Positions 1 through 4,544 of a stretch of 4,544 nucleotides of DNA are shown one piece after another. The number at the start of each line of letters is the position of its first letter. Positions within the stretch are counted from its first letter, which is position 1. This DNA comes from a virus (Duplodnaviria; Heunggongvirae; Uroviricota; Caudoviricetes). The stretch spans positions 1-4,544 of IMG/VR virus record IMGVR_UViG_3300028911_000051; one strand, written 5' to 3'. The position numbers and the translations under genes were made by a program. The notes beneath the pieces were generated by a model. The model saw only the letters and a list, made by a program, of their open reading frames with translations. It did not search any database and was not told where the DNA came from.

Positions 1-24
1 GTCATGTTTTTCAGGCATCTTCAT
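1..24 (-). CDS. S: Class I holin S, N-terminal 8 codons only (gene continues beyond window start)
   Basis: Minus-strand ATG at 24..22 and a second ATG at 18..16 give MKMPEKHD, the Met-Lys-Met dual-start N-terminus of lambda-type holin S (S107/S105). Lies directly downstream of Q and pR'. Only 24 nt are visible. Confidence 0.6.
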
Positions 25-30
25 GTCTTA

Positions 31-44
31 CCCCCAATAAGGGG
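31..44 (-). promoter_or_regulatory. Shine-Dalgarno-containing stem-loop upstream of the S dual start
   Basis: Minus strand reads CCCC-UUAUU-GGGGG followed by UAAGAC-AUG; the G-run serves as the SD and is sequestered in a 4-5 bp hairpin. Matches the known lambda arrangement in which RNA structure controls S107 versus S105 initiation. Confidence 0.5.
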
Positions 45-138
45 ATTTGCTCTATTTAATTAGAAATAAGGTCGATTACTGATAGAACAAATCCAGGCTA
101 CTGTGTTTAGTAATCAGATTTGTTCGTGACCGATATGC

Positions 139-180
139 ACGGGCAAAACGGCAGGAGGTTGTTAGCGCAACCTCTTGCCA
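139..180 (-). other. GC-rich hairpin followed by GUUUUGCCC in the late leader, about 130 nt upstream of S
   Basis: Minus strand GGCAAGAGGUUG-cgcuaa-CAACCUCCUGCC (12-bp stem, one mismatch) then GUUUUGCC. Terminator-like but with a weak U-tract; function uncertain. Confidence 0.3.
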
Positions 181-315
181 CCCGCTTTCACGAAGCCAGC
201 CATTGCGCTGGTTTTCTTTTATGCAAAGCACACCGCACCGTAGCCACAGCGGATAAGGTGATTATTTTTGTCTGTCTGGTATTTGGTTTGATGTGCTTTC
301 AGAAAGGTCGTGATT

Positions 316-350
316 AAAACGCAAAAAGCCCCGAGATATTAACTCAGGGC
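316..350 (-). terminator. Intrinsic terminator about 30-65 nt downstream of the pR' start (tR'-like, Q-regulated)
   Basis: Minus strand GCCCUGAG (350..343), loop UUAAUAU, CUCGGGGC (335..328), i.e. an 8-bp stem with one G-U pair, followed by UUUUUGCGUUUU (327..316). On the + strand the same hairpin is followed by TTTATTT, so it may work in both directions. Confidence 0.7.
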
Positions 351-374
351 TTTATTTAACGAGTGCATTTATCC

Positions 375-416
375 ATCGTTGATGTCAAATTTACCCAACT
401 TTATTCAAAAAGTCAA
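375..416 (-). promoter_or_regulatory. Late promoter pR' with qut-type elements (Q-binding region between -35 and -10; pause-inducing -10-like element in the initial transcribed region)
   Basis: Minus strand TTGACT (416..411), 17-nt spacer, TAAATT (393..388), then TGACATC and AACGAT (380..375). AACGAT is the -10-like pause element described for lambda pR'. Located 40-80 nt downstream of the Q stop, as in lambda. Confidence 0.75.
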
Positions 417-458
417 TATCATGCCGTTAATATGTTGCCATCCGTGGCAATCATGCTG

Positions 459-1061
459 CTAACGTGTGACCGCATTCAAAATGTTGTCTGCGATTGACTC
501 TTCCTTGTGGCATTGCACCACCACAGTGCGTGACCAGGTGGGTTGAGTAAGGTTTGGGATTAGCATCGTTACAGCGCGATATGCGGCGCTTGCTGGCATC
601 CTTGAATAGCCGACACCTTTGCATCTTCCGCACTCTTTCTCAACAACTCTCCCCCACAGCTCTGTTTTGGCAATATCAACCGCACGACCTGTACCGTGGC
701 AATCTCTGCATCTTGCCCCCGGCGTCGCGGCACTACGGCAATAATCCGCATAAGCGAATGTTGCGAGCACTTGCAGTACCTTTGCCTTAGTATTTCCTTC
801 AAGCTTTGCCACGCCACGGTATTTCCCCGATACCTTGTGTGCAAATTGCATCAGATAGTTGATAGCCTTTTGTTTGTCGTTCTGGCTGAGTTCATGCTTA
901 CCGCAGAATGCAGCCATTCCGAATCCGGCTTGTGATTGCGCCATCCCCATAGCAGCCATCACATCAGTACCGGAAAGAGAGTCAGAAGCCGTAGCCCGTG
1001 GTGAGTCGCTCATCATCGGGCTTTTTGGCGAATGAAATTTAGCTACGCTTTCGAGTCTCAT
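459..1061 (-). CDS. Q: Late-gene antitermination protein Q (lambda-type)
   Basis: 200-aa ORF with ATG at 1061..1059, GAGGGG SD about 8 nt upstream, TAG stop at 461..459. The translation is lambda-Q-like throughout, including the CRDCHGTGR...CGRCKGVG zinc-binding CxxC...CxxC pair, and is followed by pR'/qut. Confidence 0.93.
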   Translation of the reverse strand: MRLESVAKFHSPKSPMMSDSPRATASDSLSGTDVMAAMGMAQSQAGFGMAAFCGKHELSQNDKQKAINYLMQFAHKVSGKYRGVAKLEGNTKAKVLQVLATFAYADYCRSAATPGARCRDCHGTGRAVDIAKTELWGRVVEKECGRCKGVGYSRMPASAAYRAVTMLIPNLTQPTWSRTVVVQCHKEESIADNILNAVTR

Positions 1062-1246
1062 GGTCTTCCCCTCTTGCCCTGTTTGACCATCAGGACGCCG
1101 TTAACTATTACGTGACGCTCGCCTTTGCTGTCTCGGTTGTACTTGAGCACTGTTCCTCTTGCGCAGGAAAGCATCCTCGCCACTTCGGTCTGATTGCCTC
1201 GTGTCTGGATAAGAAGCTCTGGTATCGTTTGAATTGTGGCGTTCAT
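1058..1246 (-). CDS. ninH: NinH-like small DNA-binding protein
   Basis: 62-aa ORF containing GNQTEVARMLSCARGTVLKY, a helix-turn-helix segment characteristic of NinH. ATGA overlap with rusA stop (1246..1243) and with Q start (1061..1058). GGAGA SD 5-6 nt upstream. Confidence 0.85.
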   Translation of the reverse strand: MNATIQTIPELLIQTRGNQTEVARMLSCARGTVLKYNRDSKGERHVIVNGVLMVKQGKRGRP

Positions 1247-1605
1247 ACGTTCTCCAGTTCGGTGATTTTTATTCCAAGCCTTCCGCCTGGTACTTTCACG
1301 CCACGAATTACGCGAATGTCATCGAATTGCTCGTCGTCTTCCGCAAATCCAGCGTGGATAAGGGAGTCGAGTAAACCTTTCAGGATGTTGTCGAGGTCGC
1401 GGCGGCGGGAGTCTGGAACGTCTGCGATGACTTTGATGCGGAGTCGTGATTTGGTGAAAATGTCTAACTTAAGTTGGCGGATGATTTGCTGAACGTCTTT
1501 TCGGTATTTCTGGCCTTTATCGCTGATGTAGTATTGGCTTCCCCGTCTTCGCCAGTAGGTATTCACCGACGGCGGGTATGGAAGCACAAACTGATATTCG
1601 TTCAT
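1243..1605 (-). CDS. rusA: Holliday-junction resolvase RusA
   Basis: 120-aa ORF, the typical RusA length, with the acidic catalytic cluster RRRDLDN and a later DD/E. AAGGAGG SD upstream. Start overlaps the ybcO-like stop (ATGA at 1605..1602). Confidence 0.93.
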   Translation of the reverse strand: MNEYQFVLPYPPSVNTYWRRRGSQYYISDKGQKYRKDVQQIIRQLKLDIFTKSRLRIKVIADVPDSRRRDLDNILKGLLDSLIHAGFAEDDEQFDDIRVIRGVKVPGGRLGIKITELENV

Positions 1606-1892
1606 GACTTAATCTTCCCCTCCTTCAGCAGTATCGCCTGCGTCCTGATCACTCCTTCGAGGTGGTAAAGTCTGGCGTCTTTGTTGTCGAGGTTATGGGT
1701 GCGTCGGTCGATCTCCGCGTGGCAGTCACTACAAGCCCATGCGCCGATCAGGTCGTCAGGCTTCATTCCCGTTCCGCAAATTCCAGCCATCCGGTAATGT
1801 GCCAGAACTGTAGTTTCAGGATTACCATTGCATATGCCGTAAATACGTACCTGGCATTCTCTGCCGCGTGCTTCTTTGCGTAGGTTAGCCAT
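1602..1892 (-). CDS. ybcO: YbcO-like protein (DUF1364 family, putative Zn-binding nuclease)
   Basis: 96-aa ORF with a Cys/His-rich pattern (C..C..H...C..C.DCH) and a position immediately upstream of rusA, as for ybcO in the E. coli DLP12 prophage. Start overlaps the stop of the preceding ORF (TAATG at 1894..1890). Confidence 0.8.
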   Translation of the reverse strand: MANLRKEARGRECQVRIYGICNGNPETTVLAHYRMAGICGTGMKPDDLIGAWACSDCHAEIDRRTHNLDNKDARLYHLEGVIRTQAILLKEGKIKS

Positions 1893-2161
1893 TATGGTTC
1901 GCTCCAGTAATTCTCAATTGCAGCAGCCATTCTCTGCATCCACTCAGCCAGCTTTAACGCGGCTTCTCTTTCAGAACCACATTTAGGGAAATCCTTCATT
2001 TCCATGCTGGCCTTATATGTTCTGAATGCCAGGTCTCCGGTAATAACCAGCTCCTGATCAAGCACAGAGCGTTTATTCCGGTGTTGAACGTAATAGACAG
2101 ATTCAGCCCGCATTTCTTCTCTGTCTTTTTTGAAGGAAATAAGCTCAGAGAAATCACTCAT
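1892..2161 (-). CDS. Hypothetical nin-region protein (89 aa, family not recognised)
   Basis: ORF with ATG at 2161..2159, GAGGAAG SD about 9 nt upstream, charged and helical-looking composition, embedded in the coupled operon. No confident family assignment from memory. Confidence 0.7.
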   Translation of the reverse strand: MSDFSELISFKKDREEMRAESVYYVQHRNKRSVLDQELVITGDLAFRTYKASMEMKDFPKCGSEREAALKLAEWMQRMAAAIENYWSEP

Positions 2162-2324
2162 CGTCTTCTTCCTCGTACATTGAGCTATTCGGATCGCTCA
2201 TCAGCTCTGCGCAGCAATCGGAGCACACGTGAACTTCCAGCACATGCAGCTTCTGACCGCAGTTAGCGCACGTTAAAGCCCGCTCGACGCTTTCTTGTTC
2301 GTAACTTCGATTTGGGTCAATCAC
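2154..2324 (-). CDS. ninF: NinF-like small Cys-rich protein (56 aa, GTG start)
   Basis: Own translation, not in the supplied ORF track (below its length cutoff): GTG at 2324..2322 overlaps the ninE stop (GTGA) and has a GAGGAAA SD 7 nt upstream. Product (M)[55 protein letters not shown] has a CxxC...C..CC zinc-ribbon-like motif as in lambda NinF. Its 3' end overlaps the next ORF by 8 nt. Confidence 0.6.
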
Positions 2325-2503
2325 CTTGTTTTCCTCGCACGTTCTCTAAGCCACCGGATATCCCACAGGTGAGCCGTGTAGTTGAAGGTTTTTACGTCAG
2401 ATTCTTTTGGGATTGGCTTGCGTTTATTTCTGGAGCGTTTCGTTGGAAGGTATTTGCAGTTTTCGCAGATGATGTCGGTGATACTTCGTCGCTGTCGTCT
2501 CAT
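2321..2503 (-). CDS. ninE: NinE
   Basis: 60-aa basic protein [60 protein letters not shown] starting at the internal ATG 2503..2501 (AGGAGGG SD 6 nt upstream), which overlaps the methyltransferase stop (ATGA). The ORF track's longer 90-aa form begins upstream inside the methyltransferase gene and is less likely. Confidence 0.85.
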
Positions 2504-3027
2504 GCCGCCCTCCTGACGCCCTGCCCGATCGCCATCAATGCCGCTTTGGATACGGTAGTAAACATCCGTCGAGGACTGATGAACGGTCGCCAAATCAGCA
2601 GCATGGAACCTTTGCTGTTTCCCTTCTTCTCCAGCCCTGTCGATGGTTCGATAAAATTAATCCGTCCATCAGTGATAATACGAACTTCGTCAACACTCTC
2701 CAGAGCATTGCTGAACCATCCGACAGACATATCCTCTGGCACAAGCATCACTACCGTCTGTCGCTGTTGTATGCACTGCTCAGCGGCTTTTTCCACCCAC
2801 GGCCTGATATTGCTGTACGGTGGGTTATTCCAGATTGCACCGTGGCTTACCCACTCAGAATTGAGCGCGTCGTCGGCCTCAGTTAACCAGTGAGCGCACA
2901 GAGCATTTTTGTCGCTCGCTGCCGAATCCAGCCAGAATCCAAACTCAATATCCAGCGCATCAAAAAGCCAAAGCGGCGTTTGCCAGCAGTCCTTGTCGTG
3001 TGCTGGCGTATTTGATTTGATAGTCAT
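2500..3027 (-). CDS. Phage Dam-family DNA N6-adenine methyltransferase (orphan)
   Basis: 175 aa from ATG 3027..3025, which overlaps the ninB stop (ATGA) and has an AGGGAAGG SD. N-terminal D..WQTP..LF motif and the NPPY catalytic motif (motif IV of N6-adenine methyltransferases) are present. Occupies the ninC slot. An alternative start at 3054 inside ninB is possible. Confidence 0.88.
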
Positions 3028-3470
3028 GCAGCCTTCCCTTTTCGTTGTGACCATTCATACTCTCGCCGGGAGTCATCACTCCACCGCACTTTGCGCTCTG
3101 AGCCGAACCAGAACATGATTTCGATAAGCTCAGTCATGCTGGCCTTTCGCATTTTGCTGGTACGCACGCCAAGCATGACAACGCCACCGTCGATACCAGG
3201 CACACTTCGTTGCTCCAGTTTTTTGGTCTTAAGCCACAGGGCAGTGAACAGGTCTTTCCAGTCTTCCGGCGCCAGCCGTTGACCATGCCATAGCACCTGA
3301 CGCGAAACATCGTTCAGCATCGGCCACATACGGTCATTCTGCGCTTTGCTGCGTTTGGGTTCTCTAACGTGGACTTCGTGAGGTGACTTGTCGTCGATCG
3401 GAAGTGAGAGTATTGCGTCTATGGCGTTGTTTCTGATTGCTTCGTTGCGAAGCATGTATATTTGCTTCAT
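3024..3470 (-). CDS. ninB: NinB (Orf-family recombination mediator)
   Basis: 148-aa ORF (lambda NinB is of similar length) with the conserved core ...QN...W..L.DVSRQV.WHG... and C-terminal ...R.W...GSERKVRWSD... recognisable as NinB, though diverged from the lambda protein. ATG at 3470..3468 with GAGG SD 6 nt upstream. Confidence 0.9.
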   Translation of the reverse strand: MKQIYMLRNEAIRNNAIDAILSLPIDDKSPHEVHVREPKRSKAQNDRMWPMLNDVSRQVLWHGQRLAPEDWKDLFTALWLKTKKLEQRSVPGIDGGVVMLGVRTSKMRKASMTELIEIMFWFGSERKVRWSDDSRREYEWSQRKGKAA

Positions 3471-3477
3471 CGTTACC

Positions 3478-3684
3478 TCAACTCACAAAACGCCACGCCA
3501 CTTTTGCTACGACAACAGGCATAACACCGATAATCACCCACAGGAAAATGCTACCGAAAAGCACACCCACCAGGTCTTTACCTTCGCCTAACAACCGGAC
3601 AAAACTGCTGGCAACCACAATGAACGTCGCCACCATCCACATAGCACCGAGAATCCTCAATGCAGAAAAAATCAACTCAACCAC
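3478..3684 (-). CDS. Small predicted inner-membrane protein (68 aa, two hydrophobic helices), unknown function
   Basis: GTG start at 3684..3682 preceded by a strong SD GGGGGAGGG (3699..3691, 6-nt spacer). Two hydrophobic stretches (about residues 13-32 and 39-61). The stop overlaps the ninB SD. No family recognised. Confidence 0.55.
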   Translation of the reverse strand: MVELIFSALRILGAMWMVATFIVVASSFVRLLGEGKDLVGVLFGSIFLWVIIGVMPVVVAKVAWRFVS

Positions 3685-3700
3685 GATCTACCCTCCCCCA

Positions 3701-3731
3701 AATAAAAAGGCCTGCGATTACCAGCAGGCCT
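3701..3731 (-). terminator. Intrinsic terminator downstream of the helicase gene (tR2-like position)
   Basis: Minus strand AGGCCUGC (3731..3724), loop UGGUAAUC, GCAGGCCU (3715..3708), a perfect 8-bp GC-rich stem, followed by UUUUUAUUU (3707..3701). Unidirectional, because the + strand has no T-tract after the stem. Confidence 0.65.
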
Positions 3732-3759
3732 GTTACAAGCTCAGTGATGTAGATGGTCA

Positions 3760-4544
3760 TCAGAATCCTCCTTTCTTCTTGGACTGCGGTTCCTCGCGTT
3801 CACGGCGGCGCATTTCAGCAGACTGTTGGTCTGTGTCATAAATAGCGCCATTTGCCTGAATGCAATACACCGTGCCGGTATTGCCATGACGATTGAGACG
3901 AAGGATTAGTTCGGTTTCACCAGGTGGAACACTGTCATCAAAAGCACCTTCACGATGGATCCCCACCCAATAATCGCAATCCTGTTCAATCTGCCCTGTA
4001 TCTCGTGAGTCACTTGGTAATGGGCGTTTATTGGTTCGGCTTTCCAGTGCGCGGTTAAGCTGTGTCAGAAGCACAACAACGCAATCAAGCTCTTTGGCAA
4101 GGTTCTTCAGTCCTTTGGTGATCATGCCGTAAGCAAGGTCGTTGCGATCGGCCTTTTCAGCGGTCATTAGTGTCAGGTAATCGACCAGAATCATGCCAAC
4201 GCATCCTTTTTCTCGCTTGATTCGACGGCTTTCGCTGACGATTTGAGCCAGAGATAATCCCGGCGTGTCGTCGATGTAAAGCAGGTCGATTTCACTCAAG
4301 CGATTGGCTGTTTCGATCGCCCTGTTGAAGTCACCATCGTAATCACCCTGATAGCCGTCATCAGCGTCATTTGTCGCCGGAAGGTAAAAAATATTCGGGT
4401 TAACACCTGACTTCTGTCCTACCAGTTTTTCCAGTATCTGATCACCTGGCATTTCAAGGCTGAACATCAGAGCGGGCTTTTTCTCATGCACTGCGCAGTT
4501 GATTGCCATCTGGCTGTATAGCGTCGTTTTCCCCATCTTAGGGC
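3760..4544 (-). CDS. DnaB-family replicative DNA helicase, C-terminal RecA-like domain (5' end of gene lies beyond the window end)
   Basis: ORF runs to the window edge. It shows ..GKTT (end of Walker A), ILVDYLTLM (Walker B/H2), LLTQLNR (H3 with arginine finger) and SRDTGQIEQDCD (H4-like), typical of DnaB and phage P22 gp12-type helicases. TGA stop at 3762..3760. Confidence 0.9.
   Translation of the reverse strand, partial: PKMGKTTLYSQMAINCAVHEKKPALMFSLEMPGDQILEKLVGQKSGVNPNIFYLPATNDADDGYQGDYDGDFNRAIETANRLSEIDLLYIDDTPGLSLAQIVSESRRIKREKGCVGMILVDYLTLMTAEKADRNDLAYGMITKGLKNLAKELDCVVVLLTQLNRALESRTNKRPLPSDSRDTGQIEQDCDYWVGIHREGAFDDSVPPGETELILRLNRHGNTGTVYCIQANGAIYDTDQQSAEMRRREREEPQSKKKGGF

What the first reader, a model, noticed from the sequence alone, without database searches (positions are those of the whole stretch)
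316..416. pR'/qut is lambda-like, but an intrinsic terminator sits only about 30-65 nt into the late transcript
The -35, -10 and AACGAT pause element match lambda pR' closely, with two substitutions in the spacer where Q binds and one extra base before the start site. Immediately after the pause region the sequence departs from lambda and forms a strong hairpin plus U-tract, so the constitutive pR' transcript would be only about 60 nt, whereas the lambda 6S RNA is about 194 nt. The segment between this terminator and the S leader (about 190..375) also looks unrelated to lambda, while 1..188 is again lambda-like. This suggests a recombinational replacement of the tR' module, leaving Q to act on a much closer terminator.
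Basis: partly seen in the sequence, partly recalled or inferred. Interest (0 to 1): 0.5.

Follow-up and report, generated by a model that had tools for sequence, protein, structure and literature searches.

The report
Ordinary P22/HK97-type late-gene terminator

Summary
On the minus strand, a lambda-type Q gene (459-1061) is followed by pR' (-35 at 416-411, -10 at 393-388). Next come the AACGAT pause element (380-375) and a strong hairpin (353-325) with a U-tract (to 316). A transcript ending there would be about 60-62 nt. Against lambda there are two spacer substitutions and one extra base before AACGAT. Homology to lambda is lost at about 357 and resumes at about 195.

The arrangement is not unusual. 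The 480-base region is 95-98% identical, end to end, to HK106, mEp234, HK022 and HK97. The promoter-to-terminator block is the one the curated P22 record annotates as P late, qut and "t late or tR', antiterminated by gene 23 protein". Of 127 sampled lambda-type qut sites, 72 carry this close terminator and 49 the lambda 6S-type leader. So module exchange relative to lambda is real, but lambda is the minority form. Qλ structural work implies Q is loaded before any terminator RNA is made.

Verdict: already known, low interest.

Side finding: this window's Q is lambda Q with a unique in-frame 7-residue deletion (181-187) in a NusA-contacting segment, so its function is doubtful.

The parts
459..1061 (-). 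Q antiterminator gene (Qλ family), 200 aa. Identical to lambda Q at all 200 aligned residues but lacks residues 181-187 (KPLYDAL).
   Evidence: ORF list. BLASTP against lambda Q gives 200/207 with a single 7-residue gap.
411..416 (-). pR' -35 hexamer TTGACT
   Evidence: Promoter scan. Identical to lambda and P22. The P22 record annotates the homologous 29 bp as 'P late or PR''.
394..410 (-). 17-bp spacer holding the Q-binding element (QBE). It differs from lambda at 409 (A->T) and 399 (A->G).
   Evidence: Alignment to lambda. Both variants occur with both downstream module types in 127 sampled sites. The mEp/HK records annotate this as a lambda qut site with 1-2 mismatches.
388..393 (-). pR' -10 hexamer TAAATT
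383..388 (-). -35-like element TTGACA, overlapping the end of the -10. This is where sigma region 4 is repositioned in the Q-loading complex. The extra base (A at 383) makes it consensus and puts it 2 bp from AACGAT instead of 1 bp.
   Evidence: Direct reading. The role of the element comes from PMC9388147. The extra-base variant is present in 13 of 72 P22-type sites, including HK97 and mEp234.
375..380 (-). Sigma-dependent pause element AACGAT (-10-like). The first A is taken as transcript +1.
   Evidence: Identical in lambda, P22, HK022 and HK97. The P22 record places the late RNA 5' nt on the homologous A.
358..380 (-). Predicted 5'-terminal RNA stem-loop (AACGAUG / CA-CUCGUU). This is the last stretch homologous to lambda.
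   Evidence: Fold. The same stem is possible in lambda. A rare third class keeps it as AAGAAUG/CAUUCUU, but single-base variants within classes break pairs.
325..353 (-). tR' terminator hairpin: an 11-bp stem (353-343 with 335-325, G+C-rich core 350-343 with 335-328) and a 7-nt loop (342-336).
   Evidence: Terminator scan and folds. Homologous to P22's 't late or tR'' at 37917-37945 and to the terminator annotated in phage Emek. The stem is nearly invariant and the loop variable among 45 unique relatives. Stem changes in ES18, ST104 and Louie are compensated.
316..327 (-). U-tract UUUUUGCGUUUU. The first three U can pair with the A-run at 353-351. Predicted RNA 3' end at about 321-319.
   Evidence: Direct reading. 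Sequence conservation drops sharply immediately 3' of this tract.
196..315 (-). Leader segment unrelated to lambda but shared with the HK022/HK97/mEp-type phages and diverged in P22. It contains a hairpin at 215-192.
   Evidence: Alignments, identity counts, whole-leader fold.
25..195 (-). Lambda-type S-proximal leader, 98% identical to lambda over 1-195. It includes a hairpin at 179-150 followed by GUUUUG, and the CCCC/GGGGG stem at 44-31 just before S.
   Evidence: Alignment and identity counts. Fold.
1..24 (-). Start of holin gene S with the dual-start motif (ATG at 24-22 and ATG at 18-16). The gene runs off the window.
   Evidence: Direct reading. Annotated as holin in all matching phage records.

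Best explanation
This is the Q-dependent late-gene regulatory cassette of a lambdoid prophage, in the P22/HK97/HK022 version.

Proposed mechanism:
1. RNA polymerase starts constitutively at pR'. Sigma-70 region 2 then re-binds the AACGAT element in the first transcribed bases, and the polymerase pauses with an RNA of about 16-17 nt.
2. Without Q, the polymerase escapes the pause, transcribes the G+C-rich hairpin (+28 to +56) and its U-tract, and releases an RNA of about 60 nt. The lysis and morphogenesis genes stay off.
3. With Q, the protein binds the QBE in the promoter spacer and contacts the paused complex. [quoted passage not shown]
4. Because that happens before any terminator RNA exists, the hairpin cannot form at the exit channel. 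The polymerase therefore reads through tR' into S and the late operon.

On this view the distance of the terminator from the pause is not mechanistically critical. This is consistent with two natural versions, about 60 nt here and about 194 nt in lambda, serving almost identical Q proteins.

Shown here: sequence identity of every element to annotated counterparts, the stability and conservation of the hairpin, and the module boundaries.

Inferred: the start site, the pause, termination, and Q-dependent read-through in this particular sequence.
For: - Collinearity. The 480-base region is 94.6-97.9% identical over its full length to HK97, HK022, HK106, mEp234 and others. 77 phage records cover at least 80% of it (alignment).
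- Annotation. The curated P22 record annotates the homologous bases as P late/PR', qut, the late RNA 5' nt, and 't late or tR'; antiterminated by gene 23 protein action'. Phage Emek annotates the same hairpin as a rho-independent terminator.
- Q proteins. P22 gp23 is 97% identical to lambda Q. The two are stated to substitute for one another (PMC8022706).
- Short RNAs. Short antitermination-regulated RNAs from the late promoters of 21, phi80, 82 and P22 are cited in PMC7547250.
- Hairpin strength. 11 pairs, -17.5 kcal/mol, followed by a U-tract. The 70-nt fold has z = -4.04. Only 4 of 300 shuffles of the window contain an equally long terminator stem.
- Conservation. Among 45 unique relatives, the block from -35 to the U-tract is nearly invariant. 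Variation is concentrated in the loop, and there is high divergence right after the U-tract.
- Covariation. Compensated stem changes occur in ES18 and ST104 (CA/TG for AG/CT) and in Louie.
- Prevalence. 72 of 127 sampled lambda-type qut sites carry this terminator. 319 of 5,426 complete E. coli genomes hold at least 80% of the 700-base query.
- Mechanism. Taken from the Qλ structures in PMC9388147.
Against: - There are no transcript data for this sequence.
- The P22 annotation is by similarity to lambda (a TPA_inf record). I could not read the primary 1976 reference for the P22 short RNA or the P22 genome papers.
- The U-tract is interrupted (UUUUUGCGUUUU), so termination efficiency is unknown.
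- This window's own Q lacks residues 181-187, part of the segment (182-197) that contacts NusA. In this particular genome the switch may therefore not be operable.
- The extra base changes the spacing between the QBE and the pause element by 1 bp. Viable phages HK97 and mEp234 have it too, which argues it is tolerated.
Confidence: 0.9

Rival explanations
1. The arrangement is a rare, recent recombinant in which a foreign terminator was dropped unusually close to a lambda qut. This would create an atypical test of how near to the pause site Q can act, which is the novelty implied by the first reader.
For: Relative to lambda alone the region does look like a replacement, with breakpoints at about 357 and about 195.
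Against: - The same arrangement is found full length in HK022, HK97, HK106, the mEp phages and P22-like Salmonella phages.
- It is the majority form among sampled lambda-type qut sites, 72 against 49.
- It is present in 319 of 5,426 E. coli genomes.
- It is annotated as tR' in P22.
Confidence: 0.02
2. Besides being the by-product of the switch, the ~60-nt pR' RNA is itself a trans-acting, Hfq-binding regulatory RNA in lysogens, as shown for StxS of Shiga-toxin phages. This is not exclusive of the best explanation.
For: - Architecture. It has a 5' stem-loop, an A-rich linker and a terminator hairpin with a U-tail.
- Expression. pR' is constitutive in lysogens, and StxS sets a precedent (PMC7547250).
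- Conservation. The block is nearly invariant across Escherichia, Salmonella, Shigella and Klebsiella phages while its flanks diverge.
- Rfam. The only hit in the window is a sub-threshold match to the prophage sRNA family isrJ, at 28 bits.
Against: - The conservation is fully explained by the promoter, QBE, pause element and terminator.
- The isrJ score is below the gathering threshold of 37 bits. The alignment also starts inside the -10 hexamer, so it is out of register with the transcript.
- No target, Hfq-binding or expression data are available.
- The only free single-stranded stretch is very short (about AAAUAA plus the loops).
Confidence: 0.1
3. The cassette is intact in sequence but dead in this genome. 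The 7-residue deletion inactivates Q, so tR' permanently blocks the late genes and the prophage is cryptic for lysis.
For: - The deletion is unique. It is absent from 126 other sampled loci, the exact-protein index, a metagenome scan and the best matches among 5,426 E. coli genomes.
- It removes residues 181-187 from the four-helix body, and residues 182-197 contact NusA S1 (PMC9388147).
Against: - The deletion is in frame, and the other 200 residues are identical to lambda Q.
- Seven residues is about two helical turns, so the helix register could be kept.
- No functional data exist.
- The window ends at the start of S, so the integrity of the late genes cannot be judged.
Confidence: 0.35
4. 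The hairpin's main job is to end and stabilise the upstream early-right (nin-Q) transcript, or to insulate the late region from unmodified read-through, rather than to act as the Q-regulated terminator.
For: - It lies about 105 nt after the Q stop codon on the same strand.
- The same hairpin follows unrelated Q-type genes in ES18 and ST104.
- An A-run 5' and a U-run 3' of the stem give it a partly bidirectional look.
Against: - This role is compatible with the tR' role rather than an alternative to it.
- In every relative examined the hairpin lies between the Q-type gene (and, where one is recognisable, a late promoter) and the late genes or tRNAs. That is the tR' position.
Confidence: 0.05

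Closest known systems
Phage P22 late control region (P late/PR', qut, t late/tR'; BK000583 37852-37945) with gene 23 protein
   Same: The same block from -35 to the U-tract. The promoter hexamers, the spacer (including both 'substitutions' relative to lambda), AACGAT, the +8 to +27 sequence and the hairpin stem are all identical. The terminator is at the same distance from the start. gp23 is 97% identical to lambda Q.
   Different: P22 lacks the extra base before AACGAT. Its loop is UUUAACCG instead of UUAAUAU. Downstream of about window 295 the P22 leader is diverged from this one.
Late leaders of coliphages HK97, HK022, HK106, HK544, HK140, mEp234, mEpX1 and ECP1
   Same: Collinear over the whole 480 bases from the end of Q to the start of S, at 94.6-97.9% identity. 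HK97 and mEp234 also share the extra base.
   Different: Only point differences. Their Q genes are 624 nt (207 codons), without the 21-bp deletion.
Phage lambda pR'-qut-6S RNA-tR'
   Same: The Q protein, pR' hexamers, QBE (27/29), pause element and first ~23 transcribed bases are shared. The S-proximal 195 bases are 98% identical. The logic of the switch is the same (PMC9388147).
   Different: Lambda's terminator ends the 6S RNA about 194 nt from the start, and the sequence between +24 and the resumption of homology is unrelated (47% in a forced alignment). Lambda's tR' hairpin is longer, at -26.4 against -17.5 kcal/mol.
StxS, the pR'-tR' RNA of Stx phages (PMC7547250)
   Same: It is a short RNA made constitutively from an antiterminated late promoter and ended at tR' during lysogeny.
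   Different: StxS comes from a different Q/qut type. It is made as a 258-nt RNA and processed to 74 nt, and it is shown to bind Hfq and to act in trans. None of this was tested for the RNA here, and no sequence relation was found.
Rfam RF01393 isrJ (Gifsy-1 prophage Hfq-binding sRNA)
   Same: It is the only Rfam family with any match in the window (325-395, minus strand). The layout is similar: a 5' stem, an A-rich linker and an AAGCC...GGGGCUUU terminator.
   Different: The score is 28 bits against a gathering score of 37. The alignment begins in the -10 hexamer, upstream of the transcript start. Direct alignment to the Gifsy-1 locus is weak and needs an 11-nt gap. The window's RNA is not a member.

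Membership tests
Qλ-type Q-dependent late regulatory cassette (Q gene, pR', QBE, sigma-dependent pause element, terminator, late genes; as defined in PMC9388147) | A Q gene of the Qλ family immediately upstream | tested here: met
   The ORF at 459-1061(-) is identical to lambda Q at 200/200 aligned residues, with a 7-residue internal deletion. Lambda Q matches PDB 7UBM and 4MO1.
Qλ-type Q-dependent late regulatory cassette | A sigma-70 promoter pR' directly after Q | tested here: met
   TTGACT-17-TAAATT at 416-388(-). It is one of two promoter-like sites in the window. The hexamers are identical to lambda and P22.
Qλ-type Q-dependent late regulatory cassette | A Q-binding element in the promoter spacer | tested here: inconclusive
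   The sequence is 27/29 identical to lambda over 388-416. Both substitutions are common natural variants found with either leader type, and they are identical to P22, whose gp23 is interchangeable with lambda Q. Binding itself is not testable here. The contacted base positions are not given in the text I could read.
Qλ-type Q-dependent late regulatory cassette | A -10-like pause element in the initial transcribed region, with a -35-like element immediately upstream | tested here: met
   AACGAT at 380-375 and TTGACA at 388-383. The role of these elements is described. The spacing is 2 bp instead of lambda's 1 bp because of the extra base. That variant is also present in HK97 and mEp234.
Qλ-type Q-dependent late regulatory cassette | An intrinsic terminator between the pause site and the late genes | tested here: met
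   Hairpin at 353-325 plus a U-tract to 316. It is conserved, with compensated changes in relatives.
Qλ-type Q-dependent late regulatory cassette | Late (lysis) genes downstream on the same strand | tested here: met
   The dual-start holin gene S begins at 24(-). It is annotated as holin in all matching records.
Qλ-type Q-dependent late regulatory cassette | Q-dependent read-through of the terminator | not testable with these tools
   This needs in vitro transcription or a reporter assay.
P22/HK97-type close tR' module | Homology to P22 't late or tR'' (BK000583 37917-37945) at the same distance from the late RNA start | tested here: met
   The stem is identical to P22 and only the loop differs. 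It spans +28 to +56 here and +31 to +59 by the P22 feature coordinates.
Lambda 6S RNA | A transcript of about 194 nt, homologous to lambda 44587-44781 and ending at lambda tR' | tested here: not met
   Homology ends after about +23, and the rest is unrelated (76/162 in a forced alignment).
Rfam RF01393 isrJ | A covariance-model score at or above the gathering threshold (37 bits) | tested here: not met
   28 bits, E = 0.033, out of register with the transcript start. The true Gifsy-1 isrJ scores 100.3 bits.
Trans-acting pR'-derived sRNA (StxS-like) | Hfq binding and regulation of host targets in trans | not testable with these tools
   Only the architecture can be read from the sequence. The precedent is described.

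The most novel reading that the evidence does not exclude
The ~60-nt constitutive pR' transcript of the P22/HK97-type cassette may be a functional small RNA in lysogens, analogous to StxS, or a stabilising or 'stopper' 5' structure for Q-loaded complexes. It consists of a 5'-terminal stem-loop, an A-rich linker and the terminator hairpin. On this reading its near-invariance across Escherichia, Salmonella, Shigella and Klebsiella phages reflects selection on the RNA as well as on the DNA signals. The 5' stem is kept by changes on both arms in a rare third class of lambda-type qut sites (AAGAAUG/CAUUCUU), which hints that the RNA structure is itself under selection.
Probability: 0.1. Interest if true: 0.45.

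Novelty: already known. Interest (0 to 1): 0.1.

Why it matters
It matters little as a discovery. The close terminator is the annotated tR' of P22 and the usual form in HK97/HK022-type coliphages, and the Qλ structural mechanism already implies that terminator distance is not critical.

The useful outcomes are corrective:
- Lambda's 194-nt 6S leader is the minority version among lambda-type Q cassettes.
- The two 'QBE substitutions' are unlinked common polymorphisms.
- The terminator hairpin is a recurrent mosaic joint, shared even by phages with unrelated Q proteins.

If the short RNA had a function of its own, as StxS does, several hundred E. coli and Salmonella lysogens would be expressing an uncharacterised regulator. 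Nothing here shows that.

Tried and rejected
- Rfam search of the whole window at a permissive threshold. The only result was a sub-threshold isrJ match (28 against 37 bits), out of register with the transcript. I rejected it as membership after locating the true isrJ in Gifsy-1 (100.3 bits) and aligning it.
- Genome-collection scan (one genome per species) for the 38-base pause-to-hairpin string. It gave only 2 hits, which is uninformative for taxonomic spread because prophage content varies by strain.
- Searches for the Q deletion junction. It was not in the exact-protein index, the metagenome contigs, 126 other sampled loci, or E. coli complete genomes. The best E. coli matches are 100% identical on both flanks but 21 bases longer. 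The source of the window remains unidentified; the nearest phage over the whole window is ECP1, at 85% coverage and 97.3% identity.
- Primary P22 genome papers. They are not held in the library, so P22's tR' rests on the GenBank annotation and on a secondary citation.
- Covariation within the close relatives. The stem is essentially invariant, so there is no signal. Compensated changes appear only when more divergent phages are included.
- A plus-strand reading of the hairpin as a terminator. The tail after the stem (AUUUAACG) is poor in U and the scan did not call it.
- The 51-aa ORF at 76-231(-), annotated as hypothetical in mEp234. It straddles the mosaic junction at about 195. I did not pursue it.

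Full report
**Orientation.** All genes in the window run on the minus strand. In order they are a DnaB-type helicase (3760-4536), nin-region genes (ninB, a DNA methyltransferase, rusA, ninH) and Q (459-1061). The region in question follows, and then the start of holin gene S at 24. Over its whole length the window is most like coliphage ECP1 (85% covered, 97.3% identical), then mEp235, HK022 and relatives. It is a lambdoid (pro)phage of the HK/mEp kind.

**Checking the observation.**
- The minus strand carries TTGACT (416-411), a 17-nt spacer and TAAATT (393-388). After these come TGACATC, AACGAT (380-375) and 22 further bases.
- The hairpin AAAGCCCUGAG-UUAAUAU-CUCGGGGCUUU (353-325) follows, then UUGCGUUUU ending at 316.
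- Identity to lambda is 115/123 over 358-480, 76/162 (unrelated) over 196-357, and 191/195 over 1-195.
Homology actually continues to 358.
- The hairpin is strong: -17.5 kcal/mol alone, and z = -4.04 for the first 70 nt with 0 of 200 shuffles as stable.
- An equally long terminator stem appears anywhere in shuffled copies of the window in 4 of 300 trials.
- With +1 at the first A of AACGAT, the stem spans +28 to +56 and the released RNA would be about 60-62 nt.

**What it is.**
- A search of 50,697 phage records found 77 that cover at least 80% of the 480-base region. HK106 and mEp234 match at 97.9%, HK022 at 95.6% and HK97 at 94.6% over the full length. P22-like Salmonella phages match from Q to beyond the terminator (alignment).
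- The curated P22 record annotates the homologous bases as the promoter 'P late or PR'', the qut site and the late RNA 5' nucleotide. It also annotates, 30-58 nt downstream, the terminator 't late or tR'; antiterminated by gene 23 protein action to allow full late transcription'.
- Phage Emek annotates the same hairpin as a rho-independent terminator.
- P22 gp23 is 97% identical to lambda Q, and the two proteins are reported to substitute for each other (PMC8022706).
- Sy et al. (PMC7547250) note that short antitermination-regulated RNAs are made from the late promoters of phages 21, phi80, 82 and P22, citing Roberts et al. 1976 for P22. I could not read that primary source or the P22 genome papers.

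**How common it is.**
- I scanned public viral contigs for the lambda-type QBE/-10 string and classified what follows it. The 127 sites comprise 120 contigs, six named phages and the window.
- 72 sites have this close terminator, 49 have the lambda 6S-type leader, 4 belong to a third class and 2 are truncated.
- The two spacer substitutions occur with both leader types. For example, 37 lambda-type leaders carry the T/G spacer seen here, and 11 P22-type leaders carry lambda's A/A spacer. They are unlinked polymorphisms, not part of the swap.
- The extra base occurs in 13 of the 72, including the viable phages HK97 and mEp234.
- In complete E. coli genomes, 319 of 5,426 hold at least 80% of a 700-base query spanning the end of Q to the start of S.

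**Module structure.**
- Among 45 unique P22-type sequences, the block from -35 to the U-tract is almost invariant. Variation is concentrated in the hairpin loop and at the extra-base site. Sequence immediately 3' of the U-tract is highly variable.
- HK620 and several contigs share the block up to GGGGCTTTTT and then diverge. Some contigs join it directly to lambda's post-tR' sequence.
- ES18, ST104, 29485 and Hafnia phage Meifeng have unrelated upstream regions, with different Q-type proteins where these are annotated. They nonetheless carry the same hairpin and, in ES18, ST104 and 29485, the same downstream leader.
- In ES18 and ST104 the top of the stem reads CA/TG instead of AG/CT. In phage Louie, which has a lambda-like qut, it reads CGCGG/CCGTG. 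Pairing is kept in both cases, and all variants fold at -13 to -23 kcal/mol before a U-tract.
- The hairpin is therefore a selected RNA structure and a recurrent mosaic joint.

**Mechanism.**
- Yin et al. (PMC9388147) describe how Qλ loads. It binds the QBE as a monomer and engages a sigma-containing complex paused at the -10-like element.
- Qλ then repositions sigma region 4 onto a -35-like site immediately upstream of that element. With NusA it refolds its N-terminus into a torus at the RNA-exit channel.
- The RNA 5' end threads through the torus at a length of about 15-16 nt. After that, hairpins cannot form at the channel.
- Here the first base of the terminator stem is +28, so loading would be complete before any terminator RNA exists. 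A terminator at +28 to +60 is as compatible with this mechanism as one at +194. This step is inference from the published mechanism; nothing was measured on this sequence.
- The extra base turns the -35-like site into consensus TTGACA and places it 2 bp rather than 1 bp from AACGAT. It also adds 1 bp between the QBE and the pause element. Its presence in HK97 and mEp234 argues that it is tolerated. Whether it shifts the start or the pause by one base is unknown.

**Is the short RNA more than a by-product?**
- Its predicted shape is a 5'-terminal stem, an A-rich linker and a terminator with a U-tail. With the StxS precedent, this makes a trans-acting role conceivable.
- The only Rfam match in the window is to isrJ, a Gifsy-1 prophage sRNA. 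It scores 28 bits against a threshold of 37 and starts inside the -10 hexamer.
- The true isrJ scores 100.3 bits, and the direct alignment to it is weak.
- I do not file the RNA under isrJ, and I rate the sRNA reading at about 0.1.

**State of this copy.**
- The Q encoded here equals lambda Q at all 200 aligned residues but lacks residues 181-187, KPLYDAL. At the DNA level this is a 21-bp in-frame deletion (compare).
- I found the deletion nowhere else. It is absent from the 126 other sampled loci, the exact-protein index, a metagenome scan and E. coli complete genomes. The best E. coli matches are identical on both flanks but 21 bases longer.
- The deleted residues lie in the Q body (153-207) and overlap the segment 182-197 that contacts NusA S1.
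- Whether this Q still works is open. If it does not, tR' would hold the late genes off permanently in this prophage.

**Verdict.** The feature is the already known and annotated P22/HK97-type pR'-qut-tR' cassette. Interest is low.

Noticed in passing
window 459-1061 (-), junction between 522 and 521: The Q protein is lambda Q (200/200 aligned residues identical) with an in-frame deletion of residues 181-187 (KPLYDAL; 21 bp). The deletion was found in no other sequence searched: 126 qut loci, the exact-protein index, a metagenome scan and 5,426 E. coli genomes. It overlaps the segment 182-197 that contacts NusA S1 in the Qλ loading complex.
   Followed up: partly
window 358-380 (-); loci L025, L083, L105: A predicted 5'-terminal RNA stem (AACGAUG / CA-CUCGUU) starts at +1 and ends exactly where lambda homology ends. 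Lambda can form the same stem. A rare third class of lambda-type qut sites has the pause element AAGAAT and a matching CATTCTT downstream, so both arms changed and pairing was kept (shuffle frequency 1.4%). Against this, single-base variants within the main classes break pairs.
   Followed up: partly
loci L131 (ES18), L135 (ST104), L134 (29485), L136 (Hafnia phage Meifeng), L129 (HK620), L132 (Louie): The same terminator hairpin, with compensated changes at the top of its stem, follows unrelated Q/qut regions in several phages. Other phages diverge immediately after its U-tract. It behaves as a shared mosaic joint at the head of late operons.
   Followed up: partly
locus L137 (Gifsy-1) 33406-33480 (-): The sRNA gene isrJ lies after the Q82-type Q gene, isrK and anrP, and before tRNA-Arg and the lysis genes. 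That places it at the head of the late region. It has GTAAAT at +2 to +7 and a terminator resembling this tR' family. It may be Gifsy-1's own late-leader RNA, but I did not test this.
   Followed up: no
window 761-774 (+), inside Q: A TTGC-N6-TTGC motif lies on the strand antisense to Q. It sits at the same offset from the Q start as the C1-protein site of the a23 (paQ-type) antisense promoter annotated in P22 (37473-37486). The CII-activated anti-Q promoter therefore appears to be conserved.
   Followed up: partly
window 3708-3731 (-): A strong terminator-like hairpin with a U-tract lies 29-52 nt after the helicase gene stop. This is the same offset as the 'L2; similar to phage lambda' terminator annotated in P22 ninA.
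   Followed up: no
window 383-388 (-): The extra base makes the -35-like element next to the pause site a consensus TTGACA and puts it 2 bp from AACGAT. Lambda has TTGACT at 1 bp. This natural variant is in 13 of 72 P22-type sites, including HK97 and mEp234, and in none of the 49 lambda-type sites.
   Followed up: partly
window 150-179 (-) and 192-215: There are two further hairpins in the late leader. One is shared with lambda (GGCAAGAGGUU...AACCUCCUGCC followed by GUUUUG). The other lies in the non-lambda segment and, read on the plus strand, is followed by a T-run, so the scan called it terminator-like on the plus strand. Their roles are unknown.
   Followed up: no

What the first reader, a model, noticed from the sequence alone, without database searches (positions are those of the whole stretch)
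459..560. Q appears to lack 7 residues near its C-terminus relative to lambda Q
The ORF is 200 aa and, as far as I can recall lambda Q (207 aa), is otherwise near-identical. The difference is an in-frame gap between ...TWSRTV and VVQCHKEES..., where I recall lambda having KPLYDAL. At the DNA level the junction is a GTG-GTG-GTG run (about 516..524 on the minus strand), which could be a microhomology-mediated deletion site. The Q C-terminal region contacts RNA polymerase, so this could alter or abolish antitermination, as in a decaying cryptic prophage, or it could be co-adapted to the altered late leader.
Basis: partly seen in the sequence, partly recalled or inferred. Interest (0 to 1): 0.45.

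Follow-up and report, generated by a model that had tools for sequence, protein, structure and literature searches.

The report
One-off 21-bp deletion in Q
A lambda-type phage late-gene switch protein (Q) in this contig has lost seven amino acids from the middle of its DNA-reading helix, a change seen nowhere else, and it is most likely a fresh disabling mutation rather than a new kind of Q.

Summary
The ORF at 459..1061 (-) encodes 200 aa that match lambda Q at every position, except that residues 181-187 (KPLYDAL) are missing. This is a 21-nt in-frame deletion with its junction at window 522-524.

The window is otherwise base-for-base identical (4544/4544) to a complete-looking prophage in E. 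coli GDSC2239PM. That prophage encodes a 207-aa Q identical to lambda Q.

The junction is absent from 5,426 complete E. coli genomes, whereas the intact segment occurs at 1,368 places in them. It is also absent from 50,697 phage records and from three contig collections. The exact 200-aa protein is on record once, on a 4,544-bp JGI/IMG contig that appears to be this window.

The segment is present and ungapped in all intact homologues down to about 35-50% identity. It forms two turns in the middle of helix H5, which is the second helix of the helix-turn-helix motif, part of the four-helix body, and part of the NusA-S1 contact.

The pR'/QBE/pause/tR' leader is the ordinary HK97-type leader, so there is no co-adaptation. 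Microhomology at the junction is 1 nt.

The most likely reading is a recent, probably inactivating lesion of Q in one prophage or phage lineage. Interest is low.

The parts
459..1061 (-). Q antiterminator gene, 200-aa allele. It equals lambda Q with residues 181-187 deleted.
   Evidence: Pfam PF03589 scores 165.5 bits here against 190.9 bits for a 207-aa relative.
522..524 (-). Deletion junction. The hybrid codon GT|G (Val180) joins the first two bases of parental codon 180 (GTT) to the last base of parental codon 187 (CTG). Twenty-one nt (TAAGCCGCTGTATGACGCTCT or TTAAGCCGCTGTATGACGCTC) are missing.
   Evidence: Alignments; sequence read.
516..524 (-). GTG-GTG-GTG run (Val180, Val188, Val189 in lambda numbering). 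Only the last two GTG are parental.
388..416 (-). Late promoter pR' (-35 TTGACT at 416-411, -10 TAAATT at 393-388). The Q-binding element lies in the spacer (410-390, TTTTGAATAAAGTTGGGTAAA), with 2 mismatches to lambda qut.
   Evidence: (promoter scan), annotations of HK542/mEp phages. Identical in HK97, HK542 and GDSC2239PM.
375..380 (-). -10-like sigma-dependent pause element AACGAT downstream of pR'.
   Evidence: Read directly. It aligns with lambda AACGAT. Its role follows from established lambda biology (PMC9388147).
316..353 (-). Intrinsic terminator tR' (11-bp stem, T tract), about 35 nt after the pause site.
   Evidence: Conserved in HK97 and HK542 apart from one loop base.
1..24 (-). 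First 8 codons of holin S (MKMPEKHD, dual-start motif). The contig ends here.
   Evidence: holin annotated at the matching place in GDSC2239PM.

Best explanation
This is a lambda-type Q antiterminator gene carrying a very recent, spontaneous 21-bp in-frame deletion. It sits in an otherwise unaltered lambdoid prophage or phage genome with an HK97-like late region and the same mosaic as the prophage next to dsdC in E. coli GDSC2239PM.

The deletion removes residues 181-187, about two helical turns, from the middle of helix H5. H5 is the second helix of the helix-turn-helix that reads positions 1-4 of the Q-binding element. It is also one of the four helices of the Q body and carries most of the NusA-S1 contact.

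Inference: whichever half of H5 keeps its place, one of two things goes wrong.
- If the N-terminal half stays, core positions are filled by polar residues (L183 to Q, L187 to E, V188 to E), and the C-terminal flap-tip contacts (L202, T206) shift by about 10 A.
- If the C-terminal half stays, the DNA-reading N-terminal turns are dragged out of the major groove.

Q therefore most likely cannot load at pR'. Late transcripts would stop at tR', and lysis and virion genes would stay off. The allele is probably null or strongly hypomorphic, either a first step of prophage inactivation or a dead-end variant.

Shown: the deletion itself, its uniqueness, its location in H5, conservation of the segment, and the unchanged cis elements. 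Inferred: loss of function.
For: - Identity to lambda Q apart from the gap.
- 4544/4544 identity to GDSC2239PM apart from the 21 nt.
- That prophage looks complete, with cI/cro/cII, replication, nin, Q, lysis, head and tail genes.
- The junction is absent from 5,426 E. coli genomes, while the intact segment is at 1,368 places in 1,237 genomes.
- The junction is absent from phage records, GTDB species genomes, IMG/VR and JGI metagenome contigs.
- The exact 200-aa protein is known from one 4,544-bp contig only.
- All nine fetched loci with a Q gene carry the identical intact 31-mer.
- The segment K-x-[LF]-[YFI]-[DE]-x-[LMV] is ungapped in all intact homologues down to about 35-50% identity, and Y184 is nearly invariant.
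- AF2 of a 207-aa relative places H4 at 157-167 and H5 at 173-206, with pLDDT 92-94 across the segment.
- PMC9388147 states that the body is H1, H2, H4 and H5, that the HTH is H4+H5, and that NusA S1 contacts residues 182-197.
- With essentially the same alignment, the deleted form drops from pLDDT 79.6 / pTM 0.70 to 64.9 / 0.51.
- TM-score to 7UBN_Q drops from 0.77 to 0.59.
- Other broken lambda-type Q alleles are common in databases.
Against: - No functional data exist for this allele.
- AF2 confidence is not a stability measure.
- Seven residues is close to two helical turns, so the helix phase is nearly kept. AF2 still draws a continuous helix 173-199, so a folded, partly active protein is not excluded.
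- The deletion being in-frame is weakly suggestive of retained function, although in-frame occurs 1 time in 3 by chance.
- The variant rests on a single short contig whose reads I could not inspect.
Confidence: 0.66

Rival explanations
1. The deletion is not a fixed biological allele. It could be a sequencing or library artefact (for example a PCR or MDA chimera, or a long-read consensus error), or a minority variant that the assembler happened to follow. In that case the real population carries the 207-aa Q.
For: It is a singleton: one 4,544-bp JGI/IMG contig, with no second sighting anywhere. Every other base is identical to a genome with the intact gene.
Against: A de Bruijn-graph assembler cannot create this junction without reads that contain it, because the flanks share only 1 nt (established property of such assemblers; junction). 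The region is neither repetitive, low-complexity, nor hairpin-forming. Typical long-read errors are short homopolymer indels, not clean 21-nt losses.
Confidence: 0.12
2. The short Q is functional, either neutral or with altered properties such as weaker or delayed late-gene activation or changed NusA dependence. On this view the near-two-turn deletion keeps the helical register.
For: The deletion is in-frame and 7 residues long. AF2 keeps a continuous H5 and the same secondary-structure elements. All known RNAP, sigma and zinc-ribbon contact residues outside 182-187 are still present (PMC9388147).
Against: No homologue in a family alignment spanning 35-100% identity tolerates any gap here. There are 0 of at least 1,368 E. 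coli loci with this junction. Nearly invariant Y184 is lost. Register mapping puts polar residues in core positions (inference). There is no compensating change in QBE, pause site or anywhere else in 4.5 kb.
Confidence: 0.1
3. The allele was selected in the host. It would be a lysis-off prophage lock, or a dominant-negative Q that still binds RNAP or NusA through its intact N-terminal and arm regions and interferes with the Q of related incoming or co-resident phages.
For: The frame is preserved, so a full-length protein with an intact N-terminal torus segment, zinc-ribbon arm and C-terminal tip is made. E. coli genomes often carry several lambda-type Q loci, up to 3 per genome.
Against: There is no sign of spread or persistence, since it is a singleton with zero accompanying substitutions. 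Q loading needs QBE binding in cis, which this lesion most likely destroys (PMC9388147, inference).
Confidence: 0.05

Closest known systems
Bacteriophage lambda Q antiterminator (Q-lambda; PDB 4MO1, 7UBJ-7UBN; Pfam PF03589)
   Same: All 200 residues present are identical to lambda Q. Retained features are the zinc-ribbon cysteines C118/C121/C144/C147, E134 at the arm tip, the N-terminal 1-60 torus and flap-contact segment, and the C-terminal L202/T206 equivalents. The gene sits in the same position upstream of pR'-QBE-pause-tR' and the holin S.
   Different: It lacks residues 181-187 (KPLYDAL) in helix H5 of the HTH and four-helix body, and part of the NusA-S1 contact 182-197.
Prophage of E. 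coli GDSC2239PM (NZ_CP136018.1, 1,418,713-1,423,277)
   Same: Identical at all 4,544 window bases: the same helicase, 68-aa ORF, ninB, dam, ninE, ninF, ybcO, rusA, ninH, Q, leader and S start.
   Different: It carries the 21 nt, and its Q is 207 aa and identical to lambda Q.
Late regulatory regions of HK97, HK022, HK542 and the mEp phages
   Same: The same short (about 430 bp) Q-to-S leader, with qut carrying 2 mismatches to lambda and a near tR'. About 95-96% DNA identity over window 1-1100.
   Different: All have the 207-aa Q. Lambda itself has a longer leader containing orf-64.
Other lesioned lambda-type Q alleles in prophages (e.g. P0034, 180 aa with an in-frame loss of about 27 aa; P0035, P0038 and P0040 with frameshifted tails)
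   Same: Rare or singleton damaged copies of the same gene family in enterobacterial genomes.
   Different: The lesions differ, and none shares this junction.

Membership tests
Q-lambda family antiterminator (PF03589) | Significant sequence similarity to lambda Q over the whole length | tested here: met
   E = 2.9e-130 to 7UBM_Q, with 200/200 aligned residues identical. PF03589 scores 165.5 bits against a cut-off of 26.7.
Q-lambda family antiterminator (PF03589) | Cys4 zinc-ribbon arm (C118, C121, C144, C147) | tested here: met
   All four cysteines are present and invariant in the family alignment.
Q-lambda family antiterminator (PF03589) | Intact four-helix body with a canonical HTH (H4 + H5) of family-standard length | tested here: not met
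   Seven residues (181-187) are missing from the middle of H5 (173-206 in the AF2 model). No intact homologue has a gap there. Model confidence and the TM-score to the solved structures both fall.
Q-lambda family antiterminator (PF03589) | Located just upstream of a late promoter with an embedded QBE, a sigma-dependent pause element and a terminator, followed by lysis genes | tested here: met
   pR' at 416-388, QBE at 410-390, AACGAT at 380-375, tR' at 353-325, S start at 24.
Q-lambda family antiterminator (PF03589) | QBE binding and terminator read-through activity | not testable with these tools
   Needs a gel shift and a pR'-tR' reporter or in vitro transcription.
Microhomology-mediated (slipped-mispairing) deletion | Direct repeat of several nt at both breakpoints, one copy retained | tested here: not met
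   Only 1 nt (T) is shared at the breakpoints. The 6/7 imperfect repeat CGCaCTG/CGCtCTG is spaced 23 nt rather than 21. There is no hairpin bringing the ends together.
Decaying / cryptic prophage | Several independent inactivating lesions or gene losses | tested here: not met
   Within the 4.5 kb window the Q deletion is the only difference from an intact-looking prophage, and all other ORFs are intact. The rest of the element is not in the contig.

The most novel reading that the evidence does not exclude
The 200-aa protein is a folded, naturally retained Q variant with changed behaviour, for example a weak or delayed antiterminator, or a dominant-negative Q that blocks late-gene activation by related phages. 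That would show helix H5 of Q-lambda tolerates loss of two turns.
Probability: 0.07. Interest if true: 0.5.

Novelty: new variant of a known kind. Interest (0 to 1): 0.15.

Why it matters
If the allele is real and null, it is a clean natural snapshot of the first inactivating hit on a lambdoid prophage: a single lesion in the late-gene switch with everything else untouched. That is ordinary biology but a tidy example.

It would also be a natural structure-function probe of Q-lambda helix H5. That helix combines DNA reading, bundle packing and NusA contact, so comparing the deleted and wild-type proteins could separate these roles. It opens no new kind of system and no long-standing question.

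Tried and rejected
- **Other sightings.** I searched for the junction in complete E. coli genomes, phage records, GTDB genomes, IMG/VR and JGI metagenome contigs and found none. The metagenome collection did not return the window's own contig either, so absence there is weak evidence.
- **Source contig.** The look-up of encoding contigs for the 200-aa protein found nothing on record. A look-up with the neighbouring 68-aa protein returned 10 related places, but not the source contig or its sample.
- **Deletion mechanism.** I tested hairpin or quasi-palindrome formation. The parental region folds no better than shuffled sequence on either strand. Slipped mispairing is rejected because the repeats have the wrong spacing.
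- **Co-adapted leader.** Rejected, because the leader is identical to those paired with the 207-aa Q.
- **Papers.** Vorobiev 2014 (PMC3951671), Guo & Roberts 2004 (PMC415771) and Deighan 2008 (PMC2563111) are not held. Residue-level DNA-contact and mutant data for H5 therefore could not be cited.
- **Rfam.** The scan of the window found nothing.

Full report
**What is in the window.** The 4,544-base window is a stretch of a lambdoid phage or prophage read on the minus strand.
- It runs from the C-terminal part of a DnaB-like helicase through a 68-aa ORF, NinB, a Dam-type methyltransferase, NinE, NinF, an 89-aa ORF, YbcO, RusA, NinH and Q.
- After Q come the late promoter region and the first eight codons of holin S.
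- The finding concerns Q, the ORF at 459..1061 (-), which is 200 aa long.

**Checking the observation.**
- A phmmer search of solved structures aligns the ORF to lambda Q (7UBM_Q, 207 aa; also 4MO1 and 7UBJ). All 200 residues are identical and there is one 7-residue gap: TWSRTV[KPLYDAL]VVQCHKEES.
- Counting along the alignment, with W176, E134 and C118/C121/C144/C147 as landmarks, the missing residues are 181-187.
- DNA alignments with lambda, HK97, HK542 and an E. coli prophage show 21 nt missing. The parent reads ...CGC ACT GT[T AAG CCG CTG TAT GAC GCT CT]G GTG GTG CAA.
- The deletion starts inside codon 180 and ends inside codon 187. The hybrid codon GT|G still encodes Val.

**Closest relative.**
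- The whole window matches the chromosome of E. coli GDSC2239PM (NZ_CP136018.1) over 4,565 bases.
- Two alignments that together cover the whole window show every one of the 4,544 bases identical. The 21-nt gap is the only difference.
- That prophage lies next to torI/dsdC. It carries repressor, cro, cII, replication, nin, Q, lysis, terminase, HK97-type head and sheathed-tail genes with few pseudogenes.
- Its Q is 207 aa and 100% identical to lambda Q.
- The deletion is therefore younger than any point substitution in 4.5 kb.

**How rare the short form is.**
- A 70-base query centred on the junction finds nothing in 5,426 complete E. coli genomes or in 50,697 phage records.
- A 91-base query for the intact region finds 1,368 places in 1,237 of those genomes.
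- The exact 23-mer junction is absent from one genome per GTDB species, from IMG/VR and from JGI metagenome contigs. It is found in the window as a control.
- The metagenome collection evidently lacks the window's own contig, so that negative result is weak.
- The exact 200-aa sequence is on record once, from JGI/IMG, on a contig of 4,544 bases. The window therefore appears to be that whole contig. Its 90% cluster has 3,759 members; of the 40 read, full-length members are 207 aa and the shorter ones are labelled partial.
- All nine fetched loci that contain a Q gene carry the identical intact 31-mer. These range from lambda to gut-metagenome contigs.

**Conservation of the segment.**
- The alignment of 31 family members runs from 98% down to about 50% identity to the window's Q. 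It includes the longer 255-276-aa forms with an extra zinc-ribbon insertion.
- Every intact sequence has the segment K-x-[LF]-[YFI]-[DE]-x-[LMV] without a gap.
- Y184 is nearly invariant among the 207-aa-type proteins.
- The other short sequences in the list (P0034, P0035, P0038, P0040) are differently damaged genes, not natural short forms.

**Where the seven residues sit.**
- Yin, Kaelber and Ebright (PMC9388147) describe Q-lambda in three parts. These are a disordered N-terminal 60 residues, a four-helix-bundle body (H1, H2, H4, H5; residues 61-113 and 153-207) and a zinc-ribbon arm (114-152).
- In that paper the canonical helix-turn-helix is H4+H5 and reads positions 1-4 of the Q-binding element.
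- The NusA S1 domain contacts Q residues 80-81, 106-107 and 182-197. The flap-tip helix of RNAP is contacted by residues 52, 56, 58, 202 and 206. Residues 195-207 refold to extend the C-terminal helix on RNAP.
- An AlphaFold2 model of a 207-aa relative that is 98% identical to lambda Q (P0002, 30-sequence alignment) places H4 at 157-167 and H5 at 173-206. Its pLDDT is 92-94 across 161-190. It matches 7UBN_Q with TM 0.77.
- Residues 181-187 are thus the third and fourth turns of H5. They come immediately after the N-terminal turns that face DNA and lie within the NusA-contact stretch.

**Likely consequence (inference).**
- Seven residues is nearly two turns, so the helix phase is roughly kept, but H5 becomes about 10 A shorter.
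- If the N-terminal, DNA-reading part stays in place, positions 181-200 are filled by residues 188-207. This puts Q, E and E at L183, L187 and V188, puts C at Y184, and displaces L202 and T206.
- If the C-terminal part stays in place, P174-V180 slide into the bundle. The H4-H5 turn can no longer present a recognition helix to the major groove.
- With essentially the same alignment, the AF2 model of the 200-aa protein keeps the same secondary-structure elements (H5 = 173-199) but loses confidence throughout the body. Mean pLDDT falls from 79.6 to 64.9 and pTM from 0.70 to 0.51. Ten-residue blocks fall from 92/94/89/94 to 73/75/75/82 over residues 61-100, and from 92/93/94/90 to 80/72/69/62 over the last four blocks.
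- The TM-score to 7UBN_Q falls from 0.77 to 0.59.
- The Pfam score drops by 25 bits.
- These are indications, not measurements of stability.
- I conclude, with about two-thirds confidence, that the allele is null or strongly hypomorphic. Q would fail to load at pR', transcripts would end at tR', and lysis and morphogenesis genes would stay silent.

**The cis elements are unchanged.**
- pR' (-35 at 416-411, -10 at 393-388), the embedded QBE (410-390, two mismatches to lambda qut), the AACGAT pause element (380-375) and tR' (353-325) are all present.
- The whole leader is identical to that of GDSC2239PM. Its promoter/QBE/pause/terminator core is also identical to that of the viable phages HK97 and HK542, except for one base in the terminator loop.
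- All of those phages encode a 207-aa Q.
- The short Q-to-S leader, about 430 bp against about 680 bp in lambda (which also has orf-64), is simply the common HK97/HK022/mEp form.
- The idea of co-adaptation to an altered leader is therefore rejected.

**How the deletion arose.**
- The breakpoints share a single T.
- The best nearby direct repeat (CGCaCTG / CGCtCTG) is 23 nt apart, which would give a frameshift rather than this product.
- Neither strand of the parental region folds better than shuffled controls.
- No specific mechanism is supported. It looks like an unremarkable illegitimate deletion.

**Could it be an artefact?**
- The variant rests on one short contig, and I could not reach its reads.
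- A de Bruijn-graph assembler cannot join these flanks without reads that contain the junction, because they share only 1 nt (established property of such assemblers). The sequence is not repetitive.
- I put about 0.12 on an artefact or a minority variant.

**Comparison with known systems, and novelty.**
- The gene is lambda Q in all but the lesion. It passes the family tests for sequence, zinc ribbon and genomic context.
- It fails the test of an intact HTH body, and its activity cannot be tested here.
- Damaged Q genes are common in enterobacterial prophages.
- This particular allele has not been seen before, but the kind of event is ordinary.
- I rate it a new, probably defective, variant of a known kind, with low interest (0.15).
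- The most novel reading not excluded is that the shortened protein still folds and acts as a weakened or dominant-negative Q. I give this probability about 0.07.

Noticed in passing
window 3478-3684 (-), with hairpin at about 3700-3735: A 68-aa, very hydrophobic ORF with no Pfam match sits between a terminator-like hairpin after the helicase gene and ninB. The exact protein occurs on 15 contigs, including human-gut metagenomes, next to two different replication modules (DnaB-like versus Toprim/AAA_25). This is moron-like behaviour.
   Followed up: partly
window 1892-2161 (-): An 89-aa ORF between ninF and ybcO has no Pfam family. It is annotated as hypothetical in GDSC2239PM.
   Followed up: no
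window 459-1061 (-) and P0002: The 87-position Pfam model PF03589 'Antiterm' matches Q twice, at residues 23-111 and 113-199. The two halves correspond to structurally different parts of Q.
   Followed up: no
P0002 model: The AlphaFold2 model of the 207-aa Q resembles the RNAP/NusA-bound 'engaged' conformation (7UBN_Q, TM 0.77), including N-terminal helices that are disordered in free Q. It resembles the free crystal forms less (target-normalised TM 0.63-0.70).
   Followed up: no
window 150-180 and 192-215: There are further terminator-like hairpins in the Q-to-S leader. One is GGCAAGAGGTTG...CAACCTCCTGCC followed by GTTTTG on the minus strand, conserved with lambda. The other is a plus-strand, antisense terminator-like site at 192-215.
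   Followed up: no
proteins P0034, P0035, P0038, P0040: Several other lambda-type Q genes in public genomes are damaged in different ways: an in-frame loss of about 27 aa, or frameshifted C-terminal tails. Q appears to be a frequent casualty in prophages.
   Followed up: partly

What the first reader, a model, noticed from the sequence alone, without database searches (positions are those of the whole stretch)
2500..3027. Orphan Dam-family adenine methyltransferase embedded in the nin operon in place of ninC
The ORF has the D.WQTP N-terminal and NPPY motifs of phage Dam-family methyltransferases and no restriction endonuclease partner in the window. Such phage orphan methyltransferases are thought to protect the phage genome from host restriction or to alter host and phage gene expression. 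Its target specificity cannot be read from sequence.
Basis: partly seen in the sequence, partly recalled or inferred. Interest (0 to 1): 0.4.

Follow-up and report, generated by a model that had tools for sequence, protein, structure and literature searches.

The report
Known lambdoid-phage GATC adenine methylase gene
This is an intact copy of a small phage DNA adenine methyltransferase found in Shiga-toxin and other lambda-like phages, differing by one amino acid from an enzyme reported to methylate GATC, so it is real but ordinary.

Summary
The ORF is real. It lies on the minus strand, 3027->2500, and encodes 175 aa. It matches Pfam PF05869 (Dam, 218 bits) and NCBIfam TIGR01712 (phage N-6-adenine-methyltransferase, 266 bits) over their full lengths.

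It sits between ninB and ninE, joined to each by an ATGA stop/start overlap. Lambda has ninC+ninD at this position. No restriction partner is present.

It is not new. The protein is 174/175 identical to the dam product of phage VT2-Sakai (REBASE M.EcoVT2Dam), which the literature reports as GATC-specific. The one difference (K107N) is in a variable column. The same gene, 97-99% identical, is in 244 phage records (933W, 434, HK97, Phi24B and others) and in 1,566 of 5,426 complete E. coli genomes, already annotated.

Most likely function: a delayed-early, N-antitermination-dependent GATC m6A methylase that tops up limiting host Dam on replicating phage DNA.

Only a name links it to E. coli Dam. 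It lacks a target-recognition domain, and its fold is nearest PCIF1, M.TaqI and type I M subunits.

Already known; low interest.

The parts
2500..3027 (-). dam CDS: 175-aa phage N6-adenine DNA methyltransferase (M.EcoVT2Dam allele, K107N)
   Evidence: ORF list. PF05869 218 bits. TIGR01712 266 bits. 174/175 identical to BAA94133.1. pN/pS 0.02-0.12 among 7 alleles.
2974..2991 (-). N-terminal motif DCWQTP (residues 13-18). It resembles the 'xxTP' motif X of gamma-class amino-MTases, an assignment I infer.
   Evidence: Read from the sequence. D13, W15, T17 and P18 are invariant or nearly so in 47 homologues and shared with T1 and HP1 Dam.
2914..2937 (-). Strand FWLDSAAS (residues 31-38), a candidate degenerate AdoMet-binding motif I
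   Evidence: Beta-strand 31-36 in the AF2 model. L33, D34 and A36 are invariant. The motif assignment is inferred by analogy with LDPACGSG-type motif I.
2815..2826 (-). Catalytic motif IV, NPPY (residues 68-71)
   Evidence: Read from the sequence. N68, P69, P70 and Y71 are invariant in 47 homologues and in T1 and HP1 Dam.
2608..2667 (-). Conserved segment [20 protein letters not shown] (residues 121-140), a candidate DNA-recognition element in an enzyme with no separate TRD (inferred)
   Evidence: R122, F125, I126, T130, G131, N137 and K139 are conserved between this protein, HP1 Dam and T1 Dam. G121, R122, F125, K139 and G140 are invariant in 47 homologues. The model shows short strands flanking a loop.
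3032..3040 (-). Shine-Dalgarno-like AAGGGAAGG, 4 nt upstream of the dam ATG and inside the 3' end of ninB
   Evidence: Minus-strand read ...AAAAGGGAAGGCTGCATGA.... Phage 434 annotates a ribosome-binding site at the equivalent place.
3024..3027 (-). ATGA overlap of the ninB stop (TGA) and the dam start (ATG)
   Evidence: The same 4-nt overlap is annotated in VT2-Sakai, 933W, 434 and ECP1.
2500..2503 (-). ATGA overlap of the dam stop and the ninE start. This is also the downstream mosaic breakpoint relative to lambda.
   Evidence: Lambda homology (94%) resumes at window 2496, which is lambda 42097, 7 nt into ninE.
3024..3470 (-). ninB (148 aa), the upstream neighbour
   Evidence: PF05772 162 bits.
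2321..2503 (-). ninE (60 aa), the downstream neighbour
   Evidence: PF05322 146 bits.
3708..3731 (-). tR2-like intrinsic terminator upstream of the nin genes. It places dam in the N-antitermination-dependent delayed-early transcript.
   Evidence: Terminator scan: 8-bp stem with 6 GC pairs plus a T-run. It lies in a 69-nt block 96% identical to lambda 40566-40634, between ren and ninB. Naming it tR2 rests on my knowledge of the lambda map.

Best explanation
The gene encodes a small (175 aa), single-domain, AdoMet-dependent DNA N6-adenine methyltransferase of the phage T1/HP1/VT2 'Dam' family. It methylates the adenine of GATC. It lies in the delayed-early rightward operon of a lambdoid prophage, downstream of a tR2-like terminator, and is translationally coupled to ninB and ninE through ATGA overlaps. 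It should therefore be made only after N-mediated antitermination, during lytic growth or induction. Host Dam is limiting for fast-replicating phage DNA: lambda, which lacks this gene, packages DNA only about half-methylated at GATC. The phage enzyme most likely brings progeny DNA to full GATC methylation. That would protect the DNA from methylation-sensitive GATC-cutting restriction systems in the next host. It would also spare unmethylated phage DNA from MutH cleavage and make the phage independent of host dam status. Shown: gene identity, intactness, conservation, context and fold class. Taken from the literature: GATC specificity of the near-identical enzyme, and under-methylation of lambda. 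Inferred: timing of expression and the biological benefit.
Confidence: 0.8

Rival explanations
1. The enzyme is an adenine methyltransferase whose native specificity is broader than or different from GATC. It might be relaxed, near-nonspecific, or act on RNA, possibly with a partner protein. GATC methylation would then be only what over-expression reveals.
Confidence: 0.07
2. Its main role is in the lysogen rather than in lytic growth. Low-level expression from the prophage would supplement host Dam and adjust GATC-dependent regulation, for example stabilising lysogeny or altering host gene expression.
For: The Phi24B Dam protein was recovered with lysogen-specific antiserum, and the authors proposed that it supplements host Dam in lysogens (PMC3342100). 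That paper cites Murphy et al. 2008 for host Dam being required for stable 933W lysogeny. Up to 5 copies occur per E. coli genome.
Against: The gene sits behind a tR2-like terminator in the repressed pR operon, with no convincing promoter of its own. Lysogen cultures always contain spontaneously induced cells, and the Phi24B transcript changed significantly on induction. STEC methylomes already show 99.9% GATC methylation whether the strain has no copy or two copies of this gene (PMC6602927), so there is little room for an added effect.
Confidence: 0.1
3. The gene is a functionless passenger, a decaying or inactive remnant carried along by nin-region mosaicism.
For: It is dispensable for lambdoid growth, because lambda itself lacks it. 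I found no deletion phenotype in the literature.
Against: All catalytic motifs are intact. Seven alleles are full length with pN/pS 0.02-0.12. The literature reports that the near-identical enzyme methylates GATC (PMC6602927). The gene is retained in 244 phage records and 1,566 E. coli genomes.
Confidence: 0.03

Closest known systems
M.EcoVT2Dam (dam, H0105, BAA94133.1) of Stx2 phage VT2-Sakai, with identical or near-identical copies in 933W (L0094), Phi24B, HK97 gp62, 434 and CP-1639
   Same: 174/175 amino acids identical. Same length, same ninB-dam-ninE position, and same ATGA overlaps. This is effectively the same gene.
   Different: One substitution, K107N, at a non-conserved position. The surrounding phage is not an Stx phage: the window has a lambda-type Q and a ybcO-rusA module.
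Phage T1 Dam (AAP49979.1) and Haemophilus phage HP1 Dam (orf13, NP_043482.1), the founding members of PF05869/TIGR01712
   Same: Same family and motif set: DxWxTP, LD, NPPYS and RxxFI...TG...N.K. All are orphan enzymes in early or replication gene clusters. PMC7556043 lists HP1 among phages with Dam-like genes. GATC specificity for T1 Dam is from my own knowledge.
   Different: Only 32-35% identity. T1 Dam is 237 aa, with an N-terminal extension and an internal insertion.
E. coli Dam, T4 Dam and DpnM (alpha-class GATC methyltransferases)
   Same: Same reported product (G6mATC), the same AdoMet-dependent Rossmann core, and a (D/N)PPY catalytic motif.
M.EcoGV / M.EcoPA8orf6770P, the MT-A70-family 'Dam-like' enzyme of Stx prophages reported to methylate 16S rRNA with partner PNB-2
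   Same: It is also a prophage-borne orphan adenine MTase annotated as GATC-specific, and it can be carried by the same Stx phages (PMC6602927 Table 3).
   Different: It is a different family (MT-A70, DPPW motif) at a different locus (gp5, near int, about 3 kb) and depends on a partner (PMC10810198). It is not this gene.

Membership tests
Phage N-6-adenine-methyltransferase (Pfam PF05869 Dam / NCBIfam TIGR01712; T1-HP1-VT2 Dam family) | Full-length match to the family HMMs above the curated cut-offs | tested here: met
   PF05869 scores 218.2 bits against a cut-off of 28.1, covering profile positions 1-167 of 169. TIGR01712 (equivalog) scores 265.9 bits against 97.05, covering 1-165 of 165.
Phage N-6-adenine-methyltransferase (Pfam PF05869 Dam / NCBIfam TIGR01712; T1-HP1-VT2 Dam family) | Conserved motifs: N-terminal DxWxTP and catalytic NPPY(S) | tested here: met
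   DCWQTP is at residues 13-18 and NPPYS at 68-72. Both are invariant or nearly so in 47 homologues and in T1 and HP1 Dam.
Phage N-6-adenine-methyltransferase (Pfam PF05869 Dam / NCBIfam TIGR01712; T1-HP1-VT2 Dam family) | Small single-domain protein (about 170-240 aa) with a Rossmann MTase fold and no separate target-recognition domain | tested here: met
Phage N-6-adenine-methyltransferase (Pfam PF05869 Dam / NCBIfam TIGR01712; T1-HP1-VT2 Dam family) | N6-methylation of adenine in GATC | not testable with these tools
   Inferred from 99.4% identity to M.EcoVT2Dam, which PMC6602927 reports as GATC-specific. The primary paper is not held.
EcoDam/T4Dam/DpnM alpha-class Dam | Sequence homology to the D12-class MTase family, with DPPY, an FxGxG motif I and an inserted TRD | tested here: not met
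Type II restriction-modification system | A cognate restriction endonuclease gene adjacent to the methyltransferase | tested here: not met
   The neighbours are NinB and NinE. The HNH gene inserted next to dam in 61 other phage records has a homing-endonuclease architecture, NUMOD4 + HNH_3 + I-HmuI-like, and is absent here.
MT-A70 family prophage rRNA methyltransferase (M.EcoPA8orf6770P/M.EcoGV) | MT-A70 domain with a DPPW motif, encoded near int next to PNB-2 | tested here: not met
   No MT-A70 Pfam hit. The motif is NPPY. The locus is ninB-ninE. PMC10810198 describes gp5 at about 3 kb.
Non-specific adenine MTases (Hia5/Hin1523/Nma1821) | About 281 aa, DPPY plus FxGxG, EcoDam/DpnM-like with a divergent TRD, replacing mom in Mu-like prophages | tested here: not met
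   The features are as described in PMC3299994. This protein has none of them.

The most novel reading that the evidence does not exclude
The most novel reading not excluded is that GATC methylation by this TRD-less 175-aa enzyme is an over-expression readout. At native levels the family might have a different or additional substrate, such as relaxed DNA contexts or an RNA, as was reported for the unrelated MT-A70 'Dam-like' enzyme of the same Stx phages. A milder version is that the family recognises GATC through a compact conserved segment (residues about 121-140), a recognition mode not represented among solved structures.
Probability: 0.07. Interest if true: 0.5.

Novelty: already known. 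Interest (0 to 1): 0.08.

Why it matters
As a finding it matters little. The gene is already annotated in hundreds of phages and more than a quarter of complete E. coli genomes, and its near-identical twin was cloned in 2001 and is reported to methylate GATC.

Three smaller points have residual value:
- The biological benefit of a GATC methylase to phages of dam+ hosts has, as far as I could find, never been shown by a deletion phenotype.
- Stx phages can carry two unrelated 'Dam-like' genes, and annotation pipelines and readers can easily confuse them.

Tried and rejected
1. rRNA methyltransferase lead. A search surfaced PMC10810198, a Stx-prophage 'DNA adenine MTase' reported to methylate 16S rRNA. 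Reading it showed the enzyme is gp5, MT-A70 family with a DPPW motif, near int. It is not the ninB-adjacent NPPY gene. My attempt to locate gp5 in phage PA11 hit a DUF551 protein instead, so the distinction rests on the paper's description plus the Pfam result for the window protein.

2. Relaxed specificity by analogy with Hia5/Hin1523. These belong to a different subfamily, DPPY/FxGxG and EcoDam-like.

3. HNH endonuclease as a hidden restriction partner. It has a homing-endonuclease architecture, is an insertion at the ninB/dam junction in 61 phage records, and is absent from the window.

4. Sequence search of the PDB: no meaningful hit, best E=0.24 to SdiA.

5. Long antisense ORF 2312-2893 (+), 193 aa: no Pfam hit, so I treat it as spurious.

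6. Rfam scan of the window: nothing at gathering thresholds.

7. GATC depletion or enrichment as a footprint of function: 13 sites against 17 (mononucleotide) or 24 (Markov) expected in 4.5 kb, which is not informative.

8. Internal promoter for dam: one 9/12 consensus match at 2702-2675 inside the gene. The window has fewer such matches than shuffled sequence, so this is no evidence.

9. Primary papers not held in the library: Radlinska & Bujnicki 2001 (PMID 11720311) and Murphy et al. 2008 (PMC2223730).

10. M.EcoMIV of ST131 strain EC958, a prophage 'Dam homolog' silent by RT-PCR (PMC4659465), may or may not be this gene. I did not resolve it.

Full report
OBSERVATION. The window carries a lambdoid-phage early-right (nin) region, all on the minus strand. 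In order it holds:
- the C-terminal part of a DnaB-like helicase (4536-3760)
- a terminator-like hairpin (3731-3708)
- a 68-aa hydrophobic ORF (3684-3478)
- ninB (3470-3024)
- the ORF in question (3027-2500)
- ninE (2503-2321) and ninF (2324-2154)
- an 89-aa ORF (2161-1892)
- ybcO (1892-1602), rusA (1605-1243) and ninH (1246-1058)
- Q (1061-459)

A longer open frame from ATG 3054 exists, but every annotated homologue and the N-termini of 47 aligned relatives use the 3027 start. DCWQTP (residues 13-18, window 2974-2991) and NPPY (residues 68-71, window 2815-2826) can be read directly from the sequence. The protein matches Pfam PF05869 'Dam' at 218 bits (E=7.5e-65) and NCBIfam TIGR01712 'phage N-6-adenine-methyltransferase' (equivalog) at 266 bits, both end to end.

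CONTEXT. The dam start overlaps the ninB stop as ATGA (3027-3024), and the dam stop overlaps the ninE start as ATGA (2503-2500). An AAGGGAAGG Shine-Dalgarno-like run lies 4 nt upstream of the dam ATG. Phage lambda has ninB-ninC-ninD-ninE, so dam occupies the place of ninC plus ninD, not ninC alone. BLASTN against lambda shows that 94% homology resumes at window 2496, which is lambda 42097, 7 nt into ninE. The downstream mosaic breakpoint is therefore the dam/ninE junction itself. The ninB allele here has no lambda-like DNA match. The Q/pR' segment and a 69-nt block around the hairpin are lambda-like at 94-96%. That block corresponds to lambda 40566-40634, between ren and ninB, where, from my knowledge of the lambda map, tR2 lies. 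This places dam in the N-antitermination-dependent delayed-early transcript. No restriction endonuclease is present. YbcO and RusA are nin-region nucleases that sit three or more genes away, and the two small unassigned ORFs belong to phage families of unknown function, phrog_1165 and phrog_1258.

IDENTITY. The 528-nt gene is 97-99% identical to 244 phage records, always with ninB upstream and usually ninE downstream. These include VT2-Sakai (gene named dam), 933W, 434, HK140, mEp043, ECP1, CP-1639 and many Stx1/Stx2-converting phages. It is present in 1,566 of 5,426 complete E. coli genomes, with up to 5 copies per genome. PGAP names it 'phage N-6-adenine-methyltransferase' there, and two genomes carry a 100% identical copy. 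The whole window is 99.5% identical over its full length to a prophage in E. coli GDSC2239PM.

At the protein level it is 174/175 identical to VT2-Sakai dam, H0105/BAA94133.1. VT2-Sakai has no other annotated methyltransferase in its early region. The REBASE enzyme 'M.EcoVT2Dam of E. coli prophage VT2-Sa' is therefore this gene. PMC6602927 states that 'M.EcoVT2Dam is known to target 5'-GATC-3'', citing Radlinska & Bujnicki 2001. PMC7556043 lists VT-2, HP1 and P1 among phages carrying Dam-like genes. The original 2001 paper is not in the held library, so this link is second-hand.

The only difference from M.EcoVT2Dam, K107N, lies in a column that varies K/L/A/S/N among homologues. Seven alleles (window, VT2-Sakai, phi345, CP-1639, ECP1, 933W, 434) are all intact 175-aa ORFs and differ mostly at synonymous sites, with pN/pS 0.02-0.12 over 21 pairs. 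The gene is under strong purifying selection.

FAMILY AND FOLD. T1 Dam and HP1 Dam (orf13), named as relatives in the VT2-Sakai annotation, are 32% and 35% identical. They share D13, W15, T17, P18, L33, D34, NPPYS 68-72 and the segment R122-F125-I126...T130-G131...N137-K139. No PDB entry is detectable by sequence.

All of these are at 19% identity or less. The name 'Dam' therefore reflects the reported product, not homology to E. coli Dam. The enzyme lacks a target-recognition domain. Its motif order is N-terminal xxTP, then an LD(S/A)AA strand, then NPPY, which looks gamma-class-like; that reading is my inference. I suggest, as inference only, that the conserved 121-140 segment is a candidate recognition element.

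LEADS CHECKED AND SET ASIDE.
- A 2023 NAR paper (PMC10810198) reports that a Stx-prophage 'DNA adenine methyltransferase' annotated as GATC-specific is, with a partner protein, a 16S rRNA methyltransferase. That enzyme (M.EcoPA8orf6770P, similar to M.EcoGV) is gp5, an MT-A70-family protein with a DPPW motif, located near int. It is a different gene. It does show that over-expression evidence for 'Dam-like' specificity deserves caution.
- The nonspecific adenine methyltransferases Hia5 and Hin1523 are 281-aa DPPY/FxGxG enzymes modelled on EcoDam/DpnM, so they are a different subfamily.
- In 61 phage records (P27, phi345, many Stx2a phages) a 200-aa HNH gene sits between ninB and dam. Its NUMOD4 + HNH_3 + I-HmuI-like domains mark it as a homing-type endonuclease insertion, not a restriction partner, and it is absent here.
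- A 193-aa antisense ORF (2312-2893, +) has no family match.
- Rfam finds nothing in the window.
- GATC frequency in the window is uninformative.

MECHANISM. The best-supported account has four steps. After induction or infection, N-antiterminated transcription from pR reads through the tR2-like terminator. Dam is then translated in a coupled series with ninB and ninE. The enzyme transfers a methyl group from AdoMet to N6 of the adenine in GATC on replicating phage DNA. This compensates for limiting host Dam. Lambda, which lacks the gene, packages DNA with only about half its GATC sites methylated: PMC3299994 measured 0.46% against an expected 0.92% m6A, and bioRxiv 10.1101/2025.08.29.673000 also describes lambda DNA as undermethylated.

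Probable benefits, all inferred, are protection from methylation-sensitive GATC-cutting restriction enzymes, avoidance of MutH cleavage of unmethylated DNA, and independence from host dam status. The Phi24B copy (100% identical to the VT2-Sakai protein) is expressed in lysogen cultures, and its transcript changes significantly on induction (PMC3342100). That is compatible with expression in the induced sub-population. The authors read it instead as a possible lysogenic role, which I keep as a rival at about 0.1. A different or broader native substrate gets about 0.07, and a non-functional passenger about 0.03.

VERDICT. The gene is already known, already annotated and extremely common, and its specificity can in practice be inferred as GATC from 99.4% identity to a characterised enzyme. 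Novelty: already known. Interest: about 0.08. The residual open points are the lack of any demonstrated phenotype, the lack of a solved structure, and how a TRD-less 175-aa enzyme reads GATC.

Noticed in passing
L005:3025-3627 (phage vB_EcoP_phi345; also P27, TL-2011a, many Stx2a phages, and E. coli genomes H162/H163): A 200-aa I-HmuI-like HNH homing endonuclease (NUMOD4 + HNH_3) is inserted exactly at the ninB/dam junction in 61 phage records. In phages without the insertion, a roughly 31-34-nt stretch from the dam-proximal end of the HNH gene still matches the ninB 3' end. The insertion therefore seems to preserve the sequence upstream of the dam start.
   Followed up: partly
window 1892-2161 (-): An 89-aa ORF lies between ninF and ybcO. 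It has no Pfam or NCBIfam match and belongs to phrog_1258 (unknown function). Together with ybcO and rusA it occupies the place of lambda ninG.
   Followed up: partly
window 3478-3684 (-): A 68-aa, very hydrophobic ORF (probable small membrane protein, phrog_1165, unknown function) lies between the tR2-like terminator and ninB.
   Followed up: partly
window 1058-3027 (-), gene junctions: Most gene junctions from ninB to Q overlap. Six are 4-nt overlaps: 3024-3027, 2500-2503, 2321-2324, 1602-1605, 1243-1246 and 1058-1061. The ninF/orf89 junction overlaps by 8 nt and orf89/ybcO by 1 nt. I read the ATGA sequence directly at the two dam junctions only. This fits translational coupling along the nin operon, and the one lambda mosaic breakpoint I could map (dam/ninE) falls at such a junction.
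   Followed up: partly
window 325-416 (-): Downstream of Q there is a promoter-like site (416-388, TTGACT-17-TAAATT) and a strong terminator-like hairpin (353-325, 11-bp stem). The site and the start of the hairpin lie in a segment 94% identical to the lambda Q/pR' region, whose match ends at window 367 because the fetched lambda locus stops at 44600. This is presumably the late promoter and an early late-transcript terminator.
   Followed up: no
window 2312-2893 (+): A 193-aa ORF runs antisense to ninE and dam. It has no family match and is probably a chance open frame opposite a coding region.
   Followed up: partly
literature (PMC3783388, PMC6211444): A full-text search for PF05869 returned papers on fungal DIRS/Ngaro retrotransposons and on Phytophthora 6mA methyltransferases. 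This hints that the small phage Dam fold has eukaryotic relatives. I saw only titles and abstracts, not the passages that mention PF05869.
   Followed up: no
PMC6602927 Table 3 and PMC10810198: Stx phages can carry two unrelated 'Dam-like' genes: the PF05869 enzyme next to ninB and an MT-A70 enzyme near int. Both are labelled GATC in REBASE-based annotation. The second has been reassigned to 16S rRNA, so the two are easy to confuse.
   Followed up: yes

What the first reader, a model, noticed from the sequence alone, without database searches (positions are those of the whole stretch)
3478..3700. Unassigned two-TM micro-protein in the slot between the replication helicase and ninB
A 68-codon ORF with a very strong SD (GGGGGAGGG) and a GTG start sits where lambda carries ren and P22 carries ninA. 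This slot is known to hold accessory (moron) genes involved in exclusion or host modulation. The product is almost entirely two hydrophobic helices, which is typical of small membrane toxins, superinfection-exclusion factors or holin/antiholin-like modulators, and I cannot match it to a named family. It is the least explained coding element in the window.
Basis: partly seen in the sequence, partly recalled or inferred. Interest (0 to 1): 0.55.

Follow-up and report, generated by a model that had tools for sequence, protein, structure and literature searches.

The report
Small two-helix membrane gene behind tR2
This is a real but uncharacterised 68-residue membrane protein gene that many lambda-like phages of E. 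coli and Salmonella carry just after a strong transcription terminator, so it should be made only during lytic growth; it is a common kind of phage accessory gene and its function is still unknown.

Summary
A 68-codon GTG-start ORF (3478-3684, minus strand) with a GGGGGAGGG Shine-Dalgarno encodes a helical hairpin with two hydrophobic helices. It is a real gene. All 88 copies (41 alleles) keep the frame. Relatives down to about 30% identity keep the size, a set of conserved residues (W16, W49, G53, P56, K61, W64) and the position after the replication genes, including in an Erwinia prophage. Only this frame is open in all divergent copies, and dN/dS is about 0.3.

A 27-codon ninA ORF (3677-3760) is also present and contains the intrinsic terminator tR2 (3700-3731). 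The ORF uses the SD that serves ninB in lambda. It has no promoter or terminator of its own, and its GC content matches its neighbours. It is therefore an optional insert in the early-right operon, expressed after N antitermination, and not a prophage-expressed moron.

Pfam, NCBIfam, PADLOC, PDB and BFVD give no match. It belongs to PHROG 1165 (function unknown), is always annotated "hypothetical", and occurs in about 8% of complete E. coli genomes.

My best guess is a lytic-phase inner-membrane protein that binds a conserved host membrane partner. The function is inferred only. The finding is ordinary in kind and of modest interest.

The parts
3478..3684 (-). orf68 coding sequence (68 aa; GTG start, TGA stop), giving MVELIFSALRILGAMWMVATFIVVASSFVRLLGEGKDLVGVLFGSIFLWVIIGVMPVVVAKVAWRFVS. 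TM1 is about codons 11-29 (3598-3654), the turn codons 30-38 (3571-3597), TM2 codons 39-60 (3505-3570) and the C-tail codons 61-68 (3481-3504).
   Evidence: identical to RefSeq WP_431431515.1, 'hypothetical protein'
3691..3699 (-). Shine-Dalgarno GGGGGAGGG (GGAGG core 7 nt from the GTG). It is homologous to the SD that precedes ninB in lambda. Most alleles read GGGGGAGAG.
3700..3731 (-). Intrinsic terminator tR2: stem AGGCCTGC / GCAGGCCT (3731-3724 and 3715-3708), 8-nt loop, then T-tract TTTTATTT (3707-3700). Hairpin energy is -15.7 kcal/mol.
   Evidence: Terminator scan and fold. The same element is annotated 'terminator tR2' in HK620 and 'terminator' in HK75. The lambda sequence is identical. 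Li et al. 2015 place lambda tR2 30 bp after the NinA AUG and measure TE of about 0.9.
3677..3760 (-). ninA micro-ORF (27 aa, MTIYITELVTGLLVIAGLFIWGRVDRG). Its ATG shares one base with the helicase TGA (TGATG). It contains all of tR2. Its TGA overlaps the first codons of orf68 (GTGGTTGA).
   Evidence: phrog_5907 E 9e-19; annotated NinA in HK630 and HK620; present in 85 of 91 loci, joined at its ATG to six unrelated upstream genes.
3760..4536 (-). 3' part of the DnaB-like replicative helicase gene (context; it runs off the window). Its stop codon lies 28 nt before the tR2 stem.
3024..3470 (-). ninB (Orf-family recombination mediator; context). Its GAGG SD overlaps the orf68 stop codon, and 7 nt separate that stop from the ninB ATG.

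Best explanation
orf68 is a genuine, non-essential accessory gene of the early-right (pR) operon of lambdoid phages.

Shown:
- It encodes a 68-residue helical hairpin with two hydrophobic helices.
- Across the family, the two tails together carry about 3 Lys/Arg and the short turn is neutral to acidic. This fits an inner-membrane hairpin with both ends in the cytoplasm.
- The gene is a mobile unit fused on its 5' side to the tR2 terminator and the SD that serves ninB in lambda.
- It is packed against ninA upstream (start and stop overlap) and against the next gene downstream.
- It has no promoter or terminator of its own.

Inferred from this anatomy and from published tR2 data:
- It is transcribed only when N-modified RNA polymerase reads through tR2. 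That makes it a delayed-early lytic gene that is silent in the lysogen.
- It is translated from the strong SD and/or by ribosomes terminating on ninA.

Inferred more weakly, at about 0.25-0.3:
- The residues kept down to about 30% identity cluster in TM2 and the C-tail (F47, W49, I52, G53, P56, K61, W64, plus W16 and a basic residue at position 10).
- I therefore expect it to bind a specific inner-membrane partner conserved between Escherichia, Salmonella and Erwinia, not to act as a generic membrane-damaging peptide.
- My preferred outcome is protection of the infected cell during lytic growth: blocking DNA entry by superinfecting phage, or neutralising a membrane-acting abortive-infection or exclusion channel. 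This follows the logic of T4 Imm or lambda Ren without any homology to them.

The confidence figure below applies to the gene, protein and regulation part.
For: Gene is real:
- 88 copies in 41 alleles all keep 207 nt with no stops.
- Only this frame is open in 7 divergent copies.
- dN/dS is 0.34 shallow and 0.29-0.35 deep.
- ATG replaces GTG and TAA replaces TGA at the same positions in the Salmonella branch.
- 232 clusters, nearly all 68 aa.
- Distant 63-66 aa members keep W16, W49, G53, K61 and W64.

Synteny: even at about 30% identity the gene lies after the replication genes and before NinB, NinX, NinF or Q, including in an Erwinia tracheiphila prophage.

Fold and topology: AF2 hairpin with pLDDT 84.8, hydropathy profile, charge tally, and the DeepTMHMM note in the Kapi1 record.

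Regulation:
- 89 of 91 copies have the tR2 hairpin plus SD directly upstream.
- The identical element precedes ninB in lambda.
- tR2 is annotated as such in HK620.
- tR2 termination efficiency is about 0.9 in vivo and falls only about 10% when NinA is translated (PMC4824070).
- No promoter-like site was found.
- GC equals that of the flanks.

Optional cassette:
- Absent from lambda.
- About a quarter of the 2,863 ninA/tR2 modules in E. coli genomes carry it.
- Seven different upstream genes and several different downstream genes.
Against: - There is no expression, localisation or phenotype data for any member. The literature searches found nothing on this ORF.
- The codon-position pattern of variable sites in the close group is weak (15/10/20), and the phased antisense frame gives a similar dN/dS. 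The coding case therefore rests on the divergent copies.
- Conservation does not show a significant helical-face periodicity (p about 0.2), so a specific helix-helix interface is not demonstrated.
- The most distant members are not preceded by tR2, so terminator gating is a feature of the Escherichia/Salmonella branch and not of the whole family.
- Lytic-only expression makes an exclusion role less obviously useful than for prophage-expressed Sie proteins.
Confidence: 0.7

Rival explanations
1. Membrane-damaging small toxin, in the manner of GhoT/OrtT or Hok/Gef/TisB-type peptides. The hairpin would oligomerise, depolarise the inner membrane, and kill or arrest the host.
For: It is very small and very hydrophobic (GRAVY 1.59), forms a two-helix hairpin, and has a GxxxG-like G40/G44 pair in the Escherichia branch.
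Against: - No match to Pfam toxin families, even at E<=10.
- No antitoxin partner, antisense promoter or own promoter. The gene is translationally packed inside an operon.
- Residue-specific conservation of Trp, Gly, Pro and Lys down to 30% identity is more than a generic pore former needs.
- G40/G44 is not conserved in the distant members.
- By inference from lambda holin biology, early depolarisation would trigger the holin prematurely and reduce burst size.
Confidence: 0.1
2. Lysis-timing modulator (holin-like, pinholin-like or antiholin) that interacts with the phage holin in the membrane.
For: It has two TM helices and is 68 aa, the size class of class II holins and pinholins. The prophage carries a lambda-family holin it could contact.
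Against: - It lies in the early-right operon about 3.5 kb upstream of the lysis cassette, which has its own holin, endolysin and Rz genes.
- No holin family match.
- The C-tail is 8 residues with 2 basic charges, not the long charged tail typical of holins.
- It occurs in phages with quite different genome types: HK022/HK75 siphoviruses, P22-like podoviruses and Stx phages.
Confidence: 0.08
3. Prophage-expressed moron giving superinfection exclusion or lysogenic conversion.
For: It is an optional insert between elements that are adjacent in lambda (tR2/SD and ninB). The neighbouring slot holds ren, an exclusion-related gene. Small inner-membrane exclusion proteins are well known.
Against: - No promoter-like site on either strand in 3000-4000 and no terminator of its own.
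- It lies directly behind tR2 in a CI-repressed operon.
- Its GC is identical to that of the flanks.
- It is translationally coupled to its neighbours.
- No PADLOC match.
Confidence: 0.08
4. Replication- or recombination-linked membrane factor, for example one that tethers or times the phage replication machinery at the membrane.
For: In every branch, including Erwinia, the gene follows the replication module and precedes ninB.
Against: - It is combined with at least four unrelated replication modules: two DnaB types, a Toprim-DnaB primase-helicase, and DnaC or lambda-P loaders.
- It is often separated from them by ren or other genes.
- It is followed by ninB in only about half of the loci.
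- It is absent from lambda and from most tR2 modules.
- Its position is explained simply by operon order.
Confidence: 0.05
5. Not a protein-coding gene. On this reading the open frame is incidental to conserved non-coding DNA, such as a spacer or RNA element downstream of tR2.
For: Within the close group the codon-position bias is weak, and the antisense frame scores a similar dN/dS.
Against: - The frame, the length and the start and stop positions are kept at 41-58% protein identity, where DNA identity is only about 52% in the N-terminal half.
- Every other frame acquires stops.
- Members at 30% identity share specific residues and synteny.
- No Rfam match in this region.
Confidence: 0.03

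Closest known systems
PHROG 1165 (uncharacterised phage protein family): HK75 gp43, mEpX1_049, HK022_58, Stx2-86 gp69, Kapi1_027, RefSeq WP_431431515.1
   Same: Full-length match (E 3e-35, residues 1-68 of a 68-position profile), same size, and same position behind tR2.
   Different: Nothing differs; this is the family it belongs to. The family has no assigned function and no Pfam or NCBIfam model.
NinA of lambda, P22 and HK620 (27-aa micro-ORF containing tR2)
   Same: It is the immediate upstream neighbour, small and hydrophobic, in the same mosaic unit, and translationally overlapped with orf68.
   Different: It is a different ORF (3677-3760) and a different PHROG (5907).
T4 Imm (small early inner-membrane superinfection-immunity protein)
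   Same: By analogy only: a small hydrophobic membrane protein made early in lytic infection from within an early operon.
   Different: No sequence or family match. No exclusion phenotype has been tested. The comparison rests on my own knowledge of T4, not on a test made here.
Class II holins and pinholins (for example S21 68 of phage 21)
   Same: About 68 aa with two predicted TM helices.
   Different: Not in the lysis cassette, no holin family match, and no charged C-terminal tail.
GhoT/OrtT and Hok/Gef-type small membrane toxins
   Same: Small, very hydrophobic, one or two TM helices.
   Different: No family match, no antitoxin and no promoter of its own. Residue-specific conservation and operon embedding argue against a toxin-antitoxin arrangement.
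Lambda Ren (resistance to Rex exclusion)
   Same: An accessory, non-essential gene in the same stretch between the replication genes and ninB.
   Different: Ren is a soluble 96-aa protein upstream of ninA/tR2. It co-occurs with orf68 in 28 of 91 loci, so the two are not alternatives.

Membership tests
PHROG 1165 (function unknown) | Full-length match to the family profile | tested here: met
   E 3e-35, 121.8 bits, residues 1-68 on profile positions 1-68 of 68
NinA (lambda, P22, HK620) | 27-aa ORF that starts at the stop of the upstream gene and contains tR2 | tested here: not met
   That description fits the separate ORF at 3677-3760 (phrog_5907, E 9e-19; HK620 and HK630 annotation). orf68 is a different ORF downstream of it.
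Moron (Hendrix-type accessory insert) | Inserted between genes or elements that are adjacent in related phages | tested here: met
   In lambda the tR2/SD element is followed directly by ninB; here orf68 lies between them. About a quarter of tR2 modules carry it.
Moron (Hendrix-type accessory insert) | Own promoter and terminator allowing expression from the repressed prophage | tested here: not met
   No sigma-70-like site in 3000-4000 on either strand. The only terminator on its strand is tR2, which lies upstream of it. Its start overlaps the ninA stop, and its stop overlaps the ninB SD.
Moron (Hendrix-type accessory insert) | Base composition different from the surrounding genes | tested here: not met
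   GC is 48.3% against 49-52% for the neighbours.
Holin / pinholin / antiholin | Match to a holin family model | tested here: not met
   No Pfam or NCBIfam hit at E<=10.
Holin / pinholin / antiholin | Encoded in the late lysis cassette next to the endolysin | tested here: not met
   It lies in the early-right operon. The lysis cassette (lambda-family holin, glycoside hydrolase, Rz) is downstream of Q in the source prophage.
Holin / pinholin / antiholin | Two or more TM helices with a charged cytoplasmic C-terminal tail | tested here: inconclusive
   Two helices are present, but the C-tail is only 8 residues with 2 basic charges.
Small membrane toxins (Hok/Gef, GhoT/OrtT and similar) | Match to the family model | tested here: not met
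   No Pfam hit at E<=10. By contrast, a true HOK_GEF gene is recognised in the Erwinia prophage at another position.
Small membrane toxins (Hok/Gef, GhoT/OrtT and similar) | Cognate antitoxin (antisense RNA or protein) and independent expression | tested here: not met
   No promoter-like sites on either strand, no Rfam hit in the region, and the neighbours vary between loci.
Small membrane toxins (Hok/Gef, GhoT/OrtT and similar) | Growth arrest or membrane depolarisation on expression | not testable with these tools
   Needs an expression experiment.
Superinfection exclusion / anti-phage defence proteins | Match to a known defence or exclusion model | tested here: not met
   No PADLOC hit at E<=10 and no Pfam hit.
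Superinfection exclusion / anti-phage defence proteins | Reduces plating or DNA entry of other phages | not testable with these tools
   Needs plating-efficiency and DNA-entry assays.
Lambdoid nin-region gene (early-right operon, N-dependent) | Located between the replication genes and Q, downstream of tR2, tightly packed with its neighbours | tested here: met
   The packing matches the published description of nin regions (PMC8022706).

The most novel reading that the evidence does not exclude
orf68 defines an unrecognised class of lytic-phase membrane effector shared by lambda-like, P22-like and Stx phages. It would be a two-helix hairpin, released only after N antitermination at tR2. Through its conserved TM2 and C-tail residues it would bind a conserved host inner-membrane protein, either to block DNA entry by competing phages or to disarm a membrane-acting abortive-infection or exclusion channel. 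A related possibility is that the helicase-stop / ninA / tR2 / orf68 overlaps form a translation-sensitive gate that tunes how much transcription enters the nin region.
Probability: 0.2. Interest if true: 0.55.

Novelty: new member of a known kind. Interest (0 to 1): 0.3.

Why it matters
The gene sits in prophages of roughly one in ten complete E. coli genomes, in many Stx2a-converting phages and in P22-like Salmonella phages, yet no function is recorded for it. If it does bind a host membrane protein during lytic growth, it would add a small and easily testable factor to the biology of Stx phage induction and phage-phage competition. The analysis also corrects annotation. HK620 leaves its copy uncalled, HK630 calls a truncated version, and lambda RefSeq and PGAP omit ninA. 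As it stands, this is an ordinary uncharacterised accessory gene with a well-defined regulatory context.

Tried and rejected
- Family scans of orf68 and ninA against Pfam, NCBIfam and PADLOC at E<=10 gave nothing.
- Foldseek of the AF2 model against PDB and BFVD gave nothing below E=1. The top PDB hits, ATP-synthase c subunits at E about 6, reflect generic hairpin geometry and were discarded.
- Rfam found nothing in the region.
- RNA folding of the ninA-orf68 junction beyond the tR2 hairpin was not significant (z -1.49).
- The helical-periodicity test of conservation in TM1 and TM2 was not significant, so I dropped the 'conserved face' claim.
- The codon-position test in the close group was weak, and the antisense frame gave the same dN/dS. 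I replaced it with the six-frame test on divergent copies.
- The 134-aa antisense ORF (3437-3841, plus strand) was rejected because it acquires stops in other alleles.
- The 'distant homolog' P0131/L090 was rejected as a bisulfite-converted assembly artefact.
- Five literature searches found nothing on this ORF. Cheng et al. 1995 (PMC1206672) is not held.
- I did not find locus tags in model EHEC strains that would have let me use published Ribo-seq data.
- A homo-oligomer prediction was not possible with the structure tool, which takes single chains of window-derived sequence only.

Full report
**1. What is in the window.** All genes lie on the minus strand and form a lambdoid early-right "nin" region. 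In order they are the 3' part of a DnaB-like helicase (3760-4536), a 27-codon ORF (3677-3760), the 68-codon ORF of the finding (3478-3684), ninB (3024-3470), an adenine methyltransferase, ninE, ninF, a DUF1364 gene, rusA, ninH and a Q-type antiterminator. The window is identical over orf68 to a prophage in E. coli GDSC2239PM. PGAP annotates the same series there, flanked by cI/cro/cII/O on one side and a holin/endolysin/Rz cassette on the other.

**2.
- orf68 starts with GTG (3684-3682) and stops with TGA (3480-3478).
- The SD GGGGGAGGG lies at 3699-3691, with its GGAGG core 7 nt from the start.
- Hydropathy shows two hydrophobic stretches (about residues 11-29 and 39-60) around the polar turn RLLGEGKD.
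- AlphaFold2, run on a 20-sequence family alignment, gives a hairpin of helices 2-32 and 38-67 with mean pLDDT 84.8.
- The annotators of phage Kapi1 recorded a DeepTMHMM two-TM prediction for their 85%-identical copy.

**3. It is a real gene.** ORF length alone means little, since there are 48 ORFs of at least 30 aa in this window, most of them spurious.

Shallow comparisons:
- 88 DNA copies in 41 alleles all keep 207 nt, the GTG start and an open frame.
- dN/dS is 0.34, and replacements are conservative (V, A, I, L, M, F).
- The codon-position signal is weak (15/10/20 variable sites), and the phased antisense frame gives a similar ratio. This evidence alone would not be enough.

Deeper comparisons settle the question:
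- An exhaustive profile search of 1.84 billion representatives finds one full-length 50%-identity cluster, some fragments, and a few 63-66 aa relatives at about 30-38% identity.
- A profile search of the 90%-identity collection gives 232 clusters, nearly all 68 aa, including Salmonella members at 41-53% identity.
- The Salmonella branch has ATG and TAA exactly where the E. coli branch has GTG and TGA.
- In seven divergent copies only the annotated frame is open throughout, and deep dN/dS is 0.29-0.35.
- W16, W49, G53, K61 and W64 are invariant. R/K10, F21, D37, I52, P56 and V57 are nearly so. TM2 and the C-tail are better conserved than TM1.
- One apparent distant homolog (P0131/L090) is an artefact of bisulfite-converted reads and was excluded.

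**4.
- The 27-codon ORF between the helicase and orf68 is ninA. It matches phrog_5907 and is annotated NinA in HK630 and HK620.
- ninA contains a canonical intrinsic terminator: an 8-bp stem with 6 G-C pairs, an 8-nt loop and the tail TTTTATTT, at -15.7 kcal/mol.
- HK620's record labels this element "terminator tR2", and HK75's labels it "terminator".
- Lambda has the same sequence between ren and ninB. There it runs straight into GGGGGAGAGGGAAGTC-ATG, the ninB start.
Here orf68 is slotted between that SD and ninB, which has acquired a small SD overlapping the orf68 stop codon.
- Li et al. (PMC4824070) place lambda tR2 30 bp after the NinA AUG. They measure a maximal in-vivo termination efficiency of about 0.9, call the NinA initiation site "not weak", and find that NinA translation lowers termination by only about 10%.

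**5. Slot tabulation across 91 loci.**
- 89 loci have the tR2 hairpin plus SD directly upstream of orf68, and 85 also have ninA.
- Six unrelated upstream genes join the shared DNA exactly at the ninA ATG: two DnaB-type helicases, a Toprim-DnaB primase-helicase, lambda Ren, a Ren-like protein and an 89-aa unknown.
- In the HK022 type, an HNH endonuclease gene replaces the front of ninA and ends right at the hairpin.
- Downstream, ninB follows in about 40 loci, an unnamed "MDESRKQFEE..." family in about 50, and DUF7301 in the Salmonella phage checked, 103203_sal5.
- The only fixed linkage is therefore tR2/SD with orf68.
- Ren and orf68 co-occur in 28 loci, so they are not alternatives.
- The ninA/tR2 module occurs at 2,863 places in 1,965 of 5,426 complete E. 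coli genomes.
- The window-type orf68 allele is in 448 genomes, and the HK620-type allele is full-length in 228. About a quarter of the modules therefore carry it.
- It is present in 107 phage records, including HK75, HK630, HK022, mEpX1, mEp235, mEp213, HK620, H-19B, Kapi1, many Stx2a phages and P22-like Salmonella phages.
- Distant members lie after the O/DnaC or lambda-P genes and before NinB, NinX, NinF or Q, including in an Erwinia tracheiphila prophage. They are packed by ATGA overlaps but are not preceded by tR2.

**6. How it most likely works.**

Shown:
- It is a small hairpin with two hydrophobic helices.
- The tails together carry about 3 Lys/Arg and the turn is neutral to acidic in all members. 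By the positive-inside rule this places both ends in the cytoplasm.

Inferred from anatomy and the tR2 literature:
- orf68 has no promoter-like site.
- It sits behind a roughly 90% terminator in a CI-repressed operon.
- Its composition matches its neighbours.
- Together these make it a delayed-early, N-dependent lytic gene and not a prophage-expressed moron.
- Translation can start at the strong SD, and its start overlaps the ninA stop codon (GTGGTTGA), which allows coupling.

Weaker inference:
- Residue-specific conservation of Trp, Gly, Pro and Lys in TM2 and the C-tail across Escherichia, Salmonella and Erwinia suggests a specific, conserved membrane partner, not generic membrane damage.
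- I favour a protective role in the infected cell, either exclusion of incoming DNA or neutralising a membrane-acting exclusion or abortive system, at roughly 0.25-0.3.
- The helical-face test was not significant, so an interface is not demonstrated.

**7. Comparison with what is known.**
- The ORF belongs to PHROG 1165, function unknown.
- Every public source calls it "hypothetical" or "membrane protein".
- It fails family tests for holins, small toxins and defence proteins.
- It fails the positional test for holins.
- It meets the insertion criterion for morons but not the promoter, terminator or composition criteria.
- No fold match is significant.
- The literature searches found nothing specific. 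The nin-region literature describes ninA and the ATGA packing but not this ORF.

**8. Verdict.** This is a genuine, widespread, uncharacterised small membrane protein gene with a now well-defined regulatory setting. It is ordinary in kind, being one of many small accessory ORFs in nin regions. Interest is modest (0.3).

Noticed in passing
window 3677-3760 (minus) with 3700-3731: The ninA micro-ORF wholly contains tR2, and its hydrophobic core GLLVIAGLF is encoded by the hairpin and T-tract themselves. The helicase stop codon lies 28 nt before the stem. That is right at the roughly 27-nt distance beyond which Li et al. (PMC4824070) found a terminating ribosome no longer represses tR2. All six upstream gene types end within a few nt of the ninA ATG, so ninA may act as a spacer that keeps tR2 effective.
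   Followed up: partly
L004 (HK022) 1541-2290; also L005, L061, L087: In the HK022-type arrangement an HNH endonuclease gene (HNH_3 plus AP2 domains) is inserted into ninA, and its TAA stop abuts the tR2 stem. By the Li et al. distance rule this should let ribosomes suppress tR2, so nin-region entry may be regulated differently in these phages.
   Followed up: partly
L039, about 100 nt upstream of its orf68 start: One viral contig has a tandem duplication of the tR2 hairpin arm (AGGCCTGCTGGTAATCGC repeated), in frame within ninA. Another (L038) has two extra G in the SD run, which truncates ninA.
   Followed up: no
L090 (Logan SRR13893411), protein P0131: This assembled contig is bisulfite-converted DNA. 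Every C of the conserved ninA/tR2 sequence reads as T, which produces a fake 'distant homolog'. Such artefacts are present in the large protein collections.
   Followed up: yes
L086 (MAG labelled Cellvibrionaceae) and L088 (MAG labelled Collinsella): Short contigs in these metagenome-assembled genomes carry orf68 at 94-98% identity to the E. coli phage gene. This almost certainly reflects mis-binned Escherichia phage DNA.
   Followed up: no
L094 (HK620 NC_002730) 1195-1401; L001 (HK630) 1665-1823; lambda NC_001416 40571-40651: There are annotation gaps. HK620 leaves its orf68 homolog (58% identity, GTG start) uncalled. HK630 calls a truncated 159-nt version. Lambda RefSeq and PGAP do not annotate ninA, although lambda has an intact 26-codon version whose TGA overlaps the ninB ATG.
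   Followed up: yes
L094 1195-1401 compared with window 3478-3684 and L095 1501-1707: The HK620 allele of orf68 is an intragenic mosaic. Codons 1-40 are 84% identical in DNA to the Salmonella type and 52% to the window type. The C-terminal third (codon 41 onward) is 83% identical to the window type.
   Followed up: yes
window 3437-3841 (plus strand): A 134-codon antisense ORF spans the whole ninA/orf68 region. It is spurious: it is the mirror frame of a hydrophobic gene and acquires stops in other alleles and in divergent copies.
   Followed up: yes
window 322-395: Downstream of the Q-like gene there is a two-way hairpin with T-runs (GCCCCGAG...CTCAGGGC) and a sub-threshold Rfam isrJ match (28 bits against a gathering score of 37). 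It probably belongs to the late-promoter leader and terminator region (the pR'/tR' equivalent).
   Followed up: no
L029, L032, L011 and about 50 other loci, starting 17 nt after the orf68 stop: An unnamed family of 83-138 aa, starting MDESRKQFEE and ending ...WQASRAAIE...IRAAGIKVKE, follows orf68 in about half of the loci. It has conserved ends, a highly variable middle, and no Pfam match.
   Followed up: partly
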